From contig CM030335.1 in the NCBI GenBank assembly GCA_017654855.1, positions 186,001 to 250,000 on the forward strand: a stretch of 64,000 bases of DNA. The letters are read 5' to 3'. The notes under the pieces are model-generated. The model had not been told where the DNA came from. It was given only the letters and a program-made list of their open reading frames with translations, and made no database searches. The DNA comes from Podospora anserina (taxonomy: Eukaryota). Below are positions 1 through 64,000 of this stretch, one piece after another. Made by a program: the position numbers and the translations under genes. Position 1 is the stretch's first letter. The number at the start of each line of letters is the position of its first letter.

Positions 1-703
1 GGAAAAAGTAAGTAATCATTGTGATTAAATAGTGGAGTGGATGCCCGTATTGACAAAGGAAAATGCTTTTCGAAAGCCAAGGCTGTGTAAGGTATGTGTA
101 AAAAGTGAGAGTGAGTCCCTGACCCTGAAATGAAACTGCCCCTGCTCTCTGACATAAATGAGAAACAAAGGTTGGGACAGAGGGATATATACATGCATCA
201 TCAGTCCATCAGAAACATCATGCCGGGCAGCCCAATCCCAACCCCCCCCCCCGCAATAATTATCAACAAAAGAATTTCCCCCCAGGCACCCGGGGGTTAG
301 AGTTTGGCTCATACACAGGCTAACCAACGGCCTGGACGTTTTGCCCAAATCACTCGTACACTGACAAGAACCGGCCCTGAAGACCGGTCATCAAGCCGTC
401 CAAACTGATGTTGGTTGGCTTCCTCGGCGGCTATTTTGGAGCTGCAAGATAACACACAACATCAGTATCACCGCTCCGGAAAGCAGCCTGGAGTGTCAAG
501 ACCGCGAGGCAGTGCAATCTCACCTCGGAAGCAAGCAAACCACGTGGCCGCAAAGGCAACACACTCCACCGGATGGAGGTATCACAAGCCGTGTCGTATC
601 AGTCAGCGGTGCCTCCCCTTCCAGAAACCCCAACTCGGGCGTGTAGGGTAAAGGGGTGTTGTGACGTGGTGCACATTCTCGGCCACCTATCGGTGTTCAA
701 CTA

Positions 704-1654
704 CTACCCCTTCGCCGTGAGCGCCCTCCCACTCGGCCTCTCCACCCTGGAAAGTGACACCTCGTGTATAAAGTGTGACAGGGAAGGGTCCGACTTGGCG
801 TATAACACCAAGAGGCTCCTCACTTCTCCTTCTGTGAGCAAATCCACCGACTGGCTCAGAGTTCTCTGCCGTGGCGGTGCGCGTTCGACTTGCTGGTCGT
901 TTTCATCTTGTGAAGGTTCGTCCCAGTCGTCACTACGGCAGTCAATTGTTTCTTGGCTCGAGGCCGAGGTTGGAGGTGTGATATCCGCCAGGGGAGTTCG
1001 TGGGGTTTTGGAGAGTGGTGTTTCCGTCACGGGCTGGGTGTCGACCATGTCTTCCTGTGTCTCCTCATCCTGCCGAGGGTCTGGTGATATTCTCAGCGGA
1101 GAGACGGCGCGTCTTTTTCGGCGCTGCTGTGGTTGGAACATCTCGGCTTGTTGTCCGGGAGGTAGTGATCCTGAGAGGGATGCTGATGAAGGGGTGCGAG
1201 CGTGTCGGGGTGAACGTGGTGAGTGACTGTGAGATGATCGCGATGATTGCAGGTGGTGAGAAGGTCGTGGTGAGTGCGGCGGTGGTCTCATCGCAGGCAT
1301 ATCGGCATGGCTTGATGCTGGTCGACCTGATGTCCTCCGCAACATCTGCGTCGCAGCCCTCGCCGCTGGGCTCTCACTGGCACCCCTCTCGACATGATGG
1401 CTCTGTTTCTGCACACGTCCGCTAGCCACCTGATGCCCCGCCGTCATGAACCGCACCATTCGCGGCATCTTGGGGGAGGACTGGGCGGTAGGTGGACCAT
1501 TTTCGGCAGTGCCTGCTAGTCCAGGCCGGGGGTGGTTGCTGTGGCGTCTTCTTGACGATGGATGCGACGACGTCAGTGAGGACCTTCGAGAGTGACCGCG
1601 TTCGTGGCTGCTGCTGCCATGAGAGTTCATGGTCAGCTCGGGAGAGTATAACAT
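704..1654 (-). CDS. Hypothetical Ser/Arg/Pro-rich low-complexity protein; 3' end may be spliced further
   Basis: Long ORF (704..1747, likely ATG at 1654, MLYSPEL...), mostly disordered, with a short ordered-looking C-terminal segment (VDLLTEGEVRSLLVLYAKSDPSLSHFIHE). No recognised domain. Confidence 0.5.
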   Translation of the reverse strand: MLYSPELTMNSHGSSSHERGHSRRSSLTSSHPSSRRRHSNHPRPGLAGTAENGPPTAQSSPKMPRMVRFMTAGHQVASGRVQKQSHHVERGASESPAARAATQMLRRTSGRPASSHADMPAMRPPPHSPRPSHHLQSSRSSHSHSPRSPRHARTPSSASLSGSLPPGQQAEMFQPQQRRKRRAVSPLRISPDPRQDEETQEDMVDTQPVTETPLSKTPRTPLADITPPTSASSQETIDCRSDDWDEPSQDENDQQVERAPPRQRTLSQSVDLLTEGEVRSLLVLYAKSDPSLSHFIHEVSLSRVERPSGRALTAKG

Positions 1655-1950
1655 CTTGTTGTCGACCGTGTGACGGCTGCGGTGTTTCTTCTTTTCACAT
1701 GCGCATGCGTGATATTTGTGTAAAGTTGGAAATAACAACAACAACAAAGACTTTGTCTGTATTTCTTTGTGCGAGGGGAACGCGCGACTGGGGGTCGTGT
1801 TTACGACAGGGATAACGCGTCCGCGATGCGACGTTGATGTATTTCATGTCATTACCTCCCCCACTTGCCCAAAGAGGTCAAGGCAGTCACAAAGAATTGT
1901 ATTGATTACACGCTCGGTATCGTTATTTCCATTCTTTTGTCAACAATCCC

Positions 1951-2828
1951 TCAAAACCCGCCAATATATCGCGCCCCAGCCACCACGACGACCAAGTTCA
2001 TCATCATGACTGGAACTCTCGACCCCTCTGCACCACCCGTCGCAACACTCGTCTCAGCAGCAGCCGGTGTGTCCACCCCAGCGAACAGATTTCCCCTCCC
2101 CGACTCCCCTACGCTCGGCGTGCTACAGCTCTCATTCGGCGGCGTCCCGGGCAGGTAAACACTCGACACTTTGATCTCGGTCGAGTTGAAGCAGTTGGTC
2201 TCATTCACCTGCGGAACCAAGGCAGGGTCGTCGGTGAAAATGATGTCGGAGCACTGCACATGTATTGTCATCAGCAACCTCACCAGCTCAAGACATCACT
2301 GGGATAACAAACACTAAACTGCCCAGCCCCATGGCTCGACGCCTCAACAACCTGCACGCTCGCCCGATCACCGCTCTTGATTCTTGTCGACCACACCGTC
2401 CCCGGAACGTCCAGCTTCGGGATGCAGACCGTGCCCGGGTAGGGGTTGTTCGTCGGGCCGTTGATGTAAAACTTGGTCAGGGGGAAGGAGTAATTCTCCG
2501 GCTTCTCTCCAATGCCCAGGTTGATGTAGATGAGGGCTGTCTCGTGGCCTTGGAACCACCCGGGCTGGAGGGCGACGGCGCCGCCAGAGATGGGCCAGTA
2601 GGTGCGGTTGGTGGTTGGGGAGACGCCGCCGCCTTTTTGACCGGTATCACCTTCGGTCAGCGGTGTTGGCCATCAAGGGTTGGGGGAGAGCTTACAAGGA
2701 TACATCCACTGCATTCCAAAGGGAAAGGTTGCATTCGTGACGAGGTTGTTGGCTCGCCAGCCTGGGTAGGTGACAACCACATGCGCCTGGGCGACATGTG
2801 CCAGTACAGTTGTGAGAATGAACAACAT
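1951..2828 (-). CDS. X325/Bim1-like (LPMO-like) GPI-anchored copper-binding protein, 3 exons
   Basis: Manual splicing gives signal peptide MLFILTTVLAHVAQA then His1 (HVVVTYPGWRANNLVTNATFPFGMQWMYPC), ...NRTYWPISGGAVALQPGWFQGHETALIYINLG...PYPGTVC...VQVVEASSHGAGQFSCSDIIF, a Ser/Thr tail and a hydrophobic C-terminus. Introns ~2651-2695 (alternative AAG acceptor ~15 nt further) and 2254-2312. Confidence 0.85.
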
Positions 2829-3344
2829 TCTGTTAGTTCAAGTAGTGATAGAGGTAGGTATGGTTGAGGATGGATCAAGTTTGGAAAGAGGGGATGGCAC
2901 CCCTTTTCATCGTCGACACACAAGTCCGAGGTGCCCAGTCATGTCTGGCTCTCAATGACAGGGGCGGTGCCTTACCAAAACCCAGTGTAGGCGACTGTCC
3001 AGCATTGCATTCTGCGCCACGGAAATAATTTATTATATGGTTTTTGCTAGGCAACCATCAACAGCAGAGGCAAAAGATCGACGAATCCATTATATTGTGA
3101 CGGGTATAACTATGAAGTCAATAACAAAAAAGAATATCCTCCCAGTTCCTCCTTCCGTTGTGATATAAATCCATTAGTATCCATGCCAGTCTCATCGGGG
3201 TATCGGGTATCGGTGGTATCATAAGCCATATCTTCTTCCAGCTCCTATCCACTCCAAACATATCTCCTACAAATCATGTCCAGACCATGTCTCGCGTCGT
3301 GTGAGTTTTCGAATGTCTCTGATCAGAATGGTGCCGCCCAGTGT

Positions 3345-3835
3345 TTAGACAACAGCAGTGGTGCGAGCACCGCCGCGGTAGAAGCCGTTGTGCCAGTCGT
3401 AAAGGACGTTGAAGAACAGGAAGAAGAAGGCGATGAAGCTAAAGGCCTCGACCGCATGGAGAAGGGAGCTATTGCTGTAGGTGTAGCTGCTGGCTGTGAA
3501 CACCACGACCACGAGCCATAGATAGGAAAAGATGAGGTTAAACAGCAAGACGAAACCAGGGCGACCAGCGAGGAAAAAGGCGGCGAGGTAGAAAATGGTG
3601 GTGAGGACAGACTGCAAAGGTTAGCTTGGTGCTCGTTGAAAACGATGGTGGGGGGTGGGGGGGAAACACATACAATAACCAGAGAGTAGATGACAAAGTC
3701 GCCGCGGGTGCCCTCAGAGACGAGGTAAGCAAGAATGCCCATGACAATGACGGCCGAGATCCAGACGATGGCCGAGGAGGCCAAAAGGAAGGGGGCCAGC
3801 CCCGTGCGGGCGGAGGTGCGGCCTGTTCGTGCCAT
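3345..3835 (-). CDS. Small four-TM membrane protein (MARVEL-like), 2 exons
   Basis: ORFs 3323..3835 and 3345..3617 join through intron 3612-3673 (GTATGT...GCTAAC...CAG). Four hydrophobic helices with IFSYLW and EAFSFIAFF motifs typical of fungal MARVEL-like proteins. Confidence 0.75.
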
Positions 3836-5139
3836 TGTGTGATTGGTTTAGGCTTGAGGGTTGCTGGTGGTCGGGCTGGAGGAGCTTGGCTTCACTGGGT
3901 AGTGGAGTGTAAATGGTGAACTGGTTGAACAGAGAGGAAGAAATTCACCTGACCACAGACTGGACAGACTGGAATTTATATCATGGCAACCCAAAGGTGC
4001 ACATCGGGCTTCTCGCGGTGACATCTGGAATTCCACAGAAATGACGAGAAAATGGCATTGACTCCAAGCCAACCAGTGCTTGTCAACGGGCTGGAGCCGG
4101 GTGTGACAAGACAGCACCAGCACTGGCCAGCAATTGAAGCCGGTTGCCGTTAATGCCGTTGGACGAATCGTTGATCAGCGGCCGTCGGCTTGGCCATGGG
4201 TAGCTACCGGCGCGTGATGGGAGAGCAGCAGCCACTGACGGCATCCCGCCAAATATCTTGGCGGTCTGGCTGACGTCGAAGGCTCGCGATGCCCACTCGT
4301 TGGTTGAGTCTTTGATCGATGACGTCACATCTTCATGCACATGTGAAACCATTCTTTTTTGCTATGCCAAGGAACCAGGAAGTACTGACAAATGGAAAAT
4401 CAGGGTTTCCAAGGGTAGCTCCGGGGCACTCTTGAAACAATTCGGGAGATGGAGAATGCGTTACTGGAAGAGGCAAGCCCAGTTGAGAGCATCCGAAGTG
4501 TCGTTGATCCTATGCCGGGCCGAACCGTGTCGGGCCGGGTCACAAAAGGTCTCCAACAAAGCAATATCCAAAGGTTATTCAAGCCACTATACGACTTTTT
4601 CGGCATTTCGGCATTATCTGGCCCTTTAGATGTCTGCATTGACAAATAAAAGTTGATAGACATCTAGAGTTGCTACCTGTCCCCTATTATATAGCACTAT
4701 CGAATATTCCCATGCATTTTTATCTGGGCGACAAGTCGGTTGATGCGTGGCATTCGCTCAAGTTCACAGCTTGTTCTCAATCTTATTTATTAGTCCATTA
4801 GTCCCAGAAATGAGAGCTTGATAAGACCCGCAAGCAAGTTGCGGAATAAAAGATGGCTCTGGAAGGGCTTAGACAGACTGCTCCTTCCTCGCAGAAATTT
4901 CTCTTTGAGCTGGCGGAGACACTCCACTTCATATCAATATTTCAAGGGCATAGAAGGAGCAACTGCTTCCGCTTCAACTTTCCTTTAACTCGGCCTTGCT
5001 CCACTGGCGGAGACTGCCTGCTGCCATCATTGCGAGATGGGCACCTGTACATCGTCTCTCCCTGTGGCAGTACTGTTCGAAACCCTTCCTCTGCCAGTCA
5101 TAGAAACATTCTCACAGCTAACTCTTGAGTGTGTTTACA

Positions 5140-5544
5140 ATGTTCTCCTTCGCCATTCACGTCTGCAGCGTCTTGCTCGCACTTTCCAGGGTAGGTATTT
5201 GCAACTTGATTTCTAGCAACTTTCGACCTGAAATAAACAATTGCTAAGTCTCTCACTACAGTTGGTCCATGGTCTCCCCAAGATCCTGGAGGACCCTGAA
5301 GCTGCCGGTCCACCCAGCGGCTACAGCATCGTTCCCATCGAGTGGGACGTGCCCATCGACCTCAACACCCCCGGCAGTGCCACTGTTCACCTGAGCGGTA
5401 CCATCCAGGACGTCGTGGAGCAGCATTGCGGCTGGTGCCTTGGAGATCTACAACCAATGCCGATGGCCAGGTATCGACATGTGTGGTGGGACCATCTTTT
5501 ACAAGGATGATTGGAATGTCGTTGTCAAGAAGGACTTTTGTTAG
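5140..5544 (+). pseudogene. Internally deleted, frameshifted gene for a small secreted Cys-containing protein
   Basis: Signal peptide MFSFAIHVCSVLLALSR, intron 5191-5261, then GYSIVPIEWDVP...LSGTIQDVVEQ. This is fused out of frame at ~5421 to a C-terminus SIAAGALEIYNQC...GGTIFYKDDWNVVVKKDFC*. Confidence 0.65.
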
Positions 5545-6161
5545 ACATGGGCGGGCGGTGCTTTAGTTGTGGAATTGGTCTGCCTAGAGACGACATTAAT
5601 ACTGACTGAGACGGCTACCTTACGTTACACACGACAGAGTACAGAGGAGCTCCTTTTGCAACGTACCTTATCAATCCATGCATCTCTCACCCAATCGGTC
5701 CGCCCTCCCGCATCTCCACCTCGGCACTTGGGCAAGCTAGCCCCTCACTCCCGTGCCCCCATGCTCCCCCGGATTTTCTAGTTTCCCCAGATTGTACCTC
5801 CGCTGTCAATGCTAGGCGTTGACCGCACGTTGGGGTGTTGCGGGGGGGGGGGAGGGGTTGAATGCGGCGGTTGGTAGGGCCAATGTTACCAGGCTACAAC
5901 GACACCTGTTTATTGGACAATATTAGCCTGCAACACACACACCACTTGGTCATCTCTGAGTAAGGAAATCCTTCCCCTCTTGACGGCGAGACTCACAGGT
6001 TTTGTGACACGTTAATTACCCGCGAACCGGGTGGTTGGATCCACTTGCAGTATTACACCCGGGTTGGCGGGAGGGAGGGAGGTTATTATATGACCTCCAG
6101 CGATTCTCTAACTCGTCAGTGACAAAACCGCTTCTCAACTGTCAACACCACCGAGACAAAG

Positions 6162-8061
6162 ATGGGTGACCGCATCAGCCCCGATCAAGTCGGGGAGGAG
6201 GGCAACATGCTCACCACCGACCTCCTCATCATCGGCGCCGGGCCCGCAGGCGCCTCCCTAGCATGCTTCCTCGCCTCGCACGGGAAAAAGGGCCTCCTGC
6301 TTGCGTCAGCACCGGGAACCTCGCCCACCCCTCGCGCGCACATCACCAACCCTGCTGGTCTCGAAACACTTCGAGACATTGGCCTCGAGGAACAGTGTCT
6401 CTCCCTTGCGACCCCGTCGACAAACATGAAGCACACCCGTTGGTGTCGGTCTTTGGCGGGGGAGGAGTACGCGAGGGTGTACTCCTGGGGCCACGACCCG
6501 ATCTACAAGGGCGCGTACGAGGCTGCTTCGCCGTGCAAACACGTTGATCTGCCGCAGACGCTGCTCGAGCCGGTGCTTGTGCGGAAAGCAACCGAGGGGG
6601 GGTGGGGGGTGAGGTTCAGCACGCGGTTGCTAAAGGTGAAGCAGTTGGATGAGGGGGTGGAGGTGGAGGTGCGGGATGAGATATTGAAGCGGGGGTATAA
6701 GATCAGGTGTAGGTATTTGTTTGGCTGTGACGGGGCGAGGAGTCAGGTTGTGAGGGAGGTGGGGTTGCCGTTGATCAAGAAGCCCGGGCAGGGGCTGGCA
6801 CTGAATGTGCTGGTGAGGGCGGATTTGACGCATTTGATGGAGCCGCATAGGGTGGGGAACTTGCATTGGGTGTTTAAACCGGAGGAGGGGATCGATGGCA
6901 GAGAGGCGCCGGCGTGGGGGTGGGCGGCGATTGTGAGGATGGTGAAGCCTTGGACCGAGTGGATGTTTATCTTTTTGGCGAAGCCGGGGATGGATTTGAA
7001 GGGGGAGGAGATGGAGGCCACCGAGGAGGAGTACTTGGCGAGGGTGAAGGAGGTGATCGGGGATGAGAGCGTTGAGGCGGAGTTGATGCACGCGAGCAAG
7101 TGGTGGATCAATGAGGTGGTGGCGGAGAGGTATCAGGAGAGAGATGTGTGGGTCTTTTTGTCACGAGTGATTGTGGTGTCAATGTAACTGACATTGGGAC
7201 AGGTTCTGTCTGGGTGATGCAGTCCACCGCCACCCCCCGTTCAACGGTCTAGGCTCCAACACCTGTCTCCAAGACGCCTTCAACCTCGCCTGGAAGGTCT
7301 CCTACGTGCTCGACGGCAGGGCCAGTCCCGGCCTGCTGGACTCCTACTCGCTTGAGAGACAGCCTGTGGGAGTAGACATCATCACCCGGGCCAACGACGG
7401 ACTGAGAGACCACATCCCCTGGCAGCAAACCCTCGGGATGCCCTCCCCCGACCCGGCCGAGCGCGCCAAGATCCTCGCCGAATTCGAATCCGCGACACCA
7501 GAAGGAAGGAAGCGAAGACGGGAATTCCAAAAGGGAATTGAGAGAACAACGACCGAGTTTCACGGACTGGGCATAGAGATGAACCAGAACTATTCTCACT
7601 CACCAGCAGTCTACCTTGACGATGAGACAGGACCGGGGCCTGCGGTGCCAGAGGATAAAGTCAGGACACATGTTGTGACGACATACCCGGGGAGGAGACT
7701 GCCCCATGTGTGGGTTAACACTCGGATACCAGCGAAGAATATGACGAGCACGATTGACCTAGCTGGGCATGGGAATTTTTGCTTGCTGACTGGGTTTGGG
7801 GGAGGCAGATGGAAGGAGGCGGCAAAGTCAGTGGGTGAGAAGTTGGGACTGCAGATCAACAGCTACAGTATTGGCTGGAATCAGGACTATGAAGATGTCT
7901 ACTTTGACTGGGCAAAGAAGAGGGAGGTGGAGGAGGATGGGTGTGTGCTGGTGAGACCTGATCGGTTTGTTGCTTGGCGGGCAAAGGAGATGGTGGAGGA
8001 TGCCGAGGGGAAGTTGGAGGAGGTTTTGAGAAGGGTACTGGGGAGACCTAGGGAGGCGTGA
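6162..8061 (+). CDS. FAD-dependent monooxygenase (phenol/2,4-dichlorophenol hydroxylase-like), 2 exons
   Basis: GAGPAG dinucleotide-binding motif; GCDGARS; after intron 7148-7202 VFCLGDAVHRHPPFNGLGSNTCLQDAFNLAWK; C-terminal PGRRLPH and LVRPDRFVAW. Confidence 0.93.
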
Positions 8062-8529
8062 GGAAAACAGATGTGGTACCTAGGTAGTAGCTATGGAAAC
8101 AAGTAATATTTGATCCTCGCTTCACAGGTACCACGACTTTCTCTTGGTGACGACCCCGGTCAAGAGGGACGGTGTCACGGTGTGGCCAGACCTCTAAGCG
8201 GTTGGAGTTTGTCAGAAGCAGGCTGCGTGGTGGCGTCCAATAAACGGCCATATCAGCGTGGCTCAGCAGGCCCCTCGAATTCAGCCCACGCACGCCAATG
8301 CAGGCGCCGACAACAACCACACCTCCCAAGGCAGATCTGGCTGGCATCCCAAGGCCGATTAAATGGTTTGAGGAAGCCAGTCGAGCGGGGTAAAGCCGGG
8401 TGGGTGGTTTTCTTCCTTACTCTTTGTGATTCTCTGCCGGAGGCTGCTCTCTCGTGAACCTTCAGGTGAGGATCGCTTCACTTGACTTGATCATCAGTAT
8501 CCCGAGTAATCACACACATCACACCAACC

Positions 8530-10602
8530 ATGGACTCCCAAGCCACAAACATCTTTCGCAAATTCGGCACCAAGAAGAAGCGCGACTCGATGCCTCTTCC
8601 AACGAAACGGATAATCCTACCCAAACGCACGGAAACTCGCGAAACGGCACATACCGTCGCAAAAGCCGACCCAGGACCACTACTCCCAGCCAGTACATCT
8701 CTCGACCTCGACCGTGCCCTCCCACCACTCCACGACCCCCCCAGCTCCCAACCCCAACCCCAACCCCAACCCCCAACAGCAGAAATCACCCTCTCCGAAC
8801 CCTGGGTCTCCGCCCATCACCACCACCACCACCGCCGGGCACACTCAACCTCGACCCGCAACGGCACCCCCACCCCCTCGCCATGGGAAGAAGCAGAGAT
8901 GAACCGCCTGAAAGCCAGCCATGAAGAACAAATCCGGGACCTGAAGGTGAAGCTGGGGATGGAACTGGAGGACACGCGCCGCGACATGGCCAGACGAACG
9001 CACCAGCTGGTTGAACTCACCCGTCTGCACGACCGTGACAAGGAGGCGGTCGAGCGGGTCAAGGAGCTGGAGAAGGAGGGGGAGAAGGTGAGGGAGGAGT
9101 TGAACAATCTCAAGAACAACGCCAAGCAGAACTTTCAGATTGCCGAGGAGTGGAAGAAGGCGCATGATGACTTGACGAGGGAGAAGGAGAGGCTGGCGGA
9201 GGAGTTGAAAGAGGGGAGGGGGCAGTTGGAGAGTTCTGAGAAACAGGTTGCCAAGCTGGAGGGGGAGAGGGGGAAGTTGACGAGGCTGCTGCAGGACGCG
9301 GAGGTGGATTTTCAGAGGATGGTGGAGGAGAGGGAGGTCAAGTTTGCAAAGGAGAAGGAGGTTCACCGGAGTGAGACGGATTCCCAGTTGCGGACGTTGC
9401 TTGACAAGATGGAAGATGGGAAGAGGAGACTCAAGGCCGAGTATGAGGTGGAGAAGTCGGCGATGACGCAGCAGGTGCACGGGTTGAAGGCTGAGCAGAA
9501 ACACCAGGCGAGAAGGTACGAGGAGCAGATACAAAGACTGAAAGACGAAAGCACCGTGAGGCTTCAGGAGCTGCGTCACCACTACCAGATCGAGTTGGAG
9601 AGTCAGGCGGCAAAATACAAGACCGAGATCAGCCACCGCATGGAGGAGTCCGACGCCAAGATGGCAGCTTACATGATGGACCGTGACGAACAGGCGGCGC
9701 GGGAAAGGGAACAGTACGAAAGACAAATTGCCGACCTCAAGCAGGTCCTAATGGAAAGACCGGGCGACTTTGACCTGCGACTTGTGTCTGACAGGAGTCT
9801 CAAGGAGGAATACCGGGCACTGAAGCGATCTGTCGACACAATCACGTTCAATCTCGGCCCCATGACAATCGACAGGAACATCGATGCGGCCAGCTTCCTG
9901 GAGCGAGAGGGAAAAGGCCAGGAGAGGCTTTTTGTAAAGGCTCTCATCTGGGCCATGATCCTGGATGGCTTCTTCTCGGCGCCGTACGGGTTTGGAGCAC
10001 TGGGGCCTGGGGCCAACGGGGGGCCATTGTTTGAGCTGTACCGGAGCTGGAAGGGAATCGTCGAGGGTGATGGGTCAAAGGACGAGAATGGTCCTCTGGG
10101 ACAGAATGAGTTTGGGCCCTTGTACCGGGATCGATATGCGAATTCGTGGCGCTCGGCGACTTTTCAGTCTATCCTGTATGCTGCTGCAGCAAAGGATGCG
10201 GATGGCAACAGTCTGGCCACTGGGGTCAGCAAGACTGTCCAGGTCAATCGTCAACGAGTCCAGGATAACATGCTGGCGATGCTGAAGAGCGTTTGCCGTG
10301 GCGATGTCAGCAAAGAGATACAAGAGGAGCTGACGGTGGCCGTGGGGAGGGCGAGTGAGCTGGCCATTGTATTCGGAGCACACCGAGCAAATGTTTGTTT
10401 CAGCACCCCCAACCGAGGCGATGCAGTTGAACTCGGACGGGAGTTCGTCGACTGCCAAGACAACGATGGCAGCAAAGGGGTTACCGTGACGGTTGAGCTG
10501 CCGGTGCTGCCGGCTCTGTTCATCATCGGCGATGGGAAGAATGATCTGACAAGTGTTTTGTGCGTGGAGCAAGGGGAGGTATTACCGGTAGCCGGCTCAT
10601 GA
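8530..10602 (+). CDS. Hypothetical fungal coiled-coil protein (690 aa)
   Basis: Single long ORF: Pro/His-rich N-terminus, long E/K/R/L heptad region, globular C-terminal domain (GFFSAPYGFGALG...WRSATF...PALFIIGDGKNDL). Confidence 0.8.
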   Translation: MDSQATNIFRKFGTKKKRDSMPLPTKRIILPKRTETRETAHTVAKADPGPLLPASTSLDLDRALPPLHDPPSSQPQPQPQPPTAEITLSEPWVSAHHHHHHRRAHSTSTRNGTPTPSPWEEAEMNRLKASHEEQIRDLKVKLGMELEDTRRDMARRTHQLVELTRLHDRDKEAVERVKELEKEGEKVREELNNLKNNAKQNFQIAEEWKKAHDDLTREKERLAEELKEGRGQLESSEKQVAKLEGERGKLTRLLQDAEVDFQRMVEEREVKFAKEKEVHRSETDSQLRTLLDKMEDGKRRLKAEYEVEKSAMTQQVHGLKAEQKHQARRYEEQIQRLKDESTVRLQELRHHYQIELESQAAKYKTEISHRMEESDAKMAAYMMDRDEQAAREREQYERQIADLKQVLMERPGDFDLRLVSDRSLKEEYRALKRSVDTITFNLGPMTIDRNIDAASFLEREGKGQERLFVKALIWAMILDGFFSAPYGFGALGPGANGGPLFELYRSWKGIVEGDGSKDENGPLGQNEFGPLYRDRYANSWRSATFQSILYAAAAKDADGNSLATGVSKTVQVNRQRVQDNMLAMLKSVCRGDVSKEIQEELTVAVGRASELAIVFGAHRANVCFSTPNRGDAVELGREFVDCQDNDGSKGVTVTVELPVLPALFIIGDGKNDLTSVLCVEQGEVLPVAGS

Positions 10603-11138
10603 TAGACGTGGAGATACCTCAATCAAGGAGAGAATCATCATGGCTGATGACGACCAGAACAGGGCAGCCGTACATGTTCCCCTCATCCCAAGACGACCCC
10701 CTCCATCCATCTTGTGCCAATCACGTCGTTCACGGCATGTCTGTGTAACCATGCCAATTGTGCTGTCTTGTACAGGATTCCACGGCCCTTGCCTTGGATG
10801 CCCTTTTCATTCGCTCTCGGCATGTCAGATAGGTATGCCACACGGTGCTCGTAAATGCGACCCTTGATGTGCATCGAAGGTCTATCGCTGCCGGCAGATG
10901 GGGTTGTCAGCACAGAGGTGACGTGATCTGTGTCCCCTGATATCACATGGTTGTGTGTGCTTGACGACATGCCTGTCGTGTGTATCCCGAGCATAATAGG
11001 CACACTCGCATTCTATCAAGCCGAGCCGGACTTGTTCGCCGTCCAAGACATCATAAATAAGCCCGACTCGTCTTCTCAACGTTGCAAGGCCGAAGCACAC
11101 AGCATGCCCAGGTGCCTTAGGTAGGTAACCACTTCGCA

Positions 11139-12802
11139 ATGTCCCCCATATCCTCAGCCCTCCACGCGGCTCTTGCCAGCCTTCACCTTCTCCCCATCCT
11201 CTCCCTCTCCTTCCTCGCCCTCCTCATCCTCTGGCACTACCTCTCCTACCGCCCCCTCTCGCACATCCCCGGCCCCTTCCTCGCCAAATTCACCAACCTT
11301 TACAAAATATACGCCTGGTCCACAGCCCCGTCAAGCCCACGTCTACGGCGCCCTCCCCGCCAAGTTCTCCTCCTCCCTCATCCGCATCGCCCCCCAAGAG
11401 CTCCTCTCCTCCGACCCGGACTTCATCCGCCAGATGAACTCGGCCCGCACGGAATACGCCCGCTCAAGCTGGTACACCCCCCTCCGCCTCGACCCCTGGG
11501 GCGAGAACCTCTTTGTCTGCACCTCCAACACGGCGCACACCGCCCTTCGAGCCAAGCTCGCAAACGGGTACAACGCGAAGGAGGTCCCATCGTTGGAGAG
11601 CAACATCGAGCACATCATTAGCAAACTTGTGTCCTATATCAGGAAGCGATGCATTTCCGAGCCACGCGGCCCGACGAGGAAGGTGGACTTTGCGAGAATC
11701 TCCCAGTTCTTCACGCTCGATGTTATCACCAGAGTCGCTTATGGGAAGGAGTTTGGGTATCTAGACCGGAACGAGGACATGTTTGACTGGATCAGAACGA
11801 TCAACGACCAGGCGGCGTGGTTGGGCATCATGAGTGATTGGCCTGTTGTGGGCAAGATCTTGACGAACAAGCACGTCCTCGCGGTTGTTGGGCCGGAGAA
11901 GAAGAAGAAGTCTGGCGGGGGGGTGGGAGGGATTATGAAGATGGCTGAGGAGATCGTCGCCGAGAGGTTCGCCCCTGGGGCGGAGAAGGATAGGAAGGAC
12001 ATGCTCGGGGCCTTTGTCCGGCATGGGGTTACGCAGCGGGAGTGCGAGGTGGAGGTGCCGTTTCAGATTGTGGCGGGGAGTGACACTACGGCTGTGGCGG
12101 TGAGGGGGGTGGTGCTGTATTTGGCGGCGTGTAGGAGGGTGTATTTGAGATTGCAGAAAGAAATTGATGACGGGGTGAGGGAGGGGAGGATTTCGAGTCC
12201 GGTGAAGAATGAGGAGGGGAAGAGGTTGGAGTTGTTGCAGGTGAGTTTGCCGTGCGGGGGTTTTAGCTGAAGACAGGGACTGACGGTTAGCAGGCTGTGA
12301 TTTATGAGACTCTTCGCATGCAGCCTCCTATTATGGCCCTACTGCTCAAGCAAGTACCGCCTCAGGGGGATTACATCAACGGCCAGTTTATCCCCGGTGG
12401 CACGAGGGTCGGGCAGAACGCCTGGGCGATCATGCAAGACAAAGCCCTCTTTGGCGAAGATGCCGATGTGTTTCGACCTGAGAGGTGGCTCGAGGTTGAC
12501 CCCGTGACCAAGAGGAAGATGGCCGACACGGTCGAGATGATTTTTGGGTATGGGAGATGGGTCTGCCTCGGCAAGCCGATGGCTTTTATGGAGTTGAACA
12601 AGGTCATTGTTGAGGCAAGGCCCTCGATTAATTAGTTGTTGGCATTAACACCTTGGCTAACAATCACCAGCTACTCCGCCGCTTTGATTTTGAGATGGCA
12701 GACCCCAAAAGCAGGATGAGGGAGAAGGAGTACGGTCTGTTGATTCAGAGTGGACAGTGGATGAGGATTACCGAGAGATTTCCAGAAAACAGGGAGGAGT
12801 GA
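11139..12802 (+). CDS. Cytochrome P450 (pisatin-demethylase-like group) with an apparent +1 frameshift (pseudogene or assembly error)
   Basis: N-terminal TM plus HIPGPFLAKFTNL; I-helix AGSDTT; ETLR; FRPERW; heme motif FGYGRWVCLG. Introns 12241-12293 (GT-AG) and 12615-12670 (GC-AG). The frame changes in a C4 run at 11326-11329. Confidence 0.88.
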
Positions 12803-13586
12803 GCTCACAAGGCTCGAACACTTCCGGAAGCAACTTTGACATATTGAGCCCTGCGAATGGATGTCAGCCCAGCTCAAGGTCTTGACAATCGTCCTAATCC
12901 CACACAAGGGCCGATAGGAGGGAGAGTCGATATTATTCCAGCTCCTATAGACATTGGTTCTCAACTGACCCAAATAGAGCCTACAGCTGTCGGGAGCATC
13001 ATAGACCTCAGTCCAGAACAATGATTGGAGCGGGAAGACGAGGCAGTCAAGCGCAGTGCTGAAGCGCGCCACTGGTAAAGCGTTTCCGACTACCGAGAAC
13101 CCCCATAACGTTCCTACTTCGGCCAAATATGTGCCCAAGTTTATGGGGTTCTCCCCCGATGTGACCCCACAAAACTAGACCGGGCCTAGCAAACGCGGGC
13201 GTCTGCCTCCGTTTTTCGCCCGTTTCGACAGCCGCAACCTCCTCCGCATCGCTTCCGGAACATCGGCGGCGCACCCCAGCCGTGAGCGGGCCCGGCCGAC
13301 CTGCTGGCGATGGGAATCACTTCGATTCATGCCGTGAAAGGAGCACATGATGTCACGGAATGGACACCATCCACGGCTTCGCGAGCCGGGTTAGGCAGGT
13401 CTTGATGCCGGGTTGACGGGATGCTTTCCGCAACAGCTGGGACAGACTCAACTGAGAATGCGAATCCCGACACCTAGAGAGGATTCTTGATATAAAAGAT
13501 GACCCCAAGACAGTCTCGGTCTGGTGCTTGCTCTTGATCAACAGGGTCAACACCAGGAAGTCTTCTCAACAGTCGCTGCCGACAAC

Positions 13587-14947
13587 ATGCGCGCCGTCTA
13601 CGCCATTCTCGCTGGCTTGCTTGCCACCGGCAGTGCCTCTCCCCTTGAGGCACGCCAGTCCGGCAACCCCTTTGTTGGCCGCAGCCTGTTCGTCAACCCC
13701 AAGTACAGCGAGTCGCTCGAGAGGACTCGCCAGGCCTTCCTGTCCCGCGGAGACCAGACCAACGCGGCCAAGGTGCAGTACGTCCAGAACAAGGTCGGCA
13801 CCTTTGTCTGGATCTCCAACATCTTCCTCCTTCGCGACATCGATGACGCCATCCGCAATGCCCGCGCTGCTCAGTCTAGGGGCGAGAAGCCCATCGTCGG
13901 TCTTGTGTTGTACAACCTCCCTGACCGCGACTGCAGCGCCGGTCATTCTTCAGGAGAGCTGAGTCTGGACCAAAACGGTCTGAACCGTTACCGCACCGAG
14001 TATGTCCAGCCTTTTGCTCAGAAGCTCAAGGCCGCATCGGATCTTCAGTTTGCTGTTATTCTTGAGCCTGATGCCATCGGCAACATGGTGACCGGCACCA
14101 CTGCCTTCTGCCGCAACGCCCGCGGGCCTCAGCAGGACGGCATTGCCTATGCCATTCAGCAGCTCCAGGCCAGCAACATCCACCTCTACCTTGACGTCGC
14201 CAACGGCGGCTGGCTCGGCTGGGCGGACAACCTCAAGCCTAGTAAGCAGTGACCTCCTCTCACAAAACCCAAAGAGATCGAACTAACCCCCTTTAAGCCG
14301 CCGCCGAAGTAGCCACCATCCTCCAAAAGGCCGGCAGCAACGCCCGCATCCGCGGCTACTCCAGCAACGTCTCCAACTACAACCCCTACTCCACCAACAA
14401 CCCACCCCCATACACGGCCGGCAGCCCCTCGGCCGACGAGTCCCGCTACGCCACCTCCCTCGGCAACGCCCTCCGCGAGCGCGGCCTCCCCACCAACTTC
14501 ATCATCGACCAAGGCCGCGTCGCCCTCGACGGCGCCCGCAAGGAATGGGGCGAGTGGTGCAACGTCTCCCCCGCCGGCTTCGGTCAACCCTTCACGACCA
14601 ACACCAACAACCCCAACGTCGACGCCATCCTCTGGGTCAAGCCCGGTGGCGAGTCGGACGGGACGTGTGGCATGTCGGGGGCTCCGCAGGCGGGCGCGTG
14701 GTTTGATGCTTATGCGCAGATGTTGACCACGAATGCGCACCCCGAGATTCGTGCTGATGGTGGTGGTGGTGGTAGTCCTGCTCCTGGGCCTAGCTCGACG
14801 GCCGTGGCGCCTTCGCCAAGTGCTACTCCGGGTGGAAACTGTGCTGCTAGGTGGGCTCAATGTGGCGGGCAGGGATGGACGGGGCCGACGTGCTGTGCCC
14901 AGGGGACGTGCCAGGCTAGTAACCAGTGGTATTCGCAGTGCTTGTAG
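13587..14947 (+). CDS. GH6 cellulase (cellobiohydrolase II/endoglucanase family) with C-terminal CBM1
   Basis: Signal peptide [67 protein letters not shown]; intron 14242-14297; CBM1 [35 protein letters not shown]. Confidence 0.95.
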
Positions 14948-16014
14948 ATTGTATATGGTGGTTGGCAAGAAGGGGGTGTGGAGAAAGATGTAAATAGCAT
15001 GTGTGGTTGATTTTGTACATAAACATGGTCTAGGAGATGGCATATGGGTCATGAACACGAATCTCAGGGCAAAATTCATATGTGTGACTCTATCATCAAG
15101 TCTTCAGACCAAAGGAGCTTGTTCGAGTTAAGCTTTACGAGCGAACTTGACAATGGAAGCCGCCAAGCCCACCTACCAGACTTAACTTGGTGCTTGGCTT
15201 GACTTTGACAGTTAAGCCAAGTTTTATGCCAACCCTGATCAAACCTATATCTTCGTTCTATGACCCAACATCCCCTAGTAGACCACAGGTTCAAGTTTCC
15301 AATCTATCATACTCCCGGACAATGCCTACCTAGGTGACTGGACACTAGGTCCTAGAACGATGTCGCCCTCCTCTGCTGGCGTGACCTTGGTTCGCCCACG
15401 GCTTGTTGGCATGAAATTACCTAAACACTGGAATCAGACCCAAGCTGAATGTCCTGAAGCGTTCTTCCTCTGGCGGAGTATTCCCGCTGTTAATTATGCA
15501 CCCGCGTACCGTCCTGGGTCAAACAAAAGAGCTGGCCGCTACAGCACAAGGCTCATGATAGCCTCAACCTTGAAGCTTTCACGAAAGAACAGACCTCCAT
15601 CTGCGACACCAGACGGGAAAGTGCGGGAAATGCATCTATTCAGGCAGTGGCATATGGCAATGATCGACATTGTCCATTGTGATTTCCACGCAGCAGGACA
15701 CATGCCAAGCCTCGCCCCAGACCTGCTCCTTTGCAAACAATCAGGCTCAAACATCTTGGGGTTCTTTGTTCTATAAAAGGTGCCGCTCTACCCTACGTCA
15801 AGACTGTGGCATGTGCTATCGATGCGGAACCTGTCCGCCCCTCAACCCCTGACCCCTGACCCCTGACCCCTATTTTCTTAACGCCTAACACCTAAGGTTA
15901 AGGAAAGTCAACTTGGCTCCTCCGTCCATTCTCCAAGAAGTTGTGCACCCCAGTTTTCTTCTTCTACTTCTGTATACTTTTATTTATTTTTATTCTTGAT
16001 GGCTTCTTCCTAAG

Positions 16015-16980
16015 ATGGCATCATCACGATACAGCCTCGACAGCAGAACAACATTCGCTGGGTCCCCGATCAGCCCTTCAACAACACATGCCATTCCCAA
16101 GCTGCATGGTGAAGGACTGGGTCTGCTACACAACTGGGAAAAGTCTCCTCGCAGCCCCACCATAATTCGGAGTTGGCGAGATGACACGACCCAAGAAGGC
16201 CAAACACCAGCCAGGAGATCACGGGTCCTTATAATCACGTTGTATCTTCTCGCCTTCTTCACCGTCCTAATCTGCAGCTGCGCGACATGGGGCATCGTCG
16301 CCTATTCCACTTCACAAACATCTTCTCAGTGCAACTCTCACGTCACGAGCGGGAAAGAGGACACCCTCCACCTCGCCTCAGACATCAGCGGCCTTGTGCC
16401 AGAATGTATGATTTTTCCCTTTTTTCTCCTCACAGCCCACCCAGGACACGGCTCTAAACAGCCCCTACCTACCTACCTAGTCTCCCTCCGCCCCCAAACC
16501 TTCCGCCCTGACCCCGAGCCCCCAACCAACAGCACCACCACCCCTCCCGCCTGGACCTCCTCCTTCCCCCTCGGCAACGGCTTCATCACCACCCCACCCA
16601 ACTTCAACCCCTCCGGCAGTTCCCACCTCCCTCCCCCGATGGAGTTCCATAACCAGCAAGTCTACTCGGTGGCTGTCTTCCACCAGCTTCACTGCCTGCA
16701 GATGATCATGACGAGGTACAACTCGCTTATTGCGGGTGATGTTAAGTATAAAAGAATGCAAGGGCATGATGATGATCACAGCCACATCAACCACTGCTTT
16801 GGCTACCTGAGACAGAGCCTCATGTGTTGCGGTGATACCGCGCTTGAGGGCCAGAATCCGGAGACGGAGGGGCAAAAGGTCGAGACCGATGGGATGGGTG
16901 TGGTGCACATGTGCAAGGACTTTCAGGTGGTTGTGGAATGGGTGGAGGGGAGGAGGGTTAGTGACGAGAGGGGGGTTTAG
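16015..16980 (+). CDS. UstYa-like / DUF3328 oxidase
   Basis: One N-terminal TM; two HxxHC motifs (FHQLHCL, HINHCFGYLRQSLMCCGDTALEG) and GMGVVHMCKDF; in-frame 75-nt intron 16406-16480. Confidence 0.9.
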   Translation: MASSRYSLDSRTTFAGSPISPSTTHAIPKLHGEGLGLLHNWEKSPRSPTIIRSWRDDTTQEGQTPARRSRVLIITLYLLAFFTVLICSCATWGIVAYSTSQTSSQCNSHVTSGKEDTLHLASDISGLVPECMIFPFFLLTAHPGHGSKQPLPTYLVSLRPQTFRPDPEPPTNSTTTPPAWTSSFPLGNGFITTPPNFNPSGSSHLPPPMEFHNQQVYSVAVFHQLHCLQMIMTRYNSLIAGDVKYKRMQGHDDDHSHINHCFGYLRQSLMCCGDTALEGQNPETEGQKVETDGMGVVHMCKDFQVVVEWVEGRRVSDERGV

Positions 16981-17499
16981 GTGTATCAGTGTGTACTAGT
17001 TTCTTTCTCGGACGCTCTGTTTGTGGCATTTATTCGCGATTATGGGTTAGGATGTTCACTTTGGGGGCTTCGGGGACACAAAATGTAGAACGGGAATGAG
17101 CTGCCCGAAATGGCGGTCTTGGCGGAGTTGTACAGCCGAGAGACGATCTAGGAGAGGCGCAATAAACCCGAGAAACATGCAGCCATCATCAGCCTTATCA
17201 ATAGTTCTATGTTGTGTAGCTTTTGTTGGACATCGAGATGGATTTACCAATGAAGATAAGGTAGACTGGAGCATCCTCATCAGTAAGTACGTATGGTATA
17301 ACTCTGATCCCCTCCAGTGCACTGTTCCTCTCTATCATCTCTTCGCATTAGGTCCCAAGCAAGATGTTGGCAAAAGTCTTGAGCGGCTTCTTTTTCCTTG
17401 CGGCAGGTTTCGCCCAAGGTCAACCATGGGATTGTGTGTAAGTTATTGCCTTAGTCTACTCTTCGCCTTCGACACAGGCTATTAATGCCGAGCTCAGAA

Positions 17500-18665
17500 T
17501 CGTAGGCGGGGGAACAGCTGGTCTTACACTCGCTGCACGTTTCTCCGAGAACCCCTCGTCCAATATCTTGGTTCTCGAAGGGGCTGCAGCCGTATTACAA
17601 GAAATCAGAGCAGTTTGTGACTTCATCAAAGGAGGTCAAGCACGATCTAGGAGTCCAGTTTCTTGACGAGACAGTGCATGGGAAGAATGGACCAATCGTA
17701 ACTCCTTTCCAGAAGTCTGCGGCCCGTTCCAGAAGACATGGGCGAGAACATATGAGAATCTGGGCCTAGGGGTCACCGGAGACCCGAGAGGACTTTCTTT
17801 GGGCGGCTTTGCTAATCCGTTCAACATTGACTCGAAAATCAAGGAACGGAGCTACCCTGGTAACAGGCACTATCTTGCAGCCAAAGGGAAAAAGAATCTC
17901 AAGGTCATTACCGGGTCTCGCTCTCGTGACAAAGATTCACACCGATGTGAGAAAGCAAGGCGCCCGCCCCTCCAACTGTCACAGGCGTGGGGTATGCCAA
18001 GGACGGAGTGAAGCACAATGTCTGGATCAACGAGGGTGATTGTCTCGGCAAGAGCAGTTGAGTCTGCCAAGCTGCTAGAGCTGCCTGGGATTGGCAGCTC
18101 TAGGCTTCTGAACAGGTTGGGAATCAAGGTGGTGGTCAACAATGGCTTTTGATGGAGAGAATTACCAAAATCACATCATGTTGCCTCTGGGGTTAGTACC
18201 TTGCTCATTGTCATCAAGATCCTGAGGTCCAGAACCCTAACACCCACACCAGATTAATGGCAAAATCCCATCTCACCACAGCCGAAGACTTCGCCGACCC
18301 CGCCGTCTTCCAAGCAGCCCTCTCCGAATACCTTACCAACCGCACCGGTCCCCTAACCGTTGTAAATGCCAGCTCAGCCCTCCCCGCAAATGCCGCCATC
18401 GCGAAAAGACACAGGCAAATACCTCACCCTCCTCACCCTCCTCCAGCAGCCCTTCTCCCGCGGCAGCATGCACATCTCCTCTTCCTCCCCCTCGCAACCC
18501 CCAGTGATAAACCCAAGCTACCTCTCCCACCCAATCGACCGGCATATCTTCCGCCTAAGTGCATTGCACCTCCAGAAGATCGCCTCCACTCCGCAGTTGT
18601 CGCATTTGTTGGAAAAGGGGGGCAAGGTTTTCCAACCGGGGTACCCAAGGGGGGGAAGGCGGTAA
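17500..18665 (+). pseudogene. Fragmented GMC oxidoreductase pseudogene
   Basis: VGGGTAGLTLAARFSENPSSNILVLE at ~17502-17580, VIVSARAVESAKLLELPGIG at ~18036-18095 and LQQPFSRGSMHISSSSPSQPPVINPSYLSHPID at ~18440-18540. These lie in different frames with large deletions, and the C-terminal catalytic His region is absent. Confidence 0.8.
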
Positions 18666-18796
18666 ATAGTGCTGTGGTTGCTGTGGCTGAGAGGGCGGGG
18701 GGTTGTGAAGGGGGAGTATGGGTTTGGTGGGGGGGTAGTTGAGGAGGGTAGAGATGGGGGTAGGCTATGGATGCATGTTTTGTTGAAACATTCATA

Positions 18797-20578
18797 ACGT
18801 ACATTATAAGCGAGTCGCGCACTAGCCATTGCGACGCGTTCTCTCTACACTTAACATCATTTTTCTCCACAACCCAACATGCCACCTACTTTAAAAGAAG
18901 CGAGGGTAATCTTAGCCCTCGAAGCTCTTCAGAATGATGAGCGTTTAAGCGTCAGAGCAGCAGCGAGGCTCTATAATATTCCAGAATTAACGCTCCGTAA
19001 CCGACGCGCTGGCCGGCCTACACGACGCGATACTACGCCCAAATCGAAGAAGCTCACTTAATCCGAAGAGGATATTATTGTTTAATATATTATTAAGCTA
19101 TATGCGCGAGCTTTTCTACTAAAATTACGTAGTGTAAAGATATAGCTAATTAATTACTACGTATACGCGACGTGCCCCTTATTAGTAAGCTTTAAGTATA
19201 TAACTTGGTTAAACGTTAACTATAGTTCCGTACGTATTTCACGTATAGATATAACTATTAAAGGGCTAAGTATAAAGATCTAAAGGTTATAGCCAAATAA
19301 TTCTCGTTTATATAAAACACTAAGGCTAAGTATAGTATTATAAATAATAATATTTATAAATTCGACGAATCTAAGTTTATAATAAATATTATTTTTATAA
19401 GTATAGTAATTACGACTTCGGACGGTTATAATAAAGTAAAATTAATTTAAAGAGTTAATACTTTCGGCTAAGCTATTCCCTTTTTTATTACTTTAATTAT
19501 AATACTATTTTGTTAATTAATATACTAAATATAATTTATTATTTACTTAATGTGTTATAATTATTAATAATAATAAAATTAAGTATTTCGATTATTATAT
19601 AACGTTCTATATAAAAGGTAAATATTAACTATTAATCCTCGAAGGTTACGAAAGTAATTATTTAACTAAATTTAAACGTTACTATTAATAGAATAATATT
19701 ATTATACTTTATATACTTTTATACTTCTTTTACTTCCTTTAGCTATTTGATATTAATTGCTTTGGGCCGTTAAAATAAACGTACGGTCGCTAGATCGAGG
19801 ACTTCATATATAGATATATTAATTATATAAGTAAGCTCGAGTTCCTCTATACTTTCCGCGAAGCCTTCTTTGCCTCTATAATAGAGAAAAATATATAGGG
19901 TAGCTTTACGGGTACTAGCCTTATACCGTACGATTTAAAGAAGGTACTTTTTAAGCTAGATATAAAGCTTCGTACGTTAATACCTTTAAATTTACGGCCC
20001 GGCACTATATAACTTTAGGTCTCCTAGATACTATATAACCCTCGAGAAAATAACTTATAGTTAATGCTTTTTAAGATTCGCATTACTAACTATTAAAATA
20101 GTTTCCTGACTTTAATATTAGCTGCGGTAGACCAGCTTATTAAAGGTATAACGGCTAGAATGCACTAGGTGGCTTTCCTTTGTATAGAGGTCTCTTTGCT
20201 CCGTAAGGCTAATGAGGCACTAAGTAAGCGCCGGAGAGCCAAAAAAACACGTGTGAGGCTTGGAAGGTAACTTACTGTACAAGAGGCACAGGATCTACTG
20301 GATCAGAAGGCCGTGGATAAGGAGGGAGTGTAAGAAACGTAGCCGGATAGTAGTAATGTAGGGGGGGCTCGTACGAAGGTTCAGTGCTGTGGTGTATGCG
20401 GTAAGCCTGGCTATAATGCGCGTATTTGCTAGGAGGCTGTAGAAGCATCTGATTCAGCTGTTTCTGATGTAATTATAGTTAATTCCTTGTCTTGATGTGG
20501 TGTAATTGAGGATAGTATTCGTAGGGTGGTAGAGAGTGCGCGACTCGCTTATATGCGCGACTCGCTTATAATGTACGT
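18797..20578 (+). mobile_element. Fot1/pogo-family (Tc1/mariner superfamily) DNA transposon, near full length, RIP-inactivated
   Basis: 25-bp TIRs ACGTACATTATAAGCGAGTCGCGCA flanked by TA on both sides (18795-96, 20579-80). Transposase start MPPTLKEARVILALEALQ...AARLYNIPELTLRNRRAGR at 18879; C-terminal CGVCGKPG(H)NAR(T)C knuckle at ~20388-20430; TpA-rich core with many TAA/TAG stops. Confidence 0.95.
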
Positions 20579-21255
20579 TATTGGATCCTGTTGTCTACCT
20601 GAGTTTAGAAGTTCATGTCTTTGGGTTAACTCCTGCCAATTCGAACGATACTCTGATGTCAGGTAGGTATCCAGAACTTGAGGCTCACAGCTCGGACTCT
20701 GTGGGTGAGTGGCATCCTGCTTGTCGACGGCACAGTCGGCATGGGAGTTCCGACATGTCGGGCATGTTCTCCCAAAGACACCTTACGTCGGTAGAAAGTC
20801 GAAAGTGGATTTATTGGATCATTCTGATAGGTGAAGGACTACCAAAATGTGACGCACAGTACCGTACGGGAACCAGGTGTCGAATTGGGTATGGGGTCCA
20901 AAAACGGTGTCAATTCTGTTGTTGTACGAGGGTGAGTTGCCCGGGTGGCTGGAAAAGGCCGAACCCAGTGGCCCAGGTCCCACTGCCAAGATATGAATTC
21001 CTTATCAGTGGGCCCAGTTGACTATTTGACACCAGGAACCAACAGGTTAGGCGGCAATGGACGAGGCTCGATCACGACGTACCACCAAAAGACGAGACCG
21101 AAAAATCACCGTCACACGGCCCCTGCATAAACCAGTCTAGCCAAATTGCGTACTCCTTTTATACCTAGGTATATAAGGCCCCTTCCTTCGCCTTGTACTT
21201 CCCTCATTTGTCCTCATATCCTTCTTCCTCGTCAACCACAAATAATCCTCTCAAA

Positions 21256-21837
21256 ATGAAGTTCTCAACCCTCCTCGTCATCAGCAGTGCTGCTCTCGTC
21301 TCTGCCGCTGACGAAGGCAACGGACTCACTTTCCCCACTTCGACCGATGCGAATCAGTTTGTCTCGGCGATCTACTCACCATCCCCCGTCCCCTCCGAGG
21401 TATCGCCATTCATCACGCCGCTGGCCACAACGTGGTACAAGGTCCAGAGCTCCTTTATGCACGACCCAAGATACCCTTCCCTCACTTCGGATATCGTTTC
21501 GGCAATCACCCATGCCCCCGATTCCGAGGCTTCGCTGCAGGCTATGTTGACTGGTGGGGAGTGGAACTGGAACCAGGTGAAGACTCAGTCGTGGTATGTT
21601 TCCCTGATGACGGAGTGATGTGTTTAGAAAAGAGTATGCTGACAGCGAGAATCTGATGGTAGGTACGACAATCATGTGCCGAAGGACTCGAAGGACTTTG
21701 TCTCGCAGTACCTCGAGGCCTGGGAGAAGGCCGCCGAGGAGGTGACTAAGAGCGGCGCTGCCCCTCGGGGCATGGGCACGGGTATGGCCGTGGCTGTTGC
21801 AGGTGTAGCTGCTGGTGTCATCGCCGCTGTGTTGTAA
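21256..21837 (+). CDS. Secreted, probably GPI-anchored cell-surface protein, 2 exons
   Basis: Signal peptide MKFSTLLVISSAALVSA; intron 21594-21662; C-terminal SGAAPRGMGTGMAVAVAGVAAGVIAAVL* resembles a GPI signal. Confidence 0.8.
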
Positions 21838-21960
21838 GGTAGACATCGTGACATTTTACGCGAGACGCGTGGCGAAACGCAATCTTTGATATTAAATACC
21901 AAAACATACCCTACAAAAGCAACCCCTCCTCCCCCTCCCCCCTCCTCTCTTCCAATTAAC

Positions 21961-24900
21961 CTACTCACCACAGTTCGGACAAACACGCACCTCATTCCCA
22001 TCCGCAACCACCCCGTTCGTTGCGGCCTCCCCCTTCCCCCCAGATGTTGAAACCCCCTTATCAATCTCCTTCCCAACCTTGCCAAACCTCTCCCGCCAGA
22101 GACTGACCTTCTGCTCCTCCGTCTCCTTCCACGGATCCCGGTTAATCCTCTCCACATCCACCACCATACCCCCGACGTCTTCTTTCAGGACGAGTTTCCC
22201 CCTAGCTATGGGTTCGGTCTTTTTGATTTCTGTCAACAGACCCCTTGCGCTAGCTGCTGTTTGTTAGCTTCTTCTCCCTCCTACTCCTGACGGTGAGGTA
22301 GGAATGTAACAGGGAAATGGAAAAAATGGTAACTCACCATCAGGTGCGCGATCGTCACCCCATATCGATACTTTAAACTCCCTCCCGGGGTTGAAGAAGA
22401 AGTTTGCGGGAAGGGGGTGGTCAGCGGGGAAGGGTTGGAGTGCTGCTTCGTGGATGCCTTCGAGGGCGAGGATTGCCCCTTTTGTGACGGCGGTGGAGAA
22501 GGGGATGGGCTGTTCGTTGTCGAGGGTTAGTTCGATGGGGGAGGAGAGGAAGATGTTGGGGGATTTGGTGAGGATGTGGTCGATGTAGAGCTGGTGGGGG
22601 GTTTCTGATGGGGAGGAGGTATGGCTGGGGAGGCCGTAGAGGTAGAACGGGCAGAAGCCGGAGGGGTAGGTGTCGTCGTGGGAGGAGGTGTTCAAGGGGC
22701 GGTTTTTGAGGATGGAGAGGATGGTCAGGGGGGTGCGGGGGAGGATGGTGCCACTGGATGAAGGGCAGTTAGCGGGACGGGAGCGGAAAAGGGAGGGGAG
22801 AGAAGAGGGGCTTACTTGGACGAGGTGCTTAGATTTCCGACGAGGGTTGTGCTGGATGTCCTGGAGGAAAGTAAAGAGTCGAGGTCGATTTTGTCAGAGG
22901 TTTTGAGGATGATCTCATCGTCGCCTGTGTTGCCTTCCAACAGGCTGTACGCCCGCTGACCCTCTTCGCTGGCAAACTCTGCTTCGAGGATGATTTGCTT
23001 GCGGTGCTTGGCGAGGTGGAACATGGGTCTGTAAGACAGGTAAACAGTCTTGGCCGTGCCACGGCCTCTGATCCAGAAGCTGTGATAATCTGGGCTGTCG
23101 TCGTTTCGTGCCTGGCATACTTTGACTTCCTTCTCGACAAGCTCTCGGAAGGTCTCGCCGAGCATGTTGATGAATCGGCCGTGGTCTCCGTCCATGGTTG
23201 CCAAGGGACTCATCACCACGTTACGAAGCACCATTAGCTTTTCGTGAGGGGTGCTGGTGTCAAGCCCGAGACGTCGTTTGAAGTTGGTGGCGCAGTCTCC
23301 GTAGTCCTTGTACTCAAACTCTGTGGAGGTCAAGTACAATGGGATGGAGGAAGGGTTGTCATCAGGATGGTCGACCGATAGACGACTGACGACACGCTCC
23401 ATGAGGTAGTTTGCTTCTTCAACATCGGTGTTGAGGCAGCCATCTGGGTGGCGCCAGTTGAGAGCAAAGGCGTTGATGTTGAGATCCGAGCCAAGGGCGC
23501 GGAGAAGTGTGATGGTTTTGTCGGCCTGGTTTATGGTGATGCTGTCCTGGGCGATGATCTCGGTGTTTGACTTGTTGAGGATTTCTTCTCTGATTCTCTG
23601 CTTTTCTCGCTCGACCTCCCTCGGATCGGAAGAGGATTCTGAAGGCAATGCGTTGAAGGGAGTGCAGACGAACGAGTCTCTTGGGGTGGAGAGTGCGGCC
23701 CAGAGGGCCGAGAGCTGCCTGTTGTCAACCGGAGTACAATTGCGTCAAATCAGCACCCGAGGTAACTCACACGAGACGAGGTGAAGCATGCTTCTGCCAA
23801 AAGAGCGCCGTATCCCTTCTGATCAAGCCCTATGCACTTGTTAGACAGCCATGTCGAGACAGCTGATGCACCTGGCTTGCTGTGGTCATTGTCAGCTTGC
23901 TGTCAAGCTAGGAAAAGGACTGCCGTTGCCCCTTACCTTCCCTCCACACCATAAATTCCAATACTGGTGACTGCCCCTCGAGACAAGTACGGACTTGTCC
24001 ATGTCACAAGATTCTTGATCCTCCCGTCTCGATACGTCAGTGCACCAGCAGGATAGGGGATGTACCCTGCCTTGTGGGGGTCGACCGTGATCGAGTCGCA
24101 GTACCGCAAAGCAAAGAGAGATTGCTGTGTCTCGACCCTCAAGCTCAGGTCGGGCACAAGGCCGTCATCGCCCCCGTCTCTGTCGGCATCATCCTGGCCC
24201 TCTCGAGGCAGCATCGTGGCGAAGTAGCCTCCCCAGGCTGCATCGGCATGAACCATGAACGACATGCCTCGTGCTTGAAATCGCTGTCTCATGGCCAAGA
24301 TCTTCTCCAACGGATCCACGGCCCCTTCTTCCGTGGACCCAATGACAGCTACAACCGAATAAACAGGCTGTTGCCTAGCAAACCGCTCCTCCAGCAGCTT
24401 CTCCAGCTTATCAAGATCAACCCTCGCATCATGGTCAACCCCAACACTGACAGCATTATCGGACCCCAATCCAACCAGCGCTGCTGCTTTGGGCCAGGAG
24501 TAGTGCTTGGTGCTGGGCACAAAGAACTGCCCATCCATCCCCTCACCAACCCCGAAATGTCGATTCAGCGCCTCCTTCCCTACCGTCTGAACATTGTACT
24601 CTGCCATCGCCTCCTCCAACCACTCCGGCGTGATCCCAAACTGCTCGCGCAAGAGCCCGGGGATATCCAGAACAGTTTTCACCCTCATGTTCATCATCTC
24701 CCACAAACTCATCTCCTTCAGCAGCTTCGACCTGCCCTCACAAGTTCGGACTTTGAACTCCTCACTGATAAATCTCAACGGGCCATCTTCGTCATCCATT
24801 GCCTTCCTCACAGACAGCGGGTAATACTTTAGGTTTCTCGCCACCCACAGAGCTTCGATGTTGGCAACAGTGCCATCGCAGGTGACATGGCCCCAGGCCT

Positions 24901-25462
24901 TGTCCTGCTCTTCAAAACCAAACAGTTCGCAGAGCTGCTCACCGACTTCGATCTCAGCGACGGTGGACAAGGGGGAGGCTTCAATGGCAACGTTGTTGGG
25001 GTTGTAGAGCATGGTCATGAAGTAGCCCAGCAGGGCAGGCATGCTGAGGTCGGTGCACATGTGGGCTTGGTACCGGGGGGACCAGAAGGGGATGGAGTGC
25101 TGGCCGAGGAGGCGCGCCGTTTGCTGGACGGCGGTCTTGGTCCGGGCGGCGGAGGCAAGGAAGGAGGGAGAGGTCTGGATAAAGGGGGGAATGAAGGTGA
25201 AGTCGTTTTCCTGGCGAGTTTATTAGCACAGCCCCAGACTTGACTGGAAGAGACCTGGAAGAAAGGAAAGAGAGACGACATCTTGTTCAAAGTAGTTCTT
25301 GCGGGCGAGTTGGAGTTCGTCGAGGATCGTGGTGATGTTTTCTCGGAATTGGGGGAGGTTCTCGGCGCGGGGGCCAATGAAGTAGGAGCTGATCACCTCG
25401 TGGGTGGTGTCCTTGGCCTCTTCGGCGGGCATGATGGCTTTGGTTTTGGCCGGACGAGTCAT
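21961..25462 (-). CDS. Large group II PLP-dependent decarboxylase (non-canonical aromatic amino acid/tyrosine decarboxylase-like) with C-terminal extension, multi-exon
   Basis: YFIGPRAENL, YNPNNVAIEASPLST, GHVTCDGTVANIEALW, HYSWPKAA, IGSTEEGAVD, HADAAWGGYF, SITVDPHKAGYIPYPAG (PLP lysine), GVEGSKPGA. Further exons (ORFs 22812..23648, 22264..22695, 21961..22236) give ~1000 aa in total. Confidence 0.9.
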
Positions 25463-26404
25463 TGTATAATCAATAATAGTATGGAATGTAAGAAGGCGTG
25501 GAATTGTGAAGATGTCTGCTCCTGAGTCTGATCTCCAACGGGGCTGTCATGGACTTTATAGACCTGTCTCTCACGCATCAACACCCCTCATCATCATCAT
25601 TCCATGTTTTTGTTGCATATCCACAACCTTTCCCTCGTACTAATGCGGCCTAGTTACGCAGACACAGACGATCGGTCTGTGCCAGTAAAGATGAGATGAA
25701 CCAGTGCCACAAACCGTACAGCAGCTGCGATGAATAATGGTATGCCCCATTTGCCAACCGCATGGTGAAGCTCAGCTGCAAGCCACGCGCGGCGTGTTTC
25801 AAGACGTTGCTTCCGCACAGAGCTGATGATCCTGCTGTGGTCCTGTAGACTGTGGTTGTTTCGTCATACATGTCTCAGCGATACCCCAACTTCGCTCAAA
25901 GGTATACCGATCAAAGTAGGTTCTACCTGGAGAGCCAACTCCAGAGAATCGCGCGGATGTGAATCCTTCATGCCTACCCGCTGGGATAGGAGCAAGCAAA
26001 ACAATAGCCTCCCTGAATTAACCATAACCCTAACCCCTCCGCTTGTAGTGCCTTGGTCAGGAAAAGGGGCAAGTCTCCACACAGCACAGCGTCCGTTGCT
26101 CTTGACAATGATGGCGACCTTGGACTTACCAACATGGCCAAATACTTTGACATTCTCCTCACAGTGGCTCAAAAACTCTTCCTCTCAAGGCTTCACCAAA
26201 ACACCAAGTCTTGCACCATCACCATGCTCAAATTTACATCCACTTCTCACTCTCTGTCGCCGCGTCAACACCGACACCAAAGCAGGATTTCGGCCCTGGA
26301 GTTGAATCAGAAACCAAGGATATAAACCACTAATTTCTGACCGCTTTTTGTTTTTCTTTCTGTTTTCTTTCCACCAGCACCCTTCATCACCACCCCTTAT
26401 CACC

Positions 26405-26873
26405 ATGGCTCCCTCCCCCACCCCCCCACAAATGCTCCAACCCTCCTGTTCTTCCATTTAAAACCACCACCCCCCACCTCCTCCGCTGCTCCCGCTGCCG
26501 CACCGCCCACTACTGGCCCCCCCAATCGCCGATCCGCCCACTGGCCCTCCCACAAGGCCAAATGCCACCGCCCCAACTACGTCCTCCAGTTCTCCCTCCT
26601 CCCCCTCAACATCACCAACCCCGCCATCGCCCGCACCCTCTCCTGCCCGTCCTCGGCCAAGTTTTCCCACCTCCGCTCGGCCCTCCAGATCGCCTGCTAT
26701 AATGATGGGAAATTGGATGATTTGTTGACATGTGGGTGAAGCTCAAGGAGGCGTATCGGGCGGCGAGGCCGACGGCGGACCAGAGGGAGAAGATGAAGTG
26801 GTATGGGACGGTTTGTGTCAATGATGACAGGCAGGGTCTTCGCGGGGATAGGGTGTACGTGTGGGACAAATAA
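26405..26873 (+). pseudogene. Decayed MYND-type zinc finger + MM3350/pRiA4b-ORF3-like gene
   Basis: Frames read KCSNPP...LLRCSRCRTAHYW...HWPSHKAKCHRPNYVLQF...RTLSCPSSAKFSHLRSALQIA. After a deletion they read WVKLKEAYRAARPTADQREKMKWYGTVCVNDDRQGLRG...WDK*. There is a frameshift in the C-run after the ATG. Confidence 0.65.
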
Positions 26874-27450
26874 CGAGCTGCTGGAGTTGTCGATTGATAA
26901 TCGAGTATGAAAAGCACAAGTTTTTATAAATATAGAACACCTTGACATAGAAAAGCAACGCGAACCTTTTCGGCAATCCGTCTCCCTTAAAAGTTCTGTA
27001 TTTGACGCCATCGCCTCGACTTCAGCATGACCTTTGGCCGAACGAGAAGTTCTTGACCACTGGTGGCTATTCTATAGGTACACATGCCAGTATGAAAAGC
27101 TTTTCTACGCCGCTTCACCAGACTAGACCTCACTCTGGCGGTAGTTCGCCATTCTCTGCTTCTCCTTTAAATTTGTCTGCACTAACAGACGTAGAGAAGA
27201 AGACGGATGACAAAGAAACAAAACAGCATTCTCATTCAGATAAATGTCCATCATACAGAAAGCCATTCTCTAAAAGAGAGCATAGGTCGCTCGCAGGGAA
27301 GGTAACGTCACAATTCCCCCGCACCGGGTCGAGCCTTTTTCCGAGACCCTGTCCCACTCGACTGCCATGAACCTACCTATCATCCGATGTTGCACTGGCC
27401 CTTCTGATGGCGTTTTCAACCATCATGCTTGTCAAAATCATCAACTGGTA

Positions 27451-28633
27451 ATGGACAGTATTCCGGCCGACGCACATACCCGGGAGGTGTTTTACGTTGG
27501 CGGCGAGTATGTTGATGACGGCACCGGCAATGAGACGGTATACGGGCAGGTGTATGTCGAGCACCTCGTCCCAGTCCGTAAACCCCTTCAGAAATACCCC
27601 ATAATCTTCATCCCTGGAAGCAGTCGCACAGGCATTGTAGGTCACATCGTCCGGGCCAACCTTGATTCACCCCAACTAACCCACCACCCAGGACTTCCTC
27701 ACCACCCCAGCCAACAACGACAACAACACCAACTCGCCCACCCAACAAAGCTGGTCCTCCCACTTCCTCTCCCTCTCCCACGAGCTCTACCTCATCGATC
27801 CCCCCTTCCGCGGCCGCTCCCCCTGGCACCCCCCCACCCACCTCTCCTCCTCCTCCTCCTCCTCCCCATACCTCACCTTCGGCGCGGCCCCCCTCCAAAA
27901 AGCCTGGGCCACCCCGCCCTCCTCCACCCAATGGCCCGACAGCCCCCCCGCAGGCAAAGGCTCCCCCGCCTTCGACCACGTCATGAGGTCGACCCACCCG
28001 CAGCTCGCCAACCTGGCAGAAGAGCAATCCGTCGCCCAAAAGTCTCTGGCGGCCCTCCTGGACAAGATCGGCAAGCCCGCCATCCTCCTGGCTCACAGCA
28101 TGGGCTGCAAGATAGCCTGGCTGCTCGCCGACGCGCGGCCGGGGCTGGTGAAAGCGATTGTGGCCGTGGAGCCTGCCGGGCCGGCGTTTCAGATGAGGGG
28201 GATGGGGGGGTTGAGGAAGGAGCCGACGGTGTTTGGGCTGACCGAGGTGAGGTTGGGGTTTGAGCCTGCGGTTGGGGAGGGGGGGGAGGGGTTGAGGAGG
28301 CGGTTGGTCAAGCCGGGGGAGGAAGGGCTGTTGGAGTGTTGGCTTCAAGATGATGAGGAAGCCGGGGAGGTGAGGAAGCTGGTGAATTTGAGAAGGGTGG
28401 AGGTGTTGGTCGTGACGGGGGAGGGGTCGCCTCATAGGGGATATGACTGGGGGACGGTGGAGTTTTTGAGGCAGGCTGGGGTGGAGGGGGTGGAGCATTT
28501 AGTGCTGAGGGGAGAGGCGGGAGGGGTTCTGGAGGGGAGGGGGGGAGGGGGGAACGGACATATGATGATGTTGGAGAGGAATAGGGGGCGGATTGGGGAG
28601 GTTTTGGGCGAGTGGGTTGGGAGGAGGGTGTGA
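27451..28633 (+). CDS. Alpha/beta hydrolase (esterase/lipase-like), 2 exons
   Basis: FYVGGEY...GQVYVEHL...PIIFIPG; intron 27637-27691; IDPPFRGRSPW; nucleophile elbow AHSMG; VAVEPAGP; GNGHMMMLERN. Confidence 0.85.
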
Positions 28634-30263
28634 GGGTTGGTGGTCATTGATGTAAGGGGCTCTATGATACGACGCTGCGTCTACATATTCTTGTTTACAT
28701 AAAGGCATGCGCTGGGGATACTGAGCTTCCAAATGCCCCAAGGTCAGATGGCCTAGAGACATATCGCCAATCCACAAACTGCAACCACCTACAGCGTCAA
28801 AGGGACCCAACTACGTACCGTATCTATTTACAGCCCCATGTACCAATGCTCAGTGACGCAAGCCCAAAGATAGGGGTCTACGAAATGGTCACCATGTCAA
28901 CCACCTCATCCCGATCCTTATTTACATGCAGGGGTTGCTGCATCAACCCTAACCCTCGTTCAAGGACAGTCTGATCAACTTTCACGAACTTTACAAGCTG
29001 AATAGGTCAACATCCTCAAACAAACCCAAACATATAAATATTGTTAACAAACAGACCCCAAGTTCCTATGTCCCTTTCCCACCTTTCCCACGGAAAACAA
29101 AAGAAATCAAAAAGTCCGAGGTCTCTGTCTTGGATAATCATCGGATTTCATGCGGTGCTTCTTCTTGTTTGGGAAACCAGCGCGAAAACGAGAAACGCGT
29201 GGGACATACTTTGCTGCGCGTCTGAGTATTGCAGATGGATAAGGTACAAAAACATCAAAAAACGAAAACACGGAATCTTTGATGATCAATACATAGCTAT
29301 CTGGTGCTTTGTTGACTACCTTACCTGGATTACCTAGATCGCGAGCCAAGAGTAGAGCCTTGTGAGGCTGCGGTTGGCGGTGCTGTGCTGTTGACTTGGC
29401 TTTTGGTTCGGTCTGGGAGAGGTGTGAATGCGGTGTAATCACGTTGGTACCTAATTTTTAGGGTTGAATCGCTGATGAAAGTATGGGCTTTCTTGAGGGT
29501 TGGAAAGGGTACCTAGGTTTATAGCGTTGATAATTGGTCCTATCGACAGGGATATCCAGCGCGTGGGACTTGTTGTTTGAAGAGATGGGTCGTTTTGAAG
29601 AGAGGAGTGTCGAGAGAGTGAGGAGGAGGGGTGAAGAGCAGGGTCGCAAGCTGAACTGGACCCCTGTTATTGAAGGTGACGGCAATTGGCTCGCTAGCCT
29701 GCGTCTTGATTGACAGGGCTGACATGGTCTGGGCATTGGGCAGCGGTTTTCTTTGGGCTGGGCTGGGGTTTCTTTGATGCTTGGGGCCGAGCAAAAAAGA
29801 TTACCATGATGCTGGGGACTGGAGGGAGCAGGTGGTGGTATCAACTTATATGTATGAATACGGTAGGTGCCTGACTGGTGCTCTTTGCAAGCAGCCCACA
29901 TGCATGCCACCCGCGACGTGACGGGCAGGAAAACGACAACGGCTTCGAACGGATGGGGAATGCCTGGCGAGTTGCGGCTGTGAGTTGCTGCAGACGCCTC
30001 TTTCGTTAGCGCCATGCGTTGTGGTCCCAGTTACACTCACATCCAGACCGCCGGGTTCTGTTTGGTCCTTCTTTCGAGGGTAGCTGTTTCTGCTTGGCTT
30101 TCACGGAGGCCAGCCGCAATACGGAAATTCTCCAAATGCGGCGAGGATGCTGTTGTCCGTGTCTGGACTGCTTCCTCGAGTTAAAGATGGCGACGTCCCC
30201 GGAGCTGCATTCCAGCTTTCTTTTCTGTCTTGCCCCTGGATTGAAGCGTTCTCCAAACCAAAC

Positions 30264-31795
30264 ATGGCAGTCCAAAGTCTTCGCCGGCTGGTCGCCGCCT
30301 CGGTATGGCTTCCTGCTGGTGTTTACTCACATATTGCGGGGACTGAGCGATTCAACCCGACATCGCCAGTTGAGACTGGACTGGCACCCGCACGGGTTGG
30401 CCACCTCGAACTCCAGCACCCACCAGCACCCACCCCCCATGCGAGAGCCCTCTTCCAACGGCAGTCTGGGGAGAACACCTGCGGGTTCGTGGGCGATGAG
30501 CGGGTCCCATTTACATGCAGCGCAGAATGGGGAGCAGAGTGCCGTGTAAACTCGGATGCCCGCGCCATCGGCTGCTGTCTCTCCACCGCCTGCAACATCT
30601 GGACCGCCTGTCTTCCTTACACGTCCTCCCGCCTGGCATCAAACCGTGACACAGACCGAACCATGTACTGGTATGCTCTTCCCGCCTGTTCTCACTCCTT
30701 CTTGCCTGTCCCACTAACCTCGCCCGTCTCCAGCTCCGACCTGGACGAGCCAGAATGTGCCACCTTGGTCTACGCCGACGGCGACTACAGCGGCTGGACA
30801 ATTCCCCTCTGTGCAGCCACGTCCGTGGTCCTGCCCATCTTCGACATCACTTCCGGTTCCACCGGGGGTGTTACCACTGGTGGCGGTGGTGGGAGAAGCG
30901 GTGTTGCCGGTCCCAGCGGCGTCGCCAACCCGACTGATGGCGGCGGCGTTGCCAACCCGACCGACAGCGTCAACGACGACAACAACAACAACCGCAACCT
31001 CGACACCGCCAACTCTAACGGCAAGACCCCCGAGGAAGCCGTGGCTTCGACGGTGAACACTGCCTTGATCGTTGGCGCGGTAGTCGGTGGTATCAGTACG
31101 TTCTCCCCCCAGTCCCTCCCACTTGACCTGCTTCCTGTTTTTCTGTTCCCCTTTCAAAGTGCTCATAACTAACCTACCATCGATTCTTGCGCACAGGCTT
31201 CCTAGCAATGGTAGGCATCATCATCTTCCTCATCATCTACTGCGGCCGCCGCAAGAAGAGAAACCAGGAACTCCGCCTCCAGCAAGCAGGCCAGCCAATC
31301 ACCATTGCTGGTGCTGGTGCTGGTGACGGTGGTACCGCTCCTCCAAACTTTGCTCCCCCTCCTCAGCAGCAAATGTCCACCGTCCCAGATGGCGCACCGC
31401 CGATGGGATTCGCCCAGGGAGCCTACGCCCATCATGGAGATAACAAGCCGGCCATGCAGGAGAGCGTCACGCCGGTTACCAGTGTGGCGCACGTGACGCC
31501 CACGGGAACGCCAGCGCCGGGATACACTGCTGTTGCTGAACAGCATCAGCAACAACAACAGCAGCAGCAGCAGTGGGGGTCTCCTCCGGCGCCGGTGTCG
31601 CCTCAGTTCACGGGGCAGTTGGGGAATCAGCAGCCGGCGATGCCAGTTTCACCACAGGTGACGGGATATGGGATGTACGCAGGTCAACAGCCGCAGCCGC
31701 AACAAGCACAACAACAGGCCGGGGACTATTTCCCGAGCAATGCCGTCGAGCTGAGCACGCAGAGGGGTGATGGGCAGGTGCATGAGGTTCAGTAA
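30264..31795 (+). CDS. Type I single-pass membrane protein with Cys-rich ectodomain and Pro/Gln-rich cytoplasmic tail
   Basis: Signal-like N-terminus; TCGFVGD...FTC...C...IGCC...ACNIWTAC; introns 30671-30733 and 31096-31196; TM LIVGAVVGGI..LAMVGIIIFLIIYC followed by basic stop-transfer GRRKKR. Confidence 0.75.
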
Positions 31796-32532
31796 AGGAC
31801 AGCGAGTCTATCGACGAGCATGCCGTGGATGTGTACACGATTTTGATGAGTGAAGGGGATGATCGTGGGAAGGAAGTCAGCATATATATATATATTTTTT
31901 TTTGATGGGACTTGGGTTGGGAATACCTGGATACACGATCGTAATAACAGCGGCGCTTTTTACTTGAATAGAGTGCTTCGTTGCAACAGTGCTTCTGGTG
32001 TTGTTCTTTTCCCCCTTTCGGCCTTGTTCTGCCATGCAATCACGTTTGGTGAGCCCTAGCTGCATATTTTCCATCATTGCTTCGCTCTCAAGCGGCTCGG
32101 GAAAGCTGATCAAAACATGCCTCATCCCCAATCGCAAGCTGTGCCTTTGCCAAGTGCGGCACTGTCGAGTCCCCAAATGTTACGTGCTGAGTAAGAGTCT
32201 CGTGACGGCTCTCATAGTGCCAAGGTACGCCTGAGCAAACAACCGTCCGATGGTGGAAATTGCCAGGCTGACGCTCCTCTTACGAAGGTCTAGTTGTGGT
32301 TGTAGTCTGCCAACGGGTTGGTTGGGATACCGGGTGATTCAGCAAATATCAACGGCTGAGTGCCTTTTGTCGGCATGGAGAGGGCTGCATCGCGGACGGC
32401 GGCGAGATAGGTAGATGAGAAGGCGGCGGTTCGGTAAACCTCTCCAGCGATTGGTATAAAGAGACGAGCTCCCAGGCATGTCGTCTGTCTGGATCATCAT
32501 CAAACACAGCAAACTTCCTCAGTTTGTCAAAG

Positions 32533-32950
32533 ATGGTCCACCTCGCTACCTTCATTTCCCTGCTGGGCTTCGACGGCACCAGTCTGGGCCGCCACCCCCT
32601 CGCTGCCCAACTACCGCCTTGTTTGGGGCGACGACTTCAACTGGTCGGCCGGCTCGAGCGTCAGCAACGGGTGGGAGGTGTTCAGGCGGTCCCGGTTCAA
32701 CAACGACAACAATGAGGCACAAGAGCACCGCGACCACACCAACAATATCCAGCAGTCGGGCAGCGGGGAGCTCAACATCATCCCCACCAAGGAGAACGGC
32801 ATCTGGTGCTCGGGCCGTCTGCACCAGCCAAATACAAGGGGCTGTGGCCTGCATTCTGGGCTCTGGGACAGGGCATCAAGGAGGGCGCGAAGTGGCCCAA
32901 GTGTGGAGAGTGGTATGGGACCGGCGACGGAACGGGGGGGCTTGGGTCGG
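32533..32950 (+). pseudogene. Truncated, frameshifted GH16 (laminarinase-like) gene
   Basis: Signal-like MVHLATFISLLG; PSLPNYRLVWGDDFN...NNEAQE...WCSGRL; then in another frame KYKGLWPAFWALG...WPKCGEW, broken off at the ExDxxE catalytic motif. Confidence 0.75.
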
Positions 32951-33161
32951 TTGTGAGAGTCAGGTATGTCGGAGTTTATGAATCTGTTTGATAGGTAGTA
33001 GGGTGAGTCACCCGGCGAAACGTGGAATTGGCGGCTGGTCCGAGTGTACCCTTCCAAGTGTGCGGTGGGAGTACCTTATTTTTAGCTCTATACCTTATAA
33101 AAATCAGCTCGCAGATGGTTCAATGAAGTTTGCTCTGGACATCACCCACATAAGATACATC

Positions 33162-34406
33162 ATGTCGGACCGCTTCTTCCTCACGCGGCTCCCCCGTGAG
33201 ATCCGTGATCTCATCTACCACAAGTACCTCTTTTGCCGACCAGGGCTATGTGTTCGACTCGGGGGCAGGCAAGCTGAGGCTGAAGCACTCTGGTGAGCCC
33301 ATCAATCTGGCCCTCTCGTACCCAAGCAGGATGGTTGCCGCCGAGATGCGAGGCCTGGCTCTGCGCATCAACACGGTCGCCTTCTCGACCATGACCTCGC
33401 CGGCCCTGAGCCAAGAGCTGGGCGCTTCGAATTTATTCTCCACCACATCCATTTTTCAGGAGCAGGTGCTGCTCTACAAGATAACCCGCCTGCCCGAATT
33501 CAGCCTGGATAAACTTGAGGCAAGCTGCCCCGGTGCAAGTCGTCTGTGGCCGTTTGTCTGATGGAATAAGCGAGAGCGTAAATGGTGAGTCTCCCCTGAG
33601 CTCGCCTATCCCCTGGGGCAACGTGTTGCTTGGAGCAGGCTACGGTAATGTGTGGTTTCCAACAGATAACTGGGTTTCTCTTTTCCAGTTCTCCCGCTTA
33701 GATCTCGCCCATCGTCCCGATCTCGTCGCTCAGGTGGCCCCATTATCTGATTGCGCACGCCTGAGCCCGAACTGGATCTCTGACGCCCTATCGTTCTGGC
33801 TAGCAGAAGCCCTGGTTCTCTGCGACGCCGGGATGTCCAGCAATGTTTACTCGTTGACATTGGTCGCTGGCCCGATGCGCGAAACAACCAGCCACATCTT
33901 TCACGACGTGGTGCACAGGGACGACGCCTGGCAGCGTGCCGCGCGAACCCAGTTCGGTCTTGAGTCCGACGACGGCGATTTGGCAGCCCTCTGCCGGGCG
34001 GGCCAGCACCCATCCATGCAATCTCTAAACAGAATCACTCAGATTTACAAGTACGCCGGCTTCACAGAAGCTCTCGCTGCGCTAGCTTCCCGTACCTCTT
34101 CTCGGGGTGGCCGCTTTGGCGGCAACTTCGATGCCGGCACGCCCTGGAGCGCCGCAGAAGTCGACGCTCTTGTCGAGAAACACAGCAAACTCGATGTCGA
34201 TGAGTGGGTAGAAACGTATTTTGACAGGGCAGATCACCCCATGTTTGTTGACCCCGAAAAATGGGTACCAAACGGTCCCGCCGTACCCCAAGTTCTTTGA
34301 TCACTTTTTACAAAATGTCGTGGTCGATCGAGCCCTGCTTTATCGTGTGTGTATCGACAACAATCCGTACGTACCAGACGCGAACTGGGAAGACGACGAC
34401 GACTGA
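33162..34406 (+). pseudogene. Frameshifted fungal hypothetical gene with F-box-like N-terminus (LPREIRD)
   Basis: MSDRFFLTRLPREIRDLIYHKYLF continues in another frame (ADQGYVFD...AAEMRGLALRINTVAFST). Further frame changes occur near 33550 and 34290. Confidence 0.6.
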
Positions 34407-35115
34407 TGTTGGCGGTGAGTGTGTATAACACGGAGGATTAGGTGGATGGGTACATTGGTGTAACTTGCCTACCTTACCTTAGGTAGATAAAATTTACCAG
34501 CATGTGTTGCCGTGTGGTGAACACCCAGACTCTCATTTTGAGAGAAATCCAATGCTGTTTCTGGAAGACATACTGCCAAAATCGGAGGAAGATTTCTTCT
34601 TCATTTCTACATTCACAACCCTAAATCTTCCAATGAACCTGAAGTATAAGGCCGATAGAAAATAAAAATCCAAAATTAAATAAGCTGTAGAAAATATAGG
34701 TATTTTGGTATATCGAGCTTGTATTCTTCAGCTTTTTAGCGGAATAACAACTTGTTATATATTTAGATATTTATATTTCAATTTTTAAACCGAGATTAAG
34801 ATTATATAATTATAAGAAATGCGTTTTACTAAAGATTTAACTAAATAACTAACGTATATTATAAGCAAGTGACCCACTTCCTTCGTAATATAACACCTTC
34901 GCACTCAACAGCAATTTCCTTAACTATTTAAGATACTTTCTAATTCAAATAAAGCCCACATAATTTTAGCCCTCCAAGCGCTTCAAAACGACAAGAATCT
35001 AATGTCACAGTTAACCTAACGGCAAGTCGCGCTATATGTAGGGCGCAGGTCGCCCCTAGCTAATTATTAAGGAAGCTAGGGAATAAGCTAATTAGGCCTA
35101 AATAAAAGTGCTATG

Positions 35116-35484
35116 TGTGACGAACCCCTGTATAGAACCTCTGAAAGGGATACTAATTAAAGGTAACTTTTAATAATTAGTTCGGTATAACTAAATAGTA
35201 TATAATAAAATATCTTAATGTAAATACTAAATACTGTAAATATAAACTTAAATTATATACTACGGAACTATCTATTTATATTAGCTAGTTCTTTCGTATA
35301 TATAAACCGGTTTATTACTATTATTACTAGTAATAATATTAATTATTACTTGTCGCTTATTAAGGCTAGTAATAATCGTAATTATTACTTTTAGCGCTAA
35401 TAATAATTTAGCTTTCTTACTTTTCCGTACTAGTAGTTAAACGGTTCGCGCCCCGTATTCTCCGCTTATATTAGGACCGTAATA
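35116..35484 (-). repeat. 3' LTR (type B)
   Basis: Direct repeat of 41513-41881; adjacent to the polypurine tract. Confidence 0.93.
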
Positions 35485-35597
35485 TAATATCCTTCCTCTA
35501 GGTTAACGTCTTATTAGCCTAGTCTCGTCGACTATATACGTTTTTCCTTCTTTTTTTATAAACCTCTCTCTAATTATATAATGGCCTAACTAACGTT

Positions 35598-36286
35598 ATA
35601 TCTATAGTAAAACCTCTATCGTCGTTTATATAATATTGTATTAAACTCGCTTAAAATATTATTAAAAACGGTTTCCTCGTTATACTTTACTCGTAGTATA
35701 ATTCGTAGGGGTTATCTTACCGTATAATGGATAAAGTAAAGCGTTATAAGGCTTATATATATCGTAAGCGTTTATATAATAGTACCGGTATCCCTATCTC
35801 CTCGCGTAAGTCTCCCGTTACCTTTCTTTTCTTCTTACTAATCTCTTTTTAGTAAATAAGATTATACAAGAGTAACGTCGTTTTTAGGAGGAAGAGAAGC
35901 GGGCCGAAACTCTTTTAATCGAATACTAATAGAAAGCTTTTAAGGCTTTAACTCGTCTATCGCGAGTCCGTTATTAACGTAAATTTCTTATAAATAAGGG
36001 AGCTATTATAGTCGCCCGCAGCTTCTTTTCTCTCGATAAATTAGAAACTACCGAACGTATCGAATAGGAGGAAGCTACGTAAGCCGCGCCGGCTATACCG
36101 TTATTTAACAACGTTCCTTCCTCTAATTATATTCCCTTAAATCCTTCCGACTTTTCCTTTCTAGATCCTTCCTTAAGCTTCGACTAGCCGCCTAACCTTT
36201 CCTTAAACCCGGGCGTAGCCGGTCCTTCCTTCCTGACCCCGCAAAGTGCCGCCGAGGGCGCGCTTTCTACTTTTTAAGGTAATTAA
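35598..36286 (+). pseudogene. RIP-inactivated antisense accessory ORF of the retrotransposon: Zn(II)2Cys6-spaced motif plus coiled coil, with one intron
   Basis: TAC/TAT codons at 35688-35777 spaced x2-x6-x8-x2-x6 (TGY->TAY by RIP). Intron 35806-35852 (GTAAGT...TACTAAT...TAG) preserves the frame. All in-frame stops are TAA/TAG. The start codon is uncertain. Confidence 0.7.
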
Positions 36287-36328
36287 AACGCGTAGTACTA
36301 CTTATACTTAAGTCTTTCCATACCTTTT

Positions 36329-36398
36329 AACCTCGTAGTGTAGTGCGTAGTACGTCGGCTACCGCGTTAAAGGTATAGGTTCGATTCCCGTCGAGGTT
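36329..36398 (+). ncRNA. tRNA-like cloverleaf, copy 1 (inside the retrotransposon, antisense to pol)
   Basis: 7-bp acceptor stem AACCTCG/CGAGGTT; A-box-like TAGTGTAGTGCG; B-box GGTTCGATTCC; non-canonical 6-nt anticodon loop. Confidence 0.7.
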
Positions 36399-36527
36399 CT
36401 TCCGTATCTAAGTTTATAGATACCCCTCCGTAGCTTAGGTATAGATCTTTTTAGCTATATCTTTAACTTTTTTTACGGTAGTGGAGGCGTATAGTATTAG
36501 TTAGGCCTAGATTTCTTTATACTTACT

Positions 36528-36597
36528 AACCTCGTAGTATAGTACGTAGTACGTCGACTACTATATTAAAGGCGTAGGTTCGATTCCTACTAAGGTT
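36528..36597 (+). ncRNA. tRNA-like cloverleaf, copy 2
   Basis: Copy 199 bp downstream of copy 1; perfect T-arm GTAGG-TTCGATT-CCTAC; followed by a T-run. Confidence 0.65.
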
Positions 36598-39500
36598 TTT
36601 TTATATTTAAGTTTATAAATACTTTTCTATAGTTTAAGTATAGATCTTTTTATTATTTAGGTTTTGGTCGGTTTAAGTATTATTAGTAAAATTCTTTTTA
36701 CTTATTTAAGTAGTTAAGATATACCTATAGTTCCTATAAGTTATTTATAATTAAATATTTTAATTAATTAATTAAATACTTTAATTAACCTTTATTAAGC
36801 TATAAATCTAATATTTCTTTTATATTATATTTTTCTTCTTCGTCCTCCGCTACTACTTATATATTAGCTTTATTTATATATAGTATAGGTTCCAAAAGTA
36901 AAATATAAAAAGTATATAACCGTAAACGTATTGTATTAAGTAACTCTAATTCGAATACCGTTTCTAAAATCTTTTTTTTAACTTTAAATAGGCCTACTTT
37001 TTTATAGTTTAGCTTCTTATTAAGTCTTTTAATACGTAAATTATATATAAAAAGGAATACTATATCCCCCCTTTTAAAACAAAGTCCTTCGAGCCTTTTA
37101 GTATTATAGTATTTTCGTATCCTTTCCTTTATAAACTCTAGCTCTTACTTTAGCTTACCGTAAAGTATATATAATTTATTTACTTTAATTCTAGCCTTAA
37201 GTACCTTAACCGTAGGTCCTTACTGTCGGTTTACTTTATAGCCGAAATTCGCGAAGAAAGGTATAACTTTCGTGGTTTTTATTAATAATATATTATATAT
37301 TAATTATACTGTAAATAATAATTTAATTTAATTATCCTACTCGAAATTAATATAATTTCGTAAGTATTATTCTATAATTTAATTAAGCCGTTCCGTTTAA
37401 CCGTCCGTTTAAGGGTAATAAACTAAAGATACTTTATTTATTACTTTTAGTTTAGTTATTAACGCTCTTTATAACTTCGATACGAATTTAGTATTACGGT
37501 CCGTAATAAATTTTTTTAACTATATATATATTAATATAATATACTATAATACTATATTCGCTAATTACTTTACCGATTAAGTTTTTTTATAAAGTAAAAA
37601 ATATATTTATTTAATAAGCCTATCGATTACTATTAATATATTATCGTATTTAACGCTAATTACCGTATCTTTTAATTTTAATAATTTAATAATAAAGTCT
37701 ATTATAATTAAATTTTATAATTATTTTACTATTAATAATAGCTTTAGAAATCTATATAGTTTATACCTCGTAACCCTCGTTTTCTCGTACGTATAGTATA
37801 ACTAAATAACTTCCTTAACGTCGTCCTTAATCTTTAGTTAATTAAAATACTACTTAATCTTTTTTATAGTTTTAGCGATACCTATATATCCTTTAAACTT
37901 CGATCCGTAAATCTCTATTACTAATATCGTCCTATTACCTAGCATTACGTACGCTCGATTTTTATACTATAGTCTTCCCTAACTATCTTTTTAGATACCT
38001 TATAGCTCTAACTTTTCCTATTAATATTACTCCGTAATATTATTACTTAACCTTCCTTAATATTTACTGCTAGAAGTAACTTACTTATAATATATTATAT
38101 AATACTTTATTTACGGCTAAAGTAAATATTTAAGAGTGCCTTTTAGTATTTCCTCGAGTAATAATAGTAATTCCCTAAATATATCTTTATAATAATTAAA
38201 TCGCCGGCTAAATACGTCTACCTTAACGTTTTTTAATCCCTTTTTATAATTAATTTAAAAATTAAATTTTAAAAGAAACTTTAATTATTATATTTATTAT
38301 ACGTTAAGGACTTTTATAATAGTAAAATATTATAGGTTTTTATAATTTATATAAACCTATACTTTATAATTAATATTATTAAAATATAACCTCTATTCTT
38401 CGAACGCTTTAATAATAGCGAATAGCTCTTTATTATAGATTAAGTAGTTTTAACGTATCTCTTTTAGCTTCTTCGAAAAGAAAGTTACTAGGTATAGCTT
38501 CCCGTTATTATTTCGCTATCCTAATTATTTACCGATCGTATAGTTTAATATATCCGCCTCGACCTTAAATAATTAATTAAAGTTTAGTAATTTAAATACT
38601 AGGTCCTTTAAAATAGCTTTTTTTAGCTTTTAAAAAGCCTACTCCTTTTTCTACCCCTACCGGAACTCTACGTCCTTCTTAATTAAGTAATTAAGTAATT
38701 ACGCGATTCTTATATATTTATAAATAAATATCCGATAGAAGTTCGTAAATCCTAAAAATTCCTTAACGTATATTTATAATTACGGCGTAAGCTAATTTTT
38801 AATTACCGTAATTTTCCCCGGTTTTATACGAACCTTACTTAACGATATTAAATATTTTAAATATATTATTTTTTATACGTAAAACTCACTTTTTTTTTTA
38901 TTAATTAAAAGTCTAGCTCCATATAGCGCGTTAAATATTTTTCGTACGTATCGCTTATACTTTTCTAAAGTACGTAAGTAAATAAAAACGTTATTAAAGT
39001 AGTATATTATTATTTTATCGAGGTACTTCCGGATCGTATAATTAACAAGAGATTAAAACGTTATAAGTATATTAATTAGCTTAAATAATATTATAAGATA
39101 CTCGAAATAACTATAGGGTATACGAAACGTTATTTTTTATTTATTTCTTTCTTTAATCCGTATATAGGTATATCCGATAAATATATTTAAATATATAAAG
39201 TATTATACCCCTATTAATTAATTCCGTAACTTAGATATTAACGGTAGCGGGTAATTATTTTTTACCGTTACGTTATTTAATTAGCGGTAATTTATATATA
39301 ATCGTAAGCTATTGTTTTTTTTCGGTATAAAGAATACGGGGTATCTTACTAGCGATATAGACTCCTTAATATATTTTCTTTTTAGATTTTCGTTTAAGTA
39401 CTTCCGTAGCTCCTTACTCTACTTATCGTTAGTATAATAGACTTTAAATAGCCGTAATTTAGCTTTCTCTTTTAATTTAATTTTATAGTCCTACGGTCCT

Positions 39501-41512
39501 CGCTCTAAAAGTCCTTTTAAATACTTAGCCGTAAAGGCTAAATATCCTCGATATTCTATTAGTACCGCTTTTTTCTTACCTTTCTTTACGTTATTATAGT
39601 AAGTATACTTATTAACCTCCAATATCTCTACTAACGTTATTAACCCTACTTCTTCGATTTTACCGCTTATATCGATAAAGTATACTATTACTTTTTAAAC
39701 TCCTTACGGTAATACCGTAAAAGGTACTTATCCTATACTTTACTCTATATATATACCTAATTTCCTATCGTTAATTAAATACTTTTAAAGCTCTTTTAAT
39801 CGTAAATAACTATTATCCCTCTAATCGATATTTAGGTTATAGTCTTTATATTATAGTTACCTTAAAATTATATCCTTCGAAGGTTTTATATTTATAATAT
39901 CGAATATAATTAAAATTATTTTTCCTTTAATTATAATAATTAAAAATAATATTTCTCTATAGACTCTTTACGTCGGAAATAGTCCTTATATAACGATTTA
40001 TTCCTTCTTTTTTCTCTATAGTATTTTAGTTTAATATATAAACTATAGCGAAATTAGGTTCGTTTCTATACCTCCGTTTACTAATATTACTGTTTAAATA
40101 TTCTTTTAATATATTATAACCTAAAGGCGTTTATTTTTTTTATTTTTTCCTTATATAATAGCGACCTCGCTAATAAGTACCGGATTATTATCCTATACCT
40201 TCGCTTTATATTAATATTTACGAAAATACTATTCGTGGTTCGTTAAAGGTTACCGGCCCTCGCGAAGGGCTGTAAATCGTTTCTTAAGCGATTATATTGT
40301 TTAAAAGCGTCCTCTTACTCCGGATTAATTAATAATATAAAGTTTTTTAACTATACTTACTTAGCTTCTTCTTATCTTCCGTCTTTTACTTCCTTAATAC
40401 TCTTTCGTATTTATATTTAGTAACGGTTCTTCGCTTTATTTAATTAGTATTTAATAGCTACGACCTCTACTACTTTTGGTCCCTTTAATATAATAATTAT
40501 TGCGATTTCCCTTTTTTAACCGAGTTACTTAAATACTTTATAATCCTTTTTAAAGTATTTTACTTTACTATAATTAAAATACTTAAGGTTATTTCTACCT
40601 TAGCCCCGGCCTTACGGCTTTTACTATTAGATAGTATCGACCTCTATAGGTCCTACGTAGGTAGTCCCTAAAACGTAAGTCCCGTACGGCCGTCTCTTTT
40701 TATTATTATTAAAGTAATAAAGTCTTTATATATATATATTTTTATATTCCTTACGTCATTAATATTATTAATCGTCGATATAGATTATTATTATAATATA
40801 TTTATCGATAGTTTCTAGCCGCTTTATTTAATATAGTTTATCCTTAACTTCTTCCTTAAACTTATTATAAAACACTTATATTAACCTTTTATCGTTAATC
40901 GCGTTACGGAATATATTTATTTTAAATACTATAGCGTAATCGGTAGTAAATCGAGTTTATTTAAAGTTAGCTAGTCGCTTTTAAATACACTTACTTTTAT
41001 TATACTCTTTAAATACTTCCTTAATTTTCTTTTTAAAACTTTTATAAAACTTAAAATATATTTAAGTAATATCCTCCCTCTAATTAAGCGTATTATTAAA
41101 GTAATTTCTTAAAATTGGTTCGAATTACGTAAATGCCGTATCTTTAAGCCTAGACGCGGCGTATATAACTTTAGATTCCTCGTTTAAGAAACGAAAAGGG
41201 TAGTACCGAAAATAAACTTTAAGTTAAATTAAGAATCCTCCTAGCTCTCCTTTTATACTTCTATAGTAATTAGGTACTTCGAGCTTCGTACGCTTTCCCT
41301 CTTTACGTAAAGTATTAATTTTTTAATAGAGTATAGCGTTTCTTACGTAAAGGTATTATAGGAAAGGCGTAACTTATTTTTAAGCTTTTAAATACAAGCG
41401 AGAAGCTAATTAATAGTAGGTTGGGTCGGGATTCCCTAAGTATTAATGTTTCCGGCTATAGCGTTTTAATACTTTTAATTTATTTATAATAAGTTAAAGT
41501 AAGTATATAACG

Positions 41513-41881
41513 TGTAACGAACTCCTATATAGAACCTCTAAAAGGGATACTAATTAAAGGTAACTTTTAATAATTAGTTCGGTGTAGCTAAATAATATAT
41601 AATAAGATGTCTTAATGCAAATACTAAATACCGTAAATGCAGGCTTGAATTGCATACTGCGGAACTATCTATTTACACTAGCCAGTTCCTCCGTATATAT
41701 AGACCGGTTTATCACTATTATCACCAGTGATAATATTGATTATCACTCGTCGCTTACTAAGGCTGGTGATAATCGTGATTATTACCCTTGGCGCTAGTGA
41801 TAATCCAGCTTCCCCACCTTTCCGTGCCAGTGGTTAGACGGTTCGCGCCCCGCATTCCCCGCTTATATCAGGACCGTGACA
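41513..41881 (-). repeat. 5' LTR (type B)
   Basis: Direct repeat of 35116-35484 and less RIP-mutated; TATA and shared R/U5 half at 41513-41703. Confidence 0.93.
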
Positions 41882-43245
41882 CTATGGCGCCAAAGCTCAC
41901 GAGCAGTCTGCAGGATGCAAGATGCTAAGGGTGATCAGAGGCATAGCACGACGAGCACGTTGCAGGATGCAATGTGCTAGGAGTGATCGGGGCCATAGCA
42001 GGGCGAGCACCTCACGGCCCCAGGATCTATATATACGGAGGAACTGGCTGGTGTAGATAGACAGTTCCGCAGTATGCAATTCAAGCTTGTATTTACGGTA
42101 TCTAGTGTTTACATTGAGACATCTTGTTGTGCACTGTTTAGCTGCACCGAACCAATTGTCAGAAGTTACCTTCAACCAGTATCCCTTTCAGAGGTTCTGT
42201 ACAGGGGTTCGTCACATCTAAACGAACGAACCGCAGCCAAAATCTATAGAATCGATCGTAAGACTCTAGGGCGTTAGCGCGCTGGCCGGCCTATACGACG
42301 CGATACTATACCTATATCGAAGAAGCTTACTTAATCCGAAAAAGATACTATTATTAAATACGTTATTAAGCTATATACGTAAGCTTTTTTACTAAGATTA
42401 CGTAATATAAAAGAAATAGCTAACCAACTACTACGCGTATACAACGCGCTCTCTATTAGTAAGCTCTAAGCATATCACTTCGTTAAACGCTAATTATAAC
42501 TCCGTATACGTTTTACATATAAATACGACTATTAAAAAGCTAAATATAAAAATTTAAAGGTTATTACCGAATAATTTACGTCTATACGGAATATTAAAGT
42601 TAAATATAATATTATAAATAATAATATTTATAACTTCGACGAAACTAAATTTATAATAAATATTATTTTCGCAGGTATAGTAATTATAACCTCAGACGGC
42701 CTTAAAAAAGTAAAACTAATCTAGTTTAGTAACTATAAATAAGCACCTATAATTCAAGGAATCAATACCCTCAGCTAAACTATCCCTCCCTTTATTATTT
42801 TAGCCCCGTAGTACTACTTACTAACTAATATACCGAATATAACTTCCTAGCCGACTAGCGTATTTCAATTACCGATAATAGTTAAACTATTAATACGGTA
42901 AGCTTAAATTAAATTAAGTACTTCGATTACTACACGGCGTCCCGTATAAAACGTAAATACCGGTTGTTAATCCTCGACGGCTACGAAAGCTACTACTTAA
43001 CCGAATTCAAGCGTTACTATTAATAAAATAATAATATTACGCTCTATATACTTCTATATTTTTTTTTTACTTTTAGCTACCTGGTATCAGCTACTTTGGG
43101 CCGCTAAAGTAGGCGTAGAGTTATTAAATCAAGGACTTAATATATATATATGTTAACTATATAAGTACGCTCGAATTCCTCTATACCTTCCGTAAAACTT
43201 TATTTACCTCTATAATAAAAAAAGATATATAGGGTAGCTTTATAG

Positions 43246-43526
43246 TAGTTTGGGGTGCGGCCACAGGCTTGAGAGTATGAGTAAGGAAGCGGGGCTCTCG
43301 GAGGACTCAGGAGTTCAGGGGTCATGTATATAAGCAGTCTGCTTTGGACATTCTATTTTAGACAGGACATCGACTTTTATTTCTTTATATTTTGTGCTTT
43401 GCACGCGTGCAGTCAATTCTGGCCCTCTGATCAGGCCAATCCGGTGCTTATTATGTGGCCTGCGAGCCCATAGTGTCTTTTCTTTGTCCTGCGTGAAGTG
43501 CGGCCTGCGAGCGAGTCACTGTCACA
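43246..43526 (+). mobile_element. Probable 5'-truncated LTR of a different family abutting the truncated transposon
   Basis: Abrupt switch to non-RIP composition at the truncation point; TATATAA box (~43327); internal GGCCTGCGAGC repeat; ends in TGTCACA. No TG start or TSD found. Confidence 0.5.
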
Positions 43527-45290
43527 ATGTTAGTTTATATGATGATTCAACTAGGCCTTTACCTTGATTTGCAAATTAGGTATTCGAACTTAACTTAGTT
43601 GATTTGGACATTTGAAAATTAAATTTTTCTTGAGAGGGGGTAGGGTGGAAGAGGCAATTCCACTCCTAACTACACACCCCACTCAAGTCCAAAAGCGGCA
43701 ATACATTTCCCTTGACTGGAAGAACATTTGATTCGCCAGACAGTATATTAGCACCCCCCCCTTTCTTCCTCTGTCTTAGTGTTGGCCATGTATCAAATGG
43801 CTCCTCTCGATCCGGCAGTTGCACGTGAGAACGCTTGGTCGACGAAATGGCGGAAATCTTGTCTCTTCAGGCTAAAAGAAGGACTGGCTACCGATCCACT
43901 TTGGAACCCGAGACCCAGGTTTCCCGTGCGTCTTGTTACGTCGATCTGCATCGTTAGCGATATGTTTAATACCGGGGATTGACCTCTTCACGTCTCGACT
44001 TTTTGTTCTTGCCTTTTCACTTTTCTCTTCTTCCCCAAACAACAAAGGGGCTCTCGGCCGAAATGGCGCCAGATATTGCCATGAACCTTGCTCCCCACCC
44101 CCTCTCGAGGCGTTATCTTGAGCAACACGATTCTCTGTCCAGGCGGTTCAGCAGTTTCCTAACTGGGAAGGTGACTTTTGTACGTTCCAGAGGGAACAAC
44201 AACAGGACGAGCAACCGCTTCTCTCCCCAGACCGGATTCTCCCATTTTGACAGCTTGGCAGGATTCAGATGTGCGTTGGATCCTTTTACCGTTGTTTCTC
44301 AATATCTTCCTCCTCAAGGAAGTACTACTTTCTGTTCTTGTTCCCCCCGTGTAACGATCCCACCCGTCCTTTTGCTGTGGCTCCTACCCATGATGTCTTC
44401 CCAACTGCCGTCAGCGAATGGCGCTGCCACACCCGCGCGGCACTCTGCACCGCACGCACACGGGGCAGCCCTGGCACAGCGGCTCATTCCCGGCCGGACA
44501 ATATTGGGCCCACACATGGTCCAAAATTCCCGATCGATGGCTGTTCCCGGAGTTCATCTCTTGGCTTTGACGGGAGCATAATGTCAGCATTATCAAGCTC
44601 GGAAACCTTCCCCAAGTATTCTCTCGTGAGATGTATTTTTCTCCCCTTTGGTTCGCTGTCTGGGATCAGATTACATGCCAAGTTTGGAAGACCAGCAATG
44701 GCGGTCGAGGGATATCATGTGTCTTGATATCATCTTTTGGTTGCTGCGCCATCCTACCAGACAATCACAATGGTACCCTACAAGCAACTCCCTTGACAGC
44801 TTGCACCACGAATTGTCAGTATCACGCCAGCGCAAGAAAAGAACGACGTTGACACCTGCTCGCTAGACTAGCTCCCGTCTTGGGTAGGTCGTAAGGCGGT
44901 TTTGATCTTGGCCACCCTCTTCTCATTTACATGGCACCCGCATTCAGCATCGTGTCAAAGTTCTAAGCATGGCCTTGTTCCTACCCTACCCAGGTTGATA
45001 TAGGAAAAAGATGGTGGAGAAGGTCTGACATCTTGTTCGCGATGCCCTTTGCGGAAGGTGGTGATGATTTGGGGACCAATATGTCAACGCCATCACGGGT
45101 AACCTCCCTCTTTCTACCTATTCCCAGCCACCAGTCCACAAGCTGATGTTGTCTAAGACAGAGATAAATAGACATGCTCATCTCGCTGTTGTTTTTCTGT
45201 TGCAAGATCACCATCATCACTTTCTGTCTCTCTCTCTCTGTCCTCGTCCTCCTCACTTGTCTACTCCCGAGTTTAACAACAGACTTCAAC

Positions 45291-46713
<1,423 letters not shown>

Positions 46714-47347
46714 ACGCGCTGGCGAGTGGTGGATACCGGGTTGCGAGTTGGCGGACCATGATGAGGGGAGGCTGCTGGGTGGGTATTTTATGAGGCAAGT
46801 AGATACGTGATGCTCTGATGTTTTTGTGTTTCCTTTGGATAGATTTCCAGTCTCCGATGCTTTCATTCCCAGGTTCATCCGAATCTGATCATGTTGGCTT
46901 TTTATTAGTTGGTTTCTGTAGCGCTGCTCGACAGTCATTTGGTAATCATAGTACTATCCATACTCACTTGCATATCGTCTCAAATCAAACACTTTGCAAG
47001 CAGTCAAGCTTCATTGAACAAGGGCATGCACACGCCCAACCATTTCCCAGTAGGTACCTGATAAAGCAAAGACCTAAAACAACATCAAAGAAACACAAAC
47101 AGTTTCCTATCAAATGCTCAGGGGGTATTCATAGCAGCAACCGCGGCAGCCAACCAGTTCATCAGCCTTTTGTTCCCTCTTCCTCACCACAGTACTTCAG
47201 CTTCAGTTCTTCCGAAAAGGAAAAAAAAAGAAAAAATGGTAATTGGTATCATACATACACACACACAACCCCGACCTTCCCACTCTTGTTTGATCAAAAC
47301 TTTGAATAAAGAAAAAATGCCAGTAGGCCCATCCATTCCCTTCTCAC

Positions 47348-50300
47348 TCATTCCTTACTCCCATTTTCCTTCGTCTTCTCCTCTTCCACCTTCCCCCCAC
47401 CCTCACCTCCACCGCCATTATTACCACCCCCAAGAAACAAACTCCTAAAATCAGCATTACTCTTCTTCGGCCCAACAAGAGCAACCCCATTCGTCCTCAC
47501 CCCCAACCCCGGCGCCCCCGTTCCCATGCCCATCTTCGGCTTCGACCTCCCCAGCACCTGCGGCCGGTTGATACTCGGCGGCGGCGGCATCAACTGCGCA
47601 GCCGTCGGCGGCTTCTTCCTCTGCTTCTCCGGCTCCGGACGCGCACACGGGTCACTCCCCGCCACCTTCTTCTCCCCTTTGCTCTGAAACAGCTCCTCCG
47701 TCGTGCCAACACGCAGCTTCTGACCAGCTTCCACCTCCAGCCCGTCGATCACCAGCTGAGCCTTCCCCGCCGACGCGGCATCCTTGTACTCAACAATCGC
47801 GCCCCCATGCCGGGCATGCAACGTCAGCTTGACAAACTCCCCGGCCGGCTTGAGCAAATTCCCCACGCGGGCTTCGTTCATCGTGTCAGGAACGCCCAGA
47901 ATGACAACCTTTCGATCTCTCGCCGCACCGCCGCCGCCGCCAGAAGATACTGTTGATTCGGCAGCTGTGGACGCAGGGGATTCGGCATCCTCGGCGCCTC
48001 CCCAGGCTGTCGCCGTCTTCTTCTTCGTCCCCTTTGGCATCGAGGGCTCGACCTTGATCGGATGCTGTCCAAACATGGCCTTGTCCAGCAGCTTGATGGC
48101 CTCCTGCGCCTCCTCCTTGGTCTGCATCACCACAAACGCCGTCCCCAGATGCGGAATCCGCACGCTGACCACCTTGCCAGCCTTGGTAAAGTGGCCTTCG
48201 ACCTCGTCCTCCTTCATGGTGCGGGGGATGTTGATCACGTGCAGCTCTCTCTCCTCTTCCTGCGCCCCTTGCCGGTGCTGCTTGTGTGCTGGGTCGGATA
48301 TCTTGACCACGAGCCTGCACCTCCCACCCAACGCCTTCCCGTCCAGCTTGAGCGCTGCCTCGGCCGAGGCCCGCTCCCGAAAGGTGAGGTAGCAAAACCG
48401 CCGCTTCACGTTTTCCTTGAGGCTGGGGAACCGGATGCTGTGGATCTCGCCGTGGGCCTTGAAGAGGTTGCGGAGGTACTCCTCGTCGGCGTCTGGGGGG
48501 TAATTGGTGACAAACAGCGTGCAGTCAATGGCCGGGGTGACTTGGATGATCCGGTCGCCAAAAGGTTTGCCATCGCGGATCAGTGCTGCTCGCGCATCGT
48601 CCGAGTGTCGAAACTCGACCAGGGCAACCGCGTCATCGTCCCCCTTTTTGAGGTCGATGTTGTTGACGTGGCCGTAATCCCGAAAGAACTGCTTGATCTT
48701 GGTTTGGGTGGCGTCAGCAGGCAAGTTCCGCAAGAAAACCGTGTTGTGCTCGCGATCCCGTTTCACGTCATCCCCGTTCGTCTCGCTCCTGGGCCGCTTG
48801 TTAGCAGCATCGTCTTCGGCCGGGGTCGGCTCTCGCTTGCGCTTGGATCCGGGTGACGCGGAACCGGAAGCATCTGTCATGGGGACGTCTTCGCTCCTGT
48901 CCGCTGGCGCTGCTTGCTCCCGGGCTGCTGCGGCTTGCCGGGCTGCCTCGGCGGCCTGCCGTGCTTCCCGTTCTCGGCGCTTCTCGACCCCCTTGCGCGT
49001 CTTGTAGATGGTGTCGTGGGCCTCGCGCAGTGTTTCGGCCAGCTCGTAGTCATTGCAGTGCTTGAGGTACACCTGGAGAATCCGTTCGGGCCAGTCAAGA
49101 GTCCTAACCTTGAGCGCCCTGGTGAAAACGCGGGTGGCCAAGCTGGGGACCAGCAGACCTTGAGCCTGTGTGTTGGGGGTAGGGCTGCGGAGTTTGGCTC
49201 TGTGTGCGGTGAAGACTACCATCTCCCAGAGATACCAGTTGAGCCAAAAGTCGTAGCTGTTAGCGTGCAGCGGGATTTGCGACAGCTCATCCCAGATAGC
49301 ACGAGCCCCCTCGATGTCTTCCTTCTTTTCGGTGAGAAACTGGATCAGAATCTTCTCGAGGCGGTAGTCCGGATCGCCCTGGTAGTTTTCGCCGTATTTT
49401 CGCTGACCCCAGTGCTTGACATCCTCGAGGGCAGAGGAGAGACCCACTTCGGCAACATCAACAGCCTCTTCGCTGGCCTTGGGGTTCATGGCTGTTCGCT
49501 TGAGATAGCCGCACCATGCAGAATACATGTCCAAAACACCCGTCATTCCGTCTCTGTCAAGCTGGGGACTGTTGGTGGCGGCATGCTTGATGCGTTCGAC
49601 GTCGGCAAAGGTTAGCGCAGCCTCCTCGGCAGCCAAGATGTACCGAGCCCACACAGGACCCGCCCAGGGAATGTGATGCACGGCGCGACGGAGAACGTCG
49701 AGCATGTTTGGGACCAGATTGGCCGAGACGCGGGCACGGCCTGCCTTGAGGTCCGACTGGGAGGTCGACACCAGCGTGATAAAGTTAAGCCATGTAGTGT
49801 CGTCCGACGCCAGCACGCCTGTCAGCGCCCTTGAAAAGAGGCCGAGACAAATCTTGAAGTTGTCCAGCGCGTCCCGCTTGCCCTTGTGCTGCTTGATCTC
49901 CCAGTCAATGTACTCTAGCATCTCTGCACGTACCGCTGCCGTGTCTCCAGACTTGACGGCCAGCGACAGCTTGGTCTCGAAAGGGTCGCGCAGCGCATAC
50001 AGGCGCTTTGCATTCTTGGCGCTCCTCGTGATCTGCTCCATCTCGCTCTCGTAGGCCTGGCGGTTGTACTCGGAGAGGAATGTGGAAAACATCTGGGATG
50101 TCCTGTCCCAGGTGGCGTGCGGGACAGTCAGCCGATTGCGGAACAGCTGGGTGATTCTGCGAACACCAGCCTCGGTCACGGTCCGCCTCAGCAGCTCCAT
50201 CTCGAGCGAGATCCAGCGGTCCCAGAGTTCGTTGCTGTCGGACAGGCGGTACTGGACAGCCTCGTAGCCCCGCTGCCAGAGGTTGAGGGCGGCATCGATG

Positions 50301-50548
50301 GTGAATATGGAACGTCCGACCTCCTGCTCTTCTGGGGACCAGCCGGCATCGCTAACAGGTTGACAGTCGTTGTAGAGCGACCAAAAGTACTCGCAGTAGG
50401 CCATCCAGACCTTGATGCTCCCGGGCTCGGCCGACACGGCGTCGTTGAAGCTCTCAATCACGCGCACGCGTGCCTCGAGGTCGGTGGCTTCGCGCAGCTG
50501 GTGGTCGACATAGTCGACCCAATTGTCCTCCCCCACCGGGCTCGCCAT
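47348..50548 (-). CDS. prp24: U4/U6 snRNP recycling factor Prp24/SART3
   Basis: N-terminal HAT-like helical repeats, four RRMs (TVFLRNLP, TLFVTNYP, ELHVINIP, KVVILGVP) and C-terminal Lsm-interaction motif KKSNADFRSLFL. Confidence 0.92.
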   Translation of the reverse strand: MASPVGEDNWVDYVDHQLREATDLEARVRVIESFNDAVSAEPGSIKVWMAYCEYFWSLYNDCQPVSDAGWSPEEQEVGRSIFTIDAALNLWQRGYEAVQYRLSDSNELWDRWISLEMELLRRTVTEAGVRRITQLFRNRLTVPHATWDRTSQMFSTFLSEYNRQAYESEMEQITRSAKNAKRLYALRDPFETKLSLAVKSGDTAAVRAEMLEYIDWEIKQHKGKRDALDNFKICLGLFSRALTGVLASDDTTWLNFITLVSTSQSDLKAGRARVSANLVPNMLDVLRRAVHHIPWAGPVWARYILAAEEAALTFADVERIKHAATNSPQLDRDGMTGVLDMYSAWCGYLKRTAMNPKASEEAVDVAEVGLSSALEDVKHWGQRKYGENYQGDPDYRLEKILIQFLTEKKEDIEGARAIWDELSQIPLHANSYDFWLNWYLWEMVVFTAHRAKLRSPTPNTQAQGLLVPSLATRVFTRALKVRTLDWPERILQVYLKHCNDYELAETLREAHDTIYKTRKGVEKRREREARQAAEAARQAAAAREQAAPADRSEDVPMTDASGSASPGSKRKREPTPAEDDAANKRPRSETNGDDVKRDREHNTVFLRNLPADATQTKIKQFFRDYGHVNNIDLKKGDDDAVALVEFRHSDDARAALIRDGKPFGDRIIQVTPAIDCTLFVTNYPPDADEEYLRNLFKAHGEIHSIRFPSLKENVKRRFCYLTFRERASAEAALKLDGKALGGRCRLVVKISDPAHKQHRQGAQEEERELHVINIPRTMKEDEVEGHFTKAGKVVSVRIPHLGTAFVVMQTKEEAQEAIKLLDKAMFGQHPIKVEPSMPKGTKKKTATAWGGAEDAESPASTAAESTVSSGGGGGAARDRKVVILGVPDTMNEARVGNLLKPAGEFVKLTLHARHGGAIVEYKDAASAGKAQLVIDGLEVEAGQKLRVGTTEELFQSKGEKKVAGSDPCARPEPEKQRKKPPTAAQLMPPPPSINRPQVLGRSKPKMGMGTGAPGLGVRTNGVALVGPKKSNADFRSLFLGGGNNGGGGEGGGKVEEEKTKENGSKE

Positions 50549-52407
50549 TATGCCTGCTTTCTTCGAAGAGGCCGTGTCATTGGATGTCGGAGAGACCCGT
50601 CGCCGCTTGTGAAGCTGCGATGTGGCTGTACGTTGGACGGGAGCAGAGAAGACGGCCGTCGCTGGTTTTTTCTTCTTTTTCTCGCAAACGGCTGGCTAGC
50701 TGGCTGGCTGGCAGACTGACTGACTTTCTGGCTGGCGCGGAAAAAGAACTGGCTAGGTGCTCGTTTGGGAACCTTCGGAAAGGACTGGGACTCGAGGTTA
50801 GTTTGTTTGCGGCGGCAGCAGACGACGATGCGACAATGCGACAGGTGCGACAGATGCGATAGACGGAATCGGGTGCTCTTCTTCTTCTTTCTGTCACAGA
50901 AGGGAGTCGCAGCAGTGGTTGTCGATGGATGGGGGGAGTGGCAGCGGACGTGGCACCCTGGGAAATACAAATTCCGCGGGCTTTGACCCCACCCGGGGGC
51001 CTGGACTACGGGCTTGGGGCCTCCACCCGCCAAGGCCCCTTCTGCCAACAACCGCGTTTTTCCACCCAGAGCAGCAGCACCGACCTCACTAAAAGCATCC
51101 TTCATCTCTCTGTTGACAGACTGACAGACTGACTGACTAAACTGCCTATTAGATAAGCTATAATAAATACCTGGTTGGATACTCTACAATGTATGTCCCC
51201 CATCCCGACAGTCTGGGCTCACGTGTGGCCGTGGGCCTGGCTCCCGTCCAGGTAGTGCAAAACGCCATGCAAAAAACAAAAAAACTTAAAAAATTAAAAA
51301 AATTAAAAAAAATAGGAAGATGGGACGGCGGGGTGCCGGGACCGACTCCATCTTTGACATTTGGATGTATCCAGGTGTCTTCTGTATTTACACTACTGAA
51401 AGAGAAAAAGGACCCTGGATTCAAGTACCTAATTTTTACCTACCGTTGGTGAAAAGGCCAGACAGGCAGAGACACGGCTGGACAGATTCATCCGCCCTGT
51501 GGTTTCTAGTGGTTCTTGTGGTGCTTCCCATCTCATGGCCGCTCGTCATTGTCAGGCCGCCGAGACTTGGGGGTCTCCGCTGATCCATGTAGATCACGAC
51601 TGAGGCTGGCCAATCACAGCATCCCCTTCCTCCGTCCCGCAGGACCCTGACCAACCCTGACCACCGGCCACGGAGTGCCCATTCGCGACCACGAGCCTGC
51701 CGAGTGATTTTACAGCTTGTTTTGTTTTTCAGCTGTTGCCCTGCCTCTTTTTTTGTGCAGGCTGTCAGGCTGTCAGGCTATCAGGCTGTGCCATCAAACA
51801 GAGGACCGTCTTTGGTGATTCCAGGCCCGTCTGTCTCAGTCATCCGCCTGACGGGACCTATGACGTAGTGGCGCATTTGCAGGGTGCCATCAGGGACTCG
51901 TCAAAGTGCCGTCATATCCGATCGAGCAAAGCGTTCTAGGCCCCCCAGCGAACACCCCGCACAAAAGTCGCGCCATGCCGCTGACCAATCACCAACCGCC
52001 GTTTGACGAGGCTGTCTTGCTGAACACACGCCCAATCATGTGTAACAGTATGTCTATCACAAGTGTACCAGTCAAAACTGAAGTCCATATATTTCTCAAT
52101 TAGATAGACAATGCTGTTCTTAGAAGTTGTGCCCAAAGACGGGTTAATACGCAACTTGCAGTGGAGAAACTACTTGAGTGACTGCTACTATAAAACATTG
52201 AGCTCAAGTCAACGCGACGGTCGACCTGACCTATCTTTCGAGCGCCTGATGGATTCAGAACTCCCTCGCGACTCTTACCAGCAAACAAACTTCGCATTCC
52301 GTTGGCAATCAATCTATCTACCCACTCTTCAAATTCCCCTTCTTTTGCAAGTTCTCACGGTTCTATATCTTCCTGACTCTGTCACTCCAGCCCCACCATC
52401 TCCAACC

Positions 52408-53143
52408 ATGGCAACTAACGATCTTCAGATTCTCCATCCAGACTCAGCCAGAGTTCACTTGAACTCTCGTGGCTTCGTCAAGATCGAAAGAGTCGCTCAG
52501 AGCACCACCGAACCAGCGACCGATGTCCCTTGGTTAACGACTACTGGCCCGCCGACTGAAGAGATCTATCTTGCCAGAGTCACTGCCGGCAATCTAGAAG
52601 AGCTTGCCACGGCTCTTCGATGCCAACGAGACGGCGACACTCAGTTGTACGAAGTTGCTATCAGAGCTGTCCCCGCCAGCAGTTCCTCGTCGGTTGTCGC
52701 CCCCACGCCTTCTCAAACTCCCGAGTACTCGATCAACAGTGCAGAACACTGCGAGAATGATGACTCTATTGACAGCGATGAGCTCCTCGTCACAAGCCTG
52801 CGGCAGAAGTTGCGTAAAAAGAAGAGGGGTAAGTAGATGTCTTGTCAAAATGAGTGGCAATACATCAAGCCAGCTTGTTTTGTATCTGCAACTAACTGGT
52901 TGTCCTGTCAATACAGCACATAAAGCAACTTCCACTCCTCAAAGACAGCAGAACTCTCGCAGCTCTCACACCATCTCTTTCCCTCCGCCTCAAGCTCTTG
53001 GGCCCAAGGCCAGCCCAAGCCTCTTCTTCCACTGGTCTCACGCCGAAGATCAGAAAGCCCGCAGGCAAGCCAGAGCTGCTCAGATCGCCGCCTTGGTGTT
53101 GCAGACTCAACGGCGGCGCAGATCAAACAGATCGCGACGTTGA
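52408..53143 (+). CDS. Hypothetical protein, 2 exons
   Basis: ORF MATNDLQILHPD... joins ORF 52604..53143 in frame through canonical intron 52829-52916 (GTAAGT...ACTAAC...CAG). No recognisable domain. Confidence 0.45.
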
Positions 53144-53846
53144 ACACTGGTAGATTTAAAAATCACTTCGGGCTGAGTGATGAGAGATGTTGGGGAGATC
53201 TGAGAAGCATGCTAAACTATAGAGCAAGAATTGGCGATGTACGGTACCACTTGTACTCAGGGATGCCATCTGGGGATCGGCCATAGCGAGCTCTCAGATT
53301 CTATAATAAAAGCATTGATAAGAGCCCTCATTTGGAAAATACAAGGTCGTCTTTGAGCCCTAGCTTTATTCAGAACCTCAGTGCCTAGTATATCAGGATC
53401 GTGTTAGTAATTCCAACTTTCCCTTTCTGTTGCCGAGCTCAAGGAATTCACCCTTCTCAAAATCCCTTAAACACGAACATCACTGGAAGTAAGAAATCGC
53501 AACCTCCAACTGTTCAACCTCCTCTTCCCCTCCACAGCCACCCACCCTCCCAGCAACAGCCCACTACCCAATGCCACAAAACAATACCACCATAAACAAA
53601 CCAGCCGCATCTATGTCCCTCGGTACAAAATTCAACTTTCAAACCTACAGAATTCCAAATTCAACCACACCTCACATGGATGATTAAACCCGTCCCCCCG
53701 CTCCAAGAAAAAACGCCCAACCTCATCACATCACTCATTGTCAAAAAGTCCAGACAGACTATCCCATCCATCCATTCGTTCCTGCCGTCCCTCCTCTCCC
53801 TAATTTATCCAATCATTTATTACAGGCGGGGGTGCGCATCTAGTAT

Positions 53847-54152
53847 CTAGCAGCACCTCTTATGAAAAGAAAACATGCCCCTGCAGCAGTTGCACCCAAT
53901 GGTGAACCCGCCCCCGCGGAGGTTGAGCTGCCCGTCGTCACCATCGTCGCCGTCTTGTGTCATTTGGGGTGCGGGGTGGGATTTCTGGTAGGTCAGGCCA
54001 GGTTACATTGTCAGCGAGGGAGGGAGGGAGGAAAGGCTACAGAAACAAAAACATACGGGTTGGTCGGTGATGATTTGTTTGTTTGGTGGTGCTGCTGCTG
54101 ACATTTGCATGGCTTGCGGGGTGGGGGGTTGATTGTTATGGGTGGAGGGCAT
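53847..54152 (-). CDS. 77-aa microprotein with QP-rich N-terminus, LRGG motif and Cys-rich tail (CYSTM-like)
   Basis: Exons 54057-54152 and 53847-53984, intron 53985-54056 (GTATGT...CTGAC...CAG): MPSTHNNQPPTPQAMQMSAAAPPNKQIITDQPKSHPAPQMTQDGDDGDDGQLNLRGGGFTIGCNCCRGMFSFHKRCC*. CAAAATG start context. Confidence 0.75.
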
Positions 54153-54822
54153 TTTGACGGTGAAAGATGGAAGGATGAGGGGAGAAGAAAAGTGGGAAAG
54201 GGTTGTGGTGTGAAAAAAAAACCTAGAAGGTGAGATGGTGGAGTAGGTCGGTGTGTGTTGAGGGTGTCGTCAGCGTGGGCAGGCGGGGAGGAGGAGAAAA
54301 ACCAGGGAAACCCGATGGCGGTAGTTGTTGAAATAAAGTTGGGTAGGGAGGAGGGGGAAGAGGGAAAAAAATAAAAAGGTCGGTCTGGACCGGCGATTGG
54401 GGAGGGAGGTCAGCCAATGAAGAAAGATATAAACCGGGTGATCACCGATGCTGAGACAGGCACAACAGGCACGGGGGGAGGGGCGGTGCGTGGTGAGATG
54501 TGATTGGTTACGACACAAGAAGAGGGGGGGCTGGCTGGACTTGAAAAGAGGATGGGCGGGGCATATCATTGATATGTAAGAAAATATCCTTGGCAATTTC
54601 TCTTTCCTTTCTTTTCAATGGCTGTTTGACTGGAACATGATAACGACCGACGCCTACTACGACCTCTGCCAGTATTTGTACGTGTATGCTTCCACCTACT
54701 ACCCACCCAGCACACCCAACCTCCTCCTACACACAATCCAGATCTTTTACTCCTCGCCTAAGACAATAGGTAGTCAGTCCGCAAAATTCTTCCTCTCGCA
54801 ACCCTCTTTTTTCGCGGGCTCA

Positions 54823-55719
54823 CTATGCCTTGGGCTTCGTACACTTTTGCCACTGCAAGTAATGCTTCTGCACAAACTTGAGATCCGTCGAGTCGACCTA
54901 TAAAAATCGGGTATTCCGAATCAACATGGGATTCTCTCTCTTTGTTTTTGACAAAACCAACAACCCCCTCTTCCACCTTGTCATCAAGTTTCTGGTAACA
55001 AAAAAAAAAGAAAAAAAGAAAAAGAGGAAATCACTCGGTGCATCTCCGCCACCTTGTCCTGATCTTCTCGAGTCTTCTTACCGTAAGGAGGGCGGGCTTG
55101 ACCGCGTCCATGGGCGACAGCCGCACCTCGGAGTTGATGTTGAGGAGCCCCTCCAGCCCGCAGGGGGACCAGACGGTCGACTCGACGCCAAAGGTGTCCG
55201 TCTTGAGGTAGTTGTCGTCGTAGGGGCCCTTGAGCGTGAGGGTCGAGGTGATCTGCGGGTGGTGGTGTTGATGGTTAGCATCGATCTCGGTTCGTTCGTG
55301 AGCAGAGCATGAGGGGCCTGACTGACCTGCTTGGAGTCGCCCGAGAAGTAGTAGGTGGCCTTGCAGGTGCCCGTGTCTCCGGCGGGGATCTGAGCGTACC
55401 CGCGGTAGTCGGCCTTGAAGACGGAGAACTGGTAGCCCTGGGGGTACTTGATCTTGACGTTGAGCTGGCAGTTCTTGCGGTAGTTGGACGCGCTGATGCC
55501 CTGCCCGGCTTGCGCAACAAAGTTGGCGTACAGCAGCGTGATGGTGGTCAGGTCAGAAGAGAGCTGGCCCGAGACTGTACCAGCAGGGCAACCGGAGCCG
55601 GCAAAGGCGAGGCCAACGATGGAAACCTCATGGCCAGACGGGGTGTCGGCGAGGGGATCAACGAGAACCGGAGAGGCCGTGGCAAGGCCAGCCACGAGGG
55701 GGAGAATGGAGAGCTTCAT
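54823..55719 (-). CDS. Secreted DUF4360-family protein, 3 exons
   Basis: Signal peptide; AGSGCPAGT, RKNCQLNV, PQGYQFSVFKADYRGYA, ATYYFSG, VWSPCG..GLLNINSEVRL; last exon VDSTDLKFVQKHYLQWQKC. Confidence 0.88.
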
Positions 55720-57690
55720 CGTGAGTTGTTCTGAAGGTTAGATGGCGCGATGGTTGGTGATGATGAAGCCAAGGTGATTCTGAGGAGGATTGAAACAGCC
55801 TTCTTATACCCCGAATCTTTAAGTGTTCTCCTCCATAAGCTGCTGTTGCTATTTTCGTCGCCATCAAGACCGCTCCAGATCGGCCGAGACGATGCCCTCA
55901 CTCTATTGCGGAATTACGGCGTCACCTTCCACGAGATCAGCAGTCATGAGACCGAGCTGCTACTGGTGCGGCTTAAAGTCCGTTCTCGTCTGTTGCCCAT
56001 TTCTCAAGGAGCAAGAGGCTGTGGCGTTCGAGACAGACCACGGCTGGCCTGTCGACATATGAGCTCTATATGAATGCCTAGCATTCCCGGCTTGTTGGAA
56101 AAGGTGGGAAGGGCGTCTTAATCTACGGCGACACCTTATTCTTCCCTTCGCTGCTATTTTTGAGGCCTCAATCTCTAACCTGCCGCGGCAGGATGTAGGT
56201 CAGCACCTTCACTCTAAATTAAAGACACTCGGAAACCGCCAAATGCTCTTTTGCTGTTACTTGTCGCTCACTAAAAGTTGCACAAATCCAGGCTTTTGTC
56301 ATTTATCACTGCAGCTGTCCCCACACTCCCTTTGGCGGGTTGAAATTCCATCAATAGACAGCTCAGGAGCTCTGCGTCTCAGACCAACACCGCCCCTTCC
56401 GGCGAGAGAGGCGGCAAGGAAGTGCAAAGCGACAGACCACCAACACGTGAGAGGGTCTACGGCGGGCCAGAACAGACCCAGACCCAGACCCAGACCCAGG
56501 GAACTGGCTAATAGGGGTCGATGATCATATTACCGCCGAGACAGACACGGCAGAGAAGCGAGAATCCGGGGCACCCTCACCAGCTGAGCGACTGTGTGAG
56601 AAATAGGCTAAACAAGATAAACATGCTTTCTGACATGGCATGTGCAATCTCGTGTTCTCACAGGCCAATCAATGTTATCAGATCCGGGATCCCAAATGGT
56701 TTCGGGAGTTCTCGGTGAGATCGAAGCCTCTTCAACTGTACAGGCTCCCTAAGAAACTCGGAGCTTTTTGGATGAGCTAACAGCATCCGCCAGATACACA
56801 CAAGATTGGATATTTCTTCCACTGACTGATGGTTATCACCGAGTCGTTAGATCTCAAAGATCGCATCAATATCAGATACCTATCCTCAAACATCACCTCC
56901 ACCATGGTCTCTACCACAAGCTCATATCTGCATTGCCAGTTAGCAATATTGACCTCGATCCATCAAACATGTGTTCCATCTCTTTGAGCTGCAAATTCCA
57001 TCCTTCCACACACCACTCTTCTTCCACCTGCCACACGGTCAAAAACAAAGCATTCAGAAGTGTCGTAAAAACCCAGCCCCCTCCCCCAGAGCTAATCTGA
57101 TAAATCGATCTTCCCCCGCAGTCTATTCATCACCACCCCCATCACAAGCAAACATCACCATCTCTGACCTTTCCATTCCTACCTGCCTACCCCATCTGTT
57201 TTGATGCCCATTCTGATCGCTACCTCGTGTTTCACCTAGATGACGCCTATCATAGCGTTACCCGAGGGGGTCGTGGACTGCTAAAAGAAGAGACGTACCA
57301 TCACTACACGTTAGAACTCCCAGAAAAAGAGGGAGGAGGTAAAGGTAACAAGGGCGGGGTGATTCTTGCATCGATTCTCGATATCTTTGATTGGATACCA
57401 TCGAGGTTCCAATCCTGAACGTAAATGGTTTCATCTTGAGGAGAGAGGATGGTCTAAAAGATCAACATGAAGGACAGAGAGAGCAGGCAGATGTACACCA
57501 CCTTTCCCAGACTTCAAACCGCGGGAGAGCAATCGTAGAGTGAATCTGGCTTGGCCATACTGACTTGACCCACCTCACACCCACATGACATCTTGTCTTT
57601 ATCCCGCTACCTTTACACATGCCACACCCATAATACACAACTCCTCCCCAGATCTACCCAATCCCAACCCACCCCAACTCAATCCAGATC

Positions 57691-60600
57691 CTACCTCAAC
57701 TCCTTCCCCCCAGCAACACCACCACCACCCTTCTCCCTCTCCCTCTCCCTCACCTCCCACGCCAGCCCAAAAATCCTCTGCCAAACCTCCAACCACCTCT
57801 CCTGCTGCGCCGTCACCAACCTCCCCGGACTCTTAAAACACCTCGCCAGCATCTCCCTGAGCCTCGCCCTCAGCACCTTCATAACCAACATGGTCTTCCA
57901 ATCCGGCACCGCAAACCTCGCCCGGTTCCCATCCAGTACCAAAACCCCCGAGTACAAATCCGCGCGGACATCCCCACAAAGCAGCGCAACAGCAAACGGG
58001 TCCACAGCCGTCGTCTCGTGAGCGTTCAAGAACCTAAAAACAACAAACAAACACAGTTAGCAAAAGAGGTCCCCAACCACCCCCCCAGAAAAGGAGAAGA
58101 AAGGAAAAGAAAGAAAAAACACATACTGCTTGTTCTGCATAATATGATAATAACTCATCCACTTCACCTCCCCATTCCCACCCCCTTTATTCACACTGCT
58201 AGGATGCAGCTGGATCGCCTGGTTGTTCCCCACGTTCCTCCACCCCTTCCCCTCCCTCACCAGCAGCTTGGGGTAAAAGCTCCACGCGATCACGCTCTGC
58301 GCCACAACCTCATTGTCGCTGTTGCCGTCCACCCTCTTCGGTATCTCAAAAAACACCTGCCCGCTCCTCCTCCTCCGCCCGCCAAACCGCAGCCGGTTGT
58401 GCGCCTGCCTCTCCTCGGCCGTCAGCTGCAAGAAGCCAGAGTCCACCACCGAAGTGATGAGCTGGCCCTTGAGGTCCTCAATGTTGGCCAGCGTCTGCGG
58501 CGACAAAAAGTTCTTGCGGCAGAACTGGTACTCTGCCCCGCTGCTCGCCGAAGACTGGCAGACACGCTTCCAGGCCGAGTAGGCGTTGTAGACGGTCAAC
58601 AGGTCCGAGTCGCCCTTGCGGAAGCCGCGGCGGACAGTGTCGGCTTGGCTGCGCTGGCCAAATGGGGCGATAAAGGGGGATTTGGACGACAGGATCGCCG
58701 CCACCGTGACGGCCATGTCTAGGCACTTGAAGATGGAGCCCAGGAGGATCAGTTTCCCGAGGAAGACATCAAGAGGTAGACGGGCAAGCTGCAGACCGAG
58801 CGGTGTCAGCTCCTCAGACGAAGCCGTCAAGGCACGAACATCCACCAAGGCATCGATAGCCCTCCGAATGTTTTTTGCTGAAGGGGGATCCAACGCCTCG
58901 CCCAACGTCTCCTCGATCCCACCGATCTTGCACGTCTTGACCCGAATCGCAAGCTCCTGCAGCGACAGCCGCAGCATCTCGGGGGTCTGCTGATCACTCA
59001 TGATATTGTCGTGGCGGTACTTGGTAAACATGTGGAAACACAGACCCTCCTGCACACGACCAGCACGACCGCGACGCTGCTTCGCGTTGGCGCGGGAGAT
59101 GAACGTGTCAATCAGACGGGAAAGCTGCCGTCTCTCGTCGAAGCGCATCTCGCGATGCTTGCCCGTGTCAATGACACACGTCACATCAGGGATCGTGATA
59201 CCCGTCTCGGCAATATTGGTCGCCAGGACAATCTTGCGAACACCCGGCGGCGGCACCAAAAACGCCGCCTCCTGCTCCTCCGTGGCAATAGACGAGTGCA
59301 AGGGGTAAACCAGCCAATTCTCCGCAAAGAACTTATCACCCAGCAGCATGTCGTTGAGGGTGCGAATCTCGGCAATACCCGGCAAGAAGACCAAGATGGC
59401 CTTGCTGAAATCTGTGTAATTCGGATCCACCGCAATCCTCGAGATCAGCTGAAGCACCAGGTCAAAGTCGATCTGATACTCGTCCATCGCCGCCAGGGTA
59501 TTGCGGGTACGGGGCGAGTACTGCCGGAGCGCTTTGATGAGTTCAGGTTTGGACGAGTTGTCAATCTCAGCCTCGACATCATCATCCAAATCGGTGAACT
59601 TCTCCTTTGACGGTCTCGTGTCAAGCGAATACCCAGTCAACTCGACGGCATCTTCCAGATACGCAACACTAACCGGGAACGTCCGGCCAGGAACGGTAAG
59701 AACCGGCGCGCCGCTCAGGTACTTGGAGAACCGCTCAGCATCCACCGTGGCCGACATGAGCACCACCTTGAGATCCTTTCTTCGAATCAGCAGCTTCTTC
59801 AACACAATCAAGAGGAAATCGCTGTCGATGGAACGCTCGTGGACCTCATCAAGGACCAGATGCGTGATCTCTTGAAGGTCGTTGGAGCTCTCGAGCATGC
59901 GCATGACTATACCAGTCGTGGCATACACAAGCCGCGTCTCCCGGCAAGTGTTGGACTCGAGACGGATCGAGTAACCGACCAAGGACCGAGATGTTCCCAA
60001 ATCGCCCTTGTTCTCTCCCAGCTCCTCACTGACGCGCTTGGCCAGCGAGAGGGCCGAGATACGACGAGGTTCTGTGCAGTAAATCTTGCACGGCCTGCCC
60101 TTCATGAGCTGGTCTTCGAGTAGAAACGAGGGGACCTGCGTGCTTTTGCCGCAACCAGTCTCACCGCACACAATCACCACCTGATTCTGCTCGACGGCGT
60201 TGACCACTTGCTCTCGGAACTGCCACATGGGCAGCTGTACTCTTGACTGCAGCATAACTTGAAACCGAGGGGTTTGTGCTTTTTGCAACCAGATATTTTG
60301 ATAATACTCGGGATCAAATGATTGTCGCTTGACCCGTTCATTGTCGGACTGATCCGAGTCCGTCAGGTTCTTGTTCTGGCCACGCCCCTTGAAGCCCTGA
60401 ATCAAGACACCATCCTCCAGTTCCTGCTCCATTCTAGTGCGAACCATATCCCGGAGATGTCTGAGGGCGTCGCGGTCCAGCCCGTCCGCCTTGTTCTTCT
60501 TGGCCTCGGCCATTTCTGACCAGAGATCCTTCCAAGTGGCAGGCAGCCGGAGGGCCACCTTTTCCTCCTTGCCCGAGGATCCAAAGATGCAAAACAGGGC

Positions 60601-62325
60601 GGTTGTGGCAATGTAGGCTTCAGACTGTTTCAAGTCGGAAGTAGAGATGGAGATCATCTTGTAGACAAACTGCGTTGGCGACATGAAGACCTCAATCTCG
60701 GTGCTTTCAGGCGGAGGAGGGATATCTTGAGGTTTGGACCAGACAATCTCGACGGCATGTCGGTTCGCAAAGGCAATATCGGAGAGAACATGGTATGATA
60801 TCCGAACAGATGAGTCCCTCGAGCGGCACGCCTCCTCCAGAACCCGTATTGGGCTCACGCCAGTCCACTTCCCAAAGTCCCTGATGGTTACTTTCGAGCC
60901 ATCTGCGCCGTTCATGACAGTGTTGGACTTTCCAGTCAGTGGGTCAACCTCATTCACTGGTAAGCTAGCAAAGAGATCGGCCAGAGCACCGTCCTCGTCA
61001 TCATCCTGTTCGGCCAGAATCTCAGCGGCAATACGTTCCGCTTCTTCGTTGATATCGTCTGACTCGGCTGTTGGCGCAGGAGCGGGTTCCTCCTCGGCCT
61101 GTTTCTTCTTTGCCTCCGCCTTGGCTGTCGCGTAGTCCTTTTCGAGAGCAATTTTCTTGTCTCTCCATTGCTGCTCGGCCACATACTTGTCAAAGAGCAC
61201 ATCCTTTTCGATCCTGTCGAGCTTGGCCAAGCAAAGAGCCTCTTCTGGGTCCGCCACAGTGTTTCCCTTGGCACCACCCTTGCCTTTGGCCACATCTTGC
61301 CGCGGGCGCCGAATCTCGAACAGTTTCTCCTGTGTCTCGAGGTACAAGGGCAGCAGTTGGTCAGGCTCGATATCCTCATCGTATGTTACGTTCGATTTCT
61401 TGGGCGACGGTTGACGAGATCGATCAGGTGCACCATTCTTGCCCTTTTGTGCGCGGCGGGGTTCGAGGTCAAAGGGCGTGGTCGCGCCAGAAGGCAGGGG
61501 AGAATCAGCGCTGATGTCTGTGAGAGAAGTAGTGTGAACAATATGGTAACCTAAAGATAACGGTACATGGGCAGGGAACCTACCTCCTTGCGCCTTGCCC
61601 GAGCCTGGTTTCCGTCCACTGTAGTCTGGCAGCTCGGCCTTGGAGCATTCCCTGGCCAGCCAGTCTAAAATCTCCTCCAGACCCCAGATAGAATCACTCT
61701 TGACATTGGGCGAGATGTTTGGCGCAATGTCGAGAGCGAATTGGAGCGCGGGCTGTACTCTATCCTTGGGAAAGTCGGTGTTCTCCAATGTTTGCTGGAG
61801 GGTCCATAGCTTGATGATGAGGTCTTCCTCAGGAGGTAGTCTACTAGTTGCGCCCTCTGATGTGACGCTCGACGCAGCGAATCGGGCCTCTGCTTGAATC
61901 AAATCCAGAACATGGTCCATCAGCTCTTGGGGAAGCCATTTCTTGGTATTGATGGTCTCGGCCTGTCCGCGCAGGATCCGTCTGTCTGTCTCGAGGCGGG
62001 TCTTGATTCTCTGGGCATCTCTTCTGACTTTGGCCGCGTATTTGTCCACCAATATTTGCAAAGCCGACTCCTCCAACTGGCGCTCGAATTCTTCGGGACT
62101 GAGTTCCTTCGCTTTGGGTGCGTTGGTCGTGTTGGTGGTGCCGGCGGCTTGCGGGGCATCTTTCGCGTCAGCGGCTGGCGGGGCGACGGCATCGTCACCT
62201 TTGCCGGCCGGGGTGTCGGCGGCAGCTTCGGCGGGGTCTGCTCTGGGCTTGGATGCGATGGAAGTGGTCGCAAAGCCGCGAGCCGGGTTCGCGGCCGGCT
62301 TCTTTGTCTTTTTCTTGCCGGCCAT
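57691..62325 (-). CDS. DEAH-box RNA helicase of the DHX29/DHX57 type
   Basis: GETGCGKSTQ, DEVHER, MSAT, LATNIAETGITI, QRRGRAGRV, HA2 and OB-fold regions; N-terminus MAGKKKTKKPAANPARGFATTS; introns near 61525-61583 and 58035-58125. Confidence 0.92.
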
Positions 62326-63192
62326 GCTGTAAGTATGGGGTGCTGTGTGAAAGAAGTTGCGAGGAAAACACAGCAAAGCGAGAGGACGGCCGGCGATATT
62401 ATGGGATGTTGGCGCTGACTGACACTGAGGACGGCCCTGAAATTTCTCGACTCAGCCTGCTTGATTAACGGGCAAAACACGACCGCCTGCCAGATTCAGG
62501 TGGAGCACCCCACCGCTGCGATGGGGTCGCTATTCCAGCTGGGCATTCCGGCCAGCGCGACGGAGGGACAAGAGTCGTGGTTTGCCCTGAGCTGTGGTAG
62601 TCGCTGTCGCAAATTGACCGGGCTTCAAGGGTTTCAGGTAGCAAAGGCAAAGTAAGTAGGCGGTGATTCGGGAGAGACGTTTGAAGCTTGGAAACAGCGG
62701 GTTTGAAGTTCGAGAATGGGTCAATCGTTGTTCTGATTGCGCCAAAGGAGTGCTATTGAATCGCAAAGGGTACCTACCTACATAGCTGTAGGTTCGAAGT
62801 GGGCAAAAAAGATGAAGCTCCCAAGCAAATGTGAGACAGCTCTGCCGCCGTTGGATCGTTGGATAGGGGCGGGGTGCGGGGCAGTTTGAAGAATTCCGGG
62901 CACTCACGCACTGTGTTTAGCGTAATAATACTGATGGAAAGCACAGTGCCAATAATTACCAGCCAGCTTGGGTGTGGCAGCTGCAGAGCAGCCCACTTTG
63001 GGCGAAATGTGAGTCGTCGCCGAAAAACAGTCCGTGAGGTGGACAGTGACATTTCAGGAACAGCCTTCTAGAAGCAACATATCACGGCCAGCGTCTTCAT
63101 TTTTCCCTCTCCAATCTCTCCAAAATCGACTGCGGGACTGGGCCGCCCGACCATGTCATTATACGACCCATTACTTGAACACCACATCCAAC

Positions 63193-64000
63193 ATGTCTGA
63201 AGCTGCCACTGCCTCTGCCAACGCCTCGTCGAGCGACTTTGACCTCAAGCACGCAAAGACGGCCCTGACCCTCTCGTCCACAACCGCCAGAATCGCCCAA
63301 TTGCGCGCCATTGACGAGAAGATTGCCCATAAATGTGAGCACCGGTTCCCGTCTGTCCCTAGCAGCAAGTGGTCAAGTGGTGTGGTCAGCTAATCTAACC
63401 CTGTCTGTCTCTTCGGCTGTGGACAGCTCTCGACAAGCCCTCTACTCTAGGCCTCCTCAAGGTCATATTCTGGACCCATGCGTTTTACACCGATAAGCAC
63501 TCTCGACACGCCGTACAGCGATGTCTTGTCTCGATCTGCAAAACAGGGGAAGCCGATGTCCTCGCCCCACTAGTGGCCGCCGTGAAGCAGGAGATCCAGA
63601 AACCCGGAATTGCGCCAGGAAATGCGTTTGTGCTGCTGGAATGGTGCAACCTATTGATTGATAACCTCGCCGGGACAACGCTCTGGGAGAAGTTTGGGAA
63701 CGACATTATTCAAGCAACAGCCGATGGCCTCGACAAATGTCTTCAGGCCACCGCGAGGGACAGCGTGGGGAGGTCGGCGCTGGTCATCACTCGGAGGGGG
63801 TTCAGGAAAATTGTTTCAGCCGATATCAAGGCCGTCGAGGCTGCCATCAAGCTTCTCACAACCAAAGGAACACAATCAACCGCCAAAAATGCTGCCTTGC
63901 TGGGCGTGATTGCCGGTGTGTGCTCACGAAAACCCGAGGCTAAACCCATTGTCGAAAGCGCAAAGAGCCTATACATTACCTTTTACACACGCGAGATTGT
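63193..64000 (+). CDS. gcn1: Translational activator Gcn1 (5' part, runs off the window)
   Basis: MSEAAT...LSSTTARIAQL; intron 63335-63426; then LLKVIFWTHAFY.D..SR.AVQRCL, NAFVLLEWC, AALLGVIAGVCSR, FYTREI, which I recognise as the fungal Gcn1 HEAT-repeat N-terminus. Confidence 0.82.

Follow-up and report, generated by a model that had tools for sequence, protein, structure and literature searches.

The question raised by this locus is what occupies the DNA between the end of pol and the polypurine tract of a Ty3 retrotransposon located in the 64-kb stretch that was analysed as a whole (hereafter, the window). The initial annotation had described about 1.2 kb there as something other than filler, and this held: the gap measures ~1.17 kb, and its plus strand carries a two-exon ORF and two tandem tRNA-like units. 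We consider it probable that the locus represents a complete, RIP-killed, Boty-like Ty3 chromovirus with an antisense gene of the BRTN family, in which the twin tRNA-like units are a passenger acquired later, within a sublineage.

The host element and its state

The element is a complete Ty3/chromovirus on the minus strand, spanning window positions 35116-41881 (6766 bp), with gag-pol present and heavily mutated by RIP (Table 1). A repeat search of the window returned two direct repeats (35115-35414 and 41512-41811; 86% alike), whose alignment delimited a pair of LTRs of 369 bp each with ends of the TG..CA type. In four runs, contigs join position 35110 to 41882, which corresponds to the unoccupied form of the flanking repeat. 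The gag-pol relic follows a single frame of the minus strand, with a chromodomain-like end that stops at ~36650-36655. Translated with X at stop codons, pol still matches the Pfam families RVT_1 (31.5 bits), RT_RNaseH_2 (61 bits), RT_RNaseH, and SH3_Tf2-1; the RVT_1, RNase H and SH3 domains were recognised by Pfam, and the chromodomain of the window by alignment only. The RIP indices of the 3' LTR are 1.64 (TA/AT) and 0.17 ((CA+TG)/(AC+GT)), while the gag-pol region has a GC content of 0.25 and a RIP index of 0.06. Every part of the window copy has been inactivated by RIP.

Table 1. Coordinates of the features of the chromovirus and its antisense cassette in the window
Feature	Position	Strand	Basis
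Target-site duplication CTATG, left copy	35111-35115		Identical 5 bases at 41882-41886, just outside the LTRs
3' LTR, 369 bp, mutated by RIP	35116-35484	-	85-86% identity to 41513-41881
Polypurine tract, minus-strand letters AGAGGAAGGA	35490-35499	-	Read from sequence; 5-nt spacing to the 3' LTR
Exon 1 of the brtn homologue, coding for the basic N-terminus and the relic of a Zn2Cys6-type cluster	35598-35805	+	X-at-stop translation, family alignment, tblastn
Spliceosomal intron, 47 nt, phase 1, GTAAGT ... TACTAAT ... AG	35806-35852	+	Sequence; intron position of relatives
Exon 2 of the brtn homologue, coding for the coiled-coil region and the C-terminal tail; stop codon 36275-36277	35853-36277	+	Translation, phmmer, BLASTP
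Tandem unit 1, 199 bp: ~65-nt leader, tRNA-like 36329-36399, hairpin ~36404-36446, T5 36448-36452	36262-36460	+	Repeat alignment, Rfam, fold
Tandem unit 2: leader, tRNA-like 36528-36598, weaker hairpin, T5 36647-36651; adjoins pol end	36461-36665	+	Repeat alignment, Rfam, ARAGORN
gag-pol, RIP-broken (protease, RT, RNase H, integrase, SH3, chromodomain relic), and PBS region	36656-41512	-	Frame-0 translation, Pfam
Relic of the ancestral overlap of brtn C-terminus and pol tail	36664-36726		Alignment to L006
5' LTR	41513-41881	-	Repeat match to the 3' LTR
Target-site duplication CTATG, right copy	41882-41886		Contigs join 35110 to 41882

The antisense gene and its relatives

The ORF (35598-36277, plus strand) lies between the edge of the 3' LTR at 35484 and the end of pol at ~36655 on the opposite strand. 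As the initial annotation had proposed, it contains an intron and the spacing of a Zn(II)2Cys6 cluster: the exons, the 47-nt intron and the pattern CX2CX6CX8CX2CX6C were all found, and the six Cys columns of the family are all Tyr in the window, an expected change since RIP turns TGY to TAY. The start had been set at the ATG at 35727, which proved to be internal; alignment to relatives places it at 35598, where ATA now stands for a former ATG. Exon 1 is supported by tblastn with residues 18-72 of protein P0008, and is colinear with the protein of metagenome locus L006 from the Met of the latter. Once joined across the intron, the exons align to relatives without gaps. The window copy has lost its start and all six Cys, now Tyr, and is interrupted by 12 premature TAA/TAG stops; exon 1 holds 4 of them, downstream of the start, and exon 2 the other 8. 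It is a pseudogene of the BRTN family.

A phmmer search with exon 2 recovered 26 relatives at E<=1e-3, the best being 60% identical (E 2.5e-24), and a profile search recovered 69 proteins at E<=1e-3 among the 8000 scored. Matches of the profile include a Botrytis protein named 'Putative BRTN' by UniRef (E 2.3e-23), SS1G_06438 of Sclerotinia, and proteins of Verticillium, Corynascus, Canariomyces, Apiospora and Pseudogymnoascus; Xylaria is among the cluster members, and the nearest named relatives of the window gene are Sordariomycetes. Aligned by hhalign to 'Putative BRTN', the family profile A5 gave a probability of 99.6% (E 1.1e-23, 147 columns), and BLASTP of the window exon 2 against the same protein (P0076) gave an E value of 7e-5, the name being that assigned by UniRef and the comparison being made to the UniRef entry, not to the published brtn sequence. 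'Putative BRTN' is homologous in sequence and equal in size and architecture. By homology, the antisense gene belongs to the BRTN family and is a homologue of the brtn gene of Boty.

The latter is an extra gene, in antisense orientation, reported from the Boty-like Ty3 retrotransposons of Botrytis cinerea and of Sclerotinia (Zhao et al. 2011, Virology 417:248; as cited in PMC8365987, PMC7264820, PMC4227169 and PMC5987419), and the citing passages place it antisense, between pol and the 3' LTR. The window gene shares this situation, on the opposite strand of a chromodomain-bearing Ty3 element, but its host belongs to another ascomycete lineage and the copy is destroyed by RIP. The system had initially been taken as undescribed, which the homology of its ORF to a gene described in 2011 contradicts. 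BRTN appears to have been known previously from Zhao et al. 2011 and a few citations.

We identified 16 metagenome loci encoding a brtn relative. A chromovirus pol C-terminus was also matched at 12 of these, and in 10 of the 12 the 3' ends of the two genes, on opposite strands, meet or overlap (in L006, for example, the pol stop lies at 950-952 and the brtn stop at 1075-1077). The Pfam domains present in the pols of the relatives are RVT_1, RNase H, integrase (rve), SH3_Tf2-1 and Chromo. An intact spliced ORF and a dN/dS below 1 had been named as tests of the initial proposal, and both were encountered in the relatives: (i) of 13 loci tested, 8 have a clean spliced brtn ORF, and that of a further locus runs off the contig end, (ii) introns of 49-56 nt occur at the matching protein position in 9 related loci, and (iii) dN/dS lies between 0.14 and 0.34 in 23 of 28 brtn pairs, the remaining 5 being dS-saturated, although these figures are rough, as every dS is high (at least 0.89). 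Because the relatives are intact, carry an intron at the same place, converge with pol and show such dN/dS values, brtn is a maintained accessory gene, kept under purifying selection in the relatives. The intron would have survived because the gene is antisense to the reverse-transcribed genomic RNA, an argument already advanced in the initial annotation and one that fits the conserved intron of the relatives.

Predicted properties of BRTN

BRTN proteins comprise about 170-235 residues, and the members read range from 166 to 235 aa. The N-terminus is basic, and the protein further contains six clustered cysteines in Zn2Cys6 spacing, a long coiled coil and an acidic stretch in which a DW is conserved; the ...SGG...SQGS of the C-terminal end is conserved as well. 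In intact relatives, the last ~20-65 brtn codons (about 50-190 nt) lie opposite the post-chromodomain tail of pol. Full-length members show the spacing CX2CX6CX5-12CX2CX6-8C of the Zn(II)2Cys6 domain (PF00172), and Zn_clus is the sole Pfam family recurring among them; matches at E<=0.1 came from 3 of 11 and from 5 of 10 members, none reaching 21 bits, with a best score of 19.5 bits (E 0.0011) against the gathering cut-off of 21. None of the solved Zn2Cys6 structures matches BRTN by sequence. The AlphaFold model has a mean pLDDT of 75 (65-84 in the cluster region); Foldseek ranks the Leu3 DNA-binding domain first, but only at E ~1, and the matches of a wide Foldseek search were mostly coiled coils. 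BRTN resembles the Gal4/Leu3-type Zn(II)2Cys6 factors (PF00172) in having CX2CX6CX8-9CX2CX6C followed by a linker and a coiled coil, and differs from them in that all its scores fall below thresholds, in lacking the middle homology region, in its size of ~200 residues, and in being borne by an element.

It is from the cysteine spacing alone that we infer DNA binding by BRTN; together, the cysteine pattern and the coiled coil point to a dimeric DNA-binding factor. We propose that brtn would be transcribed from a promoter of its own, in or beside the 3' LTR, and that BRTN may be a small dimeric zinc-cluster DNA-binding factor regulating the transcription or the chromatin of its own element, possibly a fungal counterpart of the antisense-encoded retroviral regulators. 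HBZ of HTLV-1 is a spliced antisense gene beside the 3' LTR, whose product is a small coiled-coil DNA-binding regulator of the bZIP type. The likeness to brtn, a spliced antisense retroelement gene near the 3' LTR, would by analogy extend to the working mode of BRTN, but HBZ is a bZIP and not a zinc-cluster protein, belongs to a human retrovirus, and has no homology to BRTN.

What is new here, as judged from sequence comparison, is that BRTN is a broad family distributed across Leotiomycete and Sordariomycete chromoviruses and soil metagenomes, maintained intact and under purifying selection, with a conserved antisense intron and a C-terminus encoded opposite the post-chromodomain tail of pol. 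These data offer concrete hypotheses on a regulator encoded by fungal retrotransposons, also in plant pathogens whose elements produce small RNAs.

The tandem tRNA-like units

Two tRNA-shaped units with Pol III boxes had been noticed downstream of the ORF, and both were recovered. In a comparison with the Rfam tRNA family RF00005, whose threshold is 29 bits, the tRNA-like part at 36528-36598 scores 35.6 bits and that at 36329-36399 scores 29.5 bits. These are the only Rfam matches in the whole 64 kb; the LTRs of the chromovirus gave no Rfam match. Both units hold an exact B box, GGTTCGATTCC, and an A-box-like sequence, TAGTGTAGTGC, can also be read by comparison with the A-box consensus. ARAGORN calls one of the two (36528-36598), placing its 'anticodon' at position 27. 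The units form a 199-bp tandem repeat of two copies, 84% alike, and their similarity therefore makes them one event seen twice and not two independent matches. The acceptor stem pairs at 7/7 positions (6/7 in unit 2 of the pair), the D stem at 4/4, and the T arm at 4/5 and 5/5, whereas the anticodon stem pairs at 4/5 and 3/5 as it stands, attaining 5/5 only when RIP changes are allowed, and the anticodon loop has 6 nt, versus 7 in a complete cloverleaf. A T5 run follows ~50 nt downstream of the tRNA-like part. The hairpin of unit 1 folds with a z of -2.7 (2/200 shuffles fold as well) and that of unit 2 with a z of -1.1; folds of the whole units are no better than shuffles (z -0.5 and -0.9). 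By score and fold, the units are tRNA-derived sequences and not working tRNA genes.

The combination of ORF and tRNA-like units, sought in related elements, did not recur. ARAGORN found a tRNA-like match at none of the 16 related metagenome loci, and no tRNA match at E<=1 was obtained in 56,173 bases. Moreover, at the 10 loci showing the junction, brtn and pol abut or overlap, with no space for a tRNA-like unit. The proposal of a maintained module thus stands for brtn, with its intact spliced relatives and low dN/dS, and is not supported for the tRNA mimics. Positions 1015-1208 of L006 align to window 36664-36857 with one 1-nt gap on each side and a score of 133.5, as compared with 34 +/- 5 (maximum 53) for 200 shuffles. 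Homology to L006 resumes at 36664, directly past unit 2, which sets the right-hand breakpoint of the extra DNA at ~36660; the L006 counterpart of the overlap relic is coding on both strands, with the 21 C-terminal residues of BRTN opposite the pol tail. The borders of the tRNA-derived insert showed neither a target-site duplication nor another mark of arrival.

Within the species, the cassette is not a one-off, in keeping with the initial annotation. Besides the contigs of the locus itself, several other contig forms touch it, one being 80% identical over 36143-36453, and contig joints touch it at 35678>36142, 36180>36265, 36357>36888 and 36563>36653. The cassette has a summed depth of about 5-12x single-copy against about 40-110x for pol (roughly a tenth), contig depth not being equivalent to copy number, and the depth over the tRNA-like units does not exceed that over brtn. 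The tRNA-like units are present in only a few copies in this species.

Origin and role of the units

We propose that a tRNA-derived piece, either a tRNA gene with its flanks or a SINE-like unit, would have entered at the brtn/pol overlap, the overlap region now flanking the insert on both sides, and would then have been duplicated in tandem and carried in a few copies of the family in this species. The insert is most likely a passenger without a role in the life cycle of the element, because the units are absent from relatives and low in copy number. Persistence in several copies, an orientation matching that of brtn, and the layout of tRNA, hairpin and T-run also fit a function, and run counter to the passenger reading.

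That the units are working Pol III modules kept by a subfamily, each with a tRNA-like promoter or processing handle followed by a hairpin and a T-run, is unlikely in our view. Such modules might yield small RNAs after RNase Z cleavage, form TFIIIC-bound barriers, or provide an RNase P/Z 3' end for the brtn transcript, which would stop antisense transcription from running into pol. Both units exceed the Rfam tRNA threshold despite RIP, with an exact B box in each and the acceptor, D and T arms kept; they lie directly after the brtn stop in the orientation of brtn, and parts of them occur in several other copies in the species. The hairpin and T5 of unit 1 are likewise laid out in unit 2, where, however, the hairpin is no better than shuffles; nor are the whole-unit folds of both. 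Where the two hairpin arms show matched changes, these are RIP-type changes on each strand, and therefore give no sign of selection. Further objections are the six-nucleotide anticodon loop, the imperfect stem, the low cassette depth, and the absence of units from all 16 related loci, where the overlapping brtn and pol function in their absence. We accord little likelihood to a subfamily of an autonomous fungal chromovirus having acquired and spread working internal Pol III units directly behind an antisense regulator gene. If true, this would be the first autonomous LTR element known with internal Pol III modules and BRTN would be part of a two-polymerase accessory cassette, whose Pol III units might give rise to small RNAs, set a TFIIIC boundary, or free the brtn transcript before it becomes antisense to pol.

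It is quite doubtful that the pair is a small mobile element in its own right, nested within the chromovirus, either as a duplicated tRNA-derived SINE or as a Helenus-type TRIM. In favour of this, the pair does consist of two direct repeats, 183-199 bp in length, with a tRNA-like sequence in each, and both kinds of element have fungal precedents: a paper on A. fumigatus refers to tRNA-related SINEs in filamentous fungi, and Kojima 2024 (PMC10886601) to fungal TRIMs with tRNA-like LTRs, for which insertion of a SINE into an LTR is the proposed origin. However, the repeats are separated by at most 7-20 nt, too little for a PBS and a polypurine tract, and no convincing TG..CA ends or 5-bp duplication can be read at the borders. 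The repeat also takes in a leader of ~65 nt ahead of the tRNA-like part, which would be missing from a SINE made by Pol III, and the depth over the units, not above that over brtn, gives no sign of a dispersed SINE family of their own. In addition, the fungal Helenus elements treated in that paper come from Pucciniales and some Agaricomycetes, and are linked to Copia and not to Ty3 (PMC10886601).

Finally, chance likeness to tRNA in AT-rich, RIP-mutated DNA, with the ORF a chance open frame, is close to refuted and highly improbable. In its favour, RIPed DNA is low in complexity, the weaker unit scores only 0.5 bits over the threshold and the units, as copies of each other, count as one observation. 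Against it, the two Rfam matches are the only ones in a window that includes ~10 kb of DNA affected by RIP to the same degree, the B box and three of the arms have been preserved, and the ORF has 26 (phmmer) and 69 (profile search) relatives, colinear across the intron.

Comparison with other elements

As a probable passenger, the insert distinguishes the window lineage, in which a tRNA-derived tandem repeat of ~400 bp separates brtn from pol, from the readable BRTN relatives, in which the two overlap. It can be regarded as a small natural experiment indicating that the brtn/pol overlap can be separated. Its units resemble a tRNA-derived SINE in their tRNA-related head with an exact B box and an A-box-like sequence. 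Small-RNA-derived sequences are also a feature of the TRIMp3 elements, namely Cassandra (5S), Helenus (tRNA-like) and Ajax, where the tRNA-like sequence probably encodes no working tRNA either (Kojima 2024, PMC10886601). As presented there, these sequences are in sense orientation, within the LTRs of short non-autonomous elements, and are thought to drive the transcription of the latter; in contrast, the units of the window are internal (36329-36598), antisense and in tandem, within a 6.8-kb autonomous element whose LTRs are without such a sequence. The insert might be an intermediate toward LTR elements with Pol III promoters.

With regard to brtn, the plant Ty3 elements Grande, RIRE2, Retand and PvRetro13 are cited as having additional antisense ORFs between pol and the 3' LTR, which are conserved within families and similar to brtn in position and orientation (PMC7264820). 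They differ in their plant hosts and in their lineages, those named being mostly non-chromovirus, and the likeness drawn here is one of position and orientation.

The interiors of RIP-mutated retrotransposons can also give matches in tRNA scans, which calls for caution in genome annotation.

Structure and RIP of the chromovirus

The AT-rich island in the window extends over 10 kb (~34000-44000) at a GC content of 0.24-0.42, the surrounding DNA being 55% GC, and holds a single, complete Ty3 chromovirus 6766 bp long (Table). The RIP index (CA+TG)/(AC+GT) is 0.06-0.17 within the element, as compared with 1.2-1.3 in its flanks. Direct repeats lying 6397 bp apart align as 369-bp LTRs of 85-86% identity; the same five bases, CTATG, are found directly outside each LTR, and a purine run (PPT) occurs 5 nt inside the 3' LTR. 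Between the LTRs, gag-pol is read on the minus strand in a single frame interrupted by many stops, and is closed by a chromodomain-like stretch at ~36650-36655. When each stop is replaced by X, Pfam matches to RVT_1, the Tf2-type SH3 domain and two RNase H models remain. The RIPed pol gave no Pfam match to Chromo at E<=1e-3, and its chromodomain is visible only through alignment to relatives. The separation of the pol end from the PPT measured ~1.17 kb, and the frame of the element drawn by the initial annotation was correct.

Table. Features of the chromovirus, its cassette and neighbouring DNA (window coordinates).
Feature	Position	Location	Basis or description
Complete element	35116-41881	minus strand	
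LTRs	35116-35484 and 41513-41881	minus-strand element	direct-repeat alignment
Cysteine region of brtn	35640-35804	plus strand, in frame with exon 1	tblastn and read-through translation
brtn stop	36275-36277	plus strand	
tRNA-like units	36262-36665	exactly the gap from brtn stop to pol end	two tandem 199-bp units, 84% alike
Chromodomain of pol	36656-36860	minus strand	alignment to relatives
52-bp tandem repeat pair	41899-42002	directly outside the 5' LTR	79% alike
Inverted partial LTR, same family	42026-42216	close to the element's right end	85% identity to LTR positions 1-191
Second short AT-rich island	19001-20000	amid gene-dense DNA of 50-60% GC	GC 0.276

The antisense gene is a degraded brtn

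The antisense ORF proposed on the plus strand turned out to be real and longer than first thought, with a start at 35598 and colinearity with relatives. Because of RIP damage, a word-based protein search with the exon 2 peptide (P0001, with X at TAA/TAG) and a Pfam search with the window's own ORF peptides both came back blank; phmmer afterwards found relatives. The full HMMER scan of P0001, covering 1.84 billion representatives, returned 26 proteins at E<=1e-3, three of them at <=1e-10, and the closest protein (60% identity; E 2.5e-24) differs from the window mostly by RIP-type changes. Full-length relatives carry a CX2CX6CX8-9CX2CX6C motif upstream of the part matched by exon 2. In the family alignment all six of these Cys columns are Tyr in the window, the expected outcome of TGY to TAY changes by RIP. 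From its first Met onwards, the protein of L006, the closest of the metagenome loci, aligns colinearly with the window; that Met corresponds to ATA in the window, and removal of a 47-nt intron (GTAAGT, TACTAAT, AG) is required for a gap-free alignment. The copy in the window is a pseudogene, with a lost start codon, 12 premature stops and six altered Cys. In two runs guessed to be RNA, depth over the cassette (the antisense gene plus the tRNA-like units) is almost zero, with one 372-nt contig of 82% identity at 36143-36235.

Of 8000 candidates scored with the family profile, 69 proteins had E<=1e-3. These include a Botrytis cinerea protein named 'Putative BRTN' by UniRef (E 2.3e-23), Sclerotinia SS1G_06438, and hypothetical proteins of Verticillium, Corynascus, Canariomyces, Apiospora and Pseudogymnoascus; Xylaria hypothetical proteins are present among the cluster members. 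Compared directly with 'Putative BRTN', the profile gave a probability of 99.6% (E 1.1e-23, 147 columns), and the damaged exon 2 of the window alone reached E 7e-5. According to passages among PMC8365987, PMC7264820, PMC4227169 and PMC5987419, where brtn is credited to Zhao et al. (2011), Boty of Botrytis and Sclerotinia has antisense ORFs in the interval from pol to the 3' LTR, and a Monilinia transcript matches both truncated Pol and BRTN; maps of BcGypsy elements with brtn belong to PMC8365987. The cassette had been put forward as an undescribed system; on the strength of the profile match and these passages, its gene part has already been described, as brtn.

Maintenance of brtn in relatives

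Scanning JGI metagenome contigs with the 11-row family alignment (A5) yielded 16 loci encoding a relative. Twelve of them also match the chromovirus pol C-terminus, and the relatives' pols carry RVT_1, RNase H, integrase, SH3_Tf2-1 and Chromo. In ten loci (L001, L003, L004, L005, L006, L007, L009, L013, L015 and L016), brtn and pol converge from opposite strands, with their 3' ends touching or overlapping; pol lies at the opposite end of a permuted contig in L010 and L012, and the remaining four contigs (1.1-2.5 kb) show no pol. In L006, the stop codon of pol occupies 950-952 and that of brtn 1075-1077, so that ~125 nt code both tails, the conserved BRTN ...DPGSSGG... being coded opposite pol ...RNPDRP.... 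The former is a C-terminal motif and the latter a post-chromodomain motif, and in L006 (1015-1077), as in L001 and L007, both sit around a CCGG core. Such an overlap links the evolution of the BRTN and pol proteins.

Spliced gene models were sought in 13 loci, L012, L014 and L016 having matched exon 1 only. Eight yielded a clean two-exon ORF encoding 190-216 residues; its intron, 50-56 nt long, interrupts the protein at a shared position and has a CTGAC, CTAAC or CTAAT branch site. The L010 model runs off its contig and has a 49-nt intron, again at the same protein position; two models are doubtful (L009 and L015), and no model was obtained for L003 and L013. Retention of an antisense intron, as the initial annotation anticipated, is therefore borne out in the relatives. 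With L005 left out as identical to L004, and the region overlapping pol excluded, dN/dS was 0.14-0.34 in 23 of 28 pairs and dS was saturated in the other five; every dS was at least 0.89, hence these figures are rough. Frames kept intact across this divergence, together with the dN/dS values, show that the brtn family is under purifying selection.

L004 and L005 come from different metagenome records and represent the same element, with an identical BRTN protein and pol tblastn match. Several contigs of 6.7-7.5 kb (L007, L010) are circularly permuted single elements, running from the pol end through brtn and LTR to the gag-pol start. Together, the permuted contigs and the L004/L005 identity show that soil fungi harbour un-RIPed chromoviruses that bear brtn and were active recently.

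A tRNA-derived insert at the old brtn/pol overlap

A 71-nt stretch in each of the twin units scores above the Rfam tRNA threshold (35.6 and 29.5 bits), and this pair gives the only Rfam matches across the 64-kb window. Pairing is kept in the acceptor, D and T arms, and the B box matches exactly; the anticodon loop is of 6 nt, and a complete anticodon stem is obtained only by allowing for RIP changes. These units are of tRNA origin but are not tRNA genes. A hairpin lies 3' of the tRNA-like stretch (z -2.7 in unit 1; weak in unit 2, z -1.1), followed in both units by a T5 run.

A tRNA match was found in none of the 16 related loci, either by ARAGORN or by Rfam at E<=1, and the ten loci showing the brtn/pol junction have no space for a tRNA-like unit. 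Homology of L006 to the window resumes at 36664, just past unit 2 (score 133.5 versus 34 +/- 5 for shuffles), which, along with the brtn/pol overlap in relatives, indicates that extra DNA was inserted at the old overlap. A comparison for a duplicated overlap region within the window (36100-36330 versus 36600-36860) scored 47.5, within shuffles (38.8 +/- 5.3, max 60.5), as did L006 against 36100-36330 (39.5). These DNA comparisons show a relic of the overlap on the right-hand side only; on the left-hand side, the evidence for homology is the protein alignment.

The cassette is present in other copies of the species: a contig from another copy has 80% identity at 36143-36453, and four distinct joints touch the cassette. 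Summed depth in two DNA runs, which does not equal copy number, was ~5-12x single-copy over the cassette versus ~40-110x over pol. Accordingly, the insert is not a one-off and occurs in a minority of copies. As for the proposal of a maintained accessory module, it holds for the gene, which is intact and selected in relatives, and is not supported for the tRNA-like pair, which is a lineage-specific add-on and most likely a passenger. Every part of the window copy is dead.

Regarding the source of the units, derivation from the primer tRNA found no support: by eye, the PBS region bordering the 5' LTR does not resemble the complement of either unit at its 3' end. A Helenus-type TRIM or a free SINE is unlikely, the termini and duplications not being found at the units; no target-site duplication was detected around the insert, the repeats have no PBS or PPT between them, and depth over the units lacks the excess that would mark a free SINE. 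In the literature searched, no autonomous fungal LTR element was described as carrying tRNA-like or Pol III sequences internally. The nearest published likeness, in PMC10886601, is that of TRIMs with tRNA- or 5S-derived LTRs; there the small-RNA-derived sequence is in the LTRs, whereas in the window element the tRNA-like units are internal.

Possible role of BRTN

Zn_clus is the sole Pfam family recurring among BRTN members, always below the cut-off (best 19.5 versus 21 bits). The AlphaFold model of BRTN contains a 59-residue helix (residues 69-127, mostly pLDDT ~98); confidence in its cysteine region is moderate. Foldseek returned no structure at E<=0.001 for this model, the Leu3 DNA-binding domain ranking first at E about 1; relatives of solved structure found by sequence were coiled coils only, as were those from a wider structure search (Z<=6.2). 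We hypothesize that BRTN may be a DNA-binding factor, small and dimeric, that has a zinc cluster and an acidic tail and regulates the element, and that it would be expressed from an antisense promoter of its own close to the 3' LTR. The comparison behind this reading is HBZ of HTLV-1, to which an antisense gene of the element is likened, so that a regulatory role is suggested by analogy.

Flanking DNA and a second AT-rich island

Both flanks (34900-35115 and 41882-42100) are high-copy, and contigs joining 35110 to 41882 were found in all four sequencing runs examined; with the inverted partial LTR, this indicates that the chromovirus is nested in older repeat DNA. Part of this older DNA appears in runs guessed to be RNA. 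Over the 52-bp tandem repeat pair, contigs of two guessed-RNA runs go back by 51 nt, reflecting a different repeat number. The second short AT-rich island is probably another RIPed repeat.

What the first reader, a model, noticed from the sequence alone, without database searches (positions are those of the whole stretch)
35598..36286. RIP-encrypted antisense ORF with exact Zn(II)2Cys6 spacing and a spliceosomal intron
Seen: in one + frame, Tyr codons at 35688, 35697, 35718, 35745, 35754 and 35775 give x2-x6-x8-x2-x6 spacing. A GTAAGT...TACTAAT...TAG intron (35806-35852) keeps the frame into a charged helical region (EEEKRAE...RLSRVR..R.FL..KG..VAR). Every stop is TAA/TAG. Established: RIP converts TGY (Cys) to TAY (Tyr) and CAR/TGG to stops, and Cx2Cx6Cx5-12Cx2Cx6-8C is the fungal binuclear zinc cluster. 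Inference: the ancestral ~210-aa product read roughly MPCSWCNSQGLSCRMMDKAKRCKAC..RKRSCDG plus coiled coil and acidic/Pro tail, that is, a TE-encoded transcription-factor-like protein. The ORF track cannot show it.
Basis: partly seen in the sequence, partly recalled or inferred. Interest (0 to 1): 0.78.

Follow-up and report, generated by a model that had tools for sequence, protein, structure and literature searches.

The report
Decayed antisense zinc-cluster gene in retrotransposon
A mutation-riddled fungal retrotransposon carries, backwards between its polymerase gene and its end repeat, the wreck of a small Gal4-like zinc-cluster gene whose intact relatives occur, often in several copies, in many related fungi.

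Summary
The Tyr spacing alone is weak: the same pattern hits a second place in the AT-rich island. Homologs settle it. Exon 2, read with X at stops, finds 26 proteins (best E 2.6e-24). Full-length relatives carry C-x2-C-x6-C-x8-C-x2-C-x6-C exactly where the window has Tyr. A profile of their N-termini finds exon 1 at E 4.6e-5. 34 of 46 differences from the family consensus are C>T/G>A-derivable, against 1 in reverse.

The gene lies antisense inside a 6766-bp Ty3/gypsy element with a 5-bp target duplication, between pol and the 3' LTR. Two tRNA-like units follow it.

The family is unnamed, spans six Sordariomycete orders, and has identical multi-copy paralogs.

Still open:
- Zn2Cys6 membership is likely but sub-threshold in Pfam.
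- Transposon linkage in other species was not testable.
- Transcription-factor function was not testable.

The parts
35111..35115 (.). Target-site duplication CTATG, left copy. The right copy is at 41882-41886.
   Evidence: Sequence. Contigs of X1, X21 and X22 join 35110 to 41882, skipping 6771 nt with 4-5 shared letters. These are empty sites of the repeat that received the element.
35116..35484 (-). 3' LTR of the Ty3/gypsy element (in the element's sense), TG...CA type, heavily RIP-mutated.
   Evidence: blastn gives 366 nt at 85% identity to 41512-41877. The alignment fixes the ends as TGTGACG...GTAATA against TGTAACG...GTGACA.
35490..35499 (-). Polypurine-tract-like run (AGAGGAAGGA on the minus strand), 5 nt from the LTR edge.
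   Evidence: Read directly. Its function is inferred.
35598..35805 (+). Exon 1 of the antisense accessory gene. It holds the start ATA (from ATG), a basic N-terminal helix and the six-Cys cluster, now six TAY codons at 35688-35777. It has 4 in-frame stops.
   Evidence: The family N-terminal profile gives E 4.6e-5 at 35622-35804. All six Cys columns are TGY>TAY-derivable.
35806..35852 (+). 47-nt spliceosomal-type intron, GTAAGT...TACTAAT...TAG, phase 1.
   Evidence: The two profile hits lie in different frames on either side of it. The spliced reading is gap-free against homologs. Many database ORFs open just before the (D)RI..E.RRL motif.
35853..36277 (+). Exon 2: long coiled-coil-type helix, acidic tail and TAA stop at 36275. 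It has 8 internal stops.
   Evidence: phmmer finds 26 hits, best 2.6e-24. The C-terminal profile gives E 6.7e-19. Against P0001, 59 of 100 positions are identical and 35 of the 41 differences are RIP-derivable.
36329..36399 (+). tRNA-like unit 1, on the same strand as the accessory gene, 52 nt after its stop.
   Evidence: Rfam tRNA 29.5 bits against a gathering score of 29.
36528..36598 (+). tRNA-like unit 2. The two lie in a tandem duplication of about 199 nt (36271-36453 and 36470-36652, 73% identical).
   Evidence: ARAGORN calls tRNA-Arg(TCG). Rfam tRNA 35.6 bits. Repeat family D2.
36650..41400 (-). RIP-ruined gag-pol of the Ty3/gypsy element. RT lies at about 39328-38858, RNase H at about 38650-38303 and the integrase SH3 at about 37069-36887.
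   Evidence: Pfam RVT_1 3e-7, RT_RNaseH_2 1.6e-16, RT_RNaseH 2.5e-12 and SH3_Tf2-1 3.3e-6 on the read-through translation.
41513..41881 (-). 5' LTR of the element.

Best explanation
Positions 35116-41881 are one RIP-inactivated Ty3/gypsy LTR retrotransposon on the minus strand. In the slot between the end of pol and the 3' LTR it carries an accessory gene on the opposite strand. The gene has two exons and one 47-nt intron.

In its intact form the gene encodes a protein of about 190-210 aa with these parts:
- a basic N-terminal helix;
- a six-cysteine C-x2-C-x6-C-x8-C-x2-C-x6-C module that is predicted to fold like the Gal4-type Zn(II)2Cys6 binuclear cluster;
- a helix of about 60 residues of coiled-coil type;
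- an acidic tail with an invariant Trp.

This copy is dead. RIP (C>T/G>A at CpA/TpG) turned ATG into ATA, all six TGY into TAY, and Gln/Trp/Arg codons into stops (12 internal stops in all).

Shown here: the gene structure, its protein family, the direction of decay, and its place inside an LTR- and TSD-bounded unit.

Inferred, at about one in three: in live copies the gene is transcribed antisense from or near the 3' LTR and spliced. The protein then enters the nucleus, dimerises through the long helix and binds CGG-type sites, most plausibly in the element's own LTR, to tune the element's transcription. The tRNA-like units just downstream might define the 3' end of its mRNA or act as a barrier between the two convergent genes. 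That last point is speculation.
For: Homologs and Cys columns:
- Searches give 26 homologs.
- The six Cys are invariant in 16 of 16 full-length sequences.
- 76 of 115 family proteins have the canonical pattern, 71 with the exact spacing, and 34 of 36 in A5.
- The window has Tyr in all six columns.

RIP direction:
- Of 92 conserved columns, 46 are identical and 46 differ. 34 of the differences are derivable by C>T/G>A only. The reverse direction explains 1, and two transversion controls explain 3 each.
- Against P0001, 35 of 41 differences are RIP-derivable and 2 are reverse-derivable.
- Independent profiles give E 4.6e-5 and 6.7e-19.

Transposon context:
- pol domains on the minus strand, LTR pair, 5-bp TSD and empty-site contigs.
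- The accessory region has a summed contig depth of 574-1295 against a single-copy depth of about 110-130 in X1, and 202-534 against 40-60 in X2. It is therefore repeated.

Fold:
- AlphaFold models give pLDDT 83-87 or 78-86 over the cluster and 87-98 over the long helix.
- Every Foldseek match is a Zn2Cys6 DNA-binding domain entry: 13 of 13 and 28 of 28. Best E is 0.15. The Gal4 core superposes at 1.5 A over 30 columns and Cyp1 at 1.2 A over 28.
- Zn_clus is the commonest Pfam match, in 15 of 36 members at E<=1.
- UniRef names the Pyricularia and Verticillium members 'Zn(2)-C6 fungal-type domain-containing protein'.

Multi-copy state elsewhere:
- One identical Verticillium dahliae protein carries at least four accessions, with two locus tags of one BJF96 assembly shown, and is counted on 4 contigs. 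A near-identical protein carries two more accessions with two further BJF96 locus tags.
- There are three loci in one Pyricularia strain, and identical pairs in Colletotrichum truncatum and Apiospora.
- Other database copies show Cys>Tyr at cluster positions: P0016, P0055, P0069 and P0084.
Against: - No family member reaches Pfam's Zn_clus cut-off. The best is 19.5 bits against 21.
- A family profile finds no Zn2Cys6 chain in PDB sequences.
- One member, P0040, has 11 residues rather than 6 between Cys2 and Cys3.
- The accessory region's summed depth is about 6-10 times lower than pol's. Only a subfamily may carry it, or the pol figure may include related families.
- The genomic context of homologs in other species could not be fetched.
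- There is no RNA evidence for the gene here.
- CGG/CCG triplets are too common in the element (45 and 80 in 6.8 kb) for the LTR's CGG-N8-CCG to mean much.
Confidence: 0.72

Rival explanations
1. Passenger gene. A host gene for a small zinc-cluster protein was transduced once into one gypsy subfamily. It rides along with no role in the element's life cycle.
For: The summed depth of the accessory region is about 6-10 times lower than that of pol and far lower than that of the LTR. In several chromosome-scale assemblies homologs are annotated as ordinary hypothetical genes. Capture is one suggested origin of the plant antisense extra ORFs (PMC7264820, passages read).
Against: Identical multi-copy paralogs occur in four species. 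RIP-type Cys>Tyr decay occurs in copies from other genomes. RIP hits only duplicated DNA; this is established knowledge that I recall. The intron and the length are conserved across six orders.
Confidence: 0.14
2. Nested element. The 1.2-kb block (accessory gene plus two tRNA-like units) is a separate small mobile unit that landed inside the gypsy 3' untranslated region.
For: The adjacent tRNA-like units resemble SINE heads. The block's copy number differs from that of pol.
Against: No terminal repeats or target duplication around the block were found by the repeat search or by blastn. The polypurine-like run still abuts the LTR. The block fills exactly the slot that plant antisense extra ORFs occupy (PMC7264820).
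Confidence: 0.06
3. The gene is real, but the cysteine module is not a DNA-binding Zn2Cys6 cluster. It could be another zinc or disulfide module used for protein or RNA binding, so the protein is not a transcription factor.
For: The Pfam match is sub-threshold. There is no PDB sequence match. Structural scores are weak. The Cys2-Cys3 loop lacks the run of basic residues typical of Gal4-type factors (consensus; the Gal4 feature is recalled).
Against: The spacing is exactly canonical. All Foldseek matches are Zn2Cys6 domains. The order cluster, linker, long helix, acidic tail mirrors Gal4, Put3, Ppr1 and Hap1.
Confidence: 0.15
4. Chance. Tyr-rich RIP sequence happens to mimic the spacing and there is no gene.
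For: The same regex hits a second, unrelated place in the island. Tyr makes up 8-9% of codons there.
Against:: significant homology of both exons, in order, with directional RIP differences.
Confidence: 0.01

Closest known systems
Antisense additional ORFs (aORF-3R) of plant Ty3/gypsy elements: maize Grande gene23, rice RIRE2, Silene Retand
   Same: They lie between pol and the 3' LTR, antisense to gag-pol. Some products are nuclear, and a regulatory role is suspected (PMC7264820, abstract and passages read).
   Different: The host here is a fungus. No sequence relation was tested or is expected. That review says the plant products resemble no database proteins, whereas this one has a recognisable Gal4-like build. 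The review's text has no occurrence of 'fungi', 'fungal' or 'zinc'.
HBZ, the antisense bZIP factor of HTLV-1 (recalled from memory, no call)
   Same: It is a spliced gene on the minus strand, transcribed from the 3' LTR. It encodes a small nuclear factor with an activation region and a coiled-coil dimerisation helix, and it modulates LTR-driven transcription.
   Different: This is an analogy only. HBZ belongs to a retrovirus of people, has a bZIP rather than a zinc cluster, and shares no homology with this gene.
Gal4/Ppr1/Put3/Hap1-type fungal Zn(II)2Cys6 transcription factors (Pfam PF00172)
   Same: The six-Cys spacing, the predicted fold of the cluster, and the order cluster, linker, coiled coil, acidic region.
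   Different: The protein is much smaller (about 200 aa) and has no fungal-specific middle homology region. Pfam scores stay below the cut-off. There is an extra basic N-terminal helix. The genes are multi-copy and sit in a transposon in this window.
RIP-mutated retrotransposon relics of Sordariomycetes
   Same: An AT-rich island with TpA excess, TAA/TAG stops and transitions only between the LTRs.
   Different: Ordinary in itself. The point of interest is the accessory gene that the relic preserves.

Membership tests
Fungal Zn(II)2Cys6 binuclear cluster (Pfam PF00172 Zn_clus) | Six Cys spaced C-x2-C-x6-C-x5-12-C-x2-C-x6-8-C | tested here: met
   76 of 115 family proteins carry the pattern. 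The rest are N-terminally cut gene models, Cys>Tyr copies, or the spacing variants P0040 and P0081. 34 of 36 in A5 carry it, and 71 have the exact x2-x6-x8-x2-x6 spacing. The window has TAY at all six columns. Exception: P0040 has x11 between Cys2 and Cys3.
Fungal Zn(II)2Cys6 binuclear cluster (Pfam PF00172 Zn_clus) | Score at or above Pfam's gathering cut-off (21 bits) | tested here: not met
   The best score is 19.5 bits (P0007, E 0.0011). 15 of 36 members match at E<=1, all below the cut-off. The window's own translation gives 0 families.
Fungal Zn(II)2Cys6 binuclear cluster (Pfam PF00172 Zn_clus) | Fold of two short helix-strand motifs around the cluster, like solved Gal4-type domains | tested here: inconclusive
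Fungal Zn(II)2Cys6 binuclear cluster (Pfam PF00172 Zn_clus) | Binds two Zn ions and CGG-type DNA as a dimer | not testable with these tools
   This needs metal analysis and DNA-binding assays.
Antisense additional ORF of an LTR retrotransposon | Lies between pol and the 3' LTR, on the opposite strand, inside one LTR- and TSD-bounded unit | tested here: met
   pol on the minus strand ends near 36650. The gene lies at 35598-36277 on the plus strand. The LTR is at 35116-35484. The TSD is CTATG, and there are empty-site contigs.
Antisense additional ORF of an LTR retrotransposon | Shared by the copies of the element family | tested here: inconclusive
   The region is repeated, at about 5-11 times the single-copy contig depth, but about 6-10 times less than pol. 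Summed contig depth is a coarse measure. The letter table was cut, so bases in other copies were not seen.
Antisense additional ORF of an LTR retrotransposon | Homologs in other species sit in the same slot of related elements | not testable with these tools
   Two metagenome scans found no locus. Indirect evidence only: identical multi-copy paralogs and RIP-type decay in other copies.
Ty3/gypsy LTR retrotransposon | LTR pair with TG..CA ends, 5-bp TSD, and pol order RT, RNase H, integrase | tested here: met

The most novel reading that the evidence does not exclude
A lineage of Ty3/gypsy retrotransposons spread through the Sordariomycetes encodes its own antisense, spliced, Gal4-type zinc-cluster factor. 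The factor binds the element's LTR and sets when the element is transcribed. It would be a fungal counterpart of the retroviral antisense factor HBZ and the first functional clue for the antisense extra ORFs of LTR retrotransposons. The downstream tRNA-like units would serve as a processing signal or barrier between the two convergent genes.
Probability: 0.3. Interest if true: 0.8.

Novelty: new variant of a known kind. Interest (0 to 1): 0.62.

Why it matters
Extra antisense ORFs of LTR retrotransposons are known from plants, but their function is unknown (PMC7264820). Here the product has a recognisable build: zinc cluster, coiled coil, acidic tail. Intact natural relatives exist, so the question 'what do antisense ORFs of retrotransposons do?' becomes testable with standard DNA-binding and reporter assays.

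The result also gives a likely context to a sizeable family of unnamed 'hypothetical proteins' in Sordariomycete genomes. It shows that RIP relics can be read back through their intact relatives.

My literature searches found no paper describing such a gene in a fungal retrotransposon.

Tried and rejected
- Pfam on the window's own read-through exons gave 0 families.
- The word-index protein search with exon 2 gave nothing.
- Earlier findings of this scan, searched by place, sequence and words, gave nothing.
- Two metagenome scans for loci encoding relatives found none, so no context for homologs was obtained.
- No whole genome is held for this window.
- No RNA holder was listed for the stretch. 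The two runs guessed to be RNA laid only on the LTR and flank repeats. This says nothing about expression.
The bases at the six codons in other genomic copies therefore stayed unseen.
- Homodimer prediction (residues 28-150, two copies, four Zn) gave no verdict, score 0.27 against a mark of 0.32.
- The Foldseek-independent structure search was filled by coiled coils for the full model. It showed nothing standing out for the 96-aa model.
- The PDB sequence-profile search gave only coiled-coil noise.
- CGG-N8-CCG is present and identical in both LTRs (35442 and 41839), but CGG/CCG triplets are too frequent for this to count.
- Weak N-terminal-profile hits elsewhere in the window (54.2, 20.8 and 16.3 kb) are not zinc-cluster genes.
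- Pfam on the gag-side frame and on the 41987-43567 frame gave 0 families.
- I built no back-mutated sequence. Natural intact homologs made it unnecessary.

Full report
WHAT IS THERE

The window is fungal-type DNA of about 55% GC with an AT-rich island at roughly 34.5-43.5 kb. In the island TpA/ApT is 1.5-1.7 and (CpA+TpG)/(ApC+GpT) is 0.12-0.28. The flanks give 0.6 and 1.25. This is the signature of repeat-induced point mutation (RIP); the index thresholds are recalled.

On the minus strand a read-through translation (X at stops) carries RVT_1, two RT_RNaseH families and the Tf2-type integrase SH3 domain. Direct repeats of about 369 nt at 35116-35484 and 41513-41881 are 85% identical and differ only by transitions. 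They begin TG and end CA, and they are flanked by CTATG on both sides. Contigs of three public runs join 35110 directly to 41882 with 4-5 shared letters, which is the empty site. So 35116-41881 is a single 6766-bp Ty3/gypsy insertion.

THE OBSERVATION

The six Tyr codons, their spacing, the 47-nt GTAAGT...TACTAAT...TAG intron and the charged helical reading after it are all present at the stated coordinates. All 14 in-frame stops are TAA or TAG.

The Tyr spacing alone would not have convinced me. Tyr is 8-9% of codons in every frame of the island, and the same regular expression hits a second, unrelated place.

WHAT SETTLES IT

I searched 1.8 billion representative proteins with exon 2 only, stops as X. 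This gave 26 hits at E<=1e-3, the best at 2.6e-24.

The full-length hits (178-209 aa) all have, upstream of the matched part, MPCS.C....L.C.MMDGVSRC..CVRRGRSCDG. In an alignment of 16 full-length members the six Cys are invariant.

The window's exon 1 was not used in the search. It aligns to this region without a gap and has Tyr in all six Cys columns.

A profile built from the homologs' N-termini finds 35622-35804 at E 4.6e-5 as the only significant hit in a six-frame translation of the whole window. The C-terminal profile finds 35858-36178 at E 6.7e-19. The two hits are in different frames on either side of the proposed intron.

With the intron removed, the reading ...GIPISS-L-NKIIQE... is collinear with ...GVPIST-L-DRILQE... 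of P0019. Many database ORFs from genomic contigs open just before this point and lack the cluster, as expected if the intron position is conserved.

DIRECTION OF DECAY

At 92 conserved alignment columns the window agrees in 46. Of the 46 differences, 34 can be derived from a codon of the consensus residue by C>T/G>A changes alone. The reverse direction explains 1, and each of two transversion controls explains 3. The 34 include ATG>ATA at 35598 and all six TGY>TAY.

Against the closest hit P0001, 59 of 100 positions are identical and 35 of the 41 differences are RIP-derivable, against 2 in reverse.

THE FAMILY

A profile search found 49 clusters. The ESM Atlas lists nearest clusters of 122, 90 and 62 members, all 'hypothetical protein' from Ascomycota with no common Pfam family. 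The six named carrier species that I looked up fall in six orders of Sordariomycetes.

Several species hold identical copies at different loci:
- One Verticillium dahliae protein carries at least four accessions, with two locus tags of one BJF96 assembly shown, and is counted on 4 contigs. A near-identical protein carries two more accessions with two further BJF96 locus tags.
- Pyricularia has three loci in one strain.
- Colletotrichum truncatum and Apiospora each have an identical pair.

Four database copies have Tyr at cluster Cys positions, one of them at most or all of them (P0016, P0055, P0069, P0084). RIP strikes only duplicated DNA (recalled). Both facts therefore point to a repeated, transposon-like state in other genomes too. 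I could not see their neighbourhoods.

IS IT A ZN2CYS6 CLUSTER?

In favour:
- The spacing is canonical in 76 of 115 proteins. The rest are truncated gene models, Cys>Tyr copies, or the spacing variants P0040 and P0081.
- Zn_clus is the commonest Pfam match, in 15 of 36 members.
- UniRef names some members accordingly.
- AlphaFold models place a short helix after each CxxC, with pLDDT about 78-87 over the cluster.
- Every Foldseek match in the PDB is a Zn2Cys6 domain: 13 of 13 and 28 of 28. These are Gal4, Ppr1, Put3, Hap1/Cyp1, Leu3, Pho7 and AlcR, plus 1cld and the CBF3 kinetochore entries, which I take from memory to be Lac9 and Cep3. Core rmsd is 1.2-2.6 A.

Against:
- No member reaches the 21-bit cut-off; the best is 19.5.
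- The E-values are weak (>=0.15).
- The Foldseek-independent search was inconclusive.
- A sequence profile found no solved relative.

I therefore call it Gal4-like in build and probably a divergent member, not a proven one.

The long helix (residues 67-125 of P0024, pLDDT 87-98) and the acidic, Trp-bearing tail complete a miniature Gal4 layout.

TRANSPOSON LINKAGE IN THIS GENOME

The gene is internal to the LTR- and TSD-bounded unit. It lies 113 nt from the LTR edge, just beyond a polypurine-like run.

At 80% likeness, contigs of two DNA runs cover the accessory region at about 5-11 times the single-copy depth. They cover pol at about 35-100 times and the LTR at about 150 times. The gene is repeated, but perhaps only in a subfamily. 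Summed contig depth is coarse.

Twenty runs from eight studies hold this very copy, so the relic is old and fixed in the species.

MECHANISM (INFERRED)

The layout recalls two things. One is the antisense extra ORFs that plant gypsy elements carry in the same slot, whose function is unknown and some of whose products are nuclear (PMC7264820). The other, from memory, is HBZ of HTLV-1.

I think the most likely role is a self-encoded regulator of LTR transcription. It would be made from an antisense, spliced transcript that starts in or near the 3' LTR.

Two tRNA-like units reach Rfam's tRNA threshold (29.5 and 35.6 bits). They lie on the gene's strand 52 nt after its stop, between the two convergent genes. 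Their role is open.

RIVALS

- A passenger gene captured by one subfamily.
- A nested small element.
- A cysteine module that does not bind DNA.
- Chance, which is excluded.

LITERATURE

Eight searches found nothing on such a gene in a fungal retrotransposon. I also read passages of PMC7264820, PMC3248453 and PMC3441728. In the passages that my term searches returned, the fungal LTR survey does not mention antisense or extra ORFs. The Verticillium paper's text has no occurrence of those terms, and its gypsy section does not mention them. Supplements were closed.

Noticed in passing
window 36271-36652: There are two tRNA-like units (36329-36399 and 36528-36598). They lie in a tandem duplication of about 199 nt at 73% identity, inside the retrotransposon. 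They sit between the accessory gene's stop and the end of pol, on the accessory gene's strand. Both reach Rfam's tRNA gathering score. ARAGORN calls only the second, as Arg(TCG).
   Followed up: partly
window 34900-35114 and 41882-42100: The element is inserted into another high-copy repeat, with summed contig depth 17,000-32,000 against about 110-130 for single-copy DNA. Contigs with the empty site exist in DNA runs and in runs guessed to be RNA.
   Followed up: partly
window 42026-42216 and 41899-42002: An inverted partial copy of the same LTR (191 nt, 85% complementary) lies 145 nt beyond the element. A 52-nt tandem repeat lies between them.
   Followed up: no
window 42200-43500: More RIP-type AT-rich sequence. 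By eye, one read-through frame looked like a DDE transposase remnant. Pfam found nothing, so this is unconfirmed.
   Followed up: partly
window 35442-35455 and 41839-41852: CGGTTCGCGCCCCG (CGG-N8-CCG) is identical in both LTRs, about 145 nt upstream of the accessory gene's start. It is a candidate zinc-cluster site, but such triplet pairs are common in the element.
   Followed up: partly
window 36864/36939 joined to 41515/35115 in contigs of run X1: Some genomic copies join a point just inside the pol 3' end directly to an LTR start. These are either gag-pol deletion derivatives that keep the accessory side, or nested LTR insertions. Another copy has a 463-nt deletion inside the accessory gene (35678 to 36142).
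   Followed up: no
window 18000-21000: A second, smaller dip in GC (0.37-0.40) may be another RIP-affected repeat. I did not examine it.
   Followed up: no

Follow-up and report, generated by a model that had tools for sequence, protein, structure and literature searches.

The tRNA-like sequences known so far from LTR retroelements come from the LTRs of very small, non-autonomous elements. In Helenus/TRIMp3, a tRNA-like sequence lies in the LTRs of non-autonomous TRIM retrotransposons of less than 1.3 kb (311-1263 bp); it is tRNA-derived, has box A/B-type motifs, probably yields no working tRNA and is proposed to stem from the insertion of a tRNA-type SINE (Kojima 2024, PMC10886601). [quoted passage not shown] Cassandra, as described in the same paper, also carries a Pol III-type small-RNA gene fragment, in this case 5S in sense orientation in the LTR of a non-autonomous plant element, with promoter transcription reported. 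The tRNA-derived SINEs of filamentous fungi, for example AfuSINE2 of Aspergillus fumigatus (PMC5063351), have a tRNA-related head with internal Pol III boxes followed by an unrelated short body. In Retand, a gypsy lineage, tandem arrays immediately following pol are already known (PMC11963269). Within the Podospora anserina complex, no Ty3/gypsy element is more abundant than crapaud, whose internal-region clusters differ by a ~1.1-kb deletion (Westerberg 2024, PMC10787394). That study covers 150 crapaud copies, putatively active ones without RIP among them. One species with un-RIPped copies is reported to have lost RIP.

The locus described here lies in P. anserina (GCA_017654855.1, contig CM030335.1, 186,001-250,000), and all coordinates refer to this 64-kb stretch, hereafter the window. 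As in Helenus, a tRNA-derived sequence with box A/B-type motifs sits inside an LTR retrotransposon. However, the Podospora sequence occupies the internal 3' UTR rather than an LTR and runs antisense to the element, and its carrier is a 6.77-kb autonomous gypsy chromovirus with pol in an ascomycete (Sordariales). In contrast to a fungal SINE, the Podospora unit showed no TSDs or 3' tail on inspection and sits within an LTR element, with which it was apparently amplified. The tandem repeats right after pol and the long non-coding stretch ahead of the 3' LTR resemble the Retand type, but those are plant non-chromovirus elements, and the main text of PMC11963269 does not mention tRNA. We found no report in the literature of a tRNA-like sequence inside crapaud or an autonomous fungal chromovirus; the supplements of PMC10787394 and PMC10886601 may bear on this.

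The minus strand carries the host element, which we judge from its sequence to be a complete Ty3/gypsy chromovirus of 6.77 kb (6766 bp) with 369-bp LTRs. Its parts are as follows.

41513-41881, minus strand: 5' LTR (TG...CA), less RIP-mutated than the 3' LTR, to which it is 85% identical over 366 bp (blastn)
35116-35484, minus strand: 3' LTR, beginning TA (from TG) and ending CA (blastn; sequence)
35111-35115, minus strand: target-site duplication CATAG, with its other copy at 41882-41886 (sequence)
35490-35499, minus strand: polypurine-tract-like AGAGGAAGGA just upstream of the 3' LTR (sequence)
36656-39328, minus strand: pol (Pfam on a translation with stops read as X; homologues)
39328-38858, 38650-38303 and 37069-36887, minus strand: pol domains RVT_1, RNase H (RT_RNaseH_2) and SH3_Tf2-1, in one frame and in order (Pfam)
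about 36850-36656, minus strand: chromodomain-like pol C-terminus (alignment to homologue P0001)
36653-36655, minus strand: pol stop TAA, with a second TAA at 36650-36652 (pol frame read on the sequence)
35485-36652, minus strand: 1.17-kb non-coding stretch from the pol stop to the 3' LTR without Pfam matches, with the tRNA-like units at its pol-proximal end

Contigs with the empty-site joint 35110>41882, which skips 6771 bp, were found in all four runs (two DNA and two RNA-labelled contig sets). The pol translation had 110 homologues (best E value 1.3e-157), most of them with PF00665 and PF00385. Its C-terminal residues, ...EFYXXYLNRPKPK*, can be aligned with the end of P0001 that bears the chromodomain, with X or stops at W positions; Pfam gave no match on the RIP-mutated 88-aa chromodomain stretch itself. 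In six frames at E ≤ 0.01, Pfam found no family outside pol. At 42028-42216 lies a third LTR copy, whose similarity is confined to the 3' half of the LTR, and a gene flanking the element is 99% identical to a P. comata protein. The element is probably a member of the crapaud family (reference EU697463.1) of the P. anserina complex, an assignment made by LTR pattern, layout and host clade. Like crapaud as described in PMC10787394, it belongs to this host clade, has a layout of GAG plus RT/RNase H/IN and a chromodomain-like end and LTRs of about 370-400 bp in which the 3' half is conserved and the U3 half varies, and is heavily RIP-mutated. The ~1.1-kb deletion among crapaud clusters is close in size to the 1.17-kb non-coding stretch.

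Within this non-coding stretch, we identified two tRNA-like units, and the sequence at 36329-36652 agreed with the description in the original prediction.

36329-36399, plus strand: tRNA-like copy 1 (Rfam RF00005, 29.5 bits, model positions 1-71)
36528-36598, plus strand: tRNA-like copy 2 (Rfam RF00005, 35.6 bits, full-length, model positions 1-71; called by ARAGORN)

Both units matched the tRNA model at full length above its gathering score of 29, though only barely, with E values for copies 1 and 2 of 0.0097 and 0.0002 over 14 kb and of 0.044 and 0.00092 over the whole window. They were the only gathering-level RF00005 matches in the 64 kb. ARAGORN at its default setting called copy 2 and not copy 1. 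A degenerate R/Y pattern running from the D arm to the anticodon arm matched copy 1 alone within the window and had no chance match in 100 shuffles. The same pattern matched no viral contig. One match among metagenome contigs was rejected as chance; it lies on a GC-rich, apparently bacterial contig that has no tRNA by ARAGORN or Rfam. Together, the model matches identify both units as tRNA-derived.

The units could in principle be ordinary host tRNA genes beside the landing site of the element, or AT-rich RIP DNA could have produced a cloverleaf by chance. In other fungi, tRNA genes serve as targets for LTR elements, and the Rfam scores are only at threshold. This explanation is nevertheless extremely improbable: the units lie inside the TSDs that bound the element, at least 845 bp from the nearest LTR, the two full-length matches have whole-window E values of 0.00092 and 0.044 with none elsewhere, and the degenerate pattern had no match in shuffled sequence. 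Neither LTR (35116-35484 and 41513-41881) contained a tRNA match by Rfam.

The cloverleaf retains 19 of 21 standard pairs in copy 1 and 18 of 21 in copy 2. Copy 1 has a perfect 7-bp acceptor stem and a D stem of GTGT/GTAC, whereas copy 2 has a perfect T arm (GTAGG/CCTAC) and one C-A mismatch in its acceptor stem. The variable loop is 4 nt long. As originally described, the anticodon loop has only 6 nt and the D loop (AGTGCGTA in copy 1, AGTACGTA in copy 2) lacks GG. In both copies an extra C splits the expected GG (AGTG-C-GTA) and the anticodon arm is one base short: the segment from G26 to the T stem measures 20 nt rather than the canonical 21-22, and Rfam aligns 14 nt to 15 model positions. 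A decoding tRNA would have G18G19 and, in its anticodon arm, five stem pairs and a 7-nt loop with U33 and a purine at position 37; these are lacking here. No CCA is encoded 3' of either unit, and the minimum-energy fold differs from the cloverleaf (-16.7 and -16.5 against -7.5 and -8.8 kcal/mol for the two copies). The earlier view that the units are not decoding tRNAs thus agrees with their threshold-level scores, short anticodon arm, GG-less D loop and RIP mutations.

A de-RIP consensus had been suggested as a check. Built column by column from the two copies, it did not yield a canonical tRNA: the pair count stayed at 19 of 21, and ARAGORN with default settings detected no gene in it. ARAGORN typed copy 2 as Arg-tcg (position 27); when its threshold was lowered, it gave the same isotype for copy 1 and the de-RIP version. 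We rejected this isotype as unreliable because the anticodon that ARAGORN proposes falls outside the anticodon loop of the cloverleaf.

The two units are the central parts of a longer direct repeat.

36260-36458, plus strand: duplication unit A, 199 bp, made up of 69 nt upstream, the tRNA-like unit and a 59-nt trailer with T5 (alignment, repeat search, blastn)
36459-36657, plus strand: duplication unit B, 199 bp, whose right end adjoins the pol stop codon (alignment, repeat search, blastn, sequence)

A RIP-tolerant local alignment paired 36270-36458 with 36469-36656, about 189 bp, and scored 276 (shuffles, 42 ± 7). Its 189 columns comprise 137 identities, 46 transitions, 5 transversions and 1 gap. 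The repeat search placed the units at a spacing of 199. In the scored alignment, similarity extends about 59 nt beyond the tRNA-like part on each side at this fixed period, and the 10 nt between the aligned repeats resemble 36260-36269 by eye, without a score. Within the tRNA-like part, copies 1 and 2 differ at 15 of 71 positions, all by transitions. The repeated unit is therefore not the ~125-bp segment first proposed but part of a plain 199-bp tandem duplication, flanks included, and the two units did not require two acquisitions. We conclude from the co-duplicated flanks that there was one tandem duplication and not two insertions. The defects that RIP would not produce, the D-loop C and the short anticodon arm, are common to both copies, so the source would already have been degenerate before the duplication.

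The same repeat structure bears on two further explanations. In one, two tRNA-derived SINEs inserted independently, each with its own TSD, as had been named in advance as the outcome that would overturn the original prediction. A tRNA-like head with A/B boxes and a short tRNA-unrelated trailer would suit a SINE, and tRNA-related SINEs are described in filamentous fungi (AfuSINE2; PMC5063351). However, co-duplication of both flanks at an exact 199-bp period contradicts independent insertion, the same indels are present in both copies, and inspection by eye found no TSD or A-rich tail around either unit. We give this explanation almost no credence. In the other, a Helenus-like TRIM, or a tandem LTR-internal-LTR array whose LTRs contain the tRNA-like sequence, would have inserted antisense in the 3' UTR. 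This would leave a pair of direct repeats like those seen, about 189 bp long and, in the manner of Helenus LTRs, each equipped with a tRNA-like head; a purine-rich run, GGTAGTGGAGGCG, lies at 36478-36490 ahead of the second repeat, and tandem arrays of Helenus have been reported (PMC10886601). Yet the repeats are 10 nt apart, too few for a primer-binding site and a polypurine tract, and those 10 nt and the purine-rich run belong to the repeated period. TG..CA ends and a 5-bp TSD could not be placed either, and fungal Helenus elements come from Pucciniales and some Agaricomycetes, with Ascomycota unmentioned in PMC10886601. A nested TRIM is thus very unlikely.

The original prediction correctly placed the units inside a retrotransposon but missed their orientation: the element lies on the minus strand, and the units read antisense to it. 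They begin right after the pol stop and leave pol undisrupted. The units are antisense inside a TSD-bounded element. Neither unit matches the 40 nt after the 5' LTR above chance (shuffles scored at least as well as the observed match in 235 of 300 and 229 of 300 cases), in line with the earlier statement that they are not the primer of the element.

The block containing both units also carries the marks of RIP. Between 35 and 41 kb, TpA/ApT is 1.45-1.9 and (CpA+TpG)/(ApC+GpT) is 0.03-0.18, compared with about 0.5-0.8 and 1.1-1.5 in the flanks. The two units retain 3 and 1 CpA/TpG and contain 30 and 38 TpA dinucleotides. These indices demonstrate that RIP hit the block. Because most G-C stem pairs can still pair after RIP (G>A, C>T), the persistence of the cloverleaf does not point to selection.

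Each unit contains motifs of a Pol III type.

36378-36388, plus strand: B-box-like GGTTCGATTCC of copy 1, exact, with the same motif in copy 2 at 36577-36587
36448-36452, plus strand: first T5 run 3' of copy 1, terminator-like for Pol III, with the homologous T5 of copy 2 at 36647-36651

The B-box consensus is GGTTCGANNCC, and the A-box consensus is TRGCNNAGTGG, which the A-box region of copy 1, TAGTGTAGTGC, fits at 9 of 11 positions. The T-runs noted earlier downstream of the units are the T5 runs at 36448 and 36647. The intact B box sits in sequence contexts disfavored by RIP; survival of the motifs is uninformative because these contexts are spared. The motifs do not demonstrate that the units act as tRNA mimics or Pol III promoters, the roles originally proposed.

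The locus was present in 20 of the 24 runs listed, from 8 studies. Over the bin 36306-36556, summed contig depth was 376 (X1) and 932 (X19), with 50-69 and 108 for the locus's own contigs; these depths are not copy numbers, and cross-alignment of the two units could give part of the excess. Joints such as 36400>36484 and 36563>36653 occurred at single-copy depth in both DNA runs. These data suggest that the unit is carried by at least a subfamily of the element. None of the runs listed for 35100-37100 was an RNA run. Separately, two RNA-labelled contig sets lacked cover over 35302-37058, an observation that says nothing on expression. In related chromovirus loci from IMG/VR, ARAGORN called a tRNA in 0 of 22, and Rfam found one in 0 of 20 at the gathering level and 0 of 2 at E ≤ 1; these 22 loci share 25-35% protein identity with the RIP-mutated pol, and the lack of a tRNA speaks for distant relatives only. 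With that scope, the tRNA-like unit does not appear to be a general chromovirus feature.

The motifs raise the possibility of a selected Pol III module integral to the element family, an autonomous counterpart of TRIMp3/Helenus. Before RIP, such a module would have recruited TFIIIC/Pol III for the synthesis of a short antisense RNA across the 3' UTR, or would have acted as a chromatin boundary or positioning signal. Consistent with this, neither copy deviates from the B-box motif, the A box comes close to its consensus, T5 follows about 50 nt downstream at a homologous place, the unit starts directly at the undisrupted pol's stop, and other contigs overlie the region. tRNA-like Pol III promoters are also described in LTR elements (Helenus; PMC10886601), and crapaud is reported to be enriched in centromeric regions of all 7 Podospora species (preprint 10.64898/2025.12.02.690432). 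As an observation on the motifs, the exact B box, near-consensus A box, homologous T5 and placement at the pol stop would fit a selected module equally well. However, none of the 22 related loci had a tRNA match, the surviving motifs lie where RIP spares sequence, and tRNA goes unmentioned in the main text of both the crapaud study (PMC10787394) and the centromere preprint (10.64898/2025.12.02.690432). We consider a selected module unlikely. We regard as quite unlikely the specific form in which crapaud-type elements as a family had their own antisense tDNA module, bound by TFIIIC/Pol III before RIP and giving an antisense small RNA or a boundary or clustering signal. If true, this would help explain the accumulation of crapaud-type elements in centromeric regions.

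The reading we favor, and hold to be fairly probable, is that a tRNA(Gly-like)-derived, antisense Pol III-type insert in a crapaud-type element traveled with a subfamily, underwent duplication and then RIP, and is inert today. The source would most likely have been either a gene for tRNA-Gly(NCC) or a SINE-like copy of such a gene; the host has 361 tRNA genes. In the register C32-T33-N34-C35-C36-G37-C38, the anticodon reads NCC regardless of how RIP changed N34, and the 4-nt variable loop AGGC presumably fits tRNA-Gly(GCC). We infer a Gly identity from this register, with which the Arg-tcg call disagrees.

A single unit would have consisted of the tRNA-like head with A/B boxes, a trailer of ~50 nt and a T5 run, and may have been acquired by insertion or capture at the DNA level. 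It would already have been degenerate when acquired, or have become so soon afterwards, with the D-loop C gained and an anticodon-stem base lost. It may have been tolerated only in antisense orientation because genomic RNA with a sense tRNA would be open to cleavage by RNase P/Z. The unit would then have traveled with at least a subfamily of the element, and the 199-bp segment holding it was duplicated in tandem. RIP afterwards struck the whole element and mutated each copy separately. Both copies are most likely inert relics today, and neither is a decoding tRNA or the reverse-transcription primer.

An antisense tRNA-like sequence in the internal 3' UTR of a full-length chromovirus suggests that autonomous elements can acquire and carry Pol III-type modules, and that RNA processing may filter the orientation of such modules. 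It also suggests that tRNA scanners will call false "tRNA genes" in RIP-mutated repeats of Sordariales genomes. At present, the finding serves chiefly as a caution for annotation and adds a little to the natural history of crapaud-type elements. Conservation of the module in active copies, if established, would tie a retrotransposon enriched at centromeres to the Pol III/TFIIIC machinery.

A search of the 64-kb window with every Rfam family at gathering level returned only two matches, both of them tRNA-like units:

36329-36399, + strand: tRNA-like copy 1, full-length match to the Rfam tRNA model, 29.5 bits
36528-36598, + strand: tRNA-like copy 2, full-length match to the Rfam tRNA model, 35.6 bits

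The gathering score of this model is 29, and window-wide E-values were 0.044 (copy 1) and 0.00092 (copy 2). ARAGORN at default settings called copy 2 and missed copy 1; its "Arg-tcg at position 27" is not credible, because the anticodon falls outside the anticodon loop. In the fold proposed originally, 19 of 21 standard cloverleaf pairs form in copy 1 and 18 of 21 in copy 2. Both copies match the T-loop/B-box motif GGTTCGATTCC exactly, and a T5 run lies ~50 nt 3′ of each at the homologous place. Sequence reading, Rfam and pair counts thus bear out the original prediction of cloverleaf-like tRNA sequence at 36329-36652 with T-runs downstream. The defects it described are also present: the anticodon arm is short, with a G26-to-T-stem distance of 20 nt in both copies compared with the canonical 21-22 (Rfam aligns this region as 14 nt on 15 model positions), and the D loop, AGTGCGTA, lacks GG. 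No CCA is encoded 3′ of either unit, so the unit would stem from a tRNA gene or an unprocessed Pol III transcript and not from a mature primer tRNA.

If the loop is read as C-T-N-C-C-G-C, the anticodon would be NCC, that is, glycine, whatever repeat-induced point mutation (RIP) did to N. This reading places the missing base in the 5′ strand of the stem, not in the loop, and a TpG-to-TpA change at the N position would give the anticodon GCC. A eukaryotic tRNA-Gly(GCC) would fit three features of the units: the variable loop of 4 nt (AGGC), the T loop (TTCGATT) and, apart from one inserted C, the D loop (AGTG-GTA).

Transition-lenient local alignment of 36270-36458 with 36469-36656 gave 189 columns (137 identical, 46 transitions, 5 transversions and 1 gap) and a score of 276, compared with 42 ± 7 for shuffles. 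Further repeat comparisons, blastn among them, concur, and the 10 nt between the aligned repeats resemble 36260-36269 by eye (unscored). Judged from these alignments, 36260-36458 (unit A) and 36459-36657 (unit B) form a simple tandem duplication with a 199-bp unit, which takes in ~69 nt 5′ and ~59 nt 3′ of the tRNA-like sequence. The two separate units originally envisaged are therefore better described as one duplication, and the co-duplicated flanks rule against two independent SINE insertions, which we regard as very improbable. A nested Helenus-like TRIM is also improbable, as the repeats are separated by just 10 nt. Over 71 nt, the two copies differ at 15 positions, all transitions, and because they carry the same two non-RIP oddities, the degeneration of the source predates the duplication.

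The region from 35 to 43 kb is classic RIP DNA, with TpA/ApT of 1.45-1.9 (~0.5-0.8 in the GC-rich flanks) and (CpA+TpG)/(ApC+GpT) of 0.03-0.18 (~1.1-1.5 in the flanks). With stops read as X, a single minus-strand frame contains RVT_1, RNase H and the integrase SH3 in that order, whereas plus-strand frames of the region contained no domain families. The element is laid out as follows.

35116-35484, − strand: 3′ LTR, TG(TA)...CA ends
36655-36653, − strand: stop TAA after the pol C-terminus ...LNRPKPK, from sequence reading
37069-36887, − strand: Tf2-type integrase SH3 (Pfam), same frame as RVT_1
38650-38303, − strand: RNase H (Pfam), same frame as RVT_1
39328-38858, − strand: RVT_1 (Pfam), stop-as-X frame
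41513-41881, − strand: 5′ LTR, TG(TA)...CA ends

The pol translation found 110 homologues (best E 1.3e-157), most with integrase core and chromodomain families. Pfam detected no chromodomain in the RIP-mutated pol C-terminus, though this aligns with the chromodomain end of the best homologue; the element's stops coincide with W positions, the expected outcome of RIP on TGG. The LTRs are 85% identical over 366 bp (blastn), the pentamer CATAG borders the element on both sides, and a purine run, AGAGGAAGGA, directly precedes the 3′ LTR. Contigs from 4/4 runs contain an empty site joining 35110 to 41882 (6771 bp skipped), which fixes the element limits. Given these limits and the minus-strand pol, both tRNA-like copies are internal to the element, in antisense orientation. 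They open a 1.17-kb non-coding stretch running from the pol stop to the polypurine tract, with the end of unit B 2-4 nt from the stop codon. The element limits and the Rfam E-values speak against host tRNA genes or a chance cloverleaf, and we give either very little credence.

The 5′ LTR is much richer in G+C than the 3′ LTR, so RIP damage is uneven along the element, weakening towards 41.5-42 kb. Within the non-coding stretch, a GC-richer, less RIP-mutated patch at 36100-36260 (− strand) contains scattered polypurine-tract-like motifs (AGGAAGGA, AAGGAAAGG and GAAAGGAAAAG).

[quoted passage not shown] Compared with this published description, our element fits the picture, including a third, inverted LTR fragment (42028-42216) that is 81-85% like its LTR in the 3′ half only. 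The main texts of PMC10787394 and of the centromere preprint 10.64898/2025.12.02.690432 each contain the word tRNA 0 times.

The locus is present in 20 of 24 listed sequencing runs (8 studies, one species), and its own contigs from two strains are identical or 1 letter apart. Other contigs also cover the tRNA-like bin in the host species: summed depths were 376 and 932 compared with own-contig depths of 50-69 and 108, although these are not copy numbers and may be inflated by cross-alignment of the two units. The joints 36400>36484, 36563>36653 and 36357>36888 occur in both DNA runs at approximately single-copy depth. These data point to paralogous copies that carry the tRNA-like region with differing local structure.

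The element is inserted within another LTR-like repeat (34997-35110 plus 41882-42216), whose 3′ half is the 42028-42216 fragment and whose other half is unlike the element's LTR. Contigs join 35110 to 41882 or, in other cases, 34996 to 42216, a pattern suggesting that the element is nested in a solo LTR belonging to another U3 subfamily. This flanking repeat contains a GC-rich 52-bp tandem repeat (41899-42002; 2 copies, 79% alike), where a 51-bp "goes back" joint in one RNA-labelled contig suggests that repeat number varies among copies. A small second AT-rich, RIP-like island at 19001-20500 (GC 0.28, TpA/ApT 1.48, (CpA+TpG)/(ApC+GpT) 0.21) has no blastn similarity to the 34-37.2 kb region. 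One further feature lies nearby:

47348-50548, − strand: intron-free ORF, PRP24/SART3-like RRM splicing factor, 1066 aa

Its product shares 99% identity with a protein of Podospora comata and 87-91% with proteins of other Podosporaceae.

A degenerate search for un-RIPped copies gave 0 matches in viral contigs and one chance match, on a GC-rich metagenome contig (L001) with no tRNA there. Among 22 chromovirus-like loci retrieved from IMG/VR with a profile of the pol homologues, ARAGORN found a tRNA in 0/22 and Rfam in 0/20 at gathering level and 0/2 at E ≤ 1. As these relatives are distant (25-35% protein identity), this shows only that chromoviruses do not generally carry a tRNA-like module. 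Seven of these "viral" contigs (L003, L010, L011, L013, L015, L017 and L019) are LTR-retrotransposon sequences whose two ends are exact direct repeats of 71-123 nt, as expected of full-length transcripts (R...R) or of copies assembled as circles. L006 instead has internal 300-nt LTRs.

No part of either unit matched the first 40 nt downstream of the 5′ LTR better than chance, with 235/300 and 229/300 shuffles attaining the observed score. The units are thus rejected as the element's primer, as had been anticipated. A Pol III module under selection in the element family is unlikely, if less so than the other alternatives: the surviving cloverleaf and B box do not show constraint. RIP turns G-C into A-T, G-T or A-C, and 3/4 outcomes pair; the C and G residues of the B box lie in RIP-disfavoured CpG/CpC/CpT contexts. 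Almost all CpA/TpG have been lost from the units, which retain 3 and 1 compared with 30 and 38 TpA.

We consider it probable that a single Pol III-type unit of tRNA(Gly-like) origin ended up antisense within the 3′ UTR of an element of the crapaud type, that at least a subfamily of the element carried it and that it was duplicated in tandem, after which RIP would have reduced both copies to inert relics. Antisense would be the orientation expected to survive, because genomic RNA containing a sense-oriented tRNA would be liable to RNase P/Z cleavage. Pol-adjacent tandem arrays occur in other gypsy lineages, according to PMC11963269. The closest known kind is Helenus/TRIMp3 (PMC10886601), in which small, non-autonomous elements bear a tRNA-like sequence in their LTRs. 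Assignment of our carrier to Helenus failed on position, autonomy and size, since in the Podospora element the tRNA-like sequence is internal rather than LTR-located and the carrier is autonomous and larger; orientation and host group also differ. The case calls for caution when tRNAs are annotated in genomes rich in RIP-mutated DNA.
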